A stretch of DNA of 64,000 bases from Campylobacterales bacterium (lineage in GTDB: Bacteria > Campylobacterota > Campylobacteria > Campylobacterales > UBA6016), in assembly GCA_041915365.1 (NCBI GenBank), contig JAYSBP010000012.1:843-64842 (forward strand), in the 5' to 3' direction. The translations under genes were made by a program, and so were the position numbers. Under the pieces are notes generated by a model that worked only from the letters and a program-made list of their open reading frames with translations, was not told where the DNA came from and made no database searches. Positions 1 to 64,000 of the stretch are shown one piece after another; within the stretch, counting starts at the first letter, position 1; the number at the start of each line of letters is the position of its first letter.

Positions 1-2
1 CC

Positions 3-197
3 CTAGGTTGCGGCATAGGGGCCAAGCTAGGATTTTTGGACATAGAAATACAAAAAGACAAAAGCGGGGCTCCATATGCAATCTTAAGCGACAAAGCGGA
101 GCAGATTTTTAAAATCAAGAAAATACACATCTCTATTACGCACGACGGCGAATATGCTGTTGCCGCAGCCTTTATTTACCCACCGCCCACAAACTGA
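3..197 (+). CDS. acpS: holo-[acyl-carrier-protein] synthase, C-terminal fragment (gene starts upstream of the window)
   Basis: Frame 3 is open from the window edge and reads LGCGIGAKLGFLDIEIQKDKSGAPYAILSDKAEQIFKIKKIHISITHDGEYAVAAAFIYPPPTN*. This is an AcpS-like C-terminus (IS-I-T/S-H-x-x-x-YA-x-A). It is absent from the ORF track because it has no in-window start. Confidence 0.6.
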   Translation, partial: LGCGIGAKLGFLDIEIQKDKSGAPYAILSDKAEQIFKIKKIHISITHDGEYAVAAAFIYPPPTN

Positions 198-376
198 AGA
201 AGCTCAACTTTATCATTTTCGCAAAGCTCTCTTTTGTTCCACTCATCTTTTTTTACTATTTGCATATTAATGGCTGCCGCCATCACCTTATCTTCAATAC
301 CCTCTTTGGCTATGAGCTCTTTTAGCGTAATGCCAACATCAAACTCTTTTTGCTCGCCGTTTAGTATTATTTTCAT
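176..376 (-). CDS. thiS: ThiS/MoaD-family sulfur-carrier protein
   Basis: 66 aa of ubiquitin-like size, ending in the diagnostic C-terminal GG (LQFVGGG). Its start overlaps the upstream gene's stop. Confidence 0.7.
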   Translation of the reverse strand: MKIILNGEQKEFDVGITLKELIAKEGIEDKVMAAAINMQIVKKDEWNKRELCENDKVELLQFVGGG

Positions 377-1362
377 GCCATCTCCTTGCCAAAACTAATC
401 ATCTTAAACCTCTCTCCAAACCCTTCCGGAGAAATAAGTGCTTTTGCTTTTGCGCTCTCTTTTAGGTATGCGCTCTCTCCTGCCTTCGCAAGATATACCT
501 CAAGAAGTTCCGATATGCCAAAACCGACAAGTGCGCTTGCTTGGTTTTTGTACTCTATCGTCTCAAATCCAGCCTCTTCAAACGCCAAAGCCAAATGTCC
601 AAAATTTACATCATAGGTAATATCGGAAGTCGCAAAATACTCGCTCATATTTTCAAGCCCAAAAAGCGGCTCACTTTTATGTTCCTTGTATATTCGGATT
701 GAAAAGTCATTTCTTGCATACTCTTGACCATAATCAAACGTTATAAAATAACTTTTTGCAAATGCGCCATAAAGCTCTTTTGCAAACTCTTCATACCCTG
801 TTGCCAATTCACCTTTTGAAATTTCAAGTTTTTTTGCTTTTTTTAGAAGCAAAGTATCATCTATATCAAAGTCGATTTTATGGTTTGCAACACTTGCAAA
901 TTTGCCATCGTATAATAGCTCGCAAGAAAAAGCGTCGAATATCTCGTTTGCAAAAACAAAAGCTGCTCTATCTTCAAACCCATTTAGTGAGCTAACTATC
1001 TCAAAATCAACATCACAAAAAAACTCCTGAAGCTCTTTTGCTTGAAACTGAGCCGCCGCCTCTTGTTTTTCAACTATCACGAATTTGACCGTTTCCAAAA
1101 GCTCCGGATATAGTCCAGCCACAAAAGAAGCAAAGTCTTTTAGGGCATAAAGAGAGTTGGCTCCTATTTCACACACGATAGAATCTTTGGGCAACGCCCC
1201 GCTTCGTACCAAAGAGACAAATTTATTTGCTATAGCCCCACCAAAAAACATAGACACACTAGGGGAGGTAAGAAAATCTCCCGCCTTGCCGACTTGCCCT
1301 ATGCCTGAGTAGTAGCCGTCTTTGCCGTATAGCCACTCGCTCATATACTCCGAAAATCTCAA
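373..1362 (-). CDS. class I SAM-dependent methyltransferase, MidA/DUF185 family
   Basis: The N-terminus (LYGKDGYYS...GKAGDFLTSPSVSMFFGGAIA) matches the MidA/NDUFAF7 family signature. 329 aa. Confidence 0.7.
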   Translation of the reverse strand: MRFSEYMSEWLYGKDGYYSGIGQVGKAGDFLTSPSVSMFFGGAIANKFVSLVRSGALPKDSIVCEIGANSLYALKDFASFVAGLYPELLETVKFVIVEKQEAAAQFQAKELQEFFCDVDFEIVSSLNGFEDRAAFVFANEIFDAFSCELLYDGKFASVANHKIDFDIDDTLLLKKAKKLEISKGELATGYEEFAKELYGAFAKSYFITFDYGQEYARNDFSIRIYKEHKSEPLFGLENMSEYFATSDITYDVNFGHLALAFEEAGFETIEYKNQASALVGFGISELLEVYLAKAGESAYLKESAKAKALISPEGFGERFKMISFGKEMA

Positions 1363-2546
1363 CCGCTTACCTTATCAAGCGCACGTCTAAGTCTTACAAA
1401 ACCCTCTTTTATATCCTCTGGCGCAATAATAAGAGCAGGCAAAAATCTAACCGTACTTTGAGCCGATTTGATGACTAGCACACCCTCTTCCATCCCTTTT
1501 GCAATTACCGAGAGCATAATGTCATCGTTTTTGGCTTTTAGTCCACGAAGAAGTCCAAAACCGCTAGTTTTTTCAAACAAACTAGGATAATCGGCAACAA
1601 TAGACGAAAGCTCTTTGTCAAAAAGCTCTATGATATGTGCCAGTCTTTTTGACTTATACTCCTCCTCCAATGTGTTCAGTACTGCAATAGCCGCCTTGGT
1701 TGATAGTGGATTGCCGCCAAATGTAGAACCGTGTTCGCCATAGTTAAATACATCTTTTATAGTCGTACATACAGCGCCTATAGGTACGCCGCCAGCGAGC
1801 CCTTTGGCAAGGGTAAACACGTCAGGCTCTACGCCATATACAGACGAAGCCAAAAACTCCCCACTTCTATAAACTCCGCTTTGAATTTCGTCAAACATCA
1901 AAAGGATATTGTTTGCCTTTGTAAACTCTCGCAAGTTCACTATATCTTCTTTATCGAAAGCATATACGCCGCCTTCCGCCTGAATAGGCTCCAACATCAC
2001 AGCCGCAGTCTCGTCGTCACACATCTCTATAGCCTCTTTTATCGTAGCCGCATAAAAAAAGCCCTCGGGATATGGGCCAAAAAAGTCGTGGAATCTATCT
2101 TGCGCCGTAGCCTTTAGCGTCGTAATAGTTCTGCCGTGAAACGAGTTTTTAATAGTGATGATTTTGTATCTTTTTTTCTCAAACCTGCTCTCGCCATATT
2201 TTCTAGCGACCTTGATAGCACCCTCGTTCGCCTCTGCGCCGCTATTGGCAAAAAATACGGCAACGTCAATTCCACAAAGTTCATTGATTTTTTTTGCCGC
2301 CTTGACTTGTGAATCTATATAAAACAAATTTGATATGTGATGCACACCGTCTATCGCTTCGCTAACGGCTTTTACAAGAGCCGGATGTCTATATCCTAGT
2401 GAGCTTACGGCAATACCTGACATAAAATCTACATACTCCTTGCCGTTTTCGTCGAATAGTCTAGCCCCCTTGCCATCCGTAAAATTCGTATAGTTTCTCT
2501 TGTATGTATGAAGTAAATATTTTGATTCTTCCTGTTCATAGCTCAT
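1359..2546 (-). CDS. argD: class-III PLP aminotransferase (acetylornithine aminotransferase-like)
   Basis: 395 aa with SGAEANEGAIKVARKY, DEIQSG and TLAKGLAGGVPIGA (the PLP lysine context), typical of ArgD/AstC. Confidence 0.8.
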   Translation of the reverse strand: MSYEQEESKYLLHTYKRNYTNFTDGKGARLFDENGKEYVDFMSGIAVSSLGYRHPALVKAVSEAIDGVHHISNLFYIDSQVKAAKKINELCGIDVAVFFANSGAEANEGAIKVARKYGESRFEKKRYKIITIKNSFHGRTITTLKATAQDRFHDFFGPYPEGFFYAATIKEAIEMCDDETAAVMLEPIQAEGGVYAFDKEDIVNLREFTKANNILLMFDEIQSGVYRSGEFLASSVYGVEPDVFTLAKGLAGGVPIGAVCTTIKDVFNYGEHGSTFGGNPLSTKAAIAVLNTLEEEYKSKRLAHIIELFDKELSSIVADYPSLFEKTSGFGLLRGLKAKNDDIMLSVIAKGMEEGVLVIKSAQSTVRFLPALIIAPEDIKEGFVRLRRALDKVSG

Positions 2547-2603
2547 TTGCGACCGCCTTTTTATTGTTTATCAGTTATTTTATGAAAAAATTGTATCAAA
2601 AGC

Positions 2604-4646
2604 TTGATAACAGAAATAAGGTTTCAAATGCAACCCACAGATGTAACGACCGTAGATAAAATACTAATAGTCGACGATACAAGAACTATCGTGCAGCTGC
2701 TTAGTATGATACTCAAAAAAGAGGGGTTTGAGGTCTTCACGGCGTCAAGCGGCGAAGAGGCGCTAGAACTACTCCAAAATATCTCCGTCGATACGATACT
2801 TCTTGACATACAAATGGGTAAGGGTATCGACGGTTTTGAGACTTGCAGGCTTATCAAGCTAAACGAACACATACAAGATATTCCGGTCATATTTCTGACG
2901 GCTTTTGACGACTTGGATATGAAGCTAAGGGGCTTTGAGGTCGGCGGTGTGGATTTTGTCGCAAAATCATTCGATAAAACAGAGATTCTGACAAGAGTTA
3001 AAAATCAGGTAAAACTATACAAGCTACAAATGGGTCTCAAAAGAGGTCTCGCCTACATTAGGGCAATTTTGGATGCGCAAAAGCACTTGATAGCTATTTT
3101 TGACTCGCAGCTAAACCTCGAAAACTACAACCGCTCTTTTGAAGAGGCGTTCAAACCAAAAAGTGACTTCTCGGTCATAGGAAAGCTGACCCCTTATGAT
3201 GGATATTTGATACCAGCAGAGGATAGTTTGTTTTTTGCGATACTCTCAAAAAACGAAGAGTTTAAGGCTGAAATAAAAGGCGTGGATGGTATTTTTTCGT
3301 TTGAGCTTAGCGAGGCGAAAGTTCTAAATGAGACAAAAATAATTCTAACCGTTAGCGACATTACCTTGCACGAAAAAGCGAAAAGACAAGAGCTTGAGCT
3401 TTTGAAGTATAAAGAGAGATACCACGATGCCCAACAGCACGATGCGTTCAAAAAACAAAAAAAGATAATCAAAGACGACGTATCGCATCTTCTGAGGGGC
3501 GAGTGGTCTTTTGACTCCTATTACAAACCGCTAGACATTCTAAGTGGGGATACGCTCGGGGCGATAAAAATAAGTGAGGAGAGATATTTGTTTTATATAG
3601 TTGATGCAATGGGCAAGGGGCTTAGCGCATCTGTGACGAGCATACAATCCACGTCTTTTATAAATAATAGTATCGAGAGAGCCAATGAGCATAGCGACTT
3701 TGGTCTCGAAAAAATAGTAAATTCATTTTGTAGCTTCATAAGAAAACAGCTTCTTGACGACGAGCTACTTTGCATTATTTTCTTGGATTTTGACATCGCC
3801 GCAAACACTATCAAGATAGCCAACTACGGTATGCCGCCGCTTCTTATCGAACAAAACGGTCAGATACAGCCGATAAAACCGAAAAATCCGCCTATTATGC
3901 CGTTTTTAGGTACTGAAAATATAGACACGATACCGCTTGACGGAATAACCAAAATAGCGCTTTATTCGGATGGACTAAACGAAAGTGAAACATCGGACGG
4001 GAGACCGTATTCAAAATACATAGAAGATGATTTCAAAGATTCAATCTTGATGAGGCAGCTGCTTAGAAAATTTGAATCAAAAGTAAGCTCTCTGGACGAC
4101 GATATGACCCTTATTTTTATATCCAAGACGTCGACAGAAAAAAGCGTATTTGATAAAAAAATAGAGATACACTCAAAACTAACGGAAGTGATAGAGCTAA
4201 ATAAAGATATAGAAAACATATTGCTTCATGCCGGAATAAATCAAAGGGACGTGTTTGAGGCTCAGCTTGTATTCAGCGAACTACTAATGAATGCTTTTGA
4301 GCACGGGGCTTTGTGTTTAACCCCAGATGAAAAACAAAGACTAATTTCAGAAGATGCCTATGATGAGTTTTTGGAGAGTTTTGAAAATGCACATACGGCC
4401 AAAAAAATCTGCGTAGATATATCTGTTTTTGAAATCAACAACGGGCAAAAAATACTCCAAATCGGGATTGAAGACCCCGGTAAAGGCTTTAAATTTTCAG
4501 AGGCGCTTAAAACAATTTACGTGGAAAATAATGACAGGTTTTCAGGACGTGGAATGTGGATGGCAAACGACATCACGGATGGGGTGTTTTTCAGCGAAAC
4601 AGGCAATAAAACTACTTTTTTTAAGACGGTACAGCAAACAAGCTAA
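2604..4646 (+). CDS. multidomain signalling protein: receiver (REC), PAS-like linker, PP2C/SpoIIE phosphatase and RsbW-type HATPase kinase
   Basis: REC: ILIVDD...LLDIQM...FVAKSF. PP2C motifs: VDAMGKGLSAS, LYSDGLNE, DDDMTLIF. C-terminal N-box ELLMNAFEHG, then G-boxes EDPGKGF and GRGMWM. The ORF starts at TTG 2604. ATG 2628, preceded by AAGG, is the likelier true start. Confidence 0.8.
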   Translation: MITEIRFQMQPTDVTTVDKILIVDDTRTIVQLLSMILKKEGFEVFTASSGEEALELLQNISVDTILLDIQMGKGIDGFETCRLIKLNEHIQDIPVIFLTAFDDLDMKLRGFEVGGVDFVAKSFDKTEILTRVKNQVKLYKLQMGLKRGLAYIRAILDAQKHLIAIFDSQLNLENYNRSFEEAFKPKSDFSVIGKLTPYDGYLIPAEDSLFFAILSKNEEFKAEIKGVDGIFSFELSEAKVLNETKIILTVSDITLHEKAKRQELELLKYKERYHDAQQHDAFKKQKKIIKDDVSHLLRGEWSFDSYYKPLDILSGDTLGAIKISEERYLFYIVDAMGKGLSASVTSIQSTSFINNSIERANEHSDFGLEKIVNSFCSFIRKQLLDDELLCIIFLDFDIAANTIKIANYGMPPLLIEQNGQIQPIKPKNPPIMPFLGTENIDTIPLDGITKIALYSDGLNESETSDGRPYSKYIEDDFKDSILMRQLLRKFESKVSSLDDDMTLIFISKTSTEKSVFDKKIEIHSKLTEVIELNKDIENILLHAGINQRDVFEAQLVFSELLMNAFEHGALCLTPDEKQRLISEDAYDEFLESFENAHTAKKICVDISVFEINNGQKILQIGIEDPGKGFKFSEALKTIYVENNDRFSGRGMWMANDITDGVFFSETGNKTTFFKTVQQTS

Positions 4647-4714
4647 TTTATCGTCGGCTAAGAGTTTTTGTCTTAAAATCGAAAACAGTAAAAACAAGAG
4701 TAAAAGGGAACTGC

Positions 4715-5023
4715 GTGCAACTAGAAAGCTCACAAACGGCAAACGGATACAAAGTAGTAATAAAAGACATAATAAAAACGATAGAAGATAGCACGATATT
4801 CAAAAAAGGGATATCCGATATTCTACTCAAAGATCCGGCGGCAAAAGTAGACATTCACGTCATAGACTCCTACATAATAACCTCTTCTATTATAGGCACC
4901 CTGCTTAAAATGGTTCAAAAAGATAATGCTAAAATCTCAGTCTATGTTTATAGCGCAGATCTTTACGAACTACTAGACAAGCTAAATCTAATCGTATTAC
5001 TGAACGTCAAAAAAGAGTTTTAA
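4715..5023 (+). CDS. STAS-domain anti-sigma-factor antagonist-like protein (RsbV/SpoIIAA-like)
   Basis: 102 aa with a GTG start. VIDSYIITSSIIGTLL resembles the STAS phospho-serine loop (D-x-S...DSSG-x-x-x-L). It lies immediately downstream of the phosphatase/kinase fusion. Confidence 0.55.
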   Translation: MQLESSQTANGYKVVIKDIIKTIEDSTIFKKGISDILLKDPAAKVDIHVIDSYIITSSIIGTLLKMVQKDNAKISVYVYSADLYELLDKLNLIVLLNVKKEF

Positions 5024-5113
5024 GACAAAAAGTAACTATTTCGTAACCGACAGAATATACAATTAAAACACACAAAACACTTCAAAGATAGTGGTTTATT
5101 AGGGTACTCCAAT

Positions 5114-5974
5114 ATGAAAAATATCAATTTAGGGGACTTCGTTTTCGAGAGTCTCTCAAGGTTTATGGCACTCTCGGTATTCGTGGTGCTAGTAGCAATT
5201 TTTGTCATTTTGTACATAGATGCAAAACCGGCGATAGACTCTTTTGGCGTAGGATTTTTGACCGGCGAAATTTGGGCGCCTAATATGGAAACCTTTGGTG
5301 CACTGCCTTCGATATACGGAACAATTATATCAACGATTATCGCTATGGCTGTTGCCACACCGATAGCTATCGGTATCGCTATATTTCTTAGTGAAATAGC
5401 GCATGCAAAAATAAAAGGGATAGCCGGAACGCTAATAGAGCTTTTGGCGGCTATTCCATCCGTTATTTACGGTATGTGGGGGCTGTTTTACTTCGTTCCT
5501 ATCGTTAGAGACGTGACACACGGCTCTGGGATGGGTCTACTTACCGGCGGTCTGATACTTGCCATTATGATTGTCCCTTTTACGGCTTCAATCACTAGAG
5601 ACTCTATGAACACGACTCCTGACATACTAAAAGAGTCCGCATACGCACTTGGTGCAACAAAATGGGATGTTATCAAGGACGTTGTTCTCCCATATGCAAA
5701 AATAGGCGTCATAGGCTCTATCATACTATCTCTAGGCCGTGCGCTTGGCGAGACTATGGCAGTCACATTCGTAATGGGTAATGCGCAAAGAATTCCTGAG
5801 AGCATACTGGAGCCTGCTACAAGCATTCCGGTCACGCTTGCCAATGAGTTTACGGAAGCAGATAGCGATATATACTACTCAAGCCTTTATTTACTAGCGC
5901 TACTGCTATTTGTCGTAAGCTTTGCAATTATTGCAACCGCTAAATTCCTTTTCCTAAAGAAAGAGAGAAGCTAA
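5114..5974 (+). CDS. pstC: phosphate ABC transporter permease PstC
   Basis: 286 aa multi-TM protein with the EAA-like loop ESAYALGATKWDVIKDVVLP. First gene of a pstC-pstA-pstB series. Confidence 0.85.
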   Translation: MKNINLGDFVFESLSRFMALSVFVVLVAIFVILYIDAKPAIDSFGVGFLTGEIWAPNMETFGALPSIYGTIISTIIAMAVATPIAIGIAIFLSEIAHAKIKGIAGTLIELLAAIPSVIYGMWGLFYFVPIVRDVTHGSGMGLLTGGLILAIMIVPFTASITRDSMNTTPDILKESAYALGATKWDVIKDVVLPYAKIGVIGSIILSLGRALGETMAVTFVMGNAQRIPESILEPATSIPVTLANEFTEADSDIYYSSLYLLALLLFVVSFAIIATAKFLFLKKERS

Positions 5975-5975
5975 G

Positions 5976-6821
5976 ATGTTGCACAAAAATAAAAGAAAAA
6001 TACTTAATACTATAGTTTTGGCGTTATCAACAGGGGCGGCTCTTCTTGGCATTGCAATACTATTTTGGATTATAGGGATACTCCTTTTCAAAGGGCTATC
6101 TGTAATATCTCTTAATACGTTTATTCAAGACGGCACACCTCCTGGAATGGAAGGTGGTGGCTTAAGGCAAGCACTAATAGGACACCTAATACTAACAAGC
6201 GTAGCGATGGGTATAGGCATACCAGTAGGTATGCTTGCCGGTACATATCTTAGCGAGTACGGCGCAGGCTCTAGGGTCGCAAACTTCATCAGGGACTTAT
6301 CGGACATTATGATGTCGGCTCCTTCTATCGTCGTAGGCGTATTCGTATATGGCATTATGGTGGCCCCCGTTCACCACTTCTCTGGCTGGGCAGGCAGCGT
6401 GGCACTTGCTATACTGGCCGTTCCCGTTATTATCAGAACGACGGACGACATGCTCCGCCTTGTTCCGCAGACACTTAGAGAGGCGGCATATGCGCTTGGC
6501 GCACCAAAATGGAAAGTGATATTTCAAGTGGTTTACAAAGGTGCGGCGGTCGGCCTAATGACGGGCATACTTCTTGGTGTTGCAAGGGTTGCTGGGGAGA
6601 CGGCTCCGCTACTATTCACATCGTTTAACAACAACTTCTTTAGTCTAAATATGAACGACTCCATGGCTTCGCTTACGGTCACGATGTTTGGCTATGCGTC
6701 AAGCCCATACGAGGATTGGCAACAACTAGGCTGGGCTGCGGCGGCGATACTTACTTTTGCAGTCTTGTTTGTGAACATACTAAGTAGAGTTATTATGAAT
6801 ATCAAAAAAGGTAAAAGGTAA
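5976..6821 (+). CDS. pstA: phosphate ABC transporter permease PstA
   Basis: 281 aa with REAAYALGAPKWKVIFQVV. Adjacent to pstC and pstB. Confidence 0.85.
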   Translation: MLHKNKRKILNTIVLALSTGAALLGIAILFWIIGILLFKGLSVISLNTFIQDGTPPGMEGGGLRQALIGHLILTSVAMGIGIPVGMLAGTYLSEYGAGSRVANFIRDLSDIMMSAPSIVVGVFVYGIMVAPVHHFSGWAGSVALAILAVPVIIRTTDDMLRLVPQTLREAAYALGAPKWKVIFQVVYKGAAVGLMTGILLGVARVAGETAPLLFTSFNNNFFSLNMNDSMASLTVTMFGYASSPYEDWQQLGWAAAAILTFAVLFVNILSRVIMNIKKGKR

Positions 6822-6824
6822 AAA

Positions 6825-7616
6825 ATGTCAACTATAGCTAACGTAAAAGAGGCTCTTGAGCTAGAGGTAAAAAACTTCAATTTTTACTACAAAGGGACTA
6901 CTAGCCCAAGCCTAAAAAACATCAATATGCCAATAGCAAAAAACCGCATCACGGCACTTATCGGACCGTCAGGCTGTGGTAAAACTACGCTTTTGCGCTC
7001 TTTTAATAGAATTCACGACCTTTACCCTGGAAACAAATACGAGGGTGAGATACTTTTTGAAGATAGCAAAAAAAATATTCTCGATAAAGACGTAGACCTT
7101 ATCGACCTTAGACTAAAAATAGGTATGATTTTTCAAAAACCGACTCCATTTCCAATGAGTATTTTTGACAACGTAGCTTACGGCCTTAGACTACAGGGAG
7201 TCAAAAGCAAATCAGAGCTTGAGGGCAGAGTAGAAGCGGCGCTAAAAGGTGCGGCGCTATGGGAAGAGGTATCAAACAGGCTAAATGCCGATGGCAACTC
7301 GCTCTCAGGCGGACAGCAACAAAGACTTTGTATCGCAAGAGCGGTAGCGGTAGAGCCTGAAGTATTGCTATTTGACGAGCCAACGTCTGCGCTTGACCCT
7401 ATATCTACGCTAGCGGTTGAAAAGCTTATTATTGAGCTAAAAGAGAAGTTAACGGTAATCATCGTAACACACAATATGCAACAAGCGGCAAGGGTGTCGG
7501 ATTATACGGCGTTTATGTATCTTGGCGACCTAGTTGAGCTTGGACACACCGAAGAGCTATTTATCAACCCTGTAGAAAAACTAACAGAAGAGTATATTAC
7601 AGGAAAATTCGGTTGA
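6825..7616 (+). CDS. pstB: phosphate ABC transporter ATP-binding protein PstB
   Basis: Walker [10 protein letters not shown], signature [14 protein letters not shown], Walker [12 protein letters not shown], and the PstB-typical [15 protein letters not shown]. Confidence 0.9.
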
Positions 7617-7617
7617 G

Positions 7618-7640
7618 AAAAAGAGGTTTTACCTCTCTTT
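7618..7640. terminator. possible bidirectional hairpin between convergent pstB and the 101-aa gene
   Basis: AAAAAGAGGT-TTT-ACCTCTCTTT: a 6-bp GC-containing stem plus A:T extension with one mismatch, flanked by A and T runs. Confidence 0.35.
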
Positions 7641-7934
7641 CGACTCCTTTTTTATTTTGTCTTCTATATAGTTAAAAACCGTGCCACCTCTATTTAGGTA
7701 AGCAGTTTGAAGCATAAAAACCTCTTTAAATACATACAAAAACCCCAAAAATGGCACGCACCACAATACGACGATTTTTCTCATATTTGCTTTCGCTTCG
7801 TATGTGCTGACTAGATAAAAAGCCTCTGTCTCACTAATGTTTGACGCCTTATAAATCCCAAATCCGATTGTTGCAAAAATATTTAACAAAAATCCAAGCG
7901 CAATATAATTCTGGTAAATCTCGATAGCTTCCAT
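7629..7934 (-). CDS. small membrane protein, unknown function
   Basis: 101 aa with two hydrophobic helices. Its start abuts the upstream DHH gene's stop. Confidence 0.45.
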   Translation of the reverse strand: MEAIEIYQNYIALGFLLNIFATIGFGIYKASNISETEAFYLVSTYEAKANMRKIVVLWCVPFLGFLYVFKEVFMLQTAYLNRGGTVFNYIEDKIKKESKER

Positions 7935-8971
7935 TATCCCTCGATTGACGGTTTCATTATAGATTCAATAGCTTTTTTGTATTCGGCGTATGTAAAAAAT
8001 TCTTTTATGTTATTGGCTCTACCGCCTGCGGCATTGCGATGCCCGCCTCCGCCAAAAAGCGTCTTACTTATTTCACTTACATCCGCTTTGTTGCTTGAGC
8101 GCATAGATATATTCCCTTTAGGCGATACGTCGATAAAAAAATCATACTCGTCATTTGCCGACAAAAAGCCATTTGCAATAACTGAGACATTGCCGATGGA
8201 TACAGTAAGAAACCCTGTATATCCAGCATATTCAACGCTAAACTCGCCTTTTTTGGTTGAGAGCAGTTTGGTAACGTATCTGCTTGATAGATTGTCTATA
8301 GTATCGTTGCTCTCATCGCCCCTTAAAAACTCTTTTTTCAAGAAGTGTATCGCATCATCTAGCGCAATGTGAGCCTCATCTTTGCCCAAAAACTCTTTTG
8401 CCTTCTCAAGTACATAAATCTTGTAATACACACTCTCTTCCGGAAATATTAGCTTGTTTAGTTCTTTTGTCTCCGTGATTAGGCGCATAAGAGTCTTACC
8501 AAACTCAAAAAGAGGCTGGTCTTCCTTCCAAAGGTCGATAGCGTTTATTGCATCTACAAGAGTCGTAGTAGCCTCATCTAACTCACCAAAATAATCATAA
8601 GTCAGCTTTGTCCCGCATCTATTGTTATCTAGCGTATACCAATCGGAAAACTCCTTTGCTTGCTCTTCGCCGCTTATATGATGGTCTAGTAGCTGAAGCC
8701 TGATATTGTATCCGCTCGTGTTTAGCGCTCTTATCTTGTCATCCAGATATCTACAATCTTGCGTGCTTAGATTTAGGTCTGTGATAAGAAACAATATCTC
8801 TTCGCTCTTATCCTCTAGCGCCTCTATCTCGGCTGTCATTTGCTTTAGTCTTGCATTTATTTCATTTCCATAGTTGGAATTGAAAAACCGTCCGTTTGGT
8901 ATATTTTTTGACGATACATATTGACACCCGTAACCGTCTAGGTCAGTGTGTGATAAGTGAAATAGTCTCAT
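7934..8971 (-). CDS. DHH/DHHA1-family phosphoesterase
   Basis: Motifs SHTDLDGYG (DxD), LLDHHIS (DHH) and GGGGHRNAAGG (DHHA1 GGGH). Confidence 0.75.
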   Translation of the reverse strand: MRLFHLSHTDLDGYGCQYVSSKNIPNGRFFNSNYGNEINARLKQMTAEIEALEDKSEEILFLITDLNLSTQDCRYLDDKIRALNTSGYNIRLQLLDHHISGEEQAKEFSDWYTLDNNRCGTKLTYDYFGELDEATTTLVDAINAIDLWKEDQPLFEFGKTLMRLITETKELNKLIFPEESVYYKIYVLEKAKEFLGKDEAHIALDDAIHFLKKEFLRGDESNDTIDNLSSRYVTKLLSTKKGEFSVEYAGYTGFLTVSIGNVSVIANGFLSANDEYDFFIDVSPKGNISMRSSNKADVSEISKTLFGGGGHRNAAGGRANNIKEFFTYAEYKKAIESIMKPSIEG

Positions 8972-9234
8972 TATTTAGCAAACAACTCCGCATTCTCTTT
9001 TTTCATGTGCTCGATTACTTTTACTACTTCATCAACTCCCAGCATTCCCTCTTCCTCTTCGCCAAACACCTCATCGATAGCATCCAAATAGATATCTGCC
9101 GCTTCGTCAAGCTTTGCTTTTTTTACTCCGGCAAAATATAGTGTAGCCCTTAGCATCTCTTGGAGTACGGCGCTCATCTCCTCTAACGTTACGTCATCTT
9201 CATTTTGTGTCTGTTTTTGGTTGTTCTTTGCCAT
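8971..9234 (-). CDS. small acidic hypothetical protein
   Basis: 87 aa. Its stop overlaps the start of the DHH gene, suggesting coupled translation. No recognisable domain. Confidence 0.45.
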   Translation of the reverse strand: MAKNNQKQTQNEDDVTLEEMSAVLQEMLRATLYFAGVKKAKLDEAADIYLDAIDEVFGEEEEGMLGVDEVVKVIEHMKKENAELFAK

Positions 9235-9300
9235 TTTTTAACCTTTATTTGTTTGGGCTAATTTTAGCAGGGAACGGCTTACCTTGCAGCCTCGCAAAAA

Positions 9301-10299
9301 TCATTTATCTGCTATTTCGTAAAGCTTTGAGACGGCCTCATTTTCATCCTCATAATACACTTCAAAATCAAATTTTGCCGTCTTTTTGTACACCTTGTCG
9401 TAATACTCCACCAGCAGTACCTCAGCGGCGGCGGACATATCTTTTGCCTCGTAAGATGCTATCGCTTTCTCTTTTGCGACACGGGAAATGTATGGCGTTA
9501 TCTTTTCCATGCAAAAATAAAAATACTCCTCGCTTATCCTCTCATACATCCGCACAATTCTCTTCACACGCTCGCTCAAAGAGGTATCTATGCGTACCTG
9601 CAAACCCTCATCCATCATCTCATACAGACGGTGCGGGAGCATCACGGAGCCTATGCGTACACTCTCCCCCTCTATAAAAACAGGTCGTGAACGGTCTATG
9701 GATAGCAAGGCAGCGACAAGGCGGTTTTGAAACTCTTTTTGGCTCGGTTGTGAGCCGTTGACCGCCCCAAAAACAGAACCGTAATGGTTTGCCATCCCCT
9801 CTAAATCTATCACGTTGTCAAGCGCTTTTAATATGTCGCTTTTACCACATCCCGTGTAGCCTCTTAGGGTTATAAAATTGATTTTTTCAAACGAGTTTAG
9901 ATACTCGACTACAAACTTTCGGTATGACTTGTAGCCGCCATCTATTTTGTCTATCCTGTATCCAATACTGGAAAAAATAGTTGCTAGCGACGATGAGCGC
10001 ATCCCGCCTCTAGCGCAGTATATGGCTATTTTTGCCTTTGGCGTATAAGCCGGATATAATGTTTTGATGTGTTTTTCGGCGTTTAGGCACACGTATCCAG
10101 CGCCCCTCACTCTCGCCTCAAAAGGGGATATTTGCTTATATATAGTCCCGACTTCTCTGTGCTCCTCATCGCTAAGCGCATATAGATTTATAGCTCCAGG
10201 CACATGAGACTCTGCGTACTCTTTTGGGCTTCTAGCATCTATGATGAGGTCGTATCCGGACAAATCACCGTTTAATTTTTCGATATTTACAACGTTCAT
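9301..10299 (-). CDS. selU: tRNA 2-selenouridine synthase (rhodanese plus P-loop)
   Basis: N-terminal rhodanese domain (IDARSPKEYAESHVPGAINL, CARGGMRS) followed by the P-loop GYTGCGKS. This is the MnmH/YbbB architecture. Confidence 0.8.
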   Translation of the reverse strand: MNVVNIEKLNGDLSGYDLIIDARSPKEYAESHVPGAINLYALSDEEHREVGTIYKQISPFEARVRGAGYVCLNAEKHIKTLYPAYTPKAKIAIYCARGGMRSSSLATIFSSIGYRIDKIDGGYKSYRKFVVEYLNSFEKINFITLRGYTGCGKSDILKALDNVIDLEGMANHYGSVFGAVNGSQPSQKEFQNRLVAALLSIDRSRPVFIEGESVRIGSVMLPHRLYEMMDEGLQVRIDTSLSERVKRIVRMYERISEEYFYFCMEKITPYISRVAKEKAIASYEAKDMSAAAEVLLVEYYDKVYKKTAKFDFEVYYEDENEAVSKLYEIADK

Positions 10300-10316
10300 G
10301 ATTTCAAGCCGCCCAG

Positions 10317-10694
10317 CTAAACTATATTATAAAGAGGGCTTAACGTCTTAACAATCGTATTGTGAACTTTTCGTATCGTATCTGTGTCTAGCTCGCCTAT
10401 TTTTTTAACAAATCTATCATGAGAGAAATTTTTAATTTGAAAGCAGTCGATTGTAGATGTTTTCGACAGTCCATTTGCGGCGCTATTTTCTAGCCTAATC
10501 ATCCACGGATAAGAGCCGTACTGCGCCGACCACTCCGTAATAGGAACGACAGTCTTTAGAGGCAGCTTTCCTATTTCATCAGCGCTCACTACCACCGCAG
10601 GTCTTTGCTTGGCTATTTCACTACCGATTTTGGGGAAGAACTCCACAAGCCAAATCTCACCTTGTCTAATATTCATAAAGGCCGCCATCATCAT
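10317..10694 (-). CDS. mazF: MazF/PemK-family type II toxin (endoribonuclease)
   Basis: RQGEIWLVEFFPKIGSEIAKQRPAVVVS is the canonical PemK/MazF N-terminal motif. It overlaps the upstream antitoxin gene. Confidence 0.8.
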   Translation of the reverse strand: MMMAAFMNIRQGEIWLVEFFPKIGSEIAKQRPAVVVSADEIGKLPLKTVVPITEWSAQYGSYPWMIRLENSAANGLSKTSTIDCFQIKNFSHDRFVKKIGELDTDTIRKVHNTIVKTLSPLYNIV

Positions 10695-10914
10695 TCCAAA
10701 TTTCTTTCATATCGGCAGTATATTTCTTATCTTTTGCGGCGGTATCGGCCGCCATCCTCCACCTCTCTAGCTCTTTTTGCTGCACATAGCTCTTTACAGC
10801 ATCATTGTATATAGTAGAGAGTGAGACTTTGAGCTCATCTTTTAGCTGCATCACCTGATTTTTTAGCTCTACAGGCATATTAAAGGTTATTTTCTCGGTG
10901 TTAGAATTGACCAT
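10666..10914 (-). CDS. cognate antitoxin (MazE-like position)
   Basis: 82 aa that overlaps the mazF start. The tail is acidic and aromatic (WNDDGGLYEY), as expected for an antitoxin that inserts into the toxin. Confidence 0.6.
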   Translation of the reverse strand: MVNSNTEKITFNMPVELKNQVMQLKDELKVSLSTIYNDAVKSYVQQKELERWRMAADTAAKDKKYTADMKEIWNDDGGLYEY

Positions 10915-10984
10915 AATAAACTCCCGTATGTTTTTGCCGTATTATAGCTAAGTATATTTGTATTTTCAAAAGAATTCCGTATCG

Positions 10985-11863
10985 CTACTTGCTTGACAGA
11001 TAAGCGTTCAAGACAGCATCTAGCTTTTCGCACAAACTATTAGGAGATATGATTTTGATATGGGGAAGCCAATATTTTACAATGTTTAGTATCTCGTCTT
11101 CGTATGATACTTTTGTGTACAGCATCAGATGTTTATCCGTATGGGATATGACAACTTGATGCGGCAAAAGCTTTCTTCTCAAAAAATATTCAGCCACCGT
11201 ATTGTCTATCTCTAGTGTAGCTTCTATTTCTGTTTGCGAAATCCAGTCTGCCCCACTCTTTTCTATAGTCTCTATAAAATCAGAGCTTGGATTGAAAGTC
11301 TTTTCAAGCACTTTCAAATCAGCCATCTTTGAAAAGCTAAAGTTTTTGAGGGTTCCGTCTTCATCTGCCACTAGATACCAAATAGCATTTTTATTGACTA
11401 GCTTGTATGGTAGCAACATTCTAGGCTTGTCTTTGTAAGTACACGCTATTTGCTTGTTTTGGAGTATGGCGACGCTAATAGCTTCAAAATCATCTTGCTT
11501 TGATGTTATGTTTTCATAACCATATTCTTTGATGAGATATACAGAGTTGATTTTTGTGTTCAAAATATCAGCTATAAAATCATCGGTAAGCGACGGATAT
11601 AGTGATTTTATGCCACTTATCGTGGCAAAGTTTTTTATATCATTGTACGTCAGCTTGCCCAGTGCGTATGACTCCAAAGAGTAGTAGCCATTTTCCTTTT
11701 TTATCGGTAGATATGAGAGTCTGTTGTTCAAGTCTCGCTGAATAGTTCTCTTATCCACGCTAAACTCTTCGCAAAGCTCATCTGCGGTAAATCTCTCACC
11801 GGAGTTGAATTTCACAAGTATCATAGCTAGTCTAGTGGCTATTGTATCATGTGATTTTTTCAT
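10985..11863 (-). CDS. HTH-WYL-WCX transcriptional regulator (BrxR/CapW/PafBC-like)
   Basis: N-terminal HTH (FTADELCEEFSVDKRTIQRDLN), a central WYL domain (NAIWYLVADEDGTLKNFSFSKM) and a C-terminal WCX-like end (ILNIVKYWLPHIKIISPNSL). Confidence 0.8.
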   Translation of the reverse strand: MKKSHDTIATRLAMILVKFNSGERFTADELCEEFSVDKRTIQRDLNNRLSYLPIKKENGYYSLESYALGKLTYNDIKNFATISGIKSLYPSLTDDFIADILNTKINSVYLIKEYGYENITSKQDDFEAISVAILQNKQIACTYKDKPRMLLPYKLVNKNAIWYLVADEDGTLKNFSFSKMADLKVLEKTFNPSSDFIETIEKSGADWISQTEIEATLEIDNTVAEYFLRRKLLPHQVVISHTDKHLMLYTKVSYEDEILNIVKYWLPHIKIISPNSLCEKLDAVLNAYLSSK

Positions 11864-11909
11864 TGTTTTGTCACGCTAGCACCATATTTAGCATGCCATA
11901 TAAAATATT

Positions 11910-13628
11910 CTAGGCAATATGTAGCTCCTTATTTGTACTCAATAGGTGCAAAAAATCATCTGTAGATTTTATTTGCAAATCTATCTGCATAAAATTAGCC
12001 ATCTCGTAAACTGACTCATTGACATCTAAATTTTTTTCAATAGCATTTTGCATATTTTCAGCTATTTTTTTAAACTGTAATTTTTGTTTAGCCAAAACCT
12101 CTAAGGATGTTTTCTCAAAAATATCAGTGTTTTCTTTGATGGCTTGTATTCTTAGCTCAAAAACTTCTTTTACTCTCATCATTCTTTTTTCAGCTTTAAC
12201 TGAAAATAAATCGGCTTGGTCTATGAGCCATACAATGACCGTAGAGGCTACTCCAGTAAGTATAATCATGATAACATCTTTTAAAAACTCAAACGGGGTT
12301 CCTGTCATAAAACCAAGTATTGATTCCTCAAAATAAGCTCCGAGAAAAGTTATGGCGGTTGTTGCCAGTAATTTTGTAATAGCGTCAGCTTTTTGCAGTG
12401 GTGTTATTTTGTCTTCCATCAAAATGTTCACAGCTCCAACAATAGCCGAGAAGCCTTGTGTAATAACTTGTAAAATTTTTTTAACTAATCCAATAAAAGC
12501 ATTTACTATCCCATTTATTATCATAATTACAAAACTTTGTAAAAAATCTTTTATACTGTCAAATAGAGTTCCGACTGCACTCTTCAAAATATAATCCTTA
12601 ACTCTTTTGATTCTTAGCGTAAAAGCTTCAATTTTGTCACTAATATCAAATCCATACAAAATACCATTTTTAAAAATATCACTAAACTCATAATACAGCG
12701 GCTTAATAATTAAAATTATTACTTCGCCCATGGCCTTATCTTTGCTACTATCAATAGTCTGCTTACCAGCGTCATTTACAAGTTTACTTTCGCCTTGTAG
12801 CACATTTCCAACATCACTTACTAAATTTTCTCCAACCTTTTGATTTAATTCTTTTTCAACAATTTTTGTTGCTTCTTTTTCTTTTTCAACCATTGTTTGC
12901 TTGGTTGCCTCATTTTGTTGATTAGATATTGTATTTTTTCCATCACTTACAGCTTCGATATTTGTCTTCCCGCCTTTGCTTTGGTTGAGGCTCCCATTCG
13001 TAACTGCTAAATTTGAATCCTTATTGAGTATTTCTTTAAAATCTTTGTCATCTAAAAACTTTGATGTGCCATATTCTTTAACGGCATGTACCAAAGGTAC
13101 AATATGATCTGGCTGTGGTCGATTAGTTGCAACATCATTCCCTGTGTACTCGTCTTTGCCACCATTTTTTAGATGCTCTTCCTTATATTTCTCCATTGCT
13201 TGTTTGTTTTCAACTTTGGATCGGGGAATTTTTCTATCTTTGATTGTGTTTTTTTCAGTGTCATTCAGGTCAGCCTTATCTTGTCTTTCATCTCGTTTTG
13301 AGCTGTGAACTTCTTCATAGCTAAAACTTTTAATTTCATCTACTAGCCTAGAGGCCGTTATGCCAGTTTTTGCCAATCCCAGCTTCGGATGTTTTACAAG
13401 TCCATCCGCAATATTAAAAAATACAGGAGTCACCAACTCGTCTACTACATCTTGCTTGCTTTCAAACTCTTCATAAATCTGATTTAACACTTCAAGCGAC
13501 GACTGTTGGTCATACAACTCATACTCTATAAGTTTTTTACTCATTTTTAATGGCGATGTGTTGTTGAGGTCATTTAGCATTTCATCAAAAGAAAGTTCTT
13601 TGATTTTATATTTTTCATTATTACTCAT
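11910..13628 (-). CDS. HNH nuclease (Cas9/McrA-type core) fused to a C-terminal multi-helix membrane domain and coiled coil
   Basis: Residues about 171-222 (PQPDHIVPLVHAVKEYGTSKFLDDKDFKEILNKDSNLAVTNGSLNQSKGGK) align with the HNH core D-H-I-V-P...N...N-x-x-K-G. Residues about 300-470 contain four long hydrophobic segments, for example FVIMIINGIVNAFIGLV and VIMIILTGVASTVIVWLI. Confidence 0.6.
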   Translation of the reverse strand: MSNNEKYKIKELSFDEMLNDLNNTSPLKMSKKLIEYELYDQQSSLEVLNQIYEEFESKQDVVDELVTPVFFNIADGLVKHPKLGLAKTGITASRLVDEIKSFSYEEVHSSKRDERQDKADLNDTEKNTIKDRKIPRSKVENKQAMEKYKEEHLKNGGKDEYTGNDVATNRPQPDHIVPLVHAVKEYGTSKFLDDKDFKEILNKDSNLAVTNGSLNQSKGGKTNIEAVSDGKNTISNQQNEATKQTMVEKEKEATKIVEKELNQKVGENLVSDVGNVLQGESKLVNDAGKQTIDSSKDKAMGEVIILIIKPLYYEFSDIFKNGILYGFDISDKIEAFTLRIKRVKDYILKSAVGTLFDSIKDFLQSFVIMIINGIVNAFIGLVKKILQVITQGFSAIVGAVNILMEDKITPLQKADAITKLLATTAITFLGAYFEESILGFMTGTPFEFLKDVIMIILTGVASTVIVWLIDQADLFSVKAEKRMMRVKEVFELRIQAIKENTDIFEKTSLEVLAKQKLQFKKIAENMQNAIEKNLDVNESVYEMANFMQIDLQIKSTDDFLHLLSTNKELHIA

Positions 13629-13640
13629 TGCATATTATCC

Positions 13641-14579
13641 TCATGCGGCTAGTAGTTGTGCATTGCCAACTAAATCTTTGATGTTATTGACAGTTTCCAA
13701 ATCCTCTTTTTTGAACTCTCCCTCATCGGTCAAGTATCCCATCGTAGCCATTTGTTTTAGTACAATTGACAGGTTAAATAGCGCTTGAAACTCTTCAATG
13801 TGTGCTATCGGCATAAGTTTAAAATCTAGTTTTCCATCAACTAGCTCTATGCCTTTTAGTAGATTTTTTTGAGTTTGCGATTTGATGCCATATTCAAATC
13901 TTGAAAGAAGTTTTTCGTAGTTACAAATAAGTACCGAGAAATACTCTTCAACACTTTCAATAGATTTTATTGTTGCTGTCATTTTTACTATTTGAGATTT
14001 CATTTTCTGCATTTCTTCGTTTACTCTAATCTGCTCTTCTTTAACCATACAAAGACTTTCAGAGGCTAGCTTCCTAGTGGAAAAGCCCAAAGTTAAAATA
14101 CCAAATGCTATTGTTGAAAAGCCCAAATTATTAAAATCTATACTGAATACTTCTTTTTTCCCTCTAACTCCAGATGTGGTTTTAATATCAAGTATGGAGC
14201 TATCAAAATACTCTAAAAAATTTTCTCCATCGATGGTGAGATTATGAAGATGTTTTGCAAGATTTATAAATCTGGCAAAATGATTTTGGTAAATATCAGT
14301 TTTGTGATAATTTATTGAACTAATTATTATTTCTATTTTTTTAGAAGCAGCGTCTACTTCTTCTTCATAAGTCTTTTTTGAATCGTTGTATTTTTGCTCC
14401 ATCGACTCATATAGCCTTTCAGCTTCATCAAAATCTATCCTGCCAGTAAAACCATTCCAGCATTTTGCACCACCAGTTACAACATAATCGACACCATCAG
14501 ACACTTTATCTGCAATAAAACTTACACTATCCACAACACAATCAAGGAGACCACCTATATCAAAACCAAGCATATCCAA
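13641..14579 (-). CDS. coiled-coil protein with a central hydrophobic hairpin, unknown function
   Basis: 312 aa. TTG at 14579, or ATG at 14573 with an AAGGA RBS. Long heptad-like helices surround a hydrophobic stretch FSTIAFGILTLGF. The gap to the next gene is 12 nt. Confidence 0.5.
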   Translation of the reverse strand: MDMLGFDIGGLLDCVVDSVSFIADKVSDGVDYVVTGGAKCWNGFTGRIDFDEAERLYESMEQKYNDSKKTYEEEVDAASKKIEIIISSINYHKTDIYQNHFARFINLAKHLHNLTIDGENFLEYFDSSILDIKTTSGVRGKKEVFSIDFNNLGFSTIAFGILTLGFSTRKLASESLCMVKEEQIRVNEEMQKMKSQIVKMTATIKSIESVEEYFSVLICNYEKLLSRFEYGIKSQTQKNLLKGIELVDGKLDFKLMPIAHIEEFQALFNLSIVLKQMATMGYLTDEGEFKKEDLETVNNIKDLVGNAQLLAA

Positions 14580-14584
14580 TCCTT

Positions 14585-14983
14585 TTATTTTATAAGCTCA
14601 TAGCCATATTGTACGATTTTGTTCATAGCCTGAACCCACTTGTATATATTGCCAAATTCAAGCTCTTGAATATCAAACTCTTTGGCTAAATCTTTTATAA
14701 ATTTTTGCTCATTGTCACAGAATTTATTATCAGCCAATAAAATACCCAACAATTCAATCAGCACAATTTTTTTTACTCTTTGTGGCGAGCTTCTCAGATT
14801 ATTTATTACTGTTTTAATATCTTTTTGTTTGGATATCTTATAATCAAGCAATTGACACTCATACGTATAACTATCAAATACATCCTGTTCTTCTTGCGTA
14901 TGTATTCCATCCACCCCTATCGCATAAAATGCCAACTCTAAGAAATCTGTTTGTTCTTGTTTTGATAGCATATTTAAATACAT
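14585..14983 (-). CDS. TerB-like domain protein
   Basis: 132 aa with two helical repeats showing the TerB/DjlA-N pattern: LELAFYAIGVDGIHTQEEQDVF and LLGILLADNKFCDNEQKFIKDLAKEF. A perfect AAGGAGG RBS sits inside the 3' end of the upstream gene. Confidence 0.5.
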   Translation of the reverse strand: MYLNMLSKQEQTDFLELAFYAIGVDGIHTQEEQDVFDSYTYECQLLDYKISKQKDIKTVINNLRSSPQRVKKIVLIELLGILLADNKFCDNEQKFIKDLAKEFDIQELEFGNIYKWVQAMNKIVQYGYELIK

Positions 14984-15531
14984 TTTACCTCCTTGTAGTT
15001 TGTCTCTTTTCTGCCGTCAAGCTTTCCATCTTCGCCATAAATGTACTCTATTTTTTTGGCTATCTCATCAGCCTCATCATATTCATACTCAAAAGAAATT
15101 TCTCCGCCAAGTCCATACTCAATACCTCTAGCAAGCCTGTCATCTTCATACTCCATTGCATATCTCAAGACACCGCCACTATATGTTTGTGTGGAGGATT
15201 TTCTTCCAAATTCATCATAAGAGACTTGCGTCACTTCACCGCTGTGCTTGTCGGTAATTTTCACTATTTTACAGTATCCAAATTGTTGCACAAAATGCTC
15301 ATTCTCGCAAATATTTTCTTTGCAATTAGCTACTTCGTTGCTTGTATTTAGTAGATTATCTAACTTTAAATACTTAATAGCACACTGCAACTGTTGGATT
15401 TTATTGTTAAAACTTACTTCTATTCGAGCATTTGAATTTTCAATTGCTTCCAAAATCTTTTTGAGTCCCCAAACAATAATGACTAAAATAATTACCAATA
15501 GAATTGTCACAACATCAAAACCCATTTTCAC
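14974..15531 (-). CDS. N-terminally membrane-anchored protein with YD/RHS-like short repeats
   Basis: TM helix VVTILLVIILVIIVWGL, then a coiled segment, then repeats VSYDEFGRKSSTQTY / EYEDDRLARGIEY / EYEYDEADEIAKKIEY / YIYGEDGKL resembling Y-x-Y-D-x-x-G-R. GTG at 15531. ATG at 15525 sits behind a GGGGGGAG RBS and is the likelier start. Confidence 0.5.
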   Translation of the reverse strand: MKMGFDVVTILLVIILVIIVWGLKKILEAIENSNARIEVSFNNKIQQLQCAIKYLKLDNLLNTSNEVANCKENICENEHFVQQFGYCKIVKITDKHSGEVTQVSYDEFGRKSSTQTYSGGVLRYAMEYEDDRLARGIEYGLGGEISFEYEYDEADEIAKKIEYIYGEDGKLDGRKETNYKEVKCI

Positions 15532-15598
15532 TCCCCCCTTTTCTTCATATTTAAAATTAACATTCTTGCACCCTACATCTTAAACATTTTTTACATTA

Positions 15599-15787
15599 TC
15601 AACAAAAGTAAATTTTGCCACCAAAAATATTACAAAATATATCACCATCAACGCTCTCATCGGCACAGGGGCAACCACAAAAATCATAATCAACACAACG
15701 GCGGAAAGGGTTTTGTTGATTATTTCCCATGCAAATCCCGCCACATACACCAAATGTAAAGATGAATGTTTCGATTAAAAGTATCAT
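15599..15787 (-). CDS. small cysteine-rich peptide with a hydrophobic N-terminus
   Basis: 62 aa with 8 Cys, including CGGIC and CGCPC. It starts 2 nt after the upstream gene's stop and exactly fills the inter-gene space. Confidence 0.4.
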   Translation of the reverse strand: MILLIETFIFTFGVCGGICMGNNQQNPFRRCVDYDFCGCPCADESVDGDIFCNIFGGKIYFC

Positions 15788-15789
15788 CG

Positions 15790-16320
15790 CTATTCTCTTG
15801 TGTTTGTCAGCATATTTAGCTTTCGAAAAGTAATATTTGCCATCTTACTAATGCTTATACCGTCGAGTGTCAAAGCTACTTGACAGGCTTCATGCATAGC
15901 GTTGTCCAACTCTCTCATCTGCACTGCTTTTTCAATATCCTCATCACTGAGCTGTTCCATATCATCTACTCCACAAAATACGCTCTCCAGTTCGCCAAGC
16001 AGTTTATATTGGGATTCTTGCGCCAATGTAAGTATCTGACAAAATTCATTTAGCTTTTCATTGTTTTCTGTGGTATCTAGGATATCTGGCTTGCCTTTTA
16101 TGTCGTCTGCATGCAATCGTGGTGTTGATTGCAGGTTTTTTATTGACCTATATAGCCACCCCGTCTCTTGAAAAAGTGTATTATGCAGCTCTTCTTTGAT
16201 TTTGTTAATATCATCAAGTGCCGTATCAGACTCATAAATATCATCATGCTCAAAGTATTTTTTAACTCCATACCCAGTTGCCGCCAACGCAACTCCACCC
16301 AATACAAATGGCAACATCAC
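15790..16320 (-). CDS. N-terminally membrane-anchored acidic helical protein, unknown function
   Basis: 176 aa. Glycine-rich TM helix LPFVLGGVALAATGYGV, then an acidic helical region. AAGGAG RBS upstream. GTG at 16320 or ATG at 16317. Confidence 0.5.
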   Translation of the reverse strand: MMLPFVLGGVALAATGYGVKKYFEHDDIYESDTALDDINKIKEELHNTLFQETGWLYRSIKNLQSTPRLHADDIKGKPDILDTTENNEKLNEFCQILTLAQESQYKLLGELESVFCGVDDMEQLSDEDIEKAVQMRELDNAMHEACQVALTLDGISISKMANITFRKLNMLTNTRE

Positions 16321-16440
16321 AATCTCCTTTTTATAATTTCAGCGTGAAGTTTAGCGGGACTAGGTGACAGGTGGCGTCGTATGAAAAAATAAAAAGTAGA
16401 TTATTTATGTTGGGTATTTTGTGAGGCTATAGTGGAAAAG

Positions 16441-16899
16441 CTAGTACTTTGCCACGGCTTCCCCACCGTCCCTCTCCCAAAAAAACTCAACCCACTCATT
16501 CGTCAAATGCAGATAATAATCAGCCTTGATAACGGCGCTTTGTCTCTGAAATAGTGTTGCTGTTTTGAACTCCACTTTCGGATATGCGGCTTTTAGTTTT
16601 TCTACGACAACTTTTAGCGTCTCTCCAGTATCGACTATCTCGTCGGCTACTATTATCTTGCTAGCTCCCGCAAGACTTGGAAGCTCATCCACCACAGGAG
16701 TGCCGAGCTTTTTTTGCCCTTCATAGGAGTAGGTATTGATGGCGTACATCTTGCGAATACCTGTATTCATAGCCAAAAAATGCGCCAGCGTAGCCCCACC
16801 CCTAGCGATAAATACTATCCCATCAGCCCCAAAATCAGACAACTTACCGGCCAACACTTTTGCATCAGCCGCAAACTCCTCATATCCATATTCCCTCAT
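16441..16899 (-). CDS. gpt: purine phosphoribosyltransferase (xanthine/guanine type)
   Basis: PRPP-binding loop KIIVADEIVDTGETL. The ORF runs to 16941, but MREYGYEEF at 16899 avoids overlap with the divergent gene. Confidence 0.7.
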   Translation of the reverse strand: MREYGYEEFAADAKVLAGKLSDFGADGIVFIARGGATLAHFLAMNTGIRKMYAINTYSYEGQKKLGTPVVDELPSLAGASKIIVADEIVDTGETLKVVVEKLKAAYPKVEFKTATLFQRQSAVIKADYYLHLTNEWVEFFWERDGGEAVAKY

Positions 16900-16928
16900 C
16901 GTTAGTCCCTTTTTGGTAAAATGCTTAT

Positions 16929-17801
16929 GTGATAATAACAAAAGAACAAAAAGCCATCCTTTATATGTTTACTGCGACGCTGCTTTTCGCCGTCGTTGCG
17001 CTAATTGCAAAGCTCATCTCCCACCTTGGGGCATTGGAGCTTACGTTTTTTAGAAATTCTGTCGGGATACTGTTTTTGCTAATGTTTTTTGGCTACGCAA
17101 AACAAAAAAAATTCAACGCCGAAAAAATATGGCTTTTACTGTTTCGTGGATTTATCGGAACGGTTGCGTTAATTGCGTTTTTTTACAATGTCTCCGCCGT
17201 GAGCCTGTCAGATGCGCTAACGTTTGCAAAGGCTGAGCCGCTATTTAGCGCAATACTCGCCTTTTGGCTTATGTCGGAGAAACTTGATTTTATCAAAGTA
17301 TCGGCTATCCTTATCGGTTTTTTCGGTATTGCCGTGATAGGGTTTGACAGAGGTATGCACATGGCCTACGCCAATGCCGTAGGCGTATTTGCAGGATTTT
17401 GCTCGGCTCTTGCGTACACTACGATACGACGCATAAGAGATGATTTTGACCATAGATTTGTCGTTCTATCTTTTATGGGATTTGGGACAATTTTGCCTCT
17501 TGTGCTTATGTCGTTTTCAGAGTTTACGGGCGATGGCGAGATTATCAGGGGTTTTGTAGCGCCAAAGGGCGGCGAGATATGGATGCTCCTCATGATAGGG
17601 CTGCTCTCCGCACTCGGTCAAGTATTGATGACAAAAGCGTATTTTTACGCCAAGGCCGGAATAGTGAGCACCGTTAGCTATTTTAGTATATTTTTTGGCG
17701 TGATATTTGGCCTTTTAGCCGGAGACGCACTGCCTAGCCTCACGGTATTTACAGGGATGGGGCTTATAGTAATTTCTGGGATTTTGATAGCGAAAAAATA
17801 G
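16929..17801 (+). CDS. EamA/DMT-family transporter
   Basis: 290 aa with about 10 hydrophobic helices in two EamA-like halves. Confidence 0.7.
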   Translation: MIITKEQKAILYMFTATLLFAVVALIAKLISHLGALELTFFRNSVGILFLLMFFGYAKQKKFNAEKIWLLLFRGFIGTVALIAFFYNVSAVSLSDALTFAKAEPLFSAILAFWLMSEKLDFIKVSAILIGFFGIAVIGFDRGMHMAYANAVGVFAGFCSALAYTTIRRIRDDFDHRFVVLSFMGFGTILPLVLMSFSEFTGDGEIIRGFVAPKGGEIWMLLMIGLLSALGQVLMTKAYFYAKAGIVSTVSYFSIFFGVIFGLLAGDALPSLTVFTGMGLIVISGILIAKK

Positions 17802-19025
17802 ATGAAAAAAGTTTATTTCAAGACATTCGGTTGTCGTACGAATACATTTGACACGCAGACGATGATAGAACATATCGGCGACTATGAACTGGCAAAAGAC
17901 GAGTCCGAGGCTAACGTAGTAGTGGTCAATTCATGTACGGTTACAAACGGTGCAGACACGGGAGTGAGGCAATATATATCCAAAATAAAAAGCAAAAATC
18001 CAGAAATAAAAGTGCTATTCACAGGGTGCGGGATACAAACCGAGGGTAAAAAGCTATTTGACTCCGGCAAGGTAGACGTGGTATTCGGCCACTCGCAAAA
18101 AGCAGAGATAACATCTTTTTTTGAGGAGCCAAAAAAGCTTTTTTCACAAGGTGACAAAAACTATGTTGACGACACAGTAGTTGCGAATTTTGAGGGAAAA
18201 ACAAAGGCGTTTATCAAGATACAAGAGGGGTGTGATTTTGCTTGCAGTTACTGCATCATTCCATCTGTCAGGGGATACAGCAGAGCCATCCCTGCCCGTA
18301 CGGTCATTCGTCAGATAGAGCTTTTGGCAGATAGCGGTTTTAGCGAGTTTATCCTTACAGGTACGAATGTCGGCAGCTACCGAGACAACGAAACAAGCCT
18401 TGAAAAACTGATAAAAAGCATCATAGGTTTGGGGCTTGCGAAAAGAGTTAGGCTAGGAAGCGTAGAGCCGTCCCAAATCACGGACGAGTTTTTGGAGGTC
18501 GTATCACACGAAAATTTCTCCAAACAGCTTCATATCGCTATTCAGCACAGCTCAAACGCAATGCTTGAAAAAATGAACAGAAAAAATCGTTTTGAAGATG
18601 ACTTGAGATTATTTGAAAAGCTCTCAAAACTGGGCTTTGCGCTGGGTACGGACTATATAGTCGGCTTTCCTGGGGAGTCTGAGGCAATATGGGAAGAAGC
18701 AGTGCAAAATATCGAAGCGTTGCCGCTGACGCATATTCATCCATTTATCTACTCAAAGCGTGACGGCACGGCGGCGGCCGATATGAAAATAGACGTAAAC
18801 GGAAACGTCTCAAAAGATAGATTGCACCAAATAAACGAGATAGTGCATCGCAAAAACTACGAGTTTAGAAAAAATTTGAAAATGCCTCTGCTCGTCCACG
18901 TCGAAGACTCAAAGCTTGGTGGATTTGACCAGTTTTTTAACAAGGTGACATTTGACAAGCCGCAGCAAGACGAATGGGTAAAAGTAGAAAAGTACACGGT
19001 ACTGCCGGAAAAGACGATTGGATAA
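17802..19025 (+). CDS. mtaB: radical-SAM tRNA methylthiotransferase (MtaB-like)
   Basis: N-terminal FKTFGCRTNTFDT (UPF0004 domain), the radical-SAM cluster motif CDFACSYC, and a C-terminal TRAM-like end. Confidence 0.8.
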   Translation: MKKVYFKTFGCRTNTFDTQTMIEHIGDYELAKDESEANVVVVNSCTVTNGADTGVRQYISKIKSKNPEIKVLFTGCGIQTEGKKLFDSGKVDVVFGHSQKAEITSFFEEPKKLFSQGDKNYVDDTVVANFEGKTKAFIKIQEGCDFACSYCIIPSVRGYSRAIPARTVIRQIELLADSGFSEFILTGTNVGSYRDNETSLEKLIKSIIGLGLAKRVRLGSVEPSQITDEFLEVVSHENFSKQLHIAIQHSSNAMLEKMNRKNRFEDDLRLFEKLSKLGFALGTDYIVGFPGESEAIWEEAVQNIEALPLTHIHPFIYSKRDGTAAADMKIDVNGNVSKDRLHQINEIVHRKNYEFRKNLKMPLLVHVEDSKLGGFDQFFNKVTFDKPQQDEWVKVEKYTVLPEKTIG

Positions 19026-19028
19026 AAA

Positions 19029-19202
19029 ATGCAAAAAATTAACTGCATAAAATGCAAACATTTCTTTGTGACATACGAGCCGACAAGACCTTACGGCTGT
19101 AAGGCATACGGCTTTAAGAGCCAGCAGATGCCAAGCCTAGTCGTGTTCCAAAGTAGCGGTATGCAATGCGAAATATTTGAGCAAAAGGTAGTAAAAAAAT
19201 GA
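19029..19202 (+). CDS. small CxxC protein (57 aa), below the ORF-track cutoff
   Basis: Manual translation gives MQKINCIKCKHFFVTYEPTRPYGCKAYGFKSQQMPSLVVFQSSGMQCEIFEQKVVKK*. The ATG lies 3 nt after the mtaB stop. Its TGA overlaps the mltA ATG (ATGA). Confidence 0.5.
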   Translation: MQKINCIKCKHFFVTYEPTRPYGCKAYGFKSQQMPSLVVFQSSGMQCEIFEQKVVKK

Positions 19203-20419
19203 GAATTTTTATTTTTGGATTATTGGCCGCTTTGATGCTGGGGTGCGCCCCAAAAGTAGAGCAGGCGACACAAACTGCGCCAGCCGTAAAAGTAGTGGAA
19301 AAACAAAAGATACCGCCGCTTGCAAAATCAAGTAAACATCCGTCTCAAATAGTAAAAACACTACCTACAAAAGAGTTTTTCAAAGCCCTAGACTACTCCA
19401 TAGAGTACTATGAGAGATCATCAATAAAAAACAATATTTTTGACTTTTTGGACCAAAACTATACGGCGTCTCAAATGGCAGATTCGCTAAGGCTATTCAA
19501 AGAGATAGCCAAGCTTCCGAGGGAAAAATTTTTGGAAAGACTTGATAATGAATTTACCGTATATGAGAGTAAAAATGAAAATAACGGTTCGCTAATAACC
19601 GGCTATTATGCACCGGTACTTAGGGGCTCTTTTACAAAAACAGAAAAGTATAACGCCCCACTCTACCCACTCCCAAAAGATTTGGTTGTAGCAAAACTAA
19701 AAAAATTTCCGACGGCAAAATCTGTGCGAAATATTGCAGGTAAAGTCGAAAATAGCGAGCTCGTCCCGTACTACACCAGAGAAGAGATAATGAACGGAGC
19801 GTTAAAAGAAAAACCACTTCTTTATCTAGATAACGAAATGGACGCTTTCTTGCTCGAAGTGCAAGGCTCTGGGATAGTAGACATCAATGGAACAAAGCAC
19901 TACATAGGATATGCAGGCAAAAATGGGCATCCATACACATCGATTGGCAAGATAGTCTACGAGGAAAAATTACTAGACTCATCCAAAATAAATATGCAAA
20001 CCATAAAGGAACTTCTAGACTCCAATGAGACATTGAGAGACCACGTGCTAAGTAAAAATAAAAGTTTTGTCTTCTTCAAACTCAATACAAAACAAGGGGT
20101 ATTTGGAAATATAACTGTGCCTCTTACCGCCAAAGAGAGCGTGGCTATGGATAGCGAACTGCTCCCGAGAGGTGCGCTAGCATACATAAAAACGGTAGTT
20201 CCAAAAAAATTAAACGGTCTTGCCGTAGTTCCAAGAAGTGAACGAGAGCCGTTTGAGAAGTTTTTTATGGTGCAAGACACCGGTGGAGCTATAAGGGGCG
20301 GAGGACGTGTGGATATATACTTTGGAGAGGGCGAAGAGGCACTTTTTTATGCTGGGCAGACAGCCTCCAAAGGTGAAATTTATTTGCTTGTTGCAAAAAA
20401 GGAGAAATTAGCAAAATGA
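19199..20419 (+). CDS. mltA: membrane-bound lytic murein transglycosylase A (lipoprotein)
   Basis: Lipobox LMLGC. MltA-specific region (GYYAPVLRGS..., LEVQGSG) and a 3D domain (VQDTGGAIRGGGRVDIYFG). Confidence 0.8.
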   Translation: MRIFIFGLLAALMLGCAPKVEQATQTAPAVKVVEKQKIPPLAKSSKHPSQIVKTLPTKEFFKALDYSIEYYERSSIKNNIFDFLDQNYTASQMADSLRLFKEIAKLPREKFLERLDNEFTVYESKNENNGSLITGYYAPVLRGSFTKTEKYNAPLYPLPKDLVVAKLKKFPTAKSVRNIAGKVENSELVPYYTREEIMNGALKEKPLLYLDNEMDAFLLEVQGSGIVDINGTKHYIGYAGKNGHPYTSIGKIVYEEKLLDSSKINMQTIKELLDSNETLRDHVLSKNKSFVFFKLNTKQGVFGNITVPLTAKESVAMDSELLPRGALAYIKTVVPKKLNGLAVVPRSEREPFEKFFMVQDTGGAIRGGGRVDIYFGEGEEALFYAGQTASKGEIYLLVAKKEKLAK

Positions 20420-21180
20420 AAAGCATCATATTTTCCATATTGGCGATATTTTTGTTTGCCGGATGTGCGGTAAACGAACAGCCAAAAAATTGTTTTGACA
20501 AGAGTAGATTGGAGCAAAAAGAATACGACTCGCTCAAAAACGCAAACGCATCGCTAGCCACATTCAAAACAGAGTACGCTGAAATGTCGTCATATATTAA
20601 TTTTTTGAACTCATATACGGCGGAATACTCAAAATATATTAGTGCGGCATCTACGGCATCTATCGTAATCAAATATATGCCGATTCCATACGCAGGGCAA
20701 ATATCATCATCTGCAGCATTTGGGGCAAAAATGACGGCGCTTGCTAGTGCGGCATCAAAATCAGTCTCAAAGCTAAATACATCGTCAATAGAGTTTGATA
20801 TGAGGCTAACTGCATACGAAGTAAGCAAAAACCCGCAAAAACTTCAAGAAGCTCGCAAATACGCATCAACCGTGCTTCAAAACGACCTTGAAGAGGCAAA
20901 ACAAAGCCTCATTAGACTAAAAGACGGTGCAGCGGGGCTTATGGCCGTTAGCATGGCAATATCTCAATACTGCAATTCAGGTGATCAGCTATTATCAAAG
21001 GCTACCTCTTTGTTTTCAAGCAAATCAGACACGGACAAGCGAGCCCAAATAGATAATACTATGAAATCTAAAACGGAAAGTTTTGATAAGAGAATGACGA
21101 AAGTAACTACAAGCTTCGAGAGCACAAAGGGGTATATAAAAAACGCAGATACCTATGGGGCCTTAAGCGACGAGCTCTAA
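20416..21180 (+). CDS. lipoprotein, unknown function
   Basis: Signal peptide plus lipobox (LFAGC). Ala/Ser-rich helical protein. Its start overlaps the mltA stop. Confidence 0.5.
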   Translation: MKSIIFSILAIFLFAGCAVNEQPKNCFDKSRLEQKEYDSLKNANASLATFKTEYAEMSSYINFLNSYTAEYSKYISAASTASIVIKYMPIPYAGQISSSAAFGAKMTALASAASKSVSKLNTSSIEFDMRLTAYEVSKNPQKLQEARKYASTVLQNDLEEAKQSLIRLKDGAAGLMAVSMAISQYCNSGDQLLSKATSLFSSKSDTDKRAQIDNTMKSKTESFDKRMTKVTTSFESTKGYIKNADTYGALSDEL

Positions 21181-21746
21181 GCTTTTACTCTTGATTCTAT
21201 AGCACGAGCAAGCGATACGGTGTCGATATTTTCAAATGCGACGCCAGTCGGCACGCCGTGCGCTATTTTTGTAAATGTAGCACCGTATTTTGAGAGCCTA
21301 TCCTCAAGGTATACTATAAGGCCGTCGCTCTCAACGGAAGGGGTAAAAGCAAATATTACCTCCTCTACTCCGCTTTTTACGCACTCTTCTAGCCTGTCGA
21401 CAAGCACTGCTCTCATCTCTTCAAAGACAAAGTATCTGCCGTCATATCCGCCGCTAAGCTCCAAAGAAAAAATATCTTTTGCGCTTGAGACTATACACAG
21501 TCTTTTTTCGTCCCTCTCTTCGTCGGCACAGATGTGACATATCTCGTCTTCCGTGATATTGCCGCACACTTCGCATTTTTGAACGCTTCGCACAGCCTCT
21601 TCGACGAGATGAGACAGCTTCACGGCCTTGAAGTTGTCCTCAAACAATAGATGATATGCTATCTTAAAGGCGCTCTTTCTCCCTACAGTAGGGAGTGCGG
21701 CAAACAAATCCACAAGCTCCGCAAATTTCGTGCTAGACTTTTTCAT
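21177..21746 (-). CDS. recR: recombination protein RecR
   Basis: HhH N-terminus ([16 protein letters not shown]), a C4 zinc finger ([16 protein letters not shown]) and a Toprim region. Confidence 0.85.
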
Positions 21747-21828
21747 GAGGCGGATATTACAGGATAATTATTTAAATCTTATGCACCGTTTTGGTAAAAT
21801 TCGCAAAAAATTTTCTAGAGGTTTGAGA

Positions 21829-22953
21829 ATGATAGAGATATGTTATTACGAGCTTTTGGAAGTGGAAAAGACAGCTTCACAAGACGAACTAAAAAAGGCA
21901 TACAGAAAACTGGCGATGAAGTATCACCCAGACAAAAATCAGGGAGATAGTGATGCCGAAGAAAAATTCAAGGCGATAAACGAAGCATATCAAATATTAA
22001 GCGATGAAAACAAAAGAGCTATATACGACAGATATGGCAAAAAAGGGCTAGAAGGTCAAATGGGCGGGGGCGGCTCTGGCGGCTTCGGATTTGATTTTGG
22101 TGATTTTGATTCGATATTTGACTCGTTCTTTGGCGGCGGCAGCAGAGGTGGCGGCAAGCGGACTAAACAAGATAGATACAACCTAGATATGGCTGTATCG
22201 GCTACCATAGAATTTACCGAGGCGATATTTGGCTGCAAGCAAGAGGTAAAATACAAGTACAAAAAACCTTGCGATGAGTGCAGCGGTAGCGGTGCAAAAG
22301 ACGGCAAGAGGACTCAATGCCCAGACTGCGGCGGAAGCGGACAGGTATATCTAAGACAAGGCTTTATGACATTCTCTCAGACTTGTCCAAAATGCGGCGG
22401 CGAGGGTGAAATAGTCAAAGAAAAATGTCCGAAATGCAAAGGCAACGGTTATGAAGAGGTTGAAGATAATATAACCGTAGATATTCCAGCCGGCGTTGAT
22501 GACCAAAACAGAATCAGAGTCGCAGGGCGTGGAAATCTCTCGAAGGGCGGCTCAAGGGGCGACCTTTATATCGTAATTAGCGTCAAAGAGGACAAAAAAT
22601 ACGTCAGAGACGGAGACGACATATATCTCGAGGTACCGGTATTTTTCACACAAACGCTTCTTGGAGAGACCATTAAATTCCCTGGCCTTAGAGGGGAGCT
22701 AGAGCTAAAGCTAAAGCCTGACACAAAAGATAAAGAGCAGTTTGTATTCAAAAATGAAGGCGCTCCAAACGTCCGCTCAAAGCGAAACGGAAGCTTCATC
22801 GTCCAGATAAAAATAGTAAAACCGTCAAAACTAACGGATGAGCAAAGAGAGATCATTGAAAAGCTTCATGAAAGTTTTGGATTTGAGGGCAAGCAAAGCG
22901 AAAGCGAGTATGAGGGATTGTTTGACAAGATAAAACACTGGTTTGGCTACTAA
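21829..22953 (+). CDS. dnaJ: molecular chaperone DnaJ
   Basis: J-domain (YYELLEV...KYHPDKN), G/F region and four CxxCxGxG zinc motifs. The ORF opens at 21730, but ATG 21829 with an AGAGG RBS gives the canonical N-terminus. Confidence 0.9.
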
Positions 22954-22964
22954 AAGCCAAACCA
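22939..22964. terminator. bidirectional hairpin between convergent dnaJ and the DUF2892-like gene
   Basis: TGGTTTGGCT-ACTAAA-AGCCAAACCA: a perfect 10-bp stem enclosing the dnaJ stop codon. Confidence 0.5.
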
Positions 22965-22974
22965 CGAGGAAGGA

Positions 22975-23199
22975 TTACTCTCCCTCTTTTTTCTCGCCAT
23001 CTTTTGGGGCCATTTTGCAAGCCGTATTGATGCCAAGAACACTATAGAGACCACAAAAACCAAACACACCCGTACCCATCACGATAAGACCTATGATAGT
23101 CAAAGCTATACTCTGGATACCTACCGTACCAACGAGCACTAACAAAGCCCCTATAACCATTCTTGCGGTTTTATCTATCCCGCCGACGTTCTTTTTCAT
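22975..23199 (-). CDS. small membrane protein, DUF2892/YgaP-like
   Basis: 74 aa with N-terminal GGIDKTARMVIG followed by two TM helices. Confidence 0.55.
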   Translation of the reverse strand: MKKNVGGIDKTARMVIGALLVLVGTVGIQSIALTIIGLIVMGTGVFGFCGLYSVLGINTACKMAPKDGEKKEGE

Positions 23200-23228
23200 C
23201 AGATGTCCTTTGTTTGAAAATCTGCTGA

Positions 23229-23867
23229 TTATAACAAAATAGATAGTAAAACGTTAGCCGGCAACATAAAAATACTAACAAGCGGTGTCGCAAGTATAAT
23301 AATGAGGATAATCATCCCATATCTGCCGACTTTTTCATTAAATTCATCTATAGCTCTAATCCCAAATTTTCTACCCAAAAATCCGAGCGCATTCGAGCCG
23401 TCAAGCGGGGGTATCGGCCAAAGATTAAAAACCGCCAAAATAACGTTGTAAATAACCATGTAATAAAGTATATGCACTATAAGCCCGTCACCACCGACAA
23501 AGCCCAAAAGCACGGAAGATATCACGGCCATAAATAAATTATAGATTATACCGGCTAGAGAGACCGCTATTGTGCCGTTATATCCGCCGTTTCGCATAAC
23601 AGTCCACATATTCACCGGAACAGGTTTTGCCCATCCAAACAAAAAAGGAGAGCCTGACACAAAAAGAAGTAGCGGAACAACTATAGAGCCTAATGGGTCT
23701 ATGTGTATTATAGGGTTTATCGAAAGCCTACCCTCGTTTTTTGCCGTGTTGTCACCGTATTTGTATGCTACATATCCGTGCATTATCTCATGCCCAATTA
23801 TCGCAACCATCAAGGCTACGATAATCGATACGGCCTTTAGCGGATTGAAGTCGGCAAAATCAAGCAC
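23229..23867 (-). CDS. site-2 protease family (M50) membrane metalloprotease
   Basis: HEIMH zinc motif in the first TM region. 212 aa polytopic protein. Confidence 0.7.
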   Translation of the reverse strand: MLDFADFNPLKAVSIIVALMVAIIGHEIMHGYVAYKYGDNTAKNEGRLSINPIIHIDPLGSIVVPLLLFVSGSPFLFGWAKPVPVNMWTVMRNGGYNGTIAVSLAGIIYNLFMAVISSVLLGFVGGDGLIVHILYYMVIYNVILAVFNLWPIPPLDGSNALGFLGRKFGIRAIDEFNEKVGRYGMIILIIILATPLVSIFMLPANVLLSILL

Positions 23868-24728
23868 TTACTTTAACTCACCCTCTAGCGCTTCTATTGT
23901 TTTTCCCATTCTATTCCATCTAATTAGATAGTTATCATCCCAGCTAAAGTATATAAACCAAGGCTTTCCAACTACCTGCGAATATGATACCGGACCCCAA
24001 TACCTGCTGTCTGCGGAATTATCACGGTTGTCACCCATCATAAAAAACTTATCTTTCCCGAGTTTTACCGGGCCAAAGAAGTATTTGCGCAGTCTCACGT
24101 CATTGGAATCAAGAACCGTAAAAGGAGTTTCATAGACAGGCTCTGAGCTTACTGCCCCAGCATAGTACTCTTTTGGGTCGAGATATTTGGTATCAACGTC
24201 TATGCCGCCCATATCCGCAGATAGTTTTTTGTTGTCATAGTGTATACCTTTGTGTTCGTTTTGATATGGATTTTTTACCCATAGCCTGCCGCCTATAGAT
24301 ACCAGCTCATAACCTTTGAAATTTGCTTTTGCGTACTCATCGCCTTCGCTTGGGTGAAGATACAAATCTTGGTTGTGAAAGAAAAGCTCATCGCCGTCAA
24401 CGGCAACACATCTTTTAACAAAGTGAACTTTTTCGTTGAGTGGATAGCGAAATATGACTATATCGCCTCTTTTTGGCCTATCGCCCTCTATCAAATGCCC
24501 GTCATGGTTTGGAACAAGCGGGATTTCAAGAAACGGAATATGTGGCGTAGGAACACCGTATGCGAATTTTTTTACGAAAAGGTGGTCGCCAATAAGAAGC
24601 GTTTTTATCATAGAGCCCGACGGGATTACAAATGCTTGAGCGACAAAAAATACGACAAGCAAAACTATTATGACGGTACCCGTCCAGCTATTTGAAAATT
24701 TATAAAGTTTTAGTAATTTTTCTTTCAT
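23868..24728 (-). CDS. lepB: signal peptidase I
   Basis: Catalytic Ser box IPSGSM, plus KRCVAVDGD and MMGDNRDNSADSRYWG. ATG 24728 forms an ATGA overlap with the folD stop. The longer ORF to 24818 would run into folD. Confidence 0.85.
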   Translation of the reverse strand: MKEKLLKLYKFSNSWTGTVIIVLLVVFFVAQAFVIPSGSMIKTLLIGDHLFVKKFAYGVPTPHIPFLEIPLVPNHDGHLIEGDRPKRGDIVIFRYPLNEKVHFVKRCVAVDGDELFFHNQDLYLHPSEGDEYAKANFKGYELVSIGGRLWVKNPYQNEHKGIHYDNKKLSADMGGIDVDTKYLDPKEYYAGAVSSEPVYETPFTVLDSNDVRLRKYFFGPVKLGKDKFFMMGDNRDNSADSRYWGPVSYSQVVGKPWFIYFSWDDNYLIRWNRMGKTIEALEGELK

Positions 24729-25561
24729 ATCGATTTTGCTGCCTTTAGCGTATTGGATAGTAACATTGCGATAGTCATAGGACCTACGCCACCCGGTACC
24801 GGAGTAATAAACGAGCATTTTTCGGCAACATCCTCAGCTACGTCGCCCACAAGTTTATCCCCAACCCTATTGATACCTATATCAACAACTACAGCACCCT
24901 CTTTTATCATATCCACAGTTATCAAATTGGGCTTGCCTACACCGACAAAAACCATATCGGCACGTCTGGTATGCTCTGCGAGATCTTTTGTAAATATATG
25001 GCATATATCAACCGTCGCTCCAGCATTCAAAAGCAAGCTTGCCATCGGTTTTCCAACTATATTGCTGGCGCCGACCACAACGCAGTCCTTCCCCTTGACA
25101 TCTACTTTATGCTCCGCAAGAAGTTCCATAACACCAAGCGGCGTACAAGGGACAAAAGTGTCAAGTCCCGCTACCAAACGGCCTAGATTAAAAGGGTGAA
25201 AACCGTCAACGTCTTTTGATGGAGCTATCGCCTCCAGAATTTTTGTAGAATCTACATGGCTAGGAAGTGGGAGCTGGACAAGAAGTCCGTGAATTTTTGG
25301 ATTTTCATTTATCATCTGGATAGTCGAGAGTATATCAGCCTCTGTTACCGTGCTTGGCATCTCGTGCGTCACGCTATATATCCCCACCTCTTTGCAAGCT
25401 TTTGCCTTCATCGAAACATAAGCGTGACTTGCGGGGTCATTTCCGACAAGTAATACCGCAAGACCAGGGGTAACCCCTTTTTCTTCTATAAATTTCGCAG
25501 TCTCTTTTTTTAGATTTTCTTTTATTTTTGAAGAGAGTTTTTTACCGTCCAAAAGCTCCAC
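24725..25561 (-). CDS. folD: bifunctional methylene-THF dehydrogenase/methenyl-THF cyclohydrolase
   Basis: PGLAVLLVGNDPASHAYV, LVQLPLP, GASNIVGKPMA and PVPGGVGPMT. Confidence 0.9.
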   Translation of the reverse strand: MELLDGKKLSSKIKENLKKETAKFIEEKGVTPGLAVLLVGNDPASHAYVSMKAKACKEVGIYSVTHEMPSTVTEADILSTIQMINENPKIHGLLVQLPLPSHVDSTKILEAIAPSKDVDGFHPFNLGRLVAGLDTFVPCTPLGVMELLAEHKVDVKGKDCVVVGASNIVGKPMASLLLNAGATVDICHIFTKDLAEHTRRADMVFVGVGKPNLITVDMIKEGAVVVDIGINRVGDKLVGDVAEDVAEKCSFITPVPGGVGPMTIAMLLSNTLKAAKSI

Positions 25562-25619
25562 GGGCTTCCTTTAAATCAAGCTAAATTACTGTATTATAGG
25601 ATAATTTTGCTTTGAGGGC

Positions 25620-25976
25620 GTGGGTTTGACAAGGTCTTTTTTTGCCGTTATTTTGGCTTTTAGCGTGGCTCACTCGGAGTCATTTATAAATAATTATGAA
25701 TACGGTGAAATGCTATACAAAAATCCCAGAGGAGTTGGGTGTGACAAGTGTCACGGCAAATACGGAGAGGGTATGAACCTCGGTAACTACACAAAAAACA
25801 ACAAAACTATTCAAATAATAGCCCCAAAAATCTCAAAAAGCTCATTTGCGCAAATCAAAAATAGTCTTAAGTATACGAAAAAAAGAAGTGTTATGCCGGA
25901 GTATTTCTTGACGGATAGTGAGATAGAGGCTCTAATATATTATTTGTCAAAAGCGAATGCACAGAGTATAAACTAG
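25620..25976 (+). CDS. small periplasmic c-type cytochrome
   Basis: Signal peptide and a single haem-binding CDKCH motif. GTG start. Confidence 0.65.
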   Translation: MGLTRSFFAVILAFSVAHSESFINNYEYGEMLYKNPRGVGCDKCHGKYGEGMNLGNYTKNNKTIQIIAPKISKSSFAQIKNSLKYTKKRSVMPEYFLTDSEIEALIYYLSKANAQSIN

Positions 25977-25992
25977 GCGGAAAACCGCCTAG
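25973..25992. terminator. bidirectional rho-independent-type hairpin between the cytochrome c gene and hup
   Basis: CTAGGCGG-AAAA-CCGCCTAG: a perfect 8-bp GC-rich stem with a 4-nt loop that overlaps the cytochrome gene's stop codon. Confidence 0.6.
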
Positions 25993-26001
25993 AAAGTTAA
26001 A

Positions 26002-26310
26002 TTACTTTTTTTTACCTTTAGCCGCAGGAGCTTTTTTACCAGCTACAGCTTCTTTAAGTTTAGCACCTACTTTGAAAGTAACAGCTTTTGTAGCAGGTAT
26101 TTTGATAGTTTGACCAGTTCCTGGATTTCTACCCATTCTCTCAGGTCTTTTTACAACTTTAAAAGTACCAAAACCTATAAACGGAACATCTTGACCTTTT
26201 GCAAGAGTCTCAGAGATTACCGCTAGTATTGCGTTAAGATTCGCTTCAGAATCTTTTTTTGAAGTACCGGCTTTAGCGGCAACCATAGAGATGAATTCAG
26301 CCTTATTCAT
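26002..26310 (-). CDS. hup: DNA-binding protein HU with a lysine-rich tail
   Basis: MNKAEFISMVAAKAG...FGTFKVVKRPERMGRNPGTGQTIKIPA is canonical HU. The upstream extension to 26388 is not HU-like. Confidence 0.85.
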   Translation of the reverse strand: MNKAEFISMVAAKAGTSKKDSEANLNAILAVISETLAKGQDVPFIGFGTFKVVKRPERMGRNPGTGQTIKIPATKAVTFKVGAKLKEAVAGKKAPAAKGKKK

Positions 26311-26459
26311 AGGACGTCTCCTCTGTAAATTAATGTAATGCGCCCATATTCTAGCATAAAAACCAATGAAATCAAGGGGTAAAGGCAATATTTTTCACGA
26401 AAATGGCAATAGAGTACATATTATTAAGCTATTTGTAAGGAAAAGATTACTTTTTGGGG

Positions 26460-26648
26460 CTACTTTTTACTGCTAGTTTTGCCCTTTTTATTCAAAAAAG
26501 CTTTAATTGCATTTGCGCCTTTATACATCGGCTCTAGTTTTTTAAGGCTATCCAAATCCTCTATTGAAGAATCTTCCCTCTCGGCCTTTTTTTCTTTTTG
26601 AGGTTTTGAAATCTCACCTTTTGCATACTCTTCGTCATTGTCTATCAT
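26460..26648 (-). CDS. small charged hypothetical protein
   Basis: 62 aa, Lys/Glu-rich, with no recognisable domain. Support comes only from the ORF and its position. Confidence 0.3.
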   Translation of the reverse strand: MIDNDEEYAKGEISKPQKEKKAEREDSSIEDLDSLKKLEPMYKGANAIKAFLNKKGKTSSKK

Positions 26649-26689
26649 AGCAAGGCACCCTCCCTAGGTGGTCTTAAATATGGGCTCTA

Positions 26690-27037
26690 TTATTCAATTT
26701 CCAAACTTAAAAGTAAAAGCTCGTCGCCGCTTACCAGCTTAGTATTGGCTGAACCGCATTTTGGGCACAAAAAATCTGACATTGTCGGGACAAAATCGGC
26801 AGAGCAATCAAAACATTCAGCCTTTAGCGACGTTCTTTGTATTTCCATCATTGCATCCGATGCTATTGTATCTAGCTTAAACGTATCAAATGCCGTTTTT
26901 AACAGTTGTGGCTCAACGGAGCTCATCTCGCCTATTCCAACTACGACTCTATGTACTTTGGTTGCATTGTTTGCAACTGCGTTTTGCTCACACAAGTCAA
27001 GGAGATTTTGAACTATAGAATACTCATGCATTAGCAA
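26690..27037 (-). CDS. hypA: hydrogenase nickel-insertion protein HypA
   Basis: MHEYSIV N-terminus (MHE nickel site) and the zinc site CxxC...CPKC. Confidence 0.85.
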   Translation of the reverse strand: MLMHEYSIVQNLLDLCEQNAVANNATKVHRVVVGIGEMSSVEPQLLKTAFDTFKLDTIASDAMMEIQRTSLKAECFDCSADFVPTMSDFLCPKCGSANTKLVSGDELLLLSLEIE

Positions 27038-28026
27038 ATTCTCGGTAGCAATTCACCACTTGGATACTCCAAGATACGCCTAGTTCCGTAACCGTTTCGC
27101 AAAACTACTCGATTTTTACCATCATCTACAACTTCACCGACAACCGCCGCATTTTTTGTAAACTCTTGCGATTTTAATATATCCAACACCACTTTTTCTT
27201 CACCCCTAAGAGCCATCACAAAAGTCCCCTCGTTGGCAAGGCTAAAAGGCTCAAAGCCAAGAAGCTCACACACACCTGACACTTCCGGCAAAACAGTAAA
27301 AGACTCCTCTATAATGTCCATTGAGATACTAGAGCTTGCACACCATTCGTTGAGCACTGCGGCAACACCACCCCTTGTGGCATCCCTTAACGCAACGATT
27401 TCTGCTTTTGAGGCAAGTAGCTTTTCAACTATAGGCCACATGGAGGCACAATCGCTTTTTAGCGAGCTGGTCAGCTCTATACCTTCTCTCGCCGAAAATA
27501 TAGCCGCACCGTGTTCGCCGATGCTTCTTGAAACTATTATCTTATCTCCGGCTTTGAGGTTTTTGCAGCTTAGGCCGTCAAAAACCACCTCTCCGACGGC
27601 AGACGTATTGATAAATATCTTATCGATGCTACCTTTTGGGGCTATCTTCGTGTCCCCAGTAACGACAAAAGCGCCGTTAACCGCAAGCTCCTTTGCGATT
27701 GAGTCCGCTATTTTCTCTAAGCTTTCAAGCTCAAAGCCCTCTTCGATTATCAGCGACAAAGAGAGATACTTTGGTTTTGCCCCCATCATAGCAAGGTCGT
27801 TACAGCTTCCACAAACGGCTATTTTGCCTATATCTCCGCCGGCAAAAAAGATAGGGCTCACTATAAAGCTATCAGTCGTAAAAGCGCTCTTGCCGTCTAT
27901 TTTGAATACCGCAGCATCTTCACTGGATAGTAAAATATCGTTTTTTAGCCTTGAGAAAAAAACTTCGTTTATTAATTTATTTGATTCGACGCCGCCGCTA
28001 CCGTGCGCCAAAGTGATTTTCGTCAT
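27031..28026 (-). CDS. hypE: hydrogenase maturation protein HypE
   Basis: AIR-synthase-like fold ending in the HypE-specific C-terminus PRIC. Confidence 0.9.
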   Translation of the reverse strand: MTKITLAHGSGGVESNKLINEVFFSRLKNDILLSSEDAAVFKIDGKSAFTTDSFIVSPIFFAGGDIGKIAVCGSCNDLAMMGAKPKYLSLSLIIEEGFELESLEKIADSIAKELAVNGAFVVTGDTKIAPKGSIDKIFINTSAVGEVVFDGLSCKNLKAGDKIIVSRSIGEHGAAIFSAREGIELTSSLKSDCASMWPIVEKLLASKAEIVALRDATRGGVAAVLNEWCASSSISMDIIEESFTVLPEVSGVCELLGFEPFSLANEGTFVMALRGEEKVVLDILKSQEFTKNAAVVGEVVDDGKNRVVLRNGYGTRRILEYPSGELLPRIC

Positions 28027-29150
28027 ATAGATTTTCCGTATTTAAAATATGCCGCACAAGCACCCTCTGAACTAACCATGCAAGAGCCGAGTGGGGAGCT
28101 AGGCGTACACGCTTTTCCAAAGACTTTGCAGTCATATGGTTTTGCTTTGCCTTTTAGCACTTCGCCACATATACAAGCTTTGTGGTCTTCTATTGTCTCG
28201 GTCGGCAGTACATCCGCAAATACTTTATATGCGTCCAGCCCAGTAAACTCATCTTTTATTCTAAGCGAGCTTTTTGGAATAGGCCCTATCCCTCTCCACG
28301 TAAAAAAATCATCGACTTCCATATATTTATTTATTAGCTCTACCGCTTTTGGGTTTGGCTCTATTCCAACGCTTCTCGTATATTCTATCTGCGTTTGGGC
28401 TTTACCTTCTAGCTTTTGGGTTGCGAGCATAGATATTGCCTGCATAATGTCTACCGGCTCAAACCCAGCGGCAACTATCGGCACATGATACTTCTCGCTG
28501 ATAGGTTCATATATTTTTGCCCCAGTGATGACACTTACGTGCGCAGGAGCCAAAAATGCGTTTACTTTCGTATCACTATCGTCCATTATGGCGCACATTG
28601 GCTCTGGAACGGTCACGTGATTAATCGCATAATATATATTTTTTAGCCCTTGTTTTACGCCTCTATCCATTATGGCCGCTGTCATAGGAGTGGTAGTTTC
28701 AAAACCTATCGCAAAATATATGACTTTTTTTGTCGGATTATCAGCAGCAATCTTCAGTATCTCGGTCGGCGAATAGACGAAACGGACATCTGCTCCCTCG
28801 CCACGCACCTGCGAAAGCGACTTTTTGGAGCCTGGAACTCTTATCATATCTCCAAGAGTCACAAGTATAGTATCGCTCATCTGAGCTAGGGCTATTGCGG
28901 CGTCTATTCTCTCTTTTGGCATTATGCACACTGGGCAACCGGGCCCGTGAACAAACTCTATATTGTCAGGCATCATCTGGTTAATACCGTATTTCATTAT
29001 GGTATGAGTGTGTCCACCACAAACCTCCATAATATATAGCTTCCCAGATAGCCTTTTTGCATCTTCGGCAATTTTTTTCTTTAGAGCAAATATCGTATCT
29101 TTGTCTCTAAAGCCATCAAAAAGTATGGAAAAATCTACAGAGCTACTCAC
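28023..29150 (-). CDS. hypD: hydrogenase maturation protein HypD
   Basis: MEVCGGHTH, GPGCPVC and FETT motifs. Confidence 0.9.
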   Translation of the reverse strand: MSSSVDFSILFDGFRDKDTIFALKKKIAEDAKRLSGKLYIMEVCGGHTHTIMKYGINQMMPDNIEFVHGPGCPVCIMPKERIDAAIALAQMSDTILVTLGDMIRVPGSKKSLSQVRGEGADVRFVYSPTEILKIAADNPTKKVIYFAIGFETTTPMTAAIMDRGVKQGLKNIYYAINHVTVPEPMCAIMDDSDTKVNAFLAPAHVSVITGAKIYEPISEKYHVPIVAAGFEPVDIMQAISMLATQKLEGKAQTQIEYTRSVGIEPNPKAVELINKYMEVDDFFTWRGIGPIPKSSLRIKDEFTGLDAYKVFADVLPTETIEDHKACICGEVLKGKAKPYDCKVFGKACTPSSPLGSCMVSSEGACAAYFKYGKSI

Positions 29151-29400
29151 CTATCGCCTCTCGTCTCTCTTCTTCATCCATCTGCGCTATTATCTCTTTA
29201 AAAGTCTCTATGCTAAGAAGTGCACTCTCTTCATCTATCTTGTTTATCGCATATCCGATGTGTATTAAGACATAATCGCCGATATTTGGCGTCTCCGGCA
29301 TCAAGTCCAGACTAACGACCCTCTCAACGCCCAATGTATCGACGGTAGCCATATTGTCTTCATTTAGCGAAACTACTTTTGAAGGAATTGACAAACACAT
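29143..29400 (-). CDS. hypC: hydrogenase maturation protein HypC
   Basis: The canonical N-terminus MCLSIPSKV starts at 29400, directly after the hypB stop. The longer ORF to 29445 overlaps hypB. Confidence 0.85.
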   Translation of the reverse strand: MCLSIPSKVVSLNEDNMATVDTLGVERVVSLDLMPETPNIGDYVLIHIGYAINKIDEESALLSIETFKEIIAQMDEEERREAIGE

Positions 29401-29402
29401 AT

Positions 29403-30215
29403 TTAGCCCCTCAGCTCTTTTTTCATTTTTAGATAACTTATCCATTTTTGCACGGACGCTTCGTCTTTTGTAGAGACCTCCAAAATATCGGCTTTTGGAT
29501 TTAGCCTTCTCGCATCCTCTTTTGCCTCTTTCATATCAAAGTCAAAATAAGGAAGTAAATCGCACTTTGTAAAGACTATAAGGTCAGCGGCACGGAACAT
29601 CACTGGATATTTTTGTATTTTATCCGCACCCTCGGGGATAGACAAAAGTACCACGTTGATATGGGCCCCAAGGTCGTAGCTGGCAGGACATACGAGATTT
29701 CCGACATTTTCTATAAACACAATATCTGCATCATTAATAGGAAGCTCGTGAAGGGCATGATGTACCATATGAGCGTCAAGATGGCAAGCCGTTCCAGTTG
29801 TTATTTGGTATGCCGCAGCGCCTTTGGCTTTTATCCTATCTGCATCTTTGTTTGTCTCAAGGTCACCCTCTATTACCGCAATCTTAAGAGAGCCCTCTTC
29901 TATCGTTTTTTCAAGTAGACTAGTCTTACCACTTCCCGGAGAACTCATAAGATTTACCGCTAGTACGCCCGCTTCATTAAAATGCTCTCTATTTCCAGCC
30001 GCTTCTTTATCGTTTTCATCAAGTATTTTTGTAATTACGGCTATGGTTTTTTTGTCACTTAACTGCGGATTTTGATGGAGATGATCGTGATGATGATGCT
30101 CATGTCCGTGTTCTGAGCCATGGTGATGGTCGTGCGAATGGGTATGTCCATCTTCATGAGTGTGTCCGTGAGAGTGCATACCTCCCGCTATCGTACAGCC
30201 GCAATCTTTGCACAT
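29403..30215 (-). CDS. hypB: hydrogenase nickel-incorporation GTPase HypB with a His-rich N-terminus
   Basis: CxxCGC N-terminal motif, a His-rich stretch (HSHGHTHEDGHTHSHDHHHGSEHGHEHHHHDH) and the P-loop SSPGSGKT. Confidence 0.9.
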   Translation of the reverse strand: MCKDCGCTIAGGMHSHGHTHEDGHTHSHDHHHGSEHGHEHHHHDHLHQNPQLSDKKTIAVITKILDENDKEAAGNREHFNEAGVLAVNLMSSPGSGKTSLLEKTIEEGSLKIAVIEGDLETNKDADRIKAKGAAAYQITTGTACHLDAHMVHHALHELPINDADIVFIENVGNLVCPASYDLGAHINVVLLSIPEGADKIQKYPVMFRAADLIVFTKCDLLPYFDFDMKEAKEDARRLNPKADILEVSTKDEASVQKWISYLKMKKELRG

Positions 30216-30240
30216 TGTAAATTCCTTATTTTATTTAATT

Positions 30241-31008
30241 CTAGTTCCAGTCATGCGCATGCAAATGCTCATGAAGTTCGCCGTCATGGGAGTGTTTGTG
30301 CGAATGCAAAAGCCCGGCCTCGAAAAGCAGCTTTTTGTCATTCAAAAACTCATCAGTTTCACCGTCAAACACTATACGTCCATCCTTCATCACTATCGAC
30401 CGTTCCCCTAGTTCTGAGGCGAGAGATAGATTGTGTGTTGCAGTGAGACATATAGCATCCAAAGCCTCCAGCATCTCCACGAGTCTAGCCGTCCAAAAAG
30501 GGTCAAGTGCGGATGTCGGCTCATCAAGGAGCAACACCTCTGGCGAGAGCGCAAACAAACAAGCTATCGCCGACCTTTGCTTCTCACCACCGCTTAGATT
30601 AAACGCAAATTCATCCAATCTATCTTCAAGACCAAATGTGCTCGCAGCATGAAGAACCCTGCTTTGCACATCCGTCATCCCAAATCTTGTCGGGGAAAAC
30701 GCTATATCTTCATATAAGTTTTTGCAAAAAAACATCGCCTCATAGTTTTGAAAAAGCAGCGAACATTTTTGCCTAAAATCTTTTTCAAACTGCTTAGTAA
30801 AACTTTTTTTTTCTATTATTTTGTCATTAAAATAAAAATTTCCGCTGTTTGCAAAATACAATCCGTTCAAAATCTTCAAAAGAGTTGTTTTTCCACTTCC
30901 ATTAAGCCCCAAAAGGACCACCTTTTCACCCTCTTTTATCTCAAACGAGATGTTATCGATAATTTTTTTTCCATCTCGTTCAAAAACTAGATTTTCTACT
31001 TTAAGCAC
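30241..31008 (-). CDS. ECF-type Ni/Co transporter ATPase (CbiO/NikO-like) with a His-rich C-terminal tail
   Basis: Walker A GLNGSGKTT, signature LSGGEKQR, Walker [13 protein letters not shown]-terminus HSHKHSHDGELHEHLHAHDWN. Confidence 0.8.
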   Translation of the reverse strand: MLKVENLVFERDGKKIIDNISFEIKEGEKVVLLGLNGSGKTTLLKILNGLYFANSGNFYFNDKIIEKKSFTKQFEKDFRQKCSLLFQNYEAMFFCKNLYEDIAFSPTRFGMTDVQSRVLHAASTFGLEDRLDEFAFNLSGGEKQRSAIACLFALSPEVLLLDEPTSALDPFWTARLVEMLEALDAICLTATHNLSLASELGERSIVMKDGRIVFDGETDEFLNDKKLLFEAGLLHSHKHSHDGELHEHLHAHDWN

Positions 31009-31558
31009 TTTGCCCCCTAGACCTCAGCGCCTCTGCGCTAGCTCGAAATCCATCCAAGCTTTTTAATAGCAAAGCGGTAACTATGATAGACAGGAGCTTT
31101 ATTGATTCTTGCATACTTGAGATACGAAGCCCCCTACTTCTAGCCGCTTCATTAAAGTCATTCATCTCTTTTTTGAGGGTTTCTATCTTTGAAAACAACA
31201 TAACAAAAAATATCGAAAGCTCATTTTTAAATGAAAAGATATTGACAACACCGATTCTATCAACAAGCGAAAGCGTCAAAAAAACGCTTGCAAGAGAGCG
31301 TAAAAATAGAGTAGCAATATGCCCAAAGTCAAAAATACCGCCAAGCAAAAACGAACTTGCGGCAGTCGCCACAAATGTCAAACCGCTAAAAAAAGCGACC
31401 GCAAAAAAAGAACGCAAAAATATAACCTTTCTACGATTTGCCTTTGTTATAAAAAAAGAGGCGACGAGCATCGCCGTAAAAAGAGAAAAACTATCACTCA
31501 CGCTCAAAATAAGTAGCGTTGCAACATAAACCGCCAATAAAAGCTTATTTTTGTTCAC
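31001..31558 (-). CDS. ECF transporter T component (CbiQ/NikQ-like)
   Basis: Polytopic 185-aa protein with the two A-R-x-x-R-G motifs (AARSRGL, ALRSRGQ) typical of ECF T subunits. Confidence 0.7.
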   Translation of the reverse strand: MNKNKLLLAVYVATLLILSVSDSFSLFTAMLVASFFITKANRRKVIFLRSFFAVAFFSGLTFVATAASSFLLGGIFDFGHIATLFLRSLASVFLTLSLVDRIGVVNIFSFKNELSIFFVMLFSKIETLKKEMNDFNEAARSRGLRISSMQESIKLLSIIVTALLLKSLDGFRASAEALRSRGQSA

Positions 31559-31841
31559 GAGCCATCTTTTTTAACGCATAAAAAATAGACATAACAAGTA
31601 AGGCTCCGAGCGTGGCGCTAAATATATATCCGCCGACATCGCCTAGTGCGGCCAGAGAATAATCGCCAAAGGGGGCGTGAAATGAATGGGCATTTTTTAT
31701 CCCTTGCGGAACAAAGCCCAACATTGCCATCATCTCTTCTTCGCCCCATTCGCCCCAAGCCGGATTTTGCGTGATTAGTCCAATCGGGGTTAGGACTATG
31801 AGCACAGCCAATGCAAGCAGAAGCTTTTTTGTTTGACTCAT
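31545..31841 (-). CDS. small membrane component of the Ni/Co ECF transporter (CbiN/NikN or PDGLE-type)
   Basis: 98 aa with TM helices at both ends. It lies between the cbiM-like and cbiQ-like genes and overlaps both. Confidence 0.5.
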   Translation of the reverse strand: MSQTKKLLLALAVLIVLTPIGLITQNPAWGEWGEEEMMAMLGFVPQGIKNAHSFHAPFGDYSLAALGDVGGYIFSATLGALLVMSIFYALKKMAREQK

Positions 31842-32503
31842 TTTTGCACCTCAGGCAAAGCTATGTTTACCCTTTTTAAAAGCGTCAACGCCCCAGCCGT
31901 TATCACACCCTCCAATATGCCAAAAAACAAAGCGTGAGAGCCAACAAGCGCAGGAACCGTAATCTCTAGTCCAAGCGGAAAGAACATCGCCTTGCCTCCC
32001 TCATCAACAAAAAATATCGGCTGGATACCAAGCAAAACCGCAACCGCAACAGATGAAGCCAATGCGGCTACATATCCGGACGCAAACCAAACAACTTTAT
32101 CATTTGCAAACTTTGAGAGTATCTTTGACGTAAAATGGGCAAAAAAAGCTCCGACAAAGCCCATACAAATAGCATTTGCACCAAAAGCTAGCACCCCACC
32201 GTCTCCAAATAAGACAGCCTGTAACAGCAATACGACGCTAATCGAAAACAACGCAATCCACGGTCCAAAAAGGAGCGTCAGTATAGCAACGCCGGTTGCG
32301 TGACCGCTAGTTCCTCCAGGTATCGGCACGTTAAACATCATAATTACAAAACTAAAAGCGGAGATAGAGGCCAAAAAGGGGGTGGCGGCATCATCACTCA
32401 TAAAGCTTGCGGTCTTTTTGAAAGCGTAATACAGCAATCCAGCCTCTATGGCAAGCAGCGGAACGTATGTCGCCGGCGCCAAAAAACCGTCAGGAATGTG
32501 CAT
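31838..32503 (-). CDS. ECF transporter substrate-capture component (CbiM/NikM-like)
   Basis: The diagnostic N-terminus MHIPDGFL provides the metal ligands. 221 aa polytopic protein. Confidence 0.8.
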   Translation of the reverse strand: MHIPDGFLAPATYVPLLAIEAGLLYYAFKKTASFMSDDAATPFLASISAFSFVIMMFNVPIPGGTSGHATGVAILTLLFGPWIALFSISVVLLLQAVLFGDGGVLAFGANAICMGFVGAFFAHFTSKILSKFANDKVVWFASGYVAALASSVAVAVLLGIQPIFFVDEGGKAMFFPLGLEITVPALVGSHALFFGILEGVITAGALTLLKRVNIALPEVQK

Positions 32504-32551
32504 ACTTTTTCCTTTTTAGTAATATTTGGTCAAAATTTTATTTACTTTTAC

Positions 32552-34795
32552 CTAAAGTTCTTCTTGCAAAATGTGACCGTTCAAATACAAAGATGCAAAA
32601 GCGGCCTGCCCTAAGCAGATAGATGAGTCATTTGGGCTTAACTCTTCATGGAAAAAAACAGCCCCGTCACCCAATTTAGCCCTTATTCTAGCTACCAACG
32701 TAGCATTTTGGAATACCCCGCCGGAGCAAAAAATAGGCAACTGATGTTTTTTGGATAGCTCTTTGACGTAATCGGTTAGCGTATTAATAAATTTGCTAGC
32801 AACGATAGACGGGCTTTTGGTGTTTACAACCTCTCTCAAAATACTTCCAATGTCGGATAAGCCGTCAAAACTATCCTCTATCGATACATCATAGAGGCTC
32901 TCAATCATAAGTCCGCTCTCGCCCTCATAGCAATCCTCTTTTACAATACCGCATAAGGCAGCTACGGCATCAAAAAGTCTCCCCATTGACGTACTTTTGA
33001 CACAATTTGTTTTTTTTGCGAAGGCATCAAATAAAATACAAATCTCATCATCAAAAAAGCCTAATTTTTTGGCGACATCATAAGACTCTTTTTCGTTCAA
33101 AAAAGATAGAGCTATAGACAAAGCGCTTTTGCGTGGCTGTTTGGCCATACCCTCTCCGCCAAGAAGCCAAAACTCAGGCAAGTGATATAGCCTTTGCAGT
33201 TCGTAGCCGCTTTTTTTGAAGACCTCGCCACCCCAAATATTACCGTCGTCACCGACGCCTGTGCCATCCCATACGACACCTATCGCATCAGAATGCAACA
33301 TCTGCTTTTCAAATAATAATGCCAAAAAGTGAGCTTTGTGGTGCTGCAACAAAAGCTTTTTTGCCTCAAACGTTTCCGCAAAGCTAGACGAAGCGTAACG
33401 GCTATTTTTATCACGCACGACAACATCAACAGAGAGATTCCATAGCGACTTCATATGCAAAACACTACTCTCGTAATACTCCTGCGCATCAAGCGAACCC
33501 AAGTCGCCTATATGTGAAGAGATAGCGATATTGTCGTCAAAACAAAATGCAAAGCAATTTTTTTGGTGTGCCCCGGCACAAAACACTTGATTTTTGAAAC
33601 TCTCGGCTTTGAAAAAATAAGGGGCATATCCACGTGAGTTTCTAAGTTTTATCATCATATCGCCAGCCGCCCTAACAACCGAGTCGTCGCACTCCTGCAC
33701 AATAACTCTATCATAATATAAAGCGTAGTCAAAAGCCTCTCCGAGTCTGGCAAAAATAGCTTTTTCACAAGTCTCTATGGGCTCATCGGAAATATTTGCG
33801 CTTGTAGCCACAAGGGCAAAATCAATCATAGAAAAGAGTATTTCATAAATGCCGTTATATGGTAAAAATACGCCAACAAAGCCGCTTTCGTGCGATATAT
33901 GACTACTTAACGCATAAGATGTGGATTTTTTGACTATTGTTATCGGTCTTTGCAGGGAGCTTATCATCTCCTCTTCATAGTCTGATATTTCACACTGTTT
34001 TTTTAGCGCCTCCATAGAGCTGAACATTACGGCTAGTGGCTTTTTGGCTCTTCTTTTTTTCTCTCTTAGACGAAGTACTGCTTCATCTCTATCAGCCCTA
34101 CATATAAGATGAAAACCACCCACACCCTTGATGGCGACTATCTTGCCTTCACGCAAGGCTTGCACCACGCAAGAGAGTATCTGTCCATCTTTTGAGCTAT
34201 CCGTCACAGAGCCGAGAGCATCCGCAAAATACATCGTCGGACCGCAATTTGGGCACGAAATCGGTTCTGCGTGAAAACGTCTATTTGAAATATTTTTGTA
34301 TTCACTTTTGCACTCATCGCACATCTCAAAAAAACGCATTGTCGTGCGGCTTCTATCATAAGGCAAGGACTGTATGACGGTAAATCTAGGGCCGCAGTTT
34401 TGGCAATTTATAAGTGGATACAAAAATCTTCTATTGGCGGGGGCAAATAGCTCTTCTTTACATTCGTCGCAGATGGTCAAGTCTGGCGGGAAAAACGCAC
34501 TTTGCGCTAACCCCTGCTCACTCTCTTCAACACAAAACCCTTCAAAATTTTGGTACGGAGTCTCTTTGATTGTTATTTTGTCTATTTTTGCAAGCACGGG
34601 ATGATTTGTTTTTAGCTCTTGGACGAAGTGGCTTATCGCCGTTTCATCTGCGCAGAGCTTTATTAGCGCACCGGAGGGGGAGTTTTTGACGCTTCCATTG
34701 AGGGCGTATTTCGAGGCCAAACGAGCAACAAAAGGTCGAAAACCGACCCCTTGCACTACCCCGTTTACTTCAATTTCTACACATCTATCTTGCAC
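32552..34795 (-). CDS. hypF: carbamoyltransferase HypF
   Basis: Acylphosphatase N-terminus (VNGVVQGVGFRPFV), two CxxC-x18-CxxC zinc fingers, and YrdC-like and Kae1-like regions. Confidence 0.9.
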   Translation of the reverse strand: MQDRCVEIEVNGVVQGVGFRPFVARLASKYALNGSVKNSPSGALIKLCADETAISHFVQELKTNHPVLAKIDKITIKETPYQNFEGFCVEESEQGLAQSAFFPPDLTICDECKEELFAPANRRFLYPLINCQNCGPRFTVIQSLPYDRSRTTMRFFEMCDECKSEYKNISNRRFHAEPISCPNCGPTMYFADALGSVTDSSKDGQILSCVVQALREGKIVAIKGVGGFHLICRADRDEAVLRLREKKRRAKKPLAVMFSSMEALKKQCEISDYEEEMISSLQRPITIVKKSTSYALSSHISHESGFVGVFLPYNGIYEILFSMIDFALVATSANISDEPIETCEKAIFARLGEAFDYALYYDRVIVQECDDSVVRAAGDMMIKLRNSRGYAPYFFKAESFKNQVFCAGAHQKNCFAFCFDDNIAISSHIGDLGSLDAQEYYESSVLHMKSLWNLSVDVVVRDKNSRYASSSFAETFEAKKLLLQHHKAHFLALLFEKQMLHSDAIGVVWDGTGVGDDGNIWGGEVFKKSGYELQRLYHLPEFWLLGGEGMAKQPRKSALSIALSFLNEKESYDVAKKLGFFDDEICILFDAFAKKTNCVKSTSMGRLFDAVAALCGIVKEDCYEGESGLMIESLYDVSIEDSFDGLSDIGSILREVVNTKSPSIVASKFINTLTDYVKELSKKHQLPIFCSGGVFQNATLVARIRAKLGDGAVFFHEELSPNDSSICLGQAAFASLYLNGHILQEEL

Positions 34796-36287
34796 TCTCG
34801 TACAAGCCTTTTTGTTTTGGAGAAAGCGAATTTAGAGCCATATCTATATCAATATTTGTTATTTTTGATTTTAGCTTTGAGACAAATACTTTTGATAGCA
34901 AAAACTCGCCGCCGACGTATAGCTTGCCAATTTCAAAGCTCTTTTTTACCTCGTCTTGCGATATTATCAAGAAGTCAACCGCAGATTCAAAGAAAGAATA
35001 GGCGAGCACTTCGTCTTCGACACCTGCAATTTTGTAGCTTAGCATGGACATAAAGCATTTTTTTAGATTTAGGGATACATCTCCGTTCTCATCTCTTGAA
35101 AGCACAAAATCAAGCTTGACACCACCCGCAATATCGGCTTTATTTGCCAATAAGGCCATTGCCTCAAAGCCACCGTTTAGTCCAAGTACCGCCGCAGTAG
35201 CCGCAAAAAAGGCTTCTACTTGCGGTAAATTTGCAATCTCTAGTGAGTTAATAGCGGCAAATCTCTCCGCAAAGCTAGATTTAAAGTTTGTGCAAAGTTT
35301 TTCGCCAAATTCAAAATTAGCGCTTATCTCACTCCATATACCGTTTCTGAAAAAATCGGACGATAGTATTTTTTTGGAGCCAACATTATCTTTTATAGCA
35401 TAAACGCCAAAACTATCAGATACATTGAGGTCAAAAAACAATGCGCCCGCATCTTGAATTTTATCGGCTGCAAAATCTTCGTTCAGAAAAAATCTATCGC
35501 TACCGTTAAAGCTAACCACGCCTCTACTTGGCGCATCCATCAACGCTCCGCTATATTCTATGCGGACATCCGCTACTTCATCTTTGTGAATAAAAAGCGC
35601 ATCAATTCCCATATCAGTTGCCGCCTTTGAGAGTAGCAATGTCACGGCATCATTGGCAAAGCATACCAGCTTTGACACATCGTTTAGAAGCTTTAGAATA
35701 AACGGCCGCTCCATGGCGCTAAGACTCAAAGCCTCATCGACAGATATATCAAAGCCTAGAAGATTTCGCTCTGTTAGATTTGTTATCATAAAAGCGTCAT
35801 TTGTCTTGACGGATGAAACGACGAAGTTGTCTCTTTCATTTTTGATACCAACGTTAATCCCATCTTTGAGCTTGGATACAACAAGACCCATCATCTCTTT
35901 TACCACATCTTTGCCGCAAACAGGATTACCGTCTATGGCGAGATTGATATTGCCCAAATCGCAGCACTTTTCACTTTTATCGTCTATCAAATCACGAGCA
36001 TCATACGGATACATCGCAAGATATGAAGCCTCTTTTAGCGGTTGGCGATTTGGTGGCATCATGGCAGCTTCTTCTACGCTTTGGGCAGACAAATGCAAAG
36101 ACAAAGGAAGTTCTTCCCCAAGAAGAACAAAGGCCGATTTTATCTCATCCTCCGTACCTTCAAGGTATATTATTATCTCGTCATCCGTTTTTATAACGTT
36201 TGCATTTTTATTTTTTAGTATTTGGCTTGCTAGATACGCATAGTCATCGCTAGCATCACTAAAACCGAGTCTATATTTGATTACCAA
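34785..36287 (-). CDS. hydrogenase-cluster protein of unknown function (HydE-like position)
   Basis: 500 aa that overlaps both hydD and hypF. No motif recognised. It holds the position of hydE in epsilonproteobacterial hydABCDE clusters. Confidence 0.5.
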   Translation of the reverse strand: MVIKYRLGFSDASDDYAYLASQILKNKNANVIKTDDEIIIYLEGTEDEIKSAFVLLGEELPLSLHLSAQSVEEAAMMPPNRQPLKEASYLAMYPYDARDLIDDKSEKCCDLGNINLAIDGNPVCGKDVVKEMMGLVVSKLKDGINVGIKNERDNFVVSSVKTNDAFMITNLTERNLLGFDISVDEALSLSAMERPFILKLLNDVSKLVCFANDAVTLLLSKAATDMGIDALFIHKDEVADVRIEYSGALMDAPSRGVVSFNGSDRFFLNEDFAADKIQDAGALFFDLNVSDSFGVYAIKDNVGSKKILSSDFFRNGIWSEISANFEFGEKLCTNFKSSFAERFAAINSLEIANLPQVEAFFAATAAVLGLNGGFEAMALLANKADIAGGVKLDFVLSRDENGDVSLNLKKCFMSMLSYKIAGVEDEVLAYSFFESAVDFLIISQDEVKKSFEIGKLYVGGEFLLSKVFVSKLKSKITNIDIDMALNSLSPKQKGLYESAR

Positions 36288-36819
36288 ATGAATTTTCCTT
36301 GAAAAAATTGTCTATTATTGATTCTAATTTTATATCGTTTTTCTTTTCAAAAGCAATACCAAGGGATTTTATCTCGTCCAAAACGGTCTGTATATAATGC
36401 CCCATTGACGATATCAACTCGTCTGTCATAGCGTTTTCCACGCTCTCTATGTCTTTTGGAATAATGCCTATTATTACCACATTTGCCATTTTATCAAGCA
36501 TAGAGCAAATCTCTAACATCTCAACGATTTCAACTTCATGTGCGGTTTTGCGGTAGCTACCAAGCCCCAAAAGCTCTTCGGCTGGAAGCCTATACACACT
36601 ACCTGGAGTGTCTTCAATGGATACCGTATCCAAAATGATTACGTTGTCATATTCTTGAAAGAGCGCCATCAGTTTAAAACCGAGTGTTCCGCCGTCTATT
36701 ATTTCGAGGGAGTTGTCGAAAGTGTAGTTGGTATCGAGGTATTTTGCAGAATAGATACCGACCCCTTCATCTTTGAAGAGGACGTTACCTACACCGATTA
36801 GGAGATTTTTTGCGCTCAA
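36271..36819 (-). CDS. hydD: hydrogenase maturation endopeptidase (HyaD/HydD)
   Basis: LLIGVGNVLFKDEGVGIY, IIDGGTLG and a H-containing C-terminal motif typical of HyaD/HybD proteases. Confidence 0.85.
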   Translation of the reverse strand: MSAKNLLIGVGNVLFKDEGVGIYSAKYLDTNYTFDNSLEIIDGGTLGFKLMALFQEYDNVIILDTVSIEDTPGSVYRLPAEELLGLGSYRKTAHEVEIVEMLEICSMLDKMANVVIIGIIPKDIESVENAMTDELISSMGHYIQTVLDEIKSLGIAFEKKNDIKLESIIDNFFKENSFGNQI

Positions 36820-37520
36820 GCCTTGTCGGCTTTTACGAATTTCTCACCGCCGAAGACGATGGCTATATCTCCCTCTTTCCAGAATATAGTTCTCCATATC
36901 TGGTAGTAAATGTGGAAAATTGTCCAAGCTATAATCCACCACATCATCGTATGATGCGCTATTCTAACACCCATATTGTCGCCGAAAACCCATAGCGTCC
37001 AGTCTGTTGAAAGGTGCAAGACCAAAGGCCACCATGCCCCTACAGAACTCTCTCCGCTTGCAAGACCGTGAACATAAAGTTGAAGACCGGTAAGCAGCAT
37101 AAGAACTAGTAAAATGTGAAATACTGTGAAATAAACAGTATTAAAACTATCTGCGTGTGCAGAGTTAAAATTTTTGCGCTTGTTAAACGTCATAAGATTT
37201 ACAAACACTTCCCAAAACTCAGTTATATTTTCTTTATTTGGGATAACTTTTAGATAAGCCTTTTCAAATCTACTGTAAAAATACAGATATGCGATAACGA
37301 TAGACGTTACGTCCAAAATAATCGCACCTATGAAGTGAATTAGCCTATTGTACGCCATAACATACTTGTCTACCGCCGGATCCGCTATAAAGCTTTGGTA
37401 GTAAGGGTGTCCTATGTAAAGACCCGTTATCACGCAAGCCAATATCGATATAGCGTTTGCCCAGTGTATAACACGGCCGGCGACGGTCATTCTTTTGACC
37501 GGCACTACCGTCTTAGACAT
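36816..37520 (-). CDS. hydC: Ni/Fe-hydrogenase b-type cytochrome subunit
   Basis: Four TM helices with conserved His ligands. ATG 37520 overlaps the hydB stop by 8 nt. The ORF extension to 37580 lies inside hydB. Confidence 0.8.
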   Translation of the reverse strand: MSKTVVPVKRMTVAGRVIHWANAISILACVITGLYIGHPYYQSFIADPAVDKYVMAYNRLIHFIGAIILDVTSIVIAYLYFYSRFEKAYLKVIPNKENITEFWEVFVNLMTFNKRKNFNSAHADSFNTVYFTVFHILLVLMLLTGLQLYVHGLASGESSVGAWWPLVLHLSTDWTLWVFGDNMGVRIAHHTMMWWIIAWTIFHIYYQIWRTIFWKEGDIAIVFGGEKFVKADKA

Positions 37521-39258
37521 TGCACACCCCCGCACTTGGAGAGATTTTGAACACACCAAGCTCTTTTCCTTTTGTATCAACTATATGAACTGCACAAGCA
37601 ATACAAGGGTCGAAGCTATGGATAGTTCGTAGTATCTCAAGCGGTTGATCAGGATTTGCCACTTTTGTGCCGACAAGCGAAGCCTCATAAGCACCCATTC
37701 TACCTTTCGCATCTCTAGGGCCTGCATTCCAAGTTGACGGAACGATACATTGGTAGTTTTCGATTTTGCCGTCTTTGATTTTTACCCAGTGGCCTAGCGC
37801 ACCTCTTGGGGCCTCAGCCATACCGTAACCCTCAGCATCTTTTGCAACTTTATCAAAGTCAAACTGTGTCCAAGTGTCAAGCTGACCACTTGTCGTATTT
37901 TTGAGTAGCTCATCAGTCCACTCCATCATAGCGTCAGCCATCAGCTCAGTCTCGACGGCTCTTGCAGCAGTTCTACCTACGGTTGAGAATAGTGCAGTTA
38001 GAGGTACTTGTGCGCCAACATGCGCATTTAGCTTGCCAAAGAATCCGTCAACATAAGATTTAATTCTCTTATCGCCTTTTGCATAACCGATTACCATTCT
38101 AGCTAGCGGCCCGACCTCAACTCTGTTGTCGTTATAGATTGGAGCTTTAATCCAAGAGTACTTGTTTTTTGTATCAAGATAAGCTATACCGTTCTCTTTT
38201 TTGCCAAAGCCTGTATATTCAGGAATTGTCTCGCCTTTGAACGGATGAAGAGGGGCTGTGCCTTTATACCATGCGTGAGTTACGTCTTCAGTAATTTTTG
38301 CTTGGTCAAGTTCGAGCACCTTGCTTATATCTTTGTTTAGCACTACACCACTTGGGAAAAGCAGAGATGCTTTGTAAAAATCATTGTCATCAAGTCTAAA
38401 GTCGCCATAACTCATATAGCTTCCAAGACCACCGCCGACACCTGCTAGCGCTTCGTCAGCATAAGCTTTTCCAGCTAGAACTACGTCAGGGATATATGCG
38501 TTTTTAGTAAAATCTTGACCTTTTTTTAGCCATTGTTTGAACTGAGCTATTCTGGCAGGGTTTTGTATGTCTTGAACACAAGTTACGCCGCCTACGACGA
38601 AGCTTTGAGGGTGTGGCATTTTACCACCGAATATCGCCATCATTTTTGCAAGTTCTTTTTGCAAATCAAGAGCGTCTAGGTAGTGTGATAGGATGATTAG
38701 GTTCTCTTCAGGGTTTAGCTTGTAAGCCTTGCTTCCCCAGTATCCGTTTCCAAATATTCCCAGTCTACCTTGTTTTACAAATTTAGTAACCCTCTCTTGA
38801 ACTGCTTTGTAATTTGCCTCACTAACATTCCAAGGTTTTGCAGATACTTTATTTGCAAGCTCTACAGCTTTTTTTGGATCTGCTTTTAGAGCCGCTACTA
38901 CGTCTACCCAGTCAAGACCGTGTAGGTGATAGAAGTGAACTATGTGGTCGTGCACATAAAGAGCACCCTGAACAAGATTTCTTACAAGTCTTGCATTTTT
39001 AGGGATTTTTACTTTGAATGCGTGCTCAACGCCCTCTATACTTCTTTGATAGTGTGTACCGGTACAAACACCGCAGATTCTCATTGCCAGAAGTCCTGCG
39101 TCCCTAGGATCTCTGCCCTTTAGTATCGTTTCAATACCTCTAAACATAGTAGAAGCGCTGTATGCGTCAACTATTTTGTTATTGTCATCGATTACCACCT
39201 CAACCCTAAGGTGACCCTCAATCCTGGTAATCGGATCTATTACAACGTGTTTGCTCAT
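37513..39258 (-). CDS. hydB: [NiFe]-hydrogenase large subunit
   Basis: N-terminal RICGVC and C-terminal DPCIACAVH nickel-binding motifs, followed by a cleavable C-terminal extension. Confidence 0.95.
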   Translation of the reverse strand: MSKHVVIDPITRIEGHLRVEVVIDDNNKIVDAYSASTMFRGIETILKGRDPRDAGLLAMRICGVCTGTHYQRSIEGVEHAFKVKIPKNARLVRNLVQGALYVHDHIVHFYHLHGLDWVDVVAALKADPKKAVELANKVSAKPWNVSEANYKAVQERVTKFVKQGRLGIFGNGYWGSKAYKLNPEENLIILSHYLDALDLQKELAKMMAIFGGKMPHPQSFVVGGVTCVQDIQNPARIAQFKQWLKKGQDFTKNAYIPDVVLAGKAYADEALAGVGGGLGSYMSYGDFRLDDNDFYKASLLFPSGVVLNKDISKVLELDQAKITEDVTHAWYKGTAPLHPFKGETIPEYTGFGKKENGIAYLDTKNKYSWIKAPIYNDNRVEVGPLARMVIGYAKGDKRIKSYVDGFFGKLNAHVGAQVPLTALFSTVGRTAARAVETELMADAMMEWTDELLKNTTSGQLDTWTQFDFDKVAKDAEGYGMAEAPRGALGHWVKIKDGKIENYQCIVPSTWNAGPRDAKGRMGAYEASLVGTKVANPDQPLEILRTIHSFDPCIACAVHIVDTKGKELGVFKISPSAGVCNV

Positions 39259-40496
39259 TAGTTATCTCCCTCTCCACTTTTTTTACCCGCAAATGCACTT
39301 ATAGCAGCATGAATACCTACGCCGACAACCGCAGCCGTTACTAGACCCATACCGAATTCGTCTATTGATTTTTCTACGCCGCCGCTAGGAGCTTTGATAC
39401 CTGCGTTTGCCATCGGTCTTTCATAAGCATATTTATCCCAGAAGTTAGGCTCAGAACATCCGATACAGCCCCTACCTACACCAATAGGCCAGTTTGTACC
39501 ATCGTTATATCTAATGATTGAACAGTTGTTAAATGTCATAGGACCTTTACAGCCCATTTTGTATAGACAGAAGTTATTTTTTGCACCAGCGTCGCCCCAT
39601 TTTTCTACGAATTCACCAGCATCAAAGTGAGCTCTTCTTTCGCAGTTGTCGTGGATTCTATAACCAAACGCAAATTTTGGTCTAAGTAGGTGGTCAAGCT
39701 CAGGCACAGTACCAGTCATCAGATAATGAAGTACAACACCAACCATATTTGCAGGGTTTGCCGGACATGCAGGGATATTGATAACAGGCTTACCTTTTAC
39801 TATATCCATAACACCTACAGCGCCGGTAGGATTTGGGGCTGCGGCAGGTACACCGCCAAATGTAGCGCAAGCACCGACGGCAACAACAGCTGCTGCATCG
39901 GCAGACAGTCTTCTTAGGTGTTCCTCAAATGTTTCGCCGCTAGCGCCTATTGTTCCATATATACCTTTATCTTTTACAGGTATCGAACCTTCTACGAATA
40001 GTATATATTTGCCCTTGAACGTGTGCATACCGTCTTCAAGTTGTTTTTCAGCTTGATGTCCAGCAGCCGCCATAAGAGTTTCGTGATACTCAAGGCTGAT
40101 AATATCAAATAGCAAATCGTCAACCGTAGGAGCAGAGCTTCTAAGAAGTGCCTCAGAGTTTCCTGCACAGTCTTGTAGCTCTATCCAAATCACCGGAGCT
40201 CTATTCATAAGCTCAGCTGCCTCAGCAACCAAAGGCTCAAAGAAAGATGGAAGCATCAAAGTAGCGGTTGTAGCCGAAACCCACTTCAAAAAATCCCTTC
40301 TGTTTATGTCGTGAGCCTCAAGAGTTTCATAGATGTCAAACTCAGATTTTGAAGTCTCTTCTTTTTTGAGAGTTTCAAGTCTTGTTTTACATTTCTCGTA
40401 TAACGATTTATAATAACTCTCGCCTTTGTTTGTGTCCATGTACGAAGGCGTAGCGGTGAATGCCGTTAGTATCGGCTCGTGGCAACTGCTTTGCAT
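39258..40496 (-). CDS. hydA: [NiFe]-hydrogenase small subunit (Tat-exported)
   Basis: Twin-arginine signal NRRDFLKW, FeS-cluster cysteines and a C-terminal membrane anchor. The true start could be the internal ATG at 40439. Confidence 0.9.
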   Translation of the reverse strand: MQSSCHEPILTAFTATPSYMDTNKGESYYKSLYEKCKTRLETLKKEETSKSEFDIYETLEAHDINRRDFLKWVSATTATLMLPSFFEPLVAEAAELMNRAPVIWIELQDCAGNSEALLRSSAPTVDDLLFDIISLEYHETLMAAAGHQAEKQLEDGMHTFKGKYILFVEGSIPVKDKGIYGTIGASGETFEEHLRRLSADAAAVVAVGACATFGGVPAAAPNPTGAVGVMDIVKGKPVINIPACPANPANMVGVVLHYLMTGTVPELDHLLRPKFAFGYRIHDNCERRAHFDAGEFVEKWGDAGAKNNFCLYKMGCKGPMTFNNCSIIRYNDGTNWPIGVGRGCIGCSEPNFWDKYAYERPMANAGIKAPSGGVEKSIDEFGMGLVTAAVVGVGIHAAISAFAGKKSGEGDN

Positions 40497-40638
40497 ATTT
40501 CTCCCCCTTTTTTTATACGCTTTGTAGGCTATGTCGCAAATTCTAGTTAAACATTTCTTAACCGTTTATTAATTTTTAACTTTTTGTTAAGTATTATTTA
40601 TTTATAAAAAAATAATACTTGATGAATGTTTTTGAATT

Positions 40639-40655
40639 TGGGAACGGTTTTTGCT
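40639..40655 (+). promoter_or_regulatory. sigma-54 (RpoN) promoter, -24/-12 elements
   Basis: TGGGAACGGTTTTTGCT has GG at 40641-40642 and GC at 40653-40654. That is the exact TGGCAC-N5-TTGC spacing and close to the Campylobacter form GGAAC-N-TTTGCT. It lies 41 nt upstream of ATG 40695. Confidence 0.65.
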
Positions 40656-40694
40656 GAAATGTAACTAAACCATTATAATTAAAGGCGGCAAATT

Positions 40695-41300
40695 ATGAAT
40701 GTCGATTTTTTAATCAAAACAAACCCATTTAATGTTCCAGGGATACAAGCTACAAAAGCAGATGAAGGTGAAGCGAAGAAAAGCGAGGCTTCATCACAAG
40801 TAGCTTCGCAGGCAACAAAAGCTCCATCTGGTGCAAACTTTGTACAGAAAATTAAAGATACAAACGACGCCGTAGGCTTCATCCAAACAGGGCAAGCTTT
40901 TTTGAATCGTCTTGATAAAGAGGGTATTACCGATTTTGACGGAGCGGCAAAATTAGCGGAGGGAATATCTTTTGCAGGCAAAAACGTCGCCTCAAAACAA
41001 AGCTTTGACACAACTGCTGGTGTGCTTCATATTGATATAGCCTCAGAAGACATGGGCTTTGGTTTCGACTTTGAGAGTTGGAAATCAAATGTTTCAGAGA
41101 TGCTAAAAAGCAAAAAAGAGCAAATCTCAAATCCACTAGCCGCTTTTGGCGCAGCAAAAAAAGAGCAAATGGACAGCGCAGCTCAAAAATTAAACGCCCA
41201 GTCGCAAAATCCAAAACTCGGCTCGCTTCTTGACGAAATCAATGAGAGCCTCAATAGGTTTGAACAAAAAGCAAACGAAATAGGCAACGCCATATTTTAA
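40695..41300 (+). CDS. compact flagellin-like protein (conserved flagellin N- and C-terminal segments, no central domain)
   Basis: N-terminal FLIKTN (compare flagellin FRINTN). NDAVGFIQTGQAFLNRL (compare NDGISxxQTAEGAL). FAGKNV (compare FNGxxL/V). C-terminal LGSLLDEINESLNRFEQKANEIGNA (compare LGAxQNRLExxIxNL). Sigma-54 promoter upstream. Confidence 0.55.
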   Translation: MNVDFLIKTNPFNVPGIQATKADEGEAKKSEASSQVASQATKAPSGANFVQKIKDTNDAVGFIQTGQAFLNRLDKEGITDFDGAAKLAEGISFAGKNVASKQSFDTTAGVLHIDIASEDMGFGFDFESWKSNVSEMLKSKKEQISNPLAAFGAAKKEQMDSAAQKLNAQSQNPKLGSLLDEINESLNRFEQKANEIGNAIF

Positions 41301-41911
41301 TGTTTGACTGCACTTGCGTAATACTCAGCGGGGGTAAAAGCTCTCGCATGAGAGAGGATGCCGGAATAGACAAAGCTTTTTTGGATTTTTACGGCAAACC
41401 GCTATACGCAAGACAATTTGAAAAATTATCTTCAATATTTCAAAACGTTTACCTATCTGCAAAAAACCGTGAGCATTATGACCAAATAATGACCGGTCAT
41501 ATTATCAAAGACTTAGAGTTTGTAGAAAACATAGATACAACATCACTTTTTGCGCCAACGCTGGGCATGCTAAGCGCATTTGAGGCAACCAAATCAAATT
41601 CAATCTTTTTTATAGGTGTCGACACGCCGTTTATCTCTCAAAACTCAATCTCAAAAATCATATCTAGCAATGCAAAACATAAAAGTGCAAGACACAACGG
41701 GAAAATCCATCCAACGGTCGGGATGTACGACAAAGATATATGTATAGAACTGAGAGATATGATAAAAAACGACAAACACAAATTAACCATGCTTTTAGAG
41801 AAAATCGGTACAATTTTCGTCGATTTAGAGGATGGTTCAGAGCTTGCAAACCTCAATAGATACGAAGATTATGAGAGAGTGATAAACAATGGAGTTAACC
41901 CATTTAGATGA
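41300..41911 (+). CDS. mobA: molybdenum cofactor guanylyltransferase
   Basis: N-terminal [11 protein letters not shown] and a DTPF motif (GVDTPFI). Followed by moaC. Confidence 0.75.
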
Positions 41912-42362
41912 AAATAATCTACCAAAAATGGTAGACGTGTCAGATAAAAATGAAACGGTCAGGGTAGCGGTCGCTAGCGGCACTATCAAAATGAGCGTAG
42001 AAGCGTACAAAGCCGTAAAAGAGGGGACCGCAAAAAAGGGGCCCGTGCTTCAAACAGCAGTTATAGCCGCCGTAATGGGGGCAAAAAAAACAAGTGAACT
42101 AATTCCAATGTGTCACCCGCTAGCCCTATCCTCTGTCAAATGCGACATAGAAGAGCTAGATGCCTTGCCTGGGTTTAGGATGTCGGTCAGGGTCAAGATG
42201 GAGGGGAAAACAGGAGTTGAGATGGAGGCGTTAACTGCCGTATCGACTGGGCTTCTCACGATTTACGATATGGTAAAAGCGATAGATAAAAGTATGGAAA
42301 TCTCAGACATAAGACTCGAAAGCAAAGTCGGAGGCAAAAGTGGTGAATATATTAGAGGGTAA
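41889..42362 (+). CDS. moaC: cyclic pyranopterin monophosphate synthase MoaC
   Basis: LTHLDE...MVDVSDK, IPMCHPL and the [12 protein letters not shown] motifs. Confidence 0.9.
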
Positions 42363-42606
42363 AAAACTAGAGCTTGAGTATCCAGTATCATGGCAGTACA
42401 AAATAATAGGCGTGGACGAGGGTGAAATGCACGCCAAAAGCATCCATATTCTAAAAGAAAAACCGTTCTCACTCACGCCCTCAAATAAATCATCAAGCGG
42501 AAAATTTGTGAGCCTCACGCTAGAGGTATTAGTCTACAGCGACGATGAAAGACTATATATATATGAAGAGCTACGAAAAGCAGAATGTATAAAGTACGTT
42601 TTGTAA
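42340..42606 (+). CDS. DUF493/YbeD-like small protein
   Basis: 88 aa with the YP-x-x-W-x-Y-K-I-I-G pattern typical of YbeD-family proteins. Confidence 0.55.
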
Positions 42607-42651
42607 TCACTCCGCTGATATAATAAAACCAAACTGAATTTAAGGCATATA

Positions 42652-43359
42652 ATGAAAAAGTGGATATTGGCGTTTTTGGCATTGGCTTCACTGGCGTTCG
42701 CCAAAGAGAGAGCGGAGCTTACTATAACTAGCATAGACCCTGACGGCATGAGTGCGACAGCAAAGGGTGCAGAGGTGCAAAAGGGCGCTACGGGAATAGT
42801 CGTAACCACGATAGTAGGTAGCAAAGATGCGATAGTCGCCTCAGCAAAAGCGCTAAATAGCGGCTCTGAGATAAAAATCAGATTTCAAACACTAACAGAC
42901 CTAGCCCAAGAGGCTCTACCTAGAGCGCTCGTATTGCCGAAAGTAGGCGACAAAGTGATGTTTTATCTAAATGATGAAAGGGCCGTCGTAATCGCAAAAA
43001 ATCAAGCAGATTATCAAAAAGTAGTATCCTCTGAAAACAAAATATGGATGCACCCAGACCTGCTATCCGCACTTCTTACAAAAGAGAGGGTCGGTGAGCC
43101 TGAGGCAAAACACTTTTCGTCATTTTGCAAAATCTACTCAATTGGAACTATATATTTTCCGATAAGAAACAAACTTTATATAGTAGATGCCCAAAGCCTA
43201 GAGGTACTGGAAGAGAGACCTTTTACATCCGATAATTCAAAAGATTTTGAATCTCCGTTTTTCAAAAGAACTGGTGAGATAGAGACAGGCTACATGGGTA
43301 TGTTCAAAGAAAAAGTAAATGACTTTGACTCTTACTACTCAGCGTTAATCGGTAGATAA
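42652..43359 (+). CDS. secreted/periplasmic protein, unknown function
   Basis: Cleavable signal peptide MKKWILAFLALASLAFA. 235 aa with no recognised motif. Confidence 0.5.
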   Translation: MKKWILAFLALASLAFAKERAELTITSIDPDGMSATAKGAEVQKGATGIVVTTIVGSKDAIVASAKALNSGSEIKIRFQTLTDLAQEALPRALVLPKVGDKVMFYLNDERAVVIAKNQADYQKVVSSENKIWMHPDLLSALLTKERVGEPEAKHFSSFCKIYSIGTIYFPIRNKLYIVDAQSLEVLEERPFTSDNSKDFESPFFKRTGEIETGYMGMFKEKVNDFDSYYSALIGR

Positions 43360-43361
43360 AA

Positions 43362-44744
43362 ATGCTAGACAAAAAACATATATCCGCGCTCAAGTCAATA
43401 GTCGGAGACGATAACTGCTTTGACGACAAAGCTCATCTCATAGCGTATTGCTACGATGCTACAAAAAATAGATATGAACCATCGGCAGTAGTATTTCCAA
43501 AAAACGAAGATGATGTAAGCCGTATTCTAAAATACTGCAATGAGCACAAAATAGCGATAGTTCCAAGGGGTGCGGGAAGTGGCTTCACTGGTGGTGCATT
43601 GCCTGTCACCGGTGGGATAGTGCTGGCCTTTGAAAAACATATGAATAAAATCTTAGAGATAGATACCAAAAACCTCGTAGCCGTAGTACAACCTGGGGTC
43701 GTCAACAAAGAGCTTCAAGAAGCGGTTGAGAAAGTTGGACTTTTTTATCCCCCAGACCCTGCAAGCCAAGAGTACAGCACGATAGGCGGCAATGTAGCTG
43801 AAAATGCCGGTGGCATGAGGGCCGCAAAATACGGCATTACAAAAGACTATGTGATGGCAATGAGAGCCGTAATACCAAATGGGGACGTAATAAAAGCCGG
43901 CAAAAGAACCATCAAGGATGTAGCTGGCTACAACCTATGCGGAATACTTGTCGGTTCAGAGGGGACTCTTGCAGTAACAACCGAAATCACGTTGAGACTT
44001 ATAGCGAAACCAAAAATGACGAAAACTGCAATGGGCGTATTCCCTAGCGTGGAGTCAGCCATGGAGGCCGTATATAAGACGTTTGCGGAAGGCATCACAC
44101 CTGTGGCAATGGAGTTTCTCGATAATCTCACAATAAGAGCGGTTGAAGAGGTGCACAAAAAAGGGCTTCCAATAGATGCTGGTGCAATACTCATCACCGA
44201 TGTAGACGGCAACCTAGAGGAAGACCTTGACCTACAAATGGCAGCGCTTGAGAGTGTATTCAAAGCAAATGGATGCAGTGAGTTTGTGCGGGCAAAAGAT
44301 GCCACAGAAGCCGCAAATCTATGGTTCGCGAGAAGAAATGCATCTCAAAGCCTCAAAGTATACGGAAGTAAAAAGCTAAACGAAGATATCACAGTGCCAA
44401 GAGCCGTACTTCCTCAGCTTCTAGCCGAGTATAAAAAAGTAAGTGAAAAATACGGCTTTAATATCCCATGCTTCGGTCACACTGGAGACGGCAACGTACA
44501 CACAAACGTTATGACAGACAAAAACGACCCACACAAAGTAGAGATGGCCGAAAAAGCTATCGAAGAGATATTTCAAATCACAGTTGACCTCGGTGGCACA
44601 CTTAGCGGAGAACACGGTATCGGTATATCCAAAGCCCCTTTTATGAAAATGGCTTTTACCGATGCGGAGCTTGACCTTTTCCGCTCAATCAAAAAAGCGT
44701 TTGACCCAAATAATATACTAAATCCTGGGAAGATGGGGCTGTAG
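43362..44744 (+). CDS. glcD: FAD-linked oxidase (glycolate oxidase GlcD / D-lactate dehydrogenase family)
   Basis: FAD-binding PCMH-type N-terminus (IVPRGAGSGFTGGALP) and C-terminal GEHGIG and LNPGK motifs. Confidence 0.8.
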   Translation: MLDKKHISALKSIVGDDNCFDDKAHLIAYCYDATKNRYEPSAVVFPKNEDDVSRILKYCNEHKIAIVPRGAGSGFTGGALPVTGGIVLAFEKHMNKILEIDTKNLVAVVQPGVVNKELQEAVEKVGLFYPPDPASQEYSTIGGNVAENAGGMRAAKYGITKDYVMAMRAVIPNGDVIKAGKRTIKDVAGYNLCGILVGSEGTLAVTTEITLRLIAKPKMTKTAMGVFPSVESAMEAVYKTFAEGITPVAMEFLDNLTIRAVEEVHKKGLPIDAGAILITDVDGNLEEDLDLQMAALESVFKANGCSEFVRAKDATEAANLWFARRNASQSLKVYGSKKLNEDITVPRAVLPQLLAEYKKVSEKYGFNIPCFGHTGDGNVHTNVMTDKNDPHKVEMAEKAIEEIFQITVDLGGTLSGEHGIGISKAPFMKMAFTDAELDLFRSIKKAFDPNNILNPGKMGL

Positions 44745-44767
44745 AGATTAACGCGAAAGGAAATTAT

Positions 44768-45502
44768 TTGAAAAAAGTTATTTATTCTATTGCGATTTTT
44801 TTATTAATTATTGGATGCGACTCAAAGGTGTCTTCGTTTATTAGCAGTGAAGATAAAGAGGCATTAAAGAGGGCAACCTTGGCATATCAGCAGAAAAATT
44901 ATACTGCTGCATATAACGAAATTAAACCGCTTGCAAACAAAAATATCCCAGAGGCTCTATATGATTTGGGGCTTTTATATGATCGTGGATTAGGTACTGA
45001 TAAAAACGAAACGGAGGCGCTTAAATTGTACTTGAAAGCCGCCGAAGGTGGGTATTCTCAAGCGCAATTTTTGCTAGGGTCTATGTATTCTAGAGATGAT
45101 TCGATTACCAGAAAGAATATACAAGAATCGCTAAGATGGTATAAATTGTCAGCAAAGCAAGGGCATGTTTTGGCACTGTATGATCTAGGGACAATATACT
45201 ATTTTGGCAAAGAAGGTGTACCGCAAAACTTTAGAGAAGCCATTGAATTTTTTAAACAAGCCGCACACAAAGGAAACCATGATGCTCAATTTAATCTAGG
45301 AATGATGTATGGCAAAGGAGAAGGTGCGCCTCAAGATAATACAGAGGCATACAAATGGTTTTCACTGGCAGCTTTCACTGGTAATAAAGAGGCTGAAAAT
45401 AACAGAAATGTTGCCGCTTCTTTCTTAAGTCAAGAGCAAATTATCAAAGCGCAAGACGAAGCTAAATTAATACAAGAAAAGATTGAACGAGAAAGACAAT
45501 AG
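44768..45502 (+). CDS. Sel1-like repeat (SLR) lipoprotein
   Basis: Lipobox LIIGC. Five tandem units of about 36 aa of the form A-x-x-W-Y/F-x-K-A-A-x-x-G-x-x-x-A-Q-x-x-L-G-x-M-Y. TTG start. Confidence 0.75.
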   Translation: MKKVIYSIAIFLLIIGCDSKVSSFISSEDKEALKRATLAYQQKNYTAAYNEIKPLANKNIPEALYDLGLLYDRGLGTDKNETEALKLYLKAAEGGYSQAQFLLGSMYSRDDSITRKNIQESLRWYKLSAKQGHVLALYDLGTIYYFGKEGVPQNFREAIEFFKQAAHKGNHDAQFNLGMMYGKGEGAPQDNTEAYKWFSLAAFTGNKEAENNRNVAASFLSQEQIIKAQDEAKLIQEKIERERQ

Positions 45503-45938
45503 CGATATGCAATATATGGCAAAAAGACAATTAACCAAACTGGAAGCAATGGAAAAACTACTTCAAATTGAAGACATATATAGCAAAAATGCAGCAAGAC
45601 ATGTGGGAATATACTTAATATTGAGCAGTGCTCTTCTTGGTGTATTCCTAGCTCCACAATCAATAGTTTTTAAAGATAGTTTGCTCGCAACCATATGGAT
45701 AATCCTAGTTTTTTCATCTATAATTTTACTGTTTATAAATCTATATGCGATGTCAAAATCAAAACGAAAAGTGTATATTATGACTAGAGCGATAGAAGAA
45801 TCTTTAAAGCCTTCTTGTAAAAAAGATAATGCTAAAGATTTTGATAGTTTTCAATATGTGTTTGTCTTTATTATTTTTGTAGCATTAGCGTACTTTGTTA
45901 TTTTATGGTGCAAACAACTTTTAAACGTAGTCCAATAA
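45483..45938 (+). CDS. 3-TM membrane protein, unknown function
   Basis: 151 aa ORF whose likelier start is MQYMAKRQ at 45507. Three hydrophobic helices. Low-GC sequence. Confidence 0.4.
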   Translation: MNEKDNSDMQYMAKRQLTKLEAMEKLLQIEDIYSKNAARHVGIYLILSSALLGVFLAPQSIVFKDSLLATIWIILVFSSIILLFINLYAMSKSKRKVYIMTRAIEESLKPSCKKDNAKDFDSFQYVFVFIIFVALAYFVILWCKQLLNVVQ

Positions 45939-46225
45939 TGACCAAAACCCAAATCCTCTCAATCCTTGAAAGTCACAAAAGCGATTTTGTCGCACGCTAC
46001 GGCGTGGAGCGTATAGGAGTATTTGGCTCCGTGGCAAGAGATGAGGCAGCCGAAAATAGCGATGTGGATGTGATAGCCCAGATGCCGCCTAGCTTCAAAT
46101 CGTTAATAGAGCTTCAGAGTGAGCTAGAAAAAGAGTTTGGGAGAAAGGTTGACCTCATAAGAATGCACGATAACATGAAAGAAAGATTCAAAAACAGAAT
46201 CTTACGGGAGGCAATTTTTGTCTGA
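45938..46225 (+). CDS. mntA: MNT-type nucleotidyltransferase antitoxin (type VII TA)
   Basis: The minimal NTase motif GVFGSVARDEAAENSDVDV (GS-x10-D-x-D). The ORF opens at 45905, but MTKTQ at 45938 is the likely start. Confidence 0.75.
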   Translation: MTKTQILSILESHKSDFVARYGVERIGVFGSVARDEAAENSDVDVIAQMPPSFKSLIELQSELEKEFGRKVDLIRMHDNMKERFKNRILREAIFV

Positions 46226-46571
46226 TGAGCTTTTTGACGATAAACTTTTGGATATTTTAGAGTCTATAGATATTGTGCTAAAAAGAGCTGGATGTATCTT
46301 GACTCCGCAAGATTTTCTCAAAGATGACGACGCAATAATTTTATTAGACTCGGTACTTATGAGGCTTCAAGCCATAGGCGAGATGTTAAAAAGCCTGACT
46401 TCAAAAACAGACATAGACTCTGAGAATATCAGAGGCGCTATAAAACTAAGAGAAAAAATATCACATCACTATTTAGACCTCGACGCAGAATTGATTTTTG
46501 ATGTTTGCAAAAACCATATTCCAAACCTAAAAGCAGAATTGGAAAGTCTTAAAAAAGCTAAACCCCAATAA
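46218..46571 (+). CDS. hepT: HepT/DUF86-family toxin (HEPN RNase)
   Basis: 117 aa with the R-x4-H HEPN motif (LREKISHHY). It overlaps the MNT gene by 8 nt. Confidence 0.75.
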   Translation: MSDELFDDKLLDILESIDIVLKRAGCILTPQDFLKDDDAIILLDSVLMRLQAIGEMLKSLTSKTDIDSENIRGAIKLREKISHHYLDLDAELIFDVCKNHIPNLKAELESLKKAKPQ

Positions 46572-47892
46572 CCCCGTAAAACTCCAAAGCCTCCTTATTC
46601 GCCCTAATATCACGCTCATTTAGATTTCTAGCAAGCCTCATATTTTTGACGCTTCTACACCTTGATAGCGCAACATAAGTCTGCCCGTCCGAGAATGCCC
46701 CGCTTCCAAGGTCTATCACGGCAGATTCTAGCGTCATACCTTGCGATTTGTGTATCGTCACTGCCCAGCCAAGCCCAAGCGGAAACTGCGAAAATGTACC
46801 CATTTCCTCTTTGTCTATTTTTTTGGTTTTTTCATCATAGGTATAGGCATATCGCTCCCAGCTCATTCGCCCAACCTCCAAAGCCTCTCCGCTTACGTCG
46901 CTTCGCACTAGCATCGTATCAGAGCCCATCGAGATTATCTGCCCAGTGTCGCCGTTTATCCACCCTTTTTGCTTATTATTTCGTAAAAAAACTACTTTCG
47001 CTCCTACTTTTAGCTCTAGTACATCCGGCACGGATAGCCTCCACTTATCGGCAGGCGTGTCTCCCGTCACCTCTGCGGTATACCCCTTGCTCTCTCCTTG
47101 AAGTTTTGCTAGTTGTCTCGTATTTATCGAGTGTGCGGCGGCATTTGTAGCGACTAGCCACATAGGGCTAGACAAATCCGTATGCGATTTGAGACAATTT
47201 GCATTGAAATATTTTATTGCGGCGTTTGTATTTGAGCCGTCCCTTATCCATCCAAGAGCCTCGATAAATTCGCTATCTTCTTGGCGGCGCACACGTGTCA
47301 AATGCACAGGGGTAATGTCTATCTCGTCAAATACGTCAGCCGAGTAAAAAAACTGGGTCTCGTATCGCTCGCTAAAATATATCCGCTCTTCGTGGGTGGA
47401 TATTACAGGGGGCAACTGTAACAAATCCCCGACAAATACGACAGATACGCCGCCAAAAGCCTCATCTCGTTTTCTAGCACGACGCAGGAGTATATCTATA
47501 GCATCTACGATATTTGGCGTCACCATAGAAGCCTCGTCTATTACCAGCACCCTCATCACCTCTGCTACCGCTCTTGATTTTGGGTTTAGACGGAGTTTTT
47601 CGGATGGGTCTATGTGACGAGCCGGAAGAGAGAAAAACGAATGTATCGTATCTCCTCCGGCGTTGATAGCGGCGGCGGCTGTTGGGGCTAGTATTACGCA
47701 GTCTTTTATGGATGATGCGATATAGCGAATAAGCGTCGATTTTCCGGTTCCGGCCTTGCCCGTCACAAATACGCTTGTATGCCCGCCGATGGCAAGCTCC
47801 AACGCCTTTTTATACTCGGGGATTATCTCTATTTCGTCCACAAAACACCTAAGTTTAAGAGATTCTATTTCTTCCGTTTTGCTTTGACTCAT
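46558..47892 (-). CDS. Pif1/RecD-family SF1 helicase
   Basis: Walker A GKAGTGKST, Walker B VLVIDEASMV, plus VGDLLQLPPV and TIHKSQGMT. Confidence 0.8.
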   Translation of the reverse strand: MSQSKTEEIESLKLRCFVDEIEIIPEYKKALELAIGGHTSVFVTGKAGTGKSTLIRYIASSIKDCVILAPTAAAAINAGGDTIHSFFSLPARHIDPSEKLRLNPKSRAVAEVMRVLVIDEASMVTPNIVDAIDILLRRARKRDEAFGGVSVVFVGDLLQLPPVISTHEERIYFSERYETQFFYSADVFDEIDITPVHLTRVRRQEDSEFIEALGWIRDGSNTNAAIKYFNANCLKSHTDLSSPMWLVATNAAAHSINTRQLAKLQGESKGYTAEVTGDTPADKWRLSVPDVLELKVGAKVVFLRNNKQKGWINGDTGQIISMGSDTMLVRSDVSGEALEVGRMSWERYAYTYDEKTKKIDKEEMGTFSQFPLGLGWAVTIHKSQGMTLESAVIDLGSGAFSDGQTYVALSRCRSVKNMRLARNLNERDIRANKEALEFYGVIGV

Positions 47893-49132
47893 AGAGCTTT
47901 TTGTCGGCTAATGCCACATATGTCTCTACTTTTACCTCTTTTGTGTCGACTTCATTTGCCGGAGCTATCTCTATGGCTCCGATACTAACGGTAGTTTTTA
48001 CCTCATGTCCCTCAAAAGTGCAAGACGTATTTTGAAATGCAGCTCTTATCTGTTCAAGCTTATTTTTTGCATTTTCAAGATTTGTATTTGGAAGTAATAC
48101 GGCAAACTCCTCGCCGCCATATCTAATAATAACGTCCGAATCTCTTATCCGTGATTTTGCCGTTTTGACAAACTCTTTTAGCATCATATCTCCGGCGACG
48201 TGTCCATAAGTATCGTTTAGTTTTTTGAAATAATCCAAATCGCACATAGCCAGCACAAAAGATGTCGCAGTAGCAAGCGATAACTCATATTGGTTTGCAA
48301 AAATATATGAGAGCGAATTGCGATTAAGAGCACCTGTCATCTCGTCTTTTGCCGCTTTTTTGATAATAAGCGTGTTATCTATGAGTGCGAGCTCAGCCCC
48401 TATGGCCAAAGATATCATCTCACACTTTTCAAGATAGCTCATTATGACGTTAAAGTCTTTTTCCCTCTTGTCAAGCTGTCTGTATATGACACTTCCGAGG
48501 TCGTGCAAAGTCTTGTGAATTTTTATAATTTCAGTATATTTCGAGTTATTTTTGATGATAGACTTAGCGTCAGAGTTAAGCCACTTTCCAAATTCGCATA
48601 GTTTTGGGTCTAGCTCCGGTATTTTCTCGCTATCTAGCTTTTGGATTGCCACTGCCAAATTGCTAAGCCAAGACAAGTGGTCTTCATAAAATCTGACTAC
48701 ATTTTTTTCAAGCATATCTTTTAGACTGTTGATTCTGTAGTTATTTGCCGCCAAAAGTTTTTTTAGATAGTCGTCTAGATACTGATAGGCTATGACATTT
48801 TCAATATCAAAATAAAGCGTATACAAATCATATATCTCTGTTTTTGCTCCGCTTTTTAGCAGGATGTCGGCAAGCGTATTCTTGAGGTATGCCGTCTCAT
48901 TAACAAGGACGATATATGGGGTATGTGCGGCGATATTAAGTCTAGCTAGTTTCTCATACTCCTTGACAAGCTTGTGCCTGCTCCCCTCGACAGTAAATAG
49001 AAGTAGATTTTTGAAGCTATTTTTTAACTCATCAAGCTTGTGCGACTCCATATCGCACATATTGATAATATACTTTTCCAAAAAATCTTCCATTATATTG
49101 TCGATTTTTGGCTCTATATAGCTCGCTATCAT
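47855..49132 (-). CDS. diguanylate cyclase with a CZB (chemoreceptor zinc-binding) sensor domain (DgcZ-like)
   Basis: CZB core HLSWL...CEFGKWL...HKTLHDLG (residues about 150-215). C-terminal GGDEF domain with an intact GGEEF active site and an RxxD-like I-site context upstream (KSRIRDSD). Confidence 0.75.
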   Translation of the reverse strand: MIASYIEPKIDNIMEDFLEKYIINMCDMESHKLDELKNSFKNLLLFTVEGSRHKLVKEYEKLARLNIAAHTPYIVLVNETAYLKNTLADILLKSGAKTEIYDLYTLYFDIENVIAYQYLDDYLKKLLAANNYRINSLKDMLEKNVVRFYEDHLSWLSNLAVAIQKLDSEKIPELDPKLCEFGKWLNSDAKSIIKNNSKYTEIIKIHKTLHDLGSVIYRQLDKREKDFNVIMSYLEKCEMISLAIGAELALIDNTLIIKKAAKDEMTGALNRNSLSYIFANQYELSLATATSFVLAMCDLDYFKKLNDTYGHVAGDMMLKEFVKTAKSRIRDSDVIIRYGGEEFAVLLPNTNLENAKNKLEQIRAAFQNTSCTFEGHEVKTTVSIGAIEIAPANEVDTKEVKVETYVALADKKLYESKQNGRNRIS

Positions 49133-49212
49133 CTCATCACCGCCAAAGCAACTTCTTTTTTATCGATTATACGCAATATTTGCTACAATCAAAAACAGAC
49201 TAAAGGAAGCCG

Positions 49213-50622
49213 ATGAACATATTGCTTACAGGCGCTAGCGGGTATATAGGCAGGCGCCTAAAACATAGATTGCTTAAAGAGAACGATGTAAGATTAAGGC
49301 TTTTCGTCAAGCAAGGACAAAGCGTAAAGACCTTTGCCAACGTAGAGGTGGCACAAGGGAGTACATTTGATACGGAAAGCCTCGACGCCGCCTTGCACGG
49401 TATCGATACGGCCTATTATCTCATCCACTCCATGGAGTCAAAAAACTACCGTGAGTTAGACAAAAAGAGCGCCCAAAACTTCCTTGAAGCCTGTATAAAA
49501 AACGGTGTCAAAAGAATAATCTATCTAGGTGGACTGGGCGAAAAAGAGAGTGCCAGCGAACATTTACTCAGCAGAATAGAAACAGGAGAGATACTAAGCT
49601 CCAGACCGGATACCGTTCAGACTCTATGGTTCCGTGCAGGTGTTATTATCGGCTCAGGCTCAGCTAGCTTTGAGATAGTGCGAAATCTAGTGGAAAAACT
49701 CCCTTTTATGATTACCCCAAAATGGGTAAATACCTTGTGTCAACCAAGCTCCGAGAGAGATGTAATAGAGTATCTAGCAAGTGCCGCAATGCTGGATAGC
49801 AAAGAAAGCATTGTAATAGATATAGGTACGCAAGCTATGAGTTATAAAGACCTTTTGCTAGGGTATGCCAAAGCCGCCGGACTGCGAAGAACACTACTTC
49901 CCGTCCCATTTTTCTCCCCAAAGCTATCTTCTTATTGGCTCACCCTGATGACACCCGTACCCTACTCTGTCGCGTCTGCTCTTGTAGAGGGGCTAAAGAG
50001 CGAGGTTGTAGTCAAAAATGACAACGCTAAGATATTATTTCCAAATATTAAACCTCTAAAATACGAGGAAGCGGTCAAAAATGCGATTGAAGAGATCCAA
50101 AAATCGCAAGTGATTAGCAGGTGGTCGGACGCTAGCGGCGAGGCTTGGGAGAGCGATCACTCTAGTATTGCGGACGCCGTGTTTATCGATAGACAAGTAG
50201 TTTGTTTCGATGGCATGGATGAGAAAAAAGTATTTGAGACGTTTTGCACAGTTGGCGGCGAAAACGGCTGGTTCGGTTATGATACGCTTTGGAAAATAAG
50301 AGGCATAATAGACAAAATATTCGGTGGATACGGCCTCTCTCGTGGGCGCAGAGACCCAAAAATTCTCAGAATAGGCGACAGCGTAGACTTCTGGAAAGTG
50401 GTAGATTTGCAAGAGGACAAAAGGCTTTTACTATTTGCCCAGATGAAGCTACCTGGCACTGCGTGGTTAGAGTGGATAATAAAAGACGGCAAGCTACACC
50501 AAAGCGCATATTTTTATCCGCACGGAGTGATGGGAAGGCTGTATTGGTACTCTATGCTCTTGTTTCATATTTTCATATTTCGCAAAATGGCGCAAAATAT
50601 CATCAAAAAGGCAAAAAATTGA
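49213..50622 (+). CDS. NAD(P)-binding SDR-like protein with a C-terminal DUF2867-like domain
   Basis: Rossmann motif LLTGASGYIGRRL. 469 aa. Confidence 0.6.
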   Translation: MNILLTGASGYIGRRLKHRLLKENDVRLRLFVKQGQSVKTFANVEVAQGSTFDTESLDAALHGIDTAYYLIHSMESKNYRELDKKSAQNFLEACIKNGVKRIIYLGGLGEKESASEHLLSRIETGEILSSRPDTVQTLWFRAGVIIGSGSASFEIVRNLVEKLPFMITPKWVNTLCQPSSERDVIEYLASAAMLDSKESIVIDIGTQAMSYKDLLLGYAKAAGLRRTLLPVPFFSPKLSSYWLTLMTPVPYSVASALVEGLKSEVVVKNDNAKILFPNIKPLKYEEAVKNAIEEIQKSQVISRWSDASGEAWESDHSSIADAVFIDRQVVCFDGMDEKKVFETFCTVGGENGWFGYDTLWKIRGIIDKIFGGYGLSRGRRDPKILRIGDSVDFWKVVDLQEDKRLLLFAQMKLPGTAWLEWIIKDGKLHQSAYFYPHGVMGRLYWYSMLLFHIFIFRKMAQNIIKKAKN

Positions 50623-51719
50623 AAATCGGCTTTCTCTCTCATCTTGACCTCAACCTATACGCATTCAGACTCCCAGTCATGCTTGAACTAAAGCGGCTTG
50701 GACATACGCCGATAGCCATAGCGCCGGAAGGCCAATATTTGCAAAAAATCAGAGATGCGGGGATAGAGTGCGTTACCTATAACATAGAGCGTAAAAGCCT
50801 AAACCCGATGAAAGAGATAAAAGCGATACAAAATATCTACGAAGCGATAAAGCCGCTAAATCTCGACATCCTTCACACTTTTACGGCGAAACCGAATATC
50901 TACGGAACCATAGCTGGGCGATTAGCCAAAGTGCCTCGCATCGTAAATCTAGTAGAGGGACTTGGGAGTTTTTATCTCGAAAACGACATCAAAAGTCGTG
51001 CCGTTCGGTCGCTGATAGAGATGATGTATAATCGTGTTTTTAAGCTCTCAAACGCCGTCATGTTCGTAAATTCGGACGACCCTGAATATCTAGCAGGCAA
51101 AGGAATCATAGATAACACCAAAATACACAAAATAAACGGCGTAGGGATAGACACAAAAGAGTGGAAAAGAGACGGTGACGCAAAAGAGCCGCTAACCGTT
51201 ATTATGATAGCGAGGCTAATCCGCCATAAAGGTGTGACTGAGTATCTAAAAGCATGCCAAAATCTCAAAATCAAATATCCAGATGTCAGCTTTGTATATG
51301 TAGGCGGAGAGGATATGGGAAATCCTAGCGGACTAAAAAAAGAGATTTTTGAAAAATATAGCGGGGTGGAGTATCTTGGCGAGAGAAGCGACATCAAAGA
51401 GCTATTGCAAAACTCTCATATATTTGTCCTACCTAGCTACAGGGAGGGGCTACCTCGCACCGTGCTAGAGGCGATGAGTATGGAGGTAGCGGTAGTCGGA
51501 GCCGATGCTTGCGGCACGAGGGATGTCGTAAAAGACGGCATAACTGGGCTTTTGGTTGAGACCAAAAATACAAAAGCGCTTGAAGCGGCGATAGAAAAAT
51601 TGATAACAGATGTGGGTTTGCGACAAAAACTAGCAAAAACAGCCAGACAAACATGCGAAAAAGAGTACGACATAAAGCCGATAGTTAAAGCTCATCTTCA
51701 AATTTATGGGATTAAATAA
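50619..51719 (+). CDS. pglA: GT4 glycosyltransferase, PglA-like (adds the first GalNAc to diNAcBac-PP-Und)
   Basis: From TTG 50619 the protein reads LKIGFLSHLDLNLYAFRLPVM, which parallels the C. jejuni PglA N-terminus MRIGFLSH...YHFRMPI. It carries the GT4 E-x7-E region. The upstream 110 codons of the ORF overlap the preceding gene and are discounted. Confidence 0.7.
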   Translation: MKIGFLSHLDLNLYAFRLPVMLELKRLGHTPIAIAPEGQYLQKIRDAGIECVTYNIERKSLNPMKEIKAIQNIYEAIKPLNLDILHTFTAKPNIYGTIAGRLAKVPRIVNLVEGLGSFYLENDIKSRAVRSLIEMMYNRVFKLSNAVMFVNSDDPEYLAGKGIIDNTKIHKINGVGIDTKEWKRDGDAKEPLTVIMIARLIRHKGVTEYLKACQNLKIKYPDVSFVYVGGEDMGNPSGLKKEIFEKYSGVEYLGERSDIKELLQNSHIFVLPSYREGLPRTVLEAMSMEVAVVGADACGTRDVVKDGITGLLVETKNTKALEAAIEKLITDVGLRQKLAKTARQTCEKEYDIKPIVKAHLQIYGIK

Positions 51720-51749
51720 GATATAATTGCCGCAAAAAATTGGACGCTC

Positions 51750-53849
51750 ATGACAAAAGAGATACTTAGCACAAAAAAAGTAGTGATACTGATGTTTATA
51801 GCCTTTGCTTTTAGCTTTGCGGCAAGGTTTTATTGGATTAGCTACGCCTCGCAGATAGATAGCTTTTATTTCAACAAACAAATCATGATAAATACAAATG
51901 ACGGCTACTTCTACGCCGAAGGGGCGAGAGACCTCATCAAAGGCTCACACGAAGAGGGAGATAGAAGCGCAATAACGGAGCCTGTCGCAATAGCCACAGC
52001 AATACTTTACAAAATACTTCCGTTTTCCATTGAGACTTTGATGCTTTATATGCCGGTAGTATTCTCATCCTTGATTGTTATTCCGATTATTTTGATAGCG
52101 AGATTTTTTGGACAAACAACTATGGGATTTTTCGCCGCTATGTTTGGGGCGATTACCTATAGCTATTACAACAGAACAATGGCTGGATACTATGATAGCG
52201 ATATGTTTGCACTCATTATGCCCCCTTTTGTGGCTGCATTTCTTATCGGCTACTTCAAAGAAAAAAAACTCTTGTGGCAAGTCCTATTCCTAGCATTTTT
52301 GGCACTCTCAAAGATACTTTATCCGCAGTCTTTCGCTTGGATGGCGGCTACTATCGGCTTTGCTTTTTTGTACACAATCGTTTTTGATAGAAAAAACAAA
52401 GAGCTATACCTCACACTTGTTTTAGGCCTTGTCGCAATATGCGATTTGCCGATAGTCGTCAAAGCATTTATCATAGCGGTATCCATCTATTTTGAGAGCA
52501 AAGTGCTATCAAGCTGGAAAACGTTTGGCACATTTGCACTTGCGGCAGTTGGGATTTTCGGGTATTTTGGCGGACTAACTCCGCTTATCTCGTCGCTAAA
52601 CGCATATCTTTTCAAAGACAGCCTAACGGTCGTAAGTCAGCTAAAATATTATGACGTAGTTCAAACGGTTCAAGAAGCCGGCAAGATGGATCCAAATCTT
52701 TTCGCATCAAGAATATCAGGCTCAATGCCTATTTTTATCGCGGCACTAATCGGTTACGCTCTTTTTATCAAAAAAGAGAAATTATTTGCCCTCACCCTCC
52801 CTATCTTCGGGCTTGGTCTTTTTGCTTATATGAGTGGCCTTAGATTTACCGTCTATGCCGTCCCTTTCGCCGCTCTCGGGCTGTTCTATCTAATTTTTTT
52901 AGGGCTAAAAAACCTTGACAAACGTGCGCAAATAGCGGTCGCCTCAATCTCATTTTTAGTCACTTCCATACCTAATTTTTATCATATATACGACTACAAA
53001 GCCGATACGGTATTTCCAAACGGCATAGTAAAACAACTATCAGAGCTTGGTGCAAAAGCATCAAGAGAAGATTATGTATTTACTTGGTGGGATTATGGTT
53101 ATCCAGTCAGGTATTATGCGGATGTCAAAAACCACTCTGATGGCGGTAAGCACGATGGGGCGACCAACTTTATAGAGTCTTTTATCATCTGCTCGACAAG
53201 CCAAAGAGCTGCGGCCAATATGATGAGAGAATCGGCCGAGGCCTACGAAGAGCTAATCAAGCAAGGCAAAGAGCAAAAGACCGCGACGCTTGAATATCTG
53301 CTAAGCAAAAACGGCATCGCAAACAAAGACTACCAAAAATACTTAGAGACCATAGCATCGGAAAACTACAAAGTTAGCAAAAAAACTAGAGATACTTATC
53401 TGTTTTTACCGTACGAAATGTTTGGGATACTACCTACCATCAAGCTGTTTTCAAACGTAGACCTAAACACCGGAACGGAGATTTCGGACCCATCTTTTTG
53501 GATGTTTACTCACTACAACGAAACTGAAGATAGCATAGATTTTGGCGGAATTACGTTTGACAAAAGAGCAAAAACCGTAAGTTTTGACGGCAAAAAAATA
53601 GAGCTAAAAAGCGTAAGCGTCTCATACTACGACAAAAACGGGGCCTTGGTAACAAAAACGGAGAGTGGCTCAAGCACTGGCGAATTACACCTCATATCCC
53701 TTCCAACGTATGGGGCATACATACTAGCCGATGACGAGATGTTCAACTCCGCTTTTATACAGATGTTTGTATTTGAAAACTACGATAAAAACCTATTTGA
53801 AAAAGTCTCATCAACGCCTGAGGCGAAAATATTTAAGTTAAAAATATAA
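51750..53849 (+). CDS. pglB: undecaprenyl-diphosphooligosaccharide-protein N-glycosyltransferase (STT3 family)
   Basis: A 13-TM N-terminal half. The catalytic WWDYG motif lies at nt 53085-53099 (FTWWDYGYPV). N-terminal DGYFYAEGARD loop. Confidence 0.9.
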   Translation: MTKEILSTKKVVILMFIAFAFSFAARFYWISYASQIDSFYFNKQIMINTNDGYFYAEGARDLIKGSHEEGDRSAITEPVAIATAILYKILPFSIETLMLYMPVVFSSLIVIPIILIARFFGQTTMGFFAAMFGAITYSYYNRTMAGYYDSDMFALIMPPFVAAFLIGYFKEKKLLWQVLFLAFLALSKILYPQSFAWMAATIGFAFLYTIVFDRKNKELYLTLVLGLVAICDLPIVVKAFIIAVSIYFESKVLSSWKTFGTFALAAVGIFGYFGGLTPLISSLNAYLFKDSLTVVSQLKYYDVVQTVQEAGKMDPNLFASRISGSMPIFIAALIGYALFIKKEKLFALTLPIFGLGLFAYMSGLRFTVYAVPFAALGLFYLIFLGLKNLDKRAQIAVASISFLVTSIPNFYHIYDYKADTVFPNGIVKQLSELGAKASREDYVFTWWDYGYPVRYYADVKNHSDGGKHDGATNFIESFIICSTSQRAAANMMRESAEAYEELIKQGKEQKTATLEYLLSKNGIANKDYQKYLETIASENYKVSKKTRDTYLFLPYEMFGILPTIKLFSNVDLNTGTEISDPSFWMFTHYNETEDSIDFGGITFDKRAKTVSFDGKKIELKSVSVSYYDKNGALVTKTESGSSTGELHLISLPTYGAYILADDEMFNSAFIQMFVFENYDKNLFEKVSSTPEAKIFKLKI

Positions 53850-54458
53850 ATGTACAAAAATTTTTTCAAAAGGGTGTTTGACTTTGCTCTTGCCCTTTTG
53901 CTTATCGTTTTATTTTCTCCCATCTTTTTGGCGACATATTTTGCGGTAAGAAAGGGGCTGGGTTCGCCCGTATTTTTTGCACAGGGTAGACCTGGGCTAG
54001 GTGGAAAAATATTCAAAATATACAAATTTCGGACAATGACAAACGAGAGAGACGAAAATGGCGAACTCCTCCCCGACGAACAGCGGCTAAAAGGGGTCGG
54101 TAAACTAATAAGAAGACTTAGCATAGACGAACTCCCTCAAATCCTAAACGTCTTAAAAGGAGAGATGAGCTTTGTGGGGCCACGCCCTCTTCTGCCGGAA
54201 TACTTGCCGCTATACAATACTAGACAAGCCACAAGGCAAAGCGTCCTCCCCGGCATCACTGGATTAGCGCAGGTCAAGGGGCGAAATGCGATAAGCTGGG
54301 GTGAAAAGCTAGAATGGGACGCAAAATACGTCGAAAGTATCTCGCTAATGCTAGACCTCAAAATCATCCTCTGGACGGTAAAAAAAGTCCTAAAAAGCGA
54401 GGGGGTCAGCAAAGAGGGGATGGCAACGACCGATAAATTCAGAGGTAACGAGAATTGA
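53850..54458 (+). CDS. pglC: phosphoglycosyl transferase PglC (diNAcBac-1-P transferase)
   Basis: [24 protein letters not shown]...[10 protein letters not shown]...DELPQ is near-colinear with C. jejuni PglC. Confidence 0.85.
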
Positions 54459-55063
54459 AAAAAATATATATCTATGGGGCAAGCGGTCACGGCAAAGTGA
54501 TAGCTGACATAGCTAGAGCTTGCGGTTATGAGATAGAGGCCTTTGTGGACGACGACCCTTCAAAAAACGAATTTGGCAATTACCCATGCCTAAGAAGTGT
54601 CGAAATGTCAAAAAATATAGCCGTTGCCATCGCCATTGGCGGCAATAAAAGTAGAAAATCTGTATTTGAAAGGCTAAAATCAGACGGATACTCTCTCCAT
54701 GCCCTCATCCATCCAAGCGCCGTAGTATCCCCGTCGGCCTCCGTAGGTGATGCTTCGGTGGTTATGCCGCAATGTGTAATTAATGCGGGAGCATACATAG
54801 GGCTCGGCTGTATCATCAACACTGGAGCTATAGTTGAGCACGACTGTGTAATCGGCGATTTTGTCCATATATCTCCGAATGCGGCTCTTGCAGGCGGTGT
54901 GAGCGTGGGAGAGATGAGTCATATCGGTATCGGCGCAAGCGTAATCCAATTAATCAAAATAGGCAAAGAGTGTACAATCGGAGCTGGAGCGGCCGTAATA
55001 TCAGATATTCCAGACGGCGTTACGGCTGTCGGCGTTCCCGCTAAAATAATAAATAAAAAGTAA
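54455..55063 (+). CDS. pglD: UDP-4-amino-sugar N-acetyltransferase PglD
   Basis: [14 protein letters not shown]-terminus plus left-handed beta-helix hexapeptide repeats. Confidence 0.85.
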
Positions 55064-55078
55064 CCGAACACAAAATAC

Positions 55079-55636
55079 ATGGAAACTTATTTTTTAGAGC
55101 TAATGAGGCAATACGGTTATGTTGTATTGTTTTTTTGGAGTATTTTGGAGGGTGAGAGTGGTCTTGTGATGGCTGGACTCTTCGCCCATACCGGAGATAT
55201 GCAGCTGTATGCGGCGATAGCTACGGCTGGATTTGGGGCTTTTGTTGGCGATCAGATATATTTTTATCTGGGGCGTTTCAAAAAAGATTTTGTCGTCCGC
55301 AAACTATCTGCACACAAACGAAAACTAGCCATCGCAAAATTGCTACTCAGAAAATACGGCACAGTCGTGATATTTTTCCAAAGGTATCTATACGGACTAC
55401 GGACGATAATCCCTTTATCAATAGGGCTTGCAGGGTATAGCCCTAAAATTTTTGCGCTTATCAACTTCATATCAGCTTTTTGCTGGAGCGCACTCATCAT
55501 TACCCCAGTCTGGTACTACGGCGAACAGATACTCTCTCTCATCTCTTATGCAAAAGCGCATTGGTATTTTGTCCTTCCGCTCATTTTTGTGATTGTGGGC
55601 ACGGTGTTTTACTTGACTAGAAAACGACCCTTATAA
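55079..55636 (+). CDS. DedA-family membrane protein
   Basis: 185 aa with E-x-x-G-L and a GRF/YLYG-R pattern (LGRFKKDF, RYLYGLRTIIP) typical of DedA/SNARE-associated proteins. Confidence 0.65.
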   Translation: METYFLELMRQYGYVVLFFWSILEGESGLVMAGLFAHTGDMQLYAAIATAGFGAFVGDQIYFYLGRFKKDFVVRKLSAHKRKLAIAKLLLRKYGTVVIFFQRYLYGLRTIIPLSIGLAGYSPKIFALINFISAFCWSALIITPVWYYGEQILSLISYAKAHWYFVLPLIFVIVGTVFYLTRKRPL

Positions 55637-55771
55637 CCCTAAAAACGCTATAATCACGCAAAAATTATGCTTAGGAAGACAAATGAATAATCTCGCCAAA
55701 GGCGTAGCTTTAGGGGTTTGGGATTTATCCCAATATCAAGCGACGAACGGCTTTGCCGCAAGGAGCGCAAT

Positions 55772-56902
55772 GTGAGTAATGGACGAATATTTTTATCGGC
55801 TCCACACATGGGCGGCAAAGAGTTGGAGTATATCAAAGAGGCTTTTGACGCAAACTACATAGCCCCAATAGGCGAGCAAATAACAAAGTTTGAAGAGGCG
55901 ATAAAGTCCTACACGGGGGCAAAATATGCCGTAGCCCTCTCCAGTGGTACGGCGGCTATTCATCTAGCCCTTAGAACACTCGGAATAAAAGACGGCGATG
56001 AAGTACTTGCCTCATCGTTCACGTTTATCGGTGGGGTTGCCCCGATAATGTACGAGAGATGTACTCCATTTTTTATAGACTCCGACGAGGATAGTTGGAA
56101 TCTCGACCCACTACTGCTACTTGAGGCGCTAGAATCACGCAAAAAAAGCGGCAAAATGCCAAAAGCCCTCATAGTAGCCCACCTCTACGGACAAGCGGCA
56201 AAGATAGAGGAGATAGGCGCTATATGCTACAAATACGGCGTTGCTCTAATCGAAGATGCGGCTGAATCGCTAGGTGCAACGGTAGGCGGCAAACATACGG
56301 GGACATTCGGCAAAGCCGGAATTTATTCATTCAACGGCAACAAAATCATCACCTCAAGCGGCGGCGGAATGCTGGTCACGGACGATGAGCGTATAGCCAA
56401 AGAGGCTAGATTTTTGTCCACACAGGCAAAAGAGCCGTATCTGCACTATGAACACGAGACGTTCGGCTACAACTATCGTATGAGCAACATAGTAGCGGCC
56501 ATAGGGCGTGGACAGATGGAGGTTCTATCTCAAAGGGTTGAGAGGCGAAGAGAGATTTTTGCCCTTTACAAAGAGTTTTTTAGCGATATTCCGGAGATTA
56601 AGTTTATGCCGGAGCTTGCCGGAACAAGCGGAAACAGATGGCTGAGCGCTTTTTATATGGACAAAAAGCTAAAAATAACACCAGATGAGCTAATAAAAGC
56701 TCTGGAAGCACAAAATATCGAATCCAGACCACTATGGAAACCAATGCACACACAGCCTGTATTCAAAGATGCCCCACACCTCACAAACGGCTTTTCCGAA
56801 ATGCTTTTTGAGAGGGGACTATGCCTGCCTTCAGGCTCATCAATGGACGATGAAGACGTAGCTTTGGCGGCAAAAATAGTAAAAGACGTAATAAAAAAAT
56901 GA
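55772..56902 (+). CDS. pglE: UDP-4-keto-6-deoxy-GlcNAc aminotransferase PglE (DegT family)
   Basis: IFLSAPHMGGKELEYIKEAF parallels the C. jejuni PglE N-terminus. In-frame GTG at 55772, 6 nt after AAGGAG. The ORF-track start at 55718 has no RBS. Confidence 0.85.
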   Translation: MSNGRIFLSAPHMGGKELEYIKEAFDANYIAPIGEQITKFEEAIKSYTGAKYAVALSSGTAAIHLALRTLGIKDGDEVLASSFTFIGGVAPIMYERCTPFFIDSDEDSWNLDPLLLLEALESRKKSGKMPKALIVAHLYGQAAKIEEIGAICYKYGVALIEDAAESLGATVGGKHTGTFGKAGIYSFNGNKIITSSGGGMLVTDDERIAKEARFLSTQAKEPYLHYEHETFGYNYRMSNIVAAIGRGQMEVLSQRVERRREIFALYKEFFSDIPEIKFMPELAGTSGNRWLSAFYMDKKLKITPDELIKALEAQNIESRPLWKPMHTQPVFKDAPHLTNGFSEMLFERGLCLPSGSSMDDEDVALAAKIVKDVIKK

Positions 56903-58686
56903 ACATTCTCACCCCGACACAAACCAAAAGAGCGCTATTTTTTATAGCTTCAGACTTGGCGCTCTCTCTTTTTAGCTTTTACGCCTCATACCTGCTCCGT
57001 TTTAACTTTGAGATACCATCTTTGTTTATGGAAAATTTTGCGCTTTTGTTTGCGATACTCGCAACTCTCAAGATAACATCTTTTTTTCTATTTCACGGAT
57101 ACAAAACCCCTTGGAGATTTTTTGGCATCCAAAACCTGCTCAATCTAGTAAGAGCTCACTTTCTCGCATACGCCGTATTTGGAATTGTATTTTTGGTTTT
57201 TTCAGATGAACTAAACCCTTTTCCACGTTCAGTTATTTTTATAGATTTTGTGTTTTCCGTCTTTTTGCTAGGGGCTCTTCGAATTTCAAAAAGGGTCTAT
57301 CTGGAGGCAAAGGCTGAGAGAAAAAACCTATGCGTAATAATCGGCGCTACAAATGAGGGAAGTCTAATAGCCTCACACCTCAAAAGCGGTAACGGCGAAT
57401 ACTATCCGGTAGCGTTTTTGGAAGACGACAAACACAAGATAGGCGGAATAATCCACGGTTTTCCGGTGCTCGGGATGAAAGAGCTTCAAAACTTTGCCGG
57501 TAAAAAAGAAATAAGCAGCGCCTTAATAGCAAAACACATACACCCAAAAGAGCTTGGCAGGCTAATGGAGGAGCTAAAAAAAAGCGGAATAGAAAACGTC
57601 AAAAAAATATCACTCTTTGAAAACCACACCGACATCAAAGACATATCGATAGAAGAACTTCTCGCTCGCGAACCAAAAGACCTTGACACGCAGGCCGTAG
57701 CTAGATTTATCGCAGGCAAAAGCGTACTTATCACAGGGGCAGGTGGGAGCATCGGGAGCGAAATCACAAGACAATGTGCAAAATTTGGTGCAAAAAAGCT
57801 CATATTGGTGGAAAACGGGGAGTACAACCTCTACAAAATAAGCGATGAACTATCATCGTTTCATACCGTAAATAAGCTCGTAAGCGTCGTGGATAAAGCC
57901 ACCCTCAGCGGCGTTTTTGAACAGTACAAACCTCAAATCGTCATACACGCAGCAGCCTACAAGCACGTCCCTTTGGCAGAAGAAAATGTCAACGAGACGG
58001 TAAAAAACAACATATTCGGCACAAAAAATACGCTTGAGCTATCCATAGAGCATGGGGTGGAAAAATTTGTCCTTATCTCTACGGACAAAGCCGTCAGACC
58101 TACAAATGTGATGGGCACGACAAAAAGAGTTTGTGAGCTAATAGCACAAAATATCAAACAAAAATATCCAAACGCAAAAATGGAGATAGCCGCCGTGAGG
58201 TTCGGCAATGTGATAGGTAGCTCCGGCTCTGTAATACCAAAATTTAAAGAGCAAATAGCAAAGGGTGGGCCGATAACAGTCACGCATCCCGATATAGAGC
58301 GCTACTTTATGCTAATAGATGAGGCGTGCGCTCTTGTACTTCAAGCGGCGGCGATAGCAAAGGGAAGCGAAATATTTATCCTTGATATGGGCGAGCGTGT
58401 AAGGATAGTTGATGTCGCAAATAAAATGCTAGAGCTTGTCCGAAAAGAAAATGAGATAAAAATCGTTTTTACGGGACTAAGGCCTGGGGAAAAACTCATT
58501 GAAGAGCTACTGACGGACGAGAGCGCCGCAAATACCGAGTATCCGTCTATCACTGTCGCAAAAGAGAGCAGATGCGACTATGCAAAGCTAGAAGAAATCC
58601 TTGAAAAATTGAATGATTCGGAGTGCAAGTTAGAAGTGCTAAAAGAGCTTGTCCCTGAATTTGACCATAAGCTAAACGGAAATTGA
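56899..58686 (+). CDS. pglF: UDP-GlcNAc C4,6-dehydratase PglF (membrane-anchored CapD family)
   Basis: Four N-terminal TM helices and the Rossmann motif ITGAGGSIGSE. STDKAV plus VRFGNV (CapD family). Confidence 0.85.
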   Translation: MNILTPTQTKRALFFIASDLALSLFSFYASYLLRFNFEIPSLFMENFALLFAILATLKITSFFLFHGYKTPWRFFGIQNLLNLVRAHFLAYAVFGIVFLVFSDELNPFPRSVIFIDFVFSVFLLGALRISKRVYLEAKAERKNLCVIIGATNEGSLIASHLKSGNGEYYPVAFLEDDKHKIGGIIHGFPVLGMKELQNFAGKKEISSALIAKHIHPKELGRLMEELKKSGIENVKKISLFENHTDIKDISIEELLAREPKDLDTQAVARFIAGKSVLITGAGGSIGSEITRQCAKFGAKKLILVENGEYNLYKISDELSSFHTVNKLVSVVDKATLSGVFEQYKPQIVIHAAAYKHVPLAEENVNETVKNNIFGTKNTLELSIEHGVEKFVLISTDKAVRPTNVMGTTKRVCELIAQNIKQKYPNAKMEIAAVRFGNVIGSSGSVIPKFKEQIAKGGPITVTHPDIERYFMLIDEACALVLQAAAIAKGSEIFILDMGERVRIVDVANKMLELVRKENEIKIVFTGLRPGEKLIEELLTDESAANTEYPSITVAKESRCDYAKLEEILEKLNDSECKLEVLKELVPEFDHKLNGN

Positions 58687-61600
58687 TGAAAGATATTAAA
58701 AAATTACTTCAAGAAAGAGTCGTCGTAATAGACGGCGCAATGGGAACGGAGATACAAAAAAAAACGCTACCCGCTGACGTATGGGGTGAATACGAGGGGT
58801 GTAATGAACTACTAAATATAAGGGCAGCGGATGAGATAAGAAGCATTCACAGAGCCTACTACAAAGCTGGAGCCGACATCTCAAAAGCAAATACGTTTGG
58901 GTGTCTGCCGTGGGTACTTGATGAATACGGCCTGTCCGATATGTGCTACGAGCTAACCGTCGAGGGGATAAAAAGAGTCAAAGAGGCGGCTGCCGAGCTA
59001 GGTCTGGAAGATGAGACTTTTGTCGCCTGTTCACTCGGGCCGGGGACTAAACTGCCTAGCCTAGGACATATAGAATTTGATGAGATGAAAGATGGGTATG
59101 AGCTTGCAGTCAAAGCGGCGATAGATGCAAAAGCCGACATAATACTTCTAGAGACTTGCCAAGACCCTTTACAGATAAAAGCGGCACTCATAGGGGCACA
59201 GGACGCATTTGCCGCAAAAGGTGTTGCTCTACCGATTATGGTATCCGCAACTATCGAGATGAACGGCACGATGCTAATAGGTACGGACGCAAAAACGCTT
59301 GCAACGATACTAGCCCCTTTTGACATCGTATCTCTGGGTTTTAACTGCGGAACTGGGCCGCAAGAGGTCGCAAAACACGTCAGAGCGCTGAGTGAAGTAT
59401 GGAGCGGACATATCAGCGTCCACGCCAACGCCGGCTTGCCCCAAAATAGAGGTGGGTTTACTTTTTATCCGATGGGGCCTGACGAGTTTGCCTCTTTGCA
59501 AAAAGAGTTTTGCGACGTTGATGGCATAGCATTGCTTGGCGGGTGTTGCGGAACTACGCCGCAGCATATTTTGGAGCTGGCAAAAGCGGTAAAAGGCTTC
59601 AAACCAAAAGCGGCTACGGGAACTCATCCAAACTCTCTGGCATCGCTATTTGAAAGCTTTACGCTGGTTCAAGAGCCAGCTCCGCTGTATATCGGAGAGC
59701 GAAGCAACGCTACGGGCTCAAAAGCATTTCGTGAACTTCTCCTTGCAGAAGATTTTGACGGCGCGATGAGCGTCGCATACGAGCAGGTGCGAAGCGGAGC
59801 GCATGTGATAGATGTGAGCGTCGCTTTTGCCGGACGTGATGAGCGAAAAGATATGAAAGAGGTGGTGTCACGCTACGCATCTAAGCTCACTTTGCCGTTA
59901 ATGCCAGACTCCACCCAAATAGGCGCTCTTGAGGTAGCGCTAAAGCTCATAGGCGGTAGAGCGATAGTAAACTCCGTAAACATGGAAGACGGGGTAGAAA
60001 AATTCGACTCCGTATGCTCCCTTGCCAAACGATTTGGTTCTGCGCTAGTGTGCCTAGTCATCGATGAACAAGGAATGGCAAAAACGAAAGAGCGAAAACT
60101 AGAAATCGCGGAGAGGATATATGAAAGAGCCGTAAATCATTTTGGATTTAGGCCCTCCGACCTTGTGTTTGATATGCTCACATTTACGGTGGGAAGCGGC
60201 GATAGCGAGTATTTCACGGCGGCTATCGAGACCATTGAGGCAATAAGAGAGTTTCACGCCGCACATCCTGAAGCTGGATTTACCCTTGGGGTATCAAATA
60301 TCTCGTTTGGACTCTCCAAGCACTCAAGAGAGGTACTAAACTCCGTATTTCTCCATCACGCAGTCGCCGCAGGATTATCAACGGCGATAGTAAACGTCAA
60401 AAATACACTAGCCTATCACTCAATCTCGGATGAAGAGATAAAACTATGCGAGGAGCTACTGTTTGACAAGAGAGAAAATGGCTATGACCCGTTAGGGGCC
60501 TTCATCAACTACTTTGCGGCGCAAAGCGGCGAAGGCGTCAAGACAAAAGATGACTTGGAAGGGCTAGATACGCCAACAAAAATAAAAAAGCTTTTAATCG
60601 CCGGGGACAAAGAGCGGCTACTTGCGGCGTTGCCTACGGCAAAAGATGAGATAGCCCCTGAAAATATCGTAAACGAGCTACTCATTGGGGCTATGAAAGA
60701 GGTCGGTGAGCTATTTGGAGACGGACGAATGCAGCTTCCATTCGTTCTTCAATCGGCGGAGACTATGAAAGCGGCCGTAGACTGGCTAGCTCCATATCTG
60801 CCAAAAAGTGAAAAAACAAGTCAAACGACTTTGATACTAGGAACGGTAAAAGGCGACGTGCACGATGTCGGTAAAAATCTAGTAGACATCATACTTACAA
60901 ACAACGGCTTTAGAGTCGTAAATATAGGAATCAAAGCCGATATTGAGCTATTCATTGAAAAACTAAGAGAATTTGAGAGCGAAAACGGCTCGTTAGACGG
61001 CGTGGCACTCGGGATGAGCGGACTACTTGTCAAGTCCACGCAGGTCATGAAAGAAAACCTAGAAGAGCTAAAGCAAAAAGGGTATAGCATCCCCGTAATA
61101 CTAGGCGGGGCGGCTCTTAATATCGAGTTTGTCCATGAGTATTGCCGTCCCGTGTATGACGGAGCGGTAATATATTCTCGTGACGCATTCGACGCGATAG
61201 GAACTCTCCTGGAGATAGAAAAAGGGGAAGCCATAACGCTAGAGGAGCCTTCAAGCGCAAGAGCGGAGGCGAAAGAGGCGGCGAAGGATAGAGCCGAGGG
61301 CGAACTGATAAAACCAAAAGAGGAAGAGCCGCCAACTCCACCGTTTTGGGGTAGGCACGTGTGGGAATTTAGCGAGGCAGATAAGCTTCTGGCATTTGAG
61401 TGGATAAATCACCGTATGCTCTTCAAAGAGAGGTGGGGATACAAATCAAAAGGTATCGAAAAAAACGAATACGAAAAACAGCTTGAAGAGCTCGTAAAAC
61501 CTGCATACGAAAGACTAAAAAAAGAGTTTTTGGGCGGACTTTTTGCCCCTGTCGCCATATACGGCTACTATCCGGCGAGAGCCGAGGGTGAAGAGCTACT

Positions 61601-62165
61601 GATATTTGGCGAAAATGAAGGGTGGAGCAAAGACGAGAATGCAAACAGAGAGGATGTCCACACGGTCAGATGCAGAGCAAACAAAGTGTTGTCATTTCCA
61701 AGAGCGCACAAGACCCCTCGCCGCTCGATACCTGACTACTTCAGGGAAGATAGACACGATGTGCTTGGGATGAGCGTGGTATCCGTAGGCTCCAAAATCG
61801 CCGTGTACGAAAAAGAGCTATTTGATGCGGGCAAATATCATGAGTACTATCTAGTTCACGGCCTAGCGGTTGAGCTAGCGGAGGCAATGGCGGAGATGGT
61901 ACACAAGAGGGTAAGGGCTGAGCTTGGAATACTAAGAAATGAGAGCGCCGACATAAACGAGGTCAAAATGACAGGCTACCACGGATGTAGATACTCATTT
62001 GGCTACCCGTCATGCCCAGACCTTGAGATGAATAGGACGCTTTTTGAGCTACTTCGTCCCGAAGAGTACGGTGTCACGCTATCAGAGACTTGCCAAATAG
62101 CCCCAGAGGCGTCAACAAGCGCAATAATCGCCCATCACAGCGATGCGCAATATTTTACGATATAG
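58686..62165 (+). CDS. metH: cobalamin-dependent methionine synthase
   Basis: About 1160 aa with Hcy-binding, pterin-binding, B12-binding (GDVHDVGKN, the D-x-H-x-x-G motif) and AdoMet-activation domains. ATG 58686 overlaps the pglF TGA. Confidence 0.9.
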   Translation: MKDIKKLLQERVVVIDGAMGTEIQKKTLPADVWGEYEGCNELLNIRAADEIRSIHRAYYKAGADISKANTFGCLPWVLDEYGLSDMCYELTVEGIKRVKEAAAELGLEDETFVACSLGPGTKLPSLGHIEFDEMKDGYELAVKAAIDAKADIILLETCQDPLQIKAALIGAQDAFAAKGVALPIMVSATIEMNGTMLIGTDAKTLATILAPFDIVSLGFNCGTGPQEVAKHVRALSEVWSGHISVHANAGLPQNRGGFTFYPMGPDEFASLQKEFCDVDGIALLGGCCGTTPQHILELAKAVKGFKPKAATGTHPNSLASLFESFTLVQEPAPLYIGERSNATGSKAFRELLLAEDFDGAMSVAYEQVRSGAHVIDVSVAFAGRDERKDMKEVVSRYASKLTLPLMPDSTQIGALEVALKLIGGRAIVNSVNMEDGVEKFDSVCSLAKRFGSALVCLVIDEQGMAKTKERKLEIAERIYERAVNHFGFRPSDLVFDMLTFTVGSGDSEYFTAAIETIEAIREFHAAHPEAGFTLGVSNISFGLSKHSREVLNSVFLHHAVAAGLSTAIVNVKNTLAYHSISDEEIKLCEELLFDKRENGYDPLGAFINYFAAQSGEGVKTKDDLEGLDTPTKIKKLLIAGDKERLLAALPTAKDEIAPENIVNELLIGAMKEVGELFGDGRMQLPFVLQSAETMKAAVDWLAPYLPKSEKTSQTTLILGTVKGDVHDVGKNLVDIILTNNGFRVVNIGIKADIELFIEKLREFESENGSLDGVALGMSGLLVKSTQVMKENLEELKQKGYSIPVILGGAALNIEFVHEYCRPVYDGAVIYSRDAFDAIGTLLEIEKGEAITLEEPSSARAEAKEAAKDRAEGELIKPKEEEPPTPPFWGRHVWEFSEADKLLAFEWINHRMLFKERWGYKSKGIEKNEYEKQLEELVKPAYERLKKEFLGGLFAPVAIYGYYPARAEGEELLIFGENEGWSKDENANREDVHTVRCRANKVLSFPRAHKTPRRSIPDYFREDRHDVLGMSVVSVGSKIAVYEKELFDAGKYHEYYLVHGLAVELAEAMAEMVHKRVRAELGILRNESADINEVKMTGYHGCRYSFGYPSCPDLEMNRTLFELLRPEEYGVTLSETCQIAPEASTSAIIAHHSDAQYFTI

Positions 62166-62175
62166 GAGAAAACTG

Positions 62176-62610
62176 ATGGAATATTATCTATGGCTCAAGG
62201 CTTTTCACGTAATGTCTGTGCTTTCTTGGATGGCGATGCTCTTTTATCTCCCGAGATTGTTCGTGTATCACGCCGAAAATAAAGACAATGAGGGGTTCGT
62301 GCGTGTCGCAAAAATCCAAGAGCATAAGCTGTATTACTATATCGGACACCCCGCAATGATAGCAACAGTAGCATCGGGACTGCTAATGATATACCTCAAT
62401 CCTGCAATGTTTCACAGCGGCGGTTGGCTACACGCCAAACTTACTTTGGCTGCGCTAATGATAGCCTACAACTATGACTGCCGCAGACACCTTAGACTTC
62501 TAGCCGAAGACAAGAGCGAAAAAAGTGGTAAATTCTTCCGTGCTTACAATGAAATCCCAACTTTGCTTATGATAGGTATCGTTATTTTTGTGGTAGTCAA
62601 GCCGTTTTGA
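62176..62610 (+). CDS. hemJ: protoporphyrinogen IX oxidase HemJ
   Basis: YLWLKAFHVMSVLSWMAMLFYLPRLFVYH is the HemJ/UPF0093 signature. Start taken at MEYYLW. Confidence 0.8.
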   Translation: MEYYLWLKAFHVMSVLSWMAMLFYLPRLFVYHAENKDNEGFVRVAKIQEHKLYYYIGHPAMIATVASGLLMIYLNPAMFHSGGWLHAKLTLAALMIAYNYDCRRHLRLLAEDKSEKSGKFFRAYNEIPTLLMIGIVIFVVVKPF

Positions 62611-62611
62611 T

Positions 62612-63289
62612 ATGAACTATCTAGCCTATTGCAGCCTCTTGTATCTCGAAGACAACGACGACATAAGAGAGAATATGGGCAGGGTATTCGCTGCATTTTG
62701 CAAGTCGGTGACAACCGTAAAAACATACGAAGACGCCATCTTGGCGCTTGAAAAAGAGAAATACTCAATCGCCGTGTGCGACATAGAACTAGAGGGCGAT
62801 GCTACTGGAATTGATTTTATAAGGCGTATCAGGGAAACCAACAAAGAAACCCAGATAATAGTGCTATCGGCAAAGAGAGATGAGAGATTTTTGCTCGAAG
62901 CTATACCTCTAAATCTCGTAGAGTATCTCATAAAGCCGGTATCTTTTGAAGAGATAGAAGAGTCGCTAAATTCGTGCGCCGCCAGACTTGAAGAGATTGG
63001 ATTTTTCAGGTTTAAACTTTGTAAAAATACGTTTTTTGCCCCGCAAGAGGGCGCAATATACAAAAACGGCGAAAAAGTGATTTTGAGGGAAAAAGAGAGC
63101 GCACTACTCAGTCTCCTTGTCAAAAAAAACGGAAAACTCCTCCAAAAAGACGAAATAGAGGCAAAAATATATGATTACGAAGCTACTGATGGAGCAATAA
63201 AAAGCCTATTTAACAAGCTACGCAAAAAAATAGGAGAGGACGCTATAGAATCCATCCCATCTCTTGGTTATCGGTTATCGCTTAAATAA
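62612..63289 (+). CDS. OmpR-family response regulator
   Basis: REC domain (LEDNDD..., VCDIEL, LSAK, IKP) plus a C-terminal winged helix (LTxKExxLLxLL-like, ending GYRL). Confidence 0.75.
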   Translation: MNYLAYCSLLYLEDNDDIRENMGRVFAAFCKSVTTVKTYEDAILALEKEKYSIAVCDIELEGDATGIDFIRRIRETNKETQIIVLSAKRDERFLLEAIPLNLVEYLIKPVSFEEIEESLNSCAARLEEIGFFRFKLCKNTFFAPQEGAIYKNGEKVILREKESALLSLLVKKNGKLLQKDEIEAKIYDYEATDGAIKSLFNKLRKKIGEDAIESIPSLGYRLSLK

Positions 63290-64000
63290 AAAGGCAGCCT
63301 CACGCTAACACATAAGCCACCGTCTTTATTGCCCACCGTTATTAATCCGTTCATCTTTTGCTCAACTATTATTTTTGCTAGATATAGTCCTGAGCCCGTA
63401 CTGTTTTTTTTGGTTCCAAAAAATGGATTAAAAATATTTTTGATGGTCGGCTCATCGCAACCGCCGCCGTTATCTGCAAATTCCATCACAGCAAAACCAC
63501 CTTGTCTATATACAGCTATATCTACGATCGGCCTATCTATATTTTTATGCTCGAAAACCTCTTTGGAGTTTTGCAAAATCGCAGAAATAACCTGCAATAA
63601 GCCGTTAGAATCGGCATAAACTACACATCCATCCTCACATCTTAGCTGTACGGTAACCCCCAATGTCTCAAATGGACGTCCATAGACATCCAGCACTGTT
63701 TTTATTATTTTTTCCGGATATAGTTTTTCATTTTTTGCCTCTAAACGGAAAAAATCTTGGAAAAAATCTACCGATGAGGCCATCTTTTCTAGTATTGAAA
63801 ACGCCTTGTTGCAGTCTTTTTGAAGCGCATCAGGCTCTATCTTTGATAGCTTGATATCCGCCTGAACTGCCGACAACACCGCCGATAGCTCGGCAATCGG
63901 TTGCTTCCACTGATGTGTGATATTCGATACGGTATCGCCTGCGATAGATCTTTTGGACTGCTCCGCAAAAAGCTTTTCGCTAATCTCTTTTTCTTTTTTG
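63268..64000 (-). CDS. sensor histidine kinase, C-terminal part (gene continues beyond the window end)
   Basis: The reading frame stays open to nt 64000. H-box NITHQWKQPIAELS lies upstream of the track ORF. HATPase N/G boxes (NSKEVF, DNGGG, GSGLYLAK). Confidence 0.75.
   Translation of the reverse strand, partial: KKEKEISEKLFAEQSKRSIAGDTVSNITHQWKQPIAELSAVLSAVQADIKLSKIEPDALQKDCNKAFSILEKMASSVDFFQDFFRLEAKNEKLYPEKIIKTVLDVYGRPFETLGVTVQLRCEDGCVVYADSNGLLQVISAILQNSKEVFEHKNIDRPIVDIAVYRQGGFAVMEFADNGGGCDEPTIKNIFNPFFGTKKNSTGSGLYLAKIIVEQKMNGLITVGNKDGGLCVSVRLPFYLSDNR

Follow-up and report, generated by a model that had tools for sequence, protein, structure and literature searches.

The region at positions 10,985 to 16,320 of the window (the whole 64,000-nucleotide stretch analysed here) is read, with moderate confidence, as encoding a WYL-regulated, horizontally acquired and inner-membrane-associated anti-phage or anti-mobile-DNA system. 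The conserved unit is composed of four genes, g3 to g6. Judged from its sequence, the cassette is plausibly an anti-phage system, an HNH-bearing variant of the TerB/membrane kind exemplified by Dionysus and not a categorically new one.

The seven open reading frames described by an earlier, sequence-only reading all lie on the minus strand at the coordinates it gave, and the spacings are reproduced from these coordinates (2, 67, -10, 5, 12 and 46 nt, the negative value being an overlap). In transcription order, g1 (15790..16320) encodes an acidic protein of 176 residues with an N-terminal anchor, g2 (15599-15787) a 62-residue peptide with eight cysteines, g3 (14974..15531) an N-anchored, YD/MORN-like repeat protein of 185 residues, and g4 (14585..14983) a TerB-like protein of 132 residues. 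They are followed by g5 (13641..14579), a helical-hairpin protein of 310 or 312 residues, by g6 (11910..13628), a 572-residue HNH and membrane protein, and by g7 (10985..11863), the final gene of the array, a 292-residue HTH-WYL-WCX transcriptional regulator. Shine-Dalgarno-like sites precede g1 (AAAGGAG), g3 (AAAAGGGGGGA), g4 (AAGGAGG) and g6 (GAGGA). That of g5 (AAGGA) precedes an ATG two codons 3' of the TTG, and this ATG, at 14573, is the likely start. The flanks are also as first described: a SelU-like gene and a MazF/CcdA-like toxin-antitoxin pair, which adjoins the cassette, on one side, and a phosphoribosyltransferase gene on the other. The GC content drops from ~0.44 in the flanks to 0.30-0.35 across g3-g6. 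No integrase, tRNA or att repeats are found near the window copy.

The proposal of a six-gene operon stands in part: a four-gene core, g3-g6, plus the WYL gene is conserved, but g1 and the small ORF fall outside it. Among the 39 loci having enough flank for synteny to be counted, g5 adjoins g6 in 35 and g4 lies directly upstream of g5 in 34, while a g3 homologue is detectable directly upstream of g4 in 26; in loci devoid of a detectable g3, a gene of variable size fills its position. These syntenic homologues are spread patchily over four phyla, Campylobacterota, Gammaproteobacteria, Bacteroidota and Firmicutes, with the gene order kept and operon-like gaps. A Clostridium butyricum megaplasmid displays the same five-gene array, made up of the WYL gene and genes for proteins of 961, 134, 306 and 548 residues.

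The g6 protein, the proposed effector and scaffold of the cassette, possesses a conserved N-terminal helical domain (residues ~1-110), an HNH motif, hydrophobic helices and a coiled coil with a conserved C-terminal tail (476-572). The Cas9-type HNH announced in the sequence-only reading is confirmed as the motif D174/H175/N206/N215/K218, kept in 49 of 52 family members, the three exceptions having a swapped N-terminal module, and the membrane domain is likewise recovered, as four to five hydrophobic helices at 298-472. The HNH assignment rests on this motif and on convergent sub-threshold matches: GmrSD_C is reached by 6/26 family members (best 5e-6) and HNH_4 by 4/26, and the top PDB match is the HNH domain of Cas9 (E=0.86), with no HNH match of g6 above threshold in Pfam or NCBIfam. 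The AF2 model reaches pLDDT values of 72-90 at residues 130-270, against 62 overall. Close homologues number 119, and an exhaustive profile search yields 1,339 representatives at E<=1e-3, 257 of them at E<=1e-30.

The hydrophobic hairpin of g5 is confirmed, at residues 151-168 (NLGFSTIAFGILTLGFST), and its C-terminal motif HIEEFQALFNLSIVLKQMA is highly conserved. Homologues number 132, many of them automatically named "DNA repair protein". In the AF2 model (pLDDT 66, pTM 0.53), long helices (47-108 and 168-241) flank a low-confidence hydrophobic tip. The prediction of a long hairpin of helices, tipped by a short hydrophobic element, resembles toxins of the ClyA/Hbl/Nhe type, and g5 looks like an alpha-pore-former. 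Its Foldseek search against the PDB returns no significant match to such toxins or to other proteins, the best being coiled coils of a generic kind (an SMC arm, a dynein stalk and a Tc-toxin channel; E>=0.03); the mediocre AF2 models of g6 and g5 (pLDDT 62 and 66) have no significant structural neighbour by Foldseek.

The g3 protein is anchored by an N-terminal hydrophobic segment (residues 1-31) and ends with a domain of YD/MORN-like β-hairpin repeats. The YD-like repeats first proposed for it are borne out: one RHS_repeat is matched (Pfam E=2e-4), as is TIGR YD_repeat_2x (E=3.5e-3), and the family consensus shows a Y.YD..G pattern. Only 2/25 members match RHS_repeat. The family ranges from 185 to 1076 residues, the window protein being a short version, and its longer members carry a variable, apolipoprotein-like amphipathic-helix region between the anchor and the C-terminal domain (8/25 match Apolipoprotein). 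The adjacent 62-aa g2, described as a gene, has neither a Shine-Dalgarno site nor a homologue, and is probably a wrong-frame call. Its codon-usage log-odds are 0.13 bits/codon, versus 0.34-0.39 for g1, g3 and g4 and 0.39 for an overlapping 57-aa ORF in another frame of the minus strand (15580..15753). This latter ORF, of uncertain status, is the likelier gene: its product is very hydrophobic, and its frame is the one taken when genes were called independently for this locus (L054). No homologue of either ORF is found in 43 loci. These data bear on the view that the region serves inter-bacterial competition, either as a polymorphic-toxin locus of the Rhs/YD kind or as a Cys-peptide toxin with its immunity, for which the single RHS/YD repeat of g3, the HNH domain, common in toxins, and the Cys-rich small ORF could be invoked. 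The Cys-peptide version is weakened since it depends on g2, and the Rhs version is largely refuted by architecture: g3 is far below the length of an Rhs shell; secretion-system gene, PAAR, VgrG, signal peptide and variable C-terminal toxin tip are all lacking; and the HNH domain precedes the membrane helices and is conserved rather than polymorphic. Such a locus is exceedingly improbable.

The assignment of g7 as an HTH-WYL-WCX protein holds (Pfam WYL 1.6e-9, HTH_11 3.8e-5, WCX 1.2e-4), and it matches the PADLOC WYL model at 2e-34. Its orthologues adjoin the core, downstream in three loci (L001, L002, L004) and upstream in four (L007, L008, L014, L015), and WYL/WCX genes do so in the Vibrio, Ruminococcaceae and C. 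butyricum loci as well; the regulator thus recurs beside the core, yet is absent from many loci. It is likely a repressor or sensor controlling the cassette. As with regulators of the BrxR/CapW type, its HTH-WYL-WCX architecture lies beside a candidate defence operon; unlike them, it ends the array instead of lying upstream in divergent orientation. A search at the window cassette revealed no repeat resembling an operator.

In a handful of loci, relatives of the cassette are cargo of integrase/DUF932/Rad52/YagK islands, adjoining Mrr+DUF87 or WYL plus Wadjet-like MksE/DUF3584. An integrase and a resolvase occur at the Shewanella locus, a NACHT gene lies near the Ruminococcaceae one, toxin-antitoxin genes are among the neighbours, and other relatives reside on plasmids; none was found in phage collections. 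The low GC, patchy four-phylum spread, strict synteny, island and plasmid cargo, defence-type neighbours, recurring WYL gene and HNH residues under selection support the earlier suggestion of a defence system, in the form of a mobile conflict or defence cassette, and the cassette was probably acquired horizontally. The same carriage by integrative islands and plasmids would fit a module of mobile elements that is not phage defence as such, and that would exclude or compete with plasmids, ICEs or transforming DNA arriving from outside, or act by addiction. A membrane-tethered nuclease would be well placed to cut DNA brought in by conjugation or natural transformation, the latter being relevant in naturally competent Campylobacterota. 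Nevertheless, the window copy is on no recognisable mobile element, and Dionysus was assayed in conjugation for anti-plasmid activity, with only anti-phage protection reported (bioRxiv 10.1101/2025.09.30.679545). We consider this module quite unlikely. The line separating it from defence is partly semantic.

The TerB nature of g4 is retained: its Pfam match (E=6e-5) scores 23.7 bits for a cutoff of 24.4, and 23/26 family members match PF05099 (best 2.9e-7). It has no hydrophobic segment, and is proposed as an amphitropic sensor or adaptor. TerB domains are classically linked to tellurite and stress loci, a two-gene variant on a Cronobacter plasmid adjoins a TerD/VWA/TerY-C/PP2C cluster, and the apolipoprotein-like helices of g3 relatives could suit a Ter-type envelope, metal or membrane-stress module that stabilises or repairs the membrane, the HNH domain being incidental or regulatory. 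Such a role is very unlikely: TerC, TerD, TerZ and TelA genes are absent from the cassette, which is low in GC and has spread patchily, by horizontal transfer; the catalytic residues of its nuclease are kept strictly; a WYL regulator and neighbours of the defence type accompany it; and TerB already features in Shango, Bunzi and Dionysus, all of them validated in defence. Like Shango (SngA TerB, helicase and ATPase) and Bunzi, the cassette includes a TerB-like protein, here in a candidate defence operon; unlike Shango, it has no helicase or ATPase. The PADLOC models of neither are matched, g4 showing only a weak PDC-M10B match (E=0.0026).

The cassette had been said to map to no named system. 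This claim is not fully valid, given the PDC-M40B and PDC-M09A/DinC matches and the logic of Dionysus. In PADLOC, g6 matches PDC-M40B over its HNH and membrane region (residues 115-484, E=8e-20). PDC-M40 is, however, an unpublished two-gene A and B candidate with a different ~200-aa partner and neither TerB nor g3; true proteins of the PDC-M40B type (Paenibacillus, 550 aa, 7.6e-79) have no counterpart of the g6 N-terminal domain or of its C-terminal tail, and PDC-M40A is matched by no window protein. The PDC-x systems are unvalidated candidates (PMC11811056).

Dionysus (DinA/DinB/DinC) is an experimentally validated anti-jumbo-phage system of Pseudomonas aeruginosa, shown to act against phiKZ, on early infection vesicles (bioRxiv 10.1101/2025.09.30.679545). 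Its loci read WYL-WCX, DinA (557-588 aa, membrane), DinB (TerB-like) and DinC (342 aa), the latter being given a ClyA/Hbl/Nhe-type alpha-pore-forming toxin fold by its authors (bioRxiv 10.1101/2025.09.30.679545). Both systems thus combine a WYL-WCX regulator, a ~560-aa membrane protein, a TerB-like protein and a ~310-340-aa helical, membrane-inserting protein, and both are cargo of DUF932-type islands. The g7 protein shares 22% identity with the WYL protein of a Dionysus locus (BLASTP, E=1.7e-7). Independent, co-linear hhalign matches link g4 to the C-terminal TerB half of DinB (E=9.6e-5, probability 58%), g5 to the C-terminus of DinC (E=0.0019, probability 14%) and, end to end, the g6 tail to the DinA C-terminus (E=0.004; by HMM among ~4,100 ORFs, E=0.005 and 0.16-0.28). 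The g5 family dominates the top ranks of a DinC-HMM scan of ~4,100 ORFs, and the PDC-M09A model is matched by both families, at 8e-25 by DinC and weakly by 20/24 g5 members (best 6e-4), the window's own g5 giving no match. Differences are also numerous. DinA has no detectable nuclease motif or Pfam match, whereas g6 has the HNH domain and a different N-terminal half; DinA comes first in Dionysus and g6 last in the core; DinB is 190-211 residues long versus 132 for g4; and the hydrophobic core of DinC is long and rich in Gly and Ala, where g5 has an 18-residue tip only. The N-anchored YD-like repeat protein g3 is extra to the window cassette, which misses the conserved CxxCxxCC protein of Dionysus loci. 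Dionysus is reported from Gamma- and Betaproteobacteria, the g3-g6 family from four phyla. The similarities are individually weak (hhalign probabilities 8-58%, HMM scores 10-20 bits) and the homology is statistically insecure; the two would work alike and are probably distantly related, and g5 is probably an analogue or remote homologue of DinC.

The suggestion that an envelope sensor licenses a tethered nuclease appears reasonable, and complex formation, trigger, nuclease target and the fate of the cell are inferred as follows. The WYL protein would repress or tune the operon. The g6 protein would be held in the membrane by its four to five hydrophobic helices, with the Cas9-type HNH on its soluble N-terminal half, and its C-terminal tail may pair with the g5 hairpin, like the pairing predicted for DinC and the DinA C-terminus. 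TerB-like g4 and anchored g3 would sense a membrane-proximal infection cue, for instance the entry of DNA or a membrane compartment built by the phage. Upon activation, g5 and g6 would reshape or break through the membrane concerned, where incoming DNA would be cut by the tethered HNH. The same parts could instead, once infection is sensed, kill or arrest the cell by abortive infection: g5 and g6 would permeabilise the inner membrane of the host, or the HNH would degrade host and phage DNA indiscriminately, or both. Membrane effectors are frequent in abortive-infection systems; the pore-former-like g5, the hydrophobic helices of g6 and its non-specific-looking HNH would suit this role, and a toxic effector would fit tight WYL control and the adjacent toxin-antitoxin pair. 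The sequence features, however, are compatible with self-killing and targeted action alike, and in Dionysus, the closest validated analogue, the host membrane is not permeabilised and infected cells survive (bioRxiv 10.1101/2025.09.30.679545). Abortive infection is considered unlikely, though to be taken seriously.

Upstream of the core, g1 (pI 4.59) is a lineage-specific accessory that may be co-transcribed with the cassette. Its likeness to proteins of three other loci (L001, L004, L008) is confined to the first ~27-42 residues. At its N-terminus, the motif P.V/I.L/I.G..A.A..G.YG.KK is similar to the start of DinC, and all four g1-type proteins are among the weak DinC-HMM matches.

The seven minus-strand genes at 10985-16320 contain a conserved four-gene unit, often accompanied by a WYL regulator, and the candidate system that they encode has precedent: it would be a novel form, carrying a putative HNH nuclease, of a kind that came to notice only recently. 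Its family is large and cross-phylum, and has a clear, testable design. In transcription order, the array comprises g1 (15790-16320, 176 aa, an acidic anchored protein), g2 (15599-15787, 62 aa, an ORF with eight cysteines), g3 (14974-15531, 185 aa, an anchored protein with YD-like repeats), g4 (14585-14983, 132 aa, TerB-like), g5 (13641-14579, 312 aa, a helical hairpin with a hydrophobic tip), g6 (11910-13628, 572 aa, a putative HNH region followed by membrane helices and a tail), and g7 (10985-11863, 292 aa, the WYL regulator). All seven ORFs lie exactly where the sequence-only reading had placed them, and its gaps of 2, 67, -10, 5, 12, and 46 nt are reproduced from the ORF coordinates. SD-like sites are found upstream of g1, g3, g4, g5, and g6, and none at the starts of g2 and g7. 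In g5, an ATG two codons past the TTG start has a better SD spacing, and the database protein begins at that ATG.

The GC content of g3-g6 is 0.30-0.35, versus 0.44-0.45 in the flanking core genes. One flank encodes a SelU-like rhodanese/P-loop protein, a MazF/PemK toxin, and a CcdA-like antitoxin; the opposite flank encodes a phosphoribosyltransferase, an EamA transporter, and a MiaB-like radical-SAM enzyme. No integrase or att-like repeats occur near the window copy. The window holds neither tRNA genes nor convincing flanking repeats that would mark the borders of an island. Promoter and terminator counts in the window equal the shuffled expectation. The toxin-antitoxin pair (minus strand, 10317-10914) consists of the MazF/PemK toxin (125 aa, Pfam 3e-25) and the overlapping CcdA-like antitoxin (82 aa), and a gap of 70 nt separates it from the WYL gene. 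As the GC content of this pair (0.40-0.41) falls between the cassette and core-gene values, the pair may have been acquired on one island with the cassette.

Conservation of the gene set has been followed in 43 loci retrieved by a pattern scan, with one genome per species, from Campylobacterota, Gammaproteobacteria, Bacteroidota, and Firmicutes. The seven window proteins were searched against all ORFs of these loci, and neighbours were counted in the 39 loci having at least 2.5 kb of sequence upstream. A g5 homologue lies immediately upstream of g6 in 35 of the 39, a g4 homologue immediately upstream of g5 in 34, and a detectable g3 homologue immediately upstream of g4 in 26. In the other loci, the g3 position is occupied by a larger gene (312-1076 aa), several of which carry the g3 C-terminal domain. 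Gaps within the cassette amount to a few bases, as exemplified in Shewanella (11, 3, and 9 nt). A g7-type WYL regulator is detected by phmmer beside the core in seven loci, and by Pfam or annotation in Vibrio, Ruminococcaceae, and a C. butyricum megaplasmid as well. These neighbour counts, together with the locus-specific g1 region, define the conserved unit as g3-g4-g5-g6, often plus WYL. The six-gene operon with WYL regulator described from the sequence is thus ruled out as a unit: its g3-g6 core stands, often with WYL, and g1 and the small ORF fall outside it.

The g6 family is wide. There are 119 close homologues, found in Campylobacterota, Vibrio, Shewanella, Idiomarina, and Firmicutes, the closest being 70% identical (Sulfurospirillum sp. 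UBA4058), and an exhaustive profile search retrieves 1,339 representatives at E<=1e-3. Two-gene variants, made of a g6-like protein and a helical partner with no TerB, occur in Bacteroidales, Paenibacillus, and Cronobacter and E. coli plasmids. In Shewanella phaeophyticola (locus L027), the g6 homologue is split into two ORFs (10001-10765 and 10954-11925), through a frameshift or because it is a pseudogene, and g3-g5 appear intact; the nuclease gene may be decaying in this one lineage.

Between g1 and g3, two small ORFs overlap in different frames (15580-15787). The g2 frame, with its eight cysteines, had been counted as a component, and a Cys-peptide toxin with immunity genes had been considered as an alternative identity of the locus. 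Its codon-usage log-odds are 0.13 bits/codon, versus 0.34-0.39 for g1, g3, and g4. A very hydrophobic 57-aa ORF in the other frame (15580-15753) reaches 0.39 bits/codon, and is the frame picked by an independent gene call on an identical contig. Neither small ORF is conserved in any related locus searched. From its poor codon usage, missing SD site, lack of homologues, and the independent gene call, g2 is probably a mis-called artefact, which leaves the Cys-peptide toxin without its basis. Loci L001 and L002 have a gene of 243-246 aa at this position, but descent of g2 from it by decay is rejected, as tblastn shows no similarity. The g1 protein matches proteins of three Campylobacterota loci over its first ~27-42 residues only, and the genes separating g1 from g3 vary by locus.

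HNH nucleases of the Cas9 type (His-Me fingers) set a D-H...N...N catalytic motif on a β-β-α core. The putative HNH region of g6 carries the motif D174-H175...N206...N215..K218, invariant in a 21-sequence alignment and kept in 49 of the 52 members of a wider set. Pfam matches to this region stay below threshold: among family members, GmrSD_C is matched by 6/26 (best 5e-6), HNH_4 by 4/26 (1.6e-3), and HNH by 2/26. Searches of PDB sequences by phmmer or profile return nothing significant for g6, the Cas9 HNH domain ranking first in the profile search at E=0.86. The AF2 model, confident over residues 130-270 only, displays two strands, 171-175 and 207-211, with a helix after them at 212-218 (pLDDT 72-90). 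Hydrophobic helices follow at residues 298-313, 361-404, 415-434, and 443-472. The three exceptions to the motif keep the membrane-plus-tail chassis and begin with another module. In P0420, P0421, and P0460, members of the g6 superfamily that retain this chassis, other N-terminal modules replace the HNH half, for example a long coiled coil in P0460. Given these replacements, the effector or sensor domain of the superfamily is, judged from domain content, swappable.

The AF2 model of g5 consists of long helices (47-108 and 168-241) with a hydrophobic tip between them (151-168) and a strongly conserved C-terminal motif. The Foldseek comparison suggested earlier proved uninformative: the g5 and g6 models return nothing significant from the PDB, only generic coiled coils, and the g5 model nothing significant from BFVD. 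Such coiled-coil matches probably account for the name "DNA repair protein" in public records. A PDB sequence search with g5 finds just an adhesin coiled coil (E=0.06). The best structural match to g5 is BFVD A0A5C2IFQ2, a viral protein of 336 aa that carries no name (Foldseek E=6e-3, probability 1.00, TM 0.39), which could be a phage-encoded look-alike of g5 or a chance match.

We take g4 as a TerB-like protein: it scores 23.7 bits against PF05099, just under the 24.4-bit cutoff, and 23 of 26 family members match this profile (best 2.9e-7). The g3 protein joins an N-terminal anchor to a C-terminal domain of Y.YD..G-type β-hairpin repeats; among its relatives, RHS_repeat is reached by 2/25 and apolipoprotein-like amphipathic helices are found in 8/25. 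Rhs/YD polymorphic toxins have a long YD-repeat shell, a variable C-terminal toxin inside it, and a linkage to secretion systems. This identity is rejected for g3, whose 185 residues hold a single repeat match, with RHS_repeat so rare among its relatives and no secretion genes nearby. Lys-Lys follows the N-terminal anchors of both g1 and g3, and the positive-inside rule suggests from this that their bodies are on the cytoplasmic side. The g7 protein is an N-terminal HTH followed by WYL and WCX domains (Pfam HTH_11, WYL, WCX; PADLOC WYL 2e-34), as in BrxR/CapW-type regulators. NCBIfam and PHROGs provide nothing useful for g1-g6.

The first reading found no named system to fit. This holds for Shango, Bunzi, Zorya, and Kiwa, but not for probable kin of the Dionysus type nor for a match to the PADLOC candidate model PDC-M40B. 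Shango combines TerB with a helicase plus an ATPase; neither of these two domains is detected in any of the seven window proteins, and no Sng model matches. The defining features of Bunzi are absent from the window set. Neither Zorya (MotAB-like ZorA/ZorB) nor Kiwa (KwaA/KwaB) has a PADLOC match among the window proteins; a 623-aa Firmicutes protein at the g3 position gives a weak ZorA coiled-coil match (3.8e-5). PDC-M40B is matched by g6 at E=8e-20 (69 bits, partial coverage). Bona fide PDC-M40B proteins of Paenibacillus match far more strongly (7.6e-79); they lack the ends of g6 and belong to a different, two-gene unit. No window protein matches any model of the PDC-M40A partner at E<=1. PDC-M10B is weakly matched by g4. 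These PDC entries are unpublished, unvalidated candidates (PMC11811056). In the literature searched, PDC-M40, PDC-M09, and PDC-M10 are mentioned in no paper, and no description of an operon of TerB and membrane-HNH proteins was found.

[quoted passage not shown] DinA (~560 aa), encoded by its first gene, is a membrane protein with a "MAEBL-like" region. The TerB-like dinB gene lies right before the DinC-type gene, as g4 lies directly upstream of g5. Family-to-family hhalign comparisons yield three co-linear matches at equivalent positions: g4 with DinB (E=9.6e-5, probability 58%, C-terminal TerB half), g5 with DinC (E=1.9e-3, probability 14%, C-terminus), and g6 with DinA (E=4.2e-3, probability 8%, C-terminal tail end-to-end). 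Only the C-terminal ~90 residues of g6 and DinA align, their N-terminal halves being unrelated. Pairwise comparisons of window and Dionysus proteins, BLASTP included, give nothing significant (g5 versus DinC, E=0.07). Against ~4,100 background ORFs, DinA proteins are the top non-family matches of a g6-tail HMM (E=0.005 and 0.16-0.28), and the top ranks of a DinC HMM are mostly g5 relatives. PDC-M09A is matched by DinC at 8e-25 and weakly by 20/24 members of the g5 family (best 6e-4), the window g5 itself giving no match. We read these matches as making it probable, but not proven, that a membrane module of three proteins descends from a remote shared ancestor, and the functional analogy with Dionysus as clear. 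The cassette differs by the putative HNH on g6, the additional g3 gene, a permuted gene order (DinA comes first, g6 does not), and a broader taxonomic range.

The weak matches of the DinC HMM include all four g1-type proteins. A Gly/Ala-rich N-terminal motif (P.[VI][LI]G..A.A..G.YG.KK) is common to residues 1-25 of g1 and of DinC and to residues 1-30 of the protein encoded at 3029-3562 of L057, a Cronobacter dublinensis plasmid locus; a DinC-like paralogue cut short is one possible identity of g1. Dionysus loci are ordered WYL-WCX, DinA, DinB, DinC, and a small CxxCxxCC protein (PF03692). The latter directly follows dinC in L049 (7078-7374), L055 (6034-6366), and L056 (6086-6379), and the WYL-WCX regulator adjoins the Dionysus genes in all three. 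As the main text of the preprint describes three genes only (10.1101/2025.09.30.679545), Dionysus may include further conserved components.

Genomic context and the database links support the interpretation of the locus as a defence candidate. Genes for an integrase, DUF932, Rad52, DUF2958, and YagK/YfjJ precede the cassette in Sulfurospirillum sp. UBA4058 and Arcobacter iocasae. In the former, Mrr and a DUF87 ATPase come after it; in the latter (L052, 12824-21722), a second WYL-WCX, DUF6765, and Wadjet-like MksE/DUF3584/DUF7281 lie directly downstream, and by its gene content this stretch combines several systems in one defence island, carried by an integrase element. The Shewanella cassette adjoins an integrase and a resolvase, and a NACHT gene lies 5 kb from the cassette in a Ruminococcaceae genome. 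Relatives of g6 are found on plasmids, and none in the phage records or viral contigs searched. On the Cronobacter dublinensis plasmid pA137-2 (L057), a two-gene variant (3029-5252; 177 aa and a 559-aa g6-like protein) adjoins a VWA/TerD/VWA/TerY-C/PP2C cluster (7219-11237), placing two distinct Ter-associated conflict modules side by side.

Overall, the sequence-only reading was largely right, and good in substance; its gene content was too broad, and its claim that the system lacks precedent went too far. In the mechanism that we propose, the WYL regulator would control cassette expression, g6 would tether the HNH nuclease to the inner membrane, and the g6 tail would be the partner of g5. 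The TerB protein g4 and g3 would detect a membrane-proximal infection cue; once activated, g5 and g6 would remodel or breach the membrane and the nuclease would cut incoming DNA, leading to targeted clearance, as in Dionysus, or to abortive infection. A more specific reading, which we consider rather unlikely, is compartment-breaching nuclease immunity, in which a TerB-gated, pore-former-like complex would bring its HNH nuclease to the DNA entry site or phage vesicle, open the barrier there, and cut the phage DNA. If it were true, this family of ~1,300 representatives in four phyla would be a general answer to genome-shielding phages, and Dionysus a nuclease-less branch using host nucleases. 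If functional in defence, the cassette would add a widespread cross-phylum family to the small membrane-associated set of Zorya, Kiwa, and Dionysus. It is unusual in that a putative Cas9-type HNH nuclease is built into a membrane protein and accompanied by TerB and by a partner resembling pore-formers. It makes testable the role of TerB domains in immunity and the means by which cells get at phage DNA that membranes, or sites close to them, protect.

The distant link of the PADLOC candidates PDC-M40 and PDC-M09 to Dionysus also suggests that all three are branches of one modular superfamily, a view that would aid annotation tools. Public records mis-name the family: automatic annotation has given many g5 and g6 homologues the name "DNA repair protein" or "ATPase involved in DNA repair". 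This naming is almost certainly a coiled-coil artefact, as neither an ATPase nor a repair domain is detected.

Follow-up and report, generated by a model that had tools for sequence, protein, structure and literature searches.

A putative HNH nuclease with a hydrophobic helical module is the last gene of a mobile TerB-containing cassette in a Campylobacterales bacterium

The window analyzed here is a stretch of 64,000 nucleotides from a Campylobacterales bacterium (contig JAYSBP010000012.1), and the genes of interest lie next to each other on its minus strand. Gene A (14974..15531) encodes a protein of 185 aa, gene B (14585..14983) a TerB-like protein of 132 aa, gene C (13641..14579) a helical partner protein of 312 aa and gene D (11910..13628) the HNH protein of 572 aa; a regulator with HTH, WYL and WCX domains (10985..11863) follows 46 nt downstream of D. 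The gene A product begins with a transmembrane anchor (maximal Kyte-Doolittle hydropathy over 19 residues, KD19, of 2.95), followed by a short helical stretch and, at the C-terminus, a domain resembling YD/RHS repeats (RHS_repeat E 2e-4; YD repeat E 3.5e-3), and it is short compared to the A proteins of 240-390 aa at other proteobacterial loci. Gene B is a conserved partner matching Pfam TerB at E 6.2e-5 with 23.7 bits, just below the cutoff of 24.4. Homologs of gene C encode helical proteins of about 305 aa, and at most loci that have a D homolog one of them directly precedes it; searches of Pfam, PADLOC and NCBIfam gave no family match for C. The regulator was recognized by both Pfam (WYL 1.6e-9, together with HTH_11 and WCX) and PADLOC (WYL 2.2e-34). 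PDB searches with A, B and C returned chance-level matches alone, and scans for promoters and terminators found no more sites than in shuffled sequences and were hence uninformative.

Gene D proved to be the real open reading frame that the original prediction had taken it for, with an ATG start and an AGGA 11 nt 5' of it. We found 119 homologs of its product, and the family comprises about 1,445 clusters at 50% identity, ranging over Campylobacterota, Gammaproteobacteria, Bacteroidota and Bacillota as well as plasmids and jumbo phages. Public labels of these proteins include "hypothetical", "DNA repair protein" and even "cobalamin adenosyltransferase", and neither Pfam nor NCBIfam has a model for the family. 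From the N-terminus onward, the protein comprises a helical domain, the HNH/His-Me finger domain, the hydrophobic helical module and, at the C-terminus, a helical tail; it has no signal peptide, and its first 300 residues are highly charged. Residues 1-110 (13299..13628, minus strand) form a conserved helical domain with the motifs SPLxMSK...ELYDQ...IYEEFE...GITASRL...FSY in the 28-sequence alignment, in which F102 is invariant and Y104 nearly so. AlphaFold places helices in the span 14-100 at a pLDDT of about 50-73, and Pfam and NCBIfam searches gave no family match for this domain.

Residues 135-235 of D (12924..13226, minus strand) form an HNH/His-Me finger domain of the GmrSD_C (DUF1524)-like nuclease type, whose beta-hairpin is interrupted by two inserted helices. 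The catalytic core at residues 171-222, which maps to 12963..13118 of the minus strand just as originally stated, contains D174-H175, N206, N215 and K218, all invariant in the 28-sequence full-length alignment as well as in the domain alignment. An HNH catalytic set of Asp or Glu before His, a structural Asn and a second Asn or His ligand is thus present in D, and its positions are kept in 236-239 of 239 domain-bearing relatives (D in 236 with E in two more, H in 238, both N in 239, and K in 237). By analogy with D839, H840, N854 and N863 of Cas9, D174-H175 would presumably provide a metal ligand and the general base, N206 a structural contact and N215 a metal ligand. The two Asn residues are nine positions apart and the Lys follows three positions later, which equals the spacing of N854, N863 and K866 in SpCas9. 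Between H175 and N206 there is a gap of 31 residues, corresponding to the two-helix insertion (helices 179-186 and 194-201 in the AlphaFold model). Of the proposed alignment with the SpCas9 HNH core, the motif holds far beyond chance; since this gap contains two helices, aligning 52 residues of D with 32 of SpCas9 works only if the insertion is allowed for. The domain was modeled with a pLDDT of 89.5 and a pTM of 0.82, and the model shows the beta-beta-alpha fold as strand 171-175, strand 207-211 and helix 212-218 (53-57, 89-93 and 94-100 in model numbering).

Comparison of the domain model with the PDB using Foldseek gave 49 matches, none of them significant (every E at least 0.04), and 46 of these are HNH/His-Me nucleases, including the Cas9 HNH domain, Vvn, Gme-HNH, SspE, BrxU, Cap5, McrA and PtuB. 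The best was the HNH domain of NmeCas9 at E 0.04, and a Cas9 HNH domain was also the top PDB fold match of the full-length model. When the domain profile was searched against PDB sequences, BrxU (7p9k) came first at E 0.056 with DH/N/N/K in register, and the Cas9 HNH domain second. All these structural and PDB-sequence matches are individually non-significant, the best having E values of 0.04-0.06. One distant relative (P0197) reaches 25.6 bits with Pfam GmrSD_C, above the gathering cutoff of 23, and also matches HNH_4 at E 0.005, and a family member (P0177) has a weak GmrSD_C match. D itself matches no Pfam or NCBIfam family at E up to 0.1-1, a scan of its 28 close relatives with E values of up to 10 allowed brought up no HNH model of either database, and searches of the PDB with the D sequence and with the full-length family profile returned nothing. 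Significance against a Pfam HNH profile, a test put forward with the original prediction, is therefore not reached by D itself, and the link to HNH nucleases is transitive and structural, made via distant members, the domain-only profile and structure. The prediction of an HNH protein was nevertheless right for fold and catalytic motif, as judged by the invariant motif, the beta-beta-alpha model, the fold matches and the GmrSD_C match of the distant relative. Alignment and model together establish a complete and strongly conserved HNH/His-Me active site in a confidently predicted domain, and we regard D as a putative nuclease.

Hydropathy and AlphaFold delimit a hydrophobic helical module at residues 296-472 (12213..12743, minus strand), with helices at approximately 301-319, 364-382, 385-403, 420-438 and 451-469. 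KD19 maxima are 1.90, 1.67, 1.24 and 2.29 for the last four, giving D three windows of at least 1.6, and the window at 301-319 is weaker (1.06). The four hydrophobic stretches described earlier for residues of about 300-470 are thus present; presenting them as an established polytopic integral membrane domain was an over-reading, since one helix is of transmembrane grade family-wide and the others are moderately hydrophobic with conserved charges. This helix, DVIMIILTGVASTVIVWLI (residues 451-469; 12222..12278, minus strand), has a mean KD19 of 1.88 and reaches 1.6 in 82% of the 28 members. The same threshold is reached by 420-438 in 43%, by 364-382 in about 20% and by 385-403 in 7% of them, and three Vibrio-type members have no window of at least 1.6. 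Conserved charged or polar residues lie in or beside the helices (K309, E314, R339, R342, K413, D415, K419 and D473), and basic residues flank the hydrophobic helices of D. A conserved basic juxtamembrane motif, D473-x-F475..K478..R485, follows the 451-469 helix, and D473, F475 and F490 are invariant in the 28-sequence alignment. AlphaFold predicts long helices across the module at low confidence (pLDDT 46-76), and a homolog on an E. coli plasmid gave an oleosin-like hairpin match. These properties fit a membrane anchor, a hairpin or an amphitropic membrane-inserting module in which amphipathic helices surround the transmembrane-grade one or ones, and on hydropathy grounds D is likely to be membrane-associated.

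The C-terminal tail, residues 476-572 (11913..12203, minus strand), is predicted by AlphaFold to consist of one helix of 52 residues (480-531) and two short helices at a pLDDT of 57-81. A coiled coil of roughly 100 residues had been proposed here. The long helix is borne out by the model; a heptad register could not be demonstrated, the a/d test on the tail performing no better than on shuffled sequences, and matches to SNARE and MAD1 coiled coils were non-significant. We also considered whether the C-terminal half of D is a copy of gene C and rejected this possibility (hhalign E 0.09, probability 0.6%).

Gene D closes a conserved A / TerB / C / D cassette that is horizontally mobile. The cassette is tightly packed and was found in species from four phyla, more than 20 in all; A and B usually precede C-D, and the genes overlap or are separated by gaps of up to about 60 nt, mostly less than 20. 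The four-gene form was found in Sulfurospirillum, Arcobacter, Sulfurimonas, Shewanella, Idiomarina, Vibrio, Ferrimonas, Pseudoalteromonas and Parendozoicomonas, and a three-gene form, B-C-D, in Bacteroidota and Bacillota. Among the neighbors, the WYL regulator is the most frequent; it accompanies 7 of 19 complete cassettes in a sequence search, and a scan of the flanks added six more WYL genes. We found no paper on the A-B-C-D cassette in the literature. This context, which we consider decisive, was left out of the original prediction.

Several observations speak for a mobile cassette with a role in defense. In the window it is a low-GC island (0.33 vs 0.42), and similarity to the corresponding locus of the closest relative, Sulfurospirillum UBA4058 (L009), covers 10991-15504 only, ending exactly at the cassette borders; the WYL gene is part of the unit common to both. 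A MazEF module adjoins the cassette in the window, and the Vibrio and Shewanella cassettes have integrase or resolvase genes at their flanks. Some cassette loci adjoin Dnd, restriction, MADS, Menshen or Zorya genes. Since most of the flanking genes are housekeeping rather than defense genes, enrichment in defense islands is modest. Four-gene cassettes are mostly chromosomal. Homologs of D were also found on plasmids of Clostridium, Cronobacter, E. coli, Klebsiella and Pseudomonas, the Cronobacter copy lying beside TerD, TerY and VWA genes. Aeromonas jumbo phages of about 260 kb carry D homologs with an intact DH..N..N..K motif, which belong to the branch of PDC-M40, a candidate system in PADLOC.

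PDC-M40, with its component PDC-M40B, stems from Payne et al. (bioRxiv 10.1101/2024.01.29.577857); the name was found in a supplementary table only and in no main text. The PADLOC model of PDC-M40B matches residues 115-484 of D with E 8.2e-20 and 69 bits. True PDC-M40B proteins score 221-265 bits, far above this value, and D is therefore a distant relative of PDC-M40B. The two share the HNH core, the hydrophobic helical module, a similar length and the same superfamily, and in PDC-M40B, as in the D family, the HNH domain is not annotated. Like the cassette in the window, the PDC-M40 branch has TerB-like genes and a WYL gene beside it. PDC-M40B differs from D by an N-terminal GGNVDT[IV]HN motif and by lacking the long C-terminal tail. 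The gene arrangements are different as well: PDC-M40 has three genes in the order A>>B>>C (FAM_02470>>FAM_01369>>FAM_02062), in which the HNH protein takes the central position between TerB-like genes (for example at locus L008), whereas D is last in the window cassette, and its neighbors A and C match no PDC-M40 model, including PDC-M40A and PDC-M40C. The PDC-M40 branch was originally picked up as a cassette within BREX, DISARM or type I RM systems.

GmrSD_C/DUF1524 (PF07510), a family that includes the C-terminal domains of BrxU, GmrSD and SspE, has the same (D/E)H...N...N..K motif and a helical insertion between the His and the first Asn. GmrSD enzymes combine this nuclease with DUF262, a ParB-like NTPase. 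D gave no DUF262 match; its N-terminal 110 residues are unrelated and helical, and the nuclease is instead fused to a hydrophobic module. D belongs to a multi-gene cassette and is no single-protein type IV restriction enzyme. The Cas9 HNH domain shares with D the beta-beta-alpha-metal fold and the D-H/N/N/K residues with identical N-N (9) and N-K (3) spacing. D has in addition a two-helix hairpin insertion of 17-20 residues, identity is 16-21% with E of at least 0.04, and the RuvC, REC and guide-RNA apparatus of Cas9 is absent from D, so that the relation is at the superfamily level only.

An HNH nuclease with a membrane module was originally called unusual on the ground that HNH effectors are usually soluble, which is fair, yet there is a precedent in SNIPE, and the family of about 1,445 clusters and its PDC-M40B branch are sizable company. 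SNIPE is a membrane-bound GIY-YIG nuclease with experimentally shown defense activity, and its inner-membrane tether guards against self-cleavage and puts the enzyme where it can cut phage DNA during injection (Nature 2026, PMC13190303). It is encoded by a single gene and has an elongated helical architecture with one N-terminal transmembrane segment, DUF4041 and a C-terminal GIY-YIG domain (PMC13190303). The working principle of a tethered nuclease facing the cytoplasm may be shared with D, as an analogy and not a homology. In D, unlike in SNIPE, an HNH domain lies N-terminal of a multi-helix module, there are three obligatorily linked partners and often a WYL regulator, and no DUF4041 or GIY-YIG match was found.

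Dionysus (DinA, DinB, DinC) is a TerB-containing system with experimentally shown anti-phage activity. It acts at phage-derived membranes and counters jumbo phages at the early infection vesicle; it has been reported from Gamma- and Betaproteobacteria only (bioRxiv 10.1101/2025.09.30.679545). Like the cassette in the window, it is multi-gene and membrane-associated with a small TerB-like protein at its center. The TerB family of the window matches DinB (hhalign E 9e-4), and gene C matches the N-terminal region of DinC weakly (hhalign E 0.0039, probability 8.5%). The possibility that D is DinA, with the HNH domain hidden behind the label "MAEBL", was rejected (hhalign E 0.8), as was that of a 176-aa upstream open reading frame being a homolog of the DinC N-terminal region, for which BLASTP gave nothing. 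Dionysus lacks an HNH protein, and its gene order and number differ from those of the window cassette, where no DinA-like gene was found to complete an operon of DinA, DinB and DinC. The role of the cassette would most likely be analogous to those of SNIPE and Dionysus, with homology to neither.

We favor, with confidence only a little above even, an explanation in which D is the nuclease effector of a mobile, membrane-associated four-gene cassette, often with a WYL regulator, whose most likely function is defense against phages or other mobile DNA. The HNH domain and the C-terminal tail would face the cytoplasm, and the hydrophobic module would hold D at the inner membrane as a hairpin or by crossing it an even number of times. 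The products of A, B and C could form a membrane-proximal complex for sensing or regulation; TerB has been proposed elsewhere as a membrane-surveillance module. The WYL protein may repress the operon until infection or DNA damage, and D, once triggered, would cut DNA beside the membrane. Being kept off the nucleoid at the membrane could allow D to discriminate self from non-self, as shown for the unrelated SNIPE. The nuclease may attack incoming phage DNA, which would give direct immunity, or it may turn on all DNA once it is released or activated, a form of abortive infection; the original prediction had likewise suggested either cleavage of incoming DNA at the envelope or a nuclease sequestered until its release, and sequence alone favors neither.

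Other explanations differ mainly in what the hydrophobic module does and in whom the nuclease serves. It is possible, though on the unlikely side, that D is a dual effector of abortive infection, soluble or peripheral at rest, with a membrane-disrupting module that resembles alpha-pore-formers or is amphitropic; once triggered, membrane insertion, degradation of host and phage DNA by the HNH domain, or both would kill the infected cell. This would suit the moderate hydrophobicity and conserved charges of most helices and the three members without a transmembrane-grade window, and the central hairpin (420-469) amid amphipathic helices may resemble membrane-inserting toxins. WYL control and a neighboring toxin-antitoxin module are typical for toxic effectors, and gene C shows weak similarity to DinC, an alpha-PFT according to the authors of the Dionysus study (bioRxiv 10.1101/2025.09.30.679545). 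However, the DinC-type protein of Dionysus did not permeabilize the cell membrane (bioRxiv 10.1101/2025.09.30.679545), Pfam, NCBIfam, PDB and profile searches detected no homology to pore-forming families, and purifying selection is strongest at the nuclease site and not at the hydrophobic helices. We find it improbable, but not negligibly so, that the module, rather than being a passive anchor, is a targeting device that inserts into or co-assembles with membrane structures made by phages, with A, TerB and C sensing the perturbation and the HNH domain being delivered there. Its sites would be the channel of a tape-measure or ejection protein in the inner membrane, or the early-infection vesicle of jumbo phages, places at which foreign DNA passes a lipid barrier or is concealed by one. 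Discrimination between self and non-self would then be purely spatial, and DNA shielded from cytoplasmic nucleases would be within reach. A weak tape-measure-like composition at residues 351-414, the jumbo-phage homologs and the Dionysus precedent are compatible with such targeting, which they do not show.

A function other than immunity seems distinctly unlikely: the cassette would be a Ter-like envelope-stress or addiction module, or a device of mobile elements for entry exclusion or competition, with D attacking plasmids that compete with its carrier or phages that superinfect it. The homologs on plasmids and, with intact motif, in Aeromonas jumbo phages, the Ter genes beside the Cronobacter copy and the history of TerB as a stress-response domain would agree with this, while most four-gene cassettes are chromosomal and TerC, TerD, TelA and PRTase are absent from the cassette. 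This explanation largely overlaps with defense, in that foreign DNA would be excluded by the same mechanism. Very little speaks for the HNH-like motif being a catalytically dead remnant with a structural or DNA-binding role. D has no Pfam HNH match and a long insertion separates the His from the first Asn, but an insertion at this place is normal in DUF1524/GmrSD_C enzymes such as BrxU, and a decayed site is not expected to keep its four catalytic or metal-binding positions and the Lys in 237-239 of the 239 relatives, which represent four phyla. The original prediction had allowed for hydrophobic segments that are soluble and tape-measure-like, which would make D a remnant of a phage structural or ejection protein with an HNH domain, and we hold this to be extremely unlikely. 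Residues 351-414 match PHROG phrog_58 at E 0.0015, and many tape-measure or minor-tail proteins are among the non-significant BFVD fold matches (E at least 0.3). That match spans 64 residues of a profile of 1,544 positions, a tblastn search of 50,697 phage genomes with D gave no match, and the sole significant BFVD match is a full-length family homolog in a jumbo phage, outside a tail module. Around none of the approximately 30 loci are there tail, capsid or other phage genes; the neighbors are always those of A-B-C-D, with or without WYL. This gene context effectively refutes soluble tape-measure-like segments, and with neither full-length homology nor a tail module an identity of D as a phage tail tape measure was rejected.

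The D family represents a large blind spot of annotation, in which a fully conserved HNH active site goes unrecognized. The cassette is compact, about 4.5 kb including the regulator, with clear point mutants (H175A and N215A), and homologs exist in tractable hosts such as Vibrio, Shewanella and, on plasmids, E. coli. TerB is found again and again, in Shango, Bunzi and Dionysus, and to our knowledge its mechanism has been established in none of them. If the cassette serves in defense, the TerB domain would gain a defined enzymatic output, and a nuclease held at the membrane would be a second, independent spatial solution, after SNIPE, to the discrimination of self from non-self.

The predicted nuclease, here called D, is a 572-aa protein encoded on the reverse strand at 11910..13628 by an ORF with an ATG start and AGGA ahead of it. 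The original prediction placed an HNH core in residues 171-222, which do map to nt 12963-13118. D matched zero families in Pfam and NCBIfam and gave zero matches in a sequence search of the PDB, so that HNH did not reach profile-level significance directly in these searches; scanning 28 family members one by one against Pfam at E up to 10 also returned no HNH family. The domain is nevertheless strongly confirmed as a genuine His-Me finger by four independent lines of evidence: conservation, structure, fold search and transitive sequence links. In a 28-sequence alignment spanning identities down to 18%, invariance within the N-terminal half is limited to D174, H175, N206, N215 and K218, together with F102. 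Among 239 relatives drawn from two database searches, the motif residues D, H, N, N and K are kept in 236 (two more carry E), 238, 239, 239 and 237, respectively. Using a 46-sequence domain alignment, AlphaFold modeled residues 119-266 with a pLDDT of 89.5 and a pTM of 0.82; the model has the order strand, two-helix insertion, strand and helix of a beta-beta-alpha finger.

Foldseek comparison of this model with the PDB returned HNH/His-Me nucleases as 46 of 49 matches; each single match is non-significant (best E 0.04), and the evidence lies in the enrichment. The matches include Cas9 HNH domains, Vvn/endonuclease I, Gme-HNH, SspE-CTD, BrxU, Cap5, ScoMcrA, EcoKMcrA and retron PtuB, and the top fold match of a low-confidence full-length model was also a Cas9 HNH domain. 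In the PDB, the domain profile best matched BrxU of the GmrSD family (E 0.056), whose DH, N, N and K align in register, followed by Cas9 HNH (E 0.36). Two distant members of the D family provide further links: P0197 lies above the gathering threshold of Pfam GmrSD_C (DUF1524; 25.6 vs 23 bits) and also touches HNH_4, while P0177 matches GmrSD_C with E 0.007. The most fitting description of the domain is therefore a DUF1524-like HNH that carries a helical insertion. This two-helix insertion is the reason why the Cas9 alignment first proposed (52 vs 32 residues) required a 20-residue gap.

Kyte-Doolittle analysis with 19-residue windows identified hydrophobic stretches in D at 364-382 (1.90), 385-403 (1.67), 420-438 (1.24) and 451-469 (2.29), with a fifth, weaker one at 301-319. 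Only the helix at 451-469 is conserved at transmembrane grade across the family (mean 1.88; at least 1.6 in 82% of members). The same value is reached by 43% of members at 420-438, about 20% at 364-382 and 7% at 385-403, and three members have no window reaching 1.6. Conserved charges (K309, E314, R339, R342, K413, D415, K419 and D473) lie in or beside the hydrophobic helices, which AlphaFold modeled as long helices with pLDDT of 46-76. Since basic flanks occur ahead of the first and behind the last of these helices and no signal peptide is present at the N-terminus, the simplest topology would place both nuclease and tail on the cytoplasmic side, connected through a membrane hairpin or an even number of passes. 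A 524-aa homolog on E. coli plasmid pGD27-31 (4761-6335 of the fetched locus) matches Pfam Oleosin near threshold in its hydrophobic region (23.6 vs 25 bits), which hints at a monotopic hairpin instead of classical transmembrane helices. The tail (476-572) consists of one 52-residue helix and short helices. The original prediction is thus partly confirmed: its HNH domain stands, the case for a polytopic membrane domain falls short of the claim, and a coiled coil is not demonstrated because a heptad test of the tail performed no better than shuffles. A weak PHROG tape-measure match at 351-414 (E 0.0015) and non-significant tape-measure fold matches reflect composition, and a role as a phage tail protein is excluded by gene context.

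D is the last of four reverse-strand genes, A (14974-15531), B (14585-14983), C (13641-14579) and D, with A overlapping B, B 5 nt from C and C 12 nt from D. A WYL regulator gene (10985-11863, same strand) follows after 46 nt. GC content is 0.33-0.34 at 12-16 kb vs about 0.42 elsewhere in the window. We surveyed 40 fetched loci by HMM searches of six-frame ORFs and found A-B-C-D ordered and tightly spaced in every proteobacterial or campylobacterotal locus with enough flank (about 20 species). Bacteroidota and Bacillota have B-C-D or C-D, with A divergent or longer (up to 961 aa). A starts with a transmembrane anchor (KD19 2.95), continues with a helical region that varies greatly in length and ends in a YD/RHS-like repeat domain; B is TerB-like, and C, about 305 aa long, is helical and matches no family. 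WYL regulators are the commonest neighbors, on either side. Similarity between the window and its Sulfurospirillum relative is confined to 10991-15504, from A through WYL, with unrelated flanks, which marks cassette and regulator as a discrete mobile unit. Other flanking genes are housekeeping for the most part, with an occasional integrase, resolvase, Rad52, Dnd, restriction, MADS, Menshen or Zorya gene; defence-island enrichment is suggestive, not strong.

Several neighboring genes deserve mention. A reverse-strand 176-aa ORF lies upstream of A (15790-16320), and three other Campylobacterota have ORFs of 215-226 aa ahead of the cassette (L009 3591-4250, L011 3687-4334 and L014 2479-3159). 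These have only the N-terminal hydrophobic motif MLPxxLGGVAxAATGYxxKK in common with the 176-aa ORF, and may represent with it a fifth, lineage-specific component. Between this upstream ORF and A, the closest relative (L009) encodes a 243-aa protein that combines a glycine-rich transmembrane region with a TerB-like domain (4293-5024; TerB E 5e-4). In the window, nothing but ORFs of 57-62 aa occupies this slot (15532-15789), which suggests the loss of a second TerB gene. Four gammaproteobacterial loci (among them L001, 10133-10966) have an Ion_trans gene (voltage-gated-channel-like, about 277 aa) as the next gene downstream of D; its position may be coincidental, or it may encode an accessory membrane effector. 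Directly downstream of the WYL gene in the window, and outside the region shared with Sulfurospirillum, is a reverse-strand toxin-antitoxin pair (10317-10914) whose toxin is of MazF/PemK type (E 3e-25) and whose overlapping antitoxin is CcdA-like at sub-threshold level (E 4.6e-4). On the side facing away from the cassette it adjoins a 332-aa protein (9301-10299, reverse strand) that combines a rhodanese domain with a weak match to AAA_18 (P-loop) and, judged by its architecture, resembles tRNA 2-selenouridine synthase. On the opposite flank lie a putative HGPRT-like gene (16441-16941) and a putative EamA-type transporter, both named from inspection of their sequences. The island is thus bracketed by ordinary chromosomal genes.

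A word-indexed search yielded 119 full-length D homologs, which carry the names "hypothetical" or "DNA repair protein"; their sources are Campylobacterota, Vibrio, Shewanella, Idiomarina, Agarivorans and Ruminococcaceae. Among genome copies, that of Sulfurospirillum sp. UBA4058 is closest (70% identity). An exhaustive profile search extended the family to 1,445 clusters (50% identity) when E values up to 1e-3 were accepted, or 325 with a limit of 1e-30. PADLOC is the only library that knows the family (PDC-M40B, E 8e-20). D is not a member of any curated family and belongs to a branch distantly related to this PADLOC candidate, since core PDC-M40B proteins score 221-265 bits. PDC-M40 is among 145 "guilt-by-embedding" candidates and was defined as a three-gene cassette (Payne et al., bioRxiv 10.1101/2024.01.29.577857). 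In the core PDC-M40-type locus L008, the HNH protein has TerB-like neighbors on both sides (4356-5051, E 3e-4; 6963-7511, E 1.4e-4), and WYL and DUF726 genes lie upstream; the association of HNH, TerB and WYL therefore spans the whole superfamily. Plasmids also carry homologs. Cronobacter dublinensis plasmid pA137-2 carries a D-like gene (559 aa) and its 177-aa partner about 2 kb away from a VWA, TerD, VWA, TerY-C cluster, so that on one replicon the family is physically connected with a classical Ter-type cluster. Aeromonas jumbo phages of about 260 kb (LAh10 96388-97962; also D3, D6 and D9) encode a PDC-M40B-type homolog of 524 aa in which the DH..N..N..K motif is intact and the C-terminal half hydrophobic. 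Its annotation as "putative cobalamin adenosyltransferase" is probably a mis-annotation, and it may be a superinfection-exclusion gene.

D thus fuses a conserved nuclease active site to a hydrophobic module and is obligatorily linked, in proteobacterial and campylobacterotal loci with sufficient flank, to TerB, C and the membrane-anchored A, often near a WYL gene; the cassette is mobile. We infer that D would be the effector, held at the inner membrane with its nuclease on the cytoplasmic side, and that A, B and C may form a membrane-proximal sensor or regulator complex. Infection or DNA damage would lead WYL to de-repress the operon, and DNA would be cleaved beside the membrane. Experiments on SNIPE showed that membrane tethering of a nuclease avoids autoimmunity and lets the enzyme cut phage DNA while this is injected (PMC13190303), and Dionysus is a TerB-containing membrane system able to act on phage-derived membranes (bioRxiv 10.1101/2025.09.30.679545). 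Neither is homologous to D: SNIPE is a GIY-YIG nuclease with DUF4041, and D compares with DinA at E 0.8. C matches DinC only at E 0.004 (probability 8.5%), and B matches DinB at E 9e-4. By analogy, D may at most work like SNIPE. The main rival reading is abortive infection, in which an amphipathic hydrophobic module would insert when triggered and/or the nuclease would attack all DNA. The original interpretation of D as a nuclease with an integral membrane domain is partly supported; of its two functional ideas, cutting of DNA such as that of incoming phages or plasmids at the envelope and sequestration of the nuclease until release, either may hold. We file D as a putative membrane-associated nuclease effector of a TerB-containing candidate defence cassette, not as something categorically new. 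The family is large, unannotated and experimentally tractable, and its study could give TerB-containing systems an enzymatic read-out.
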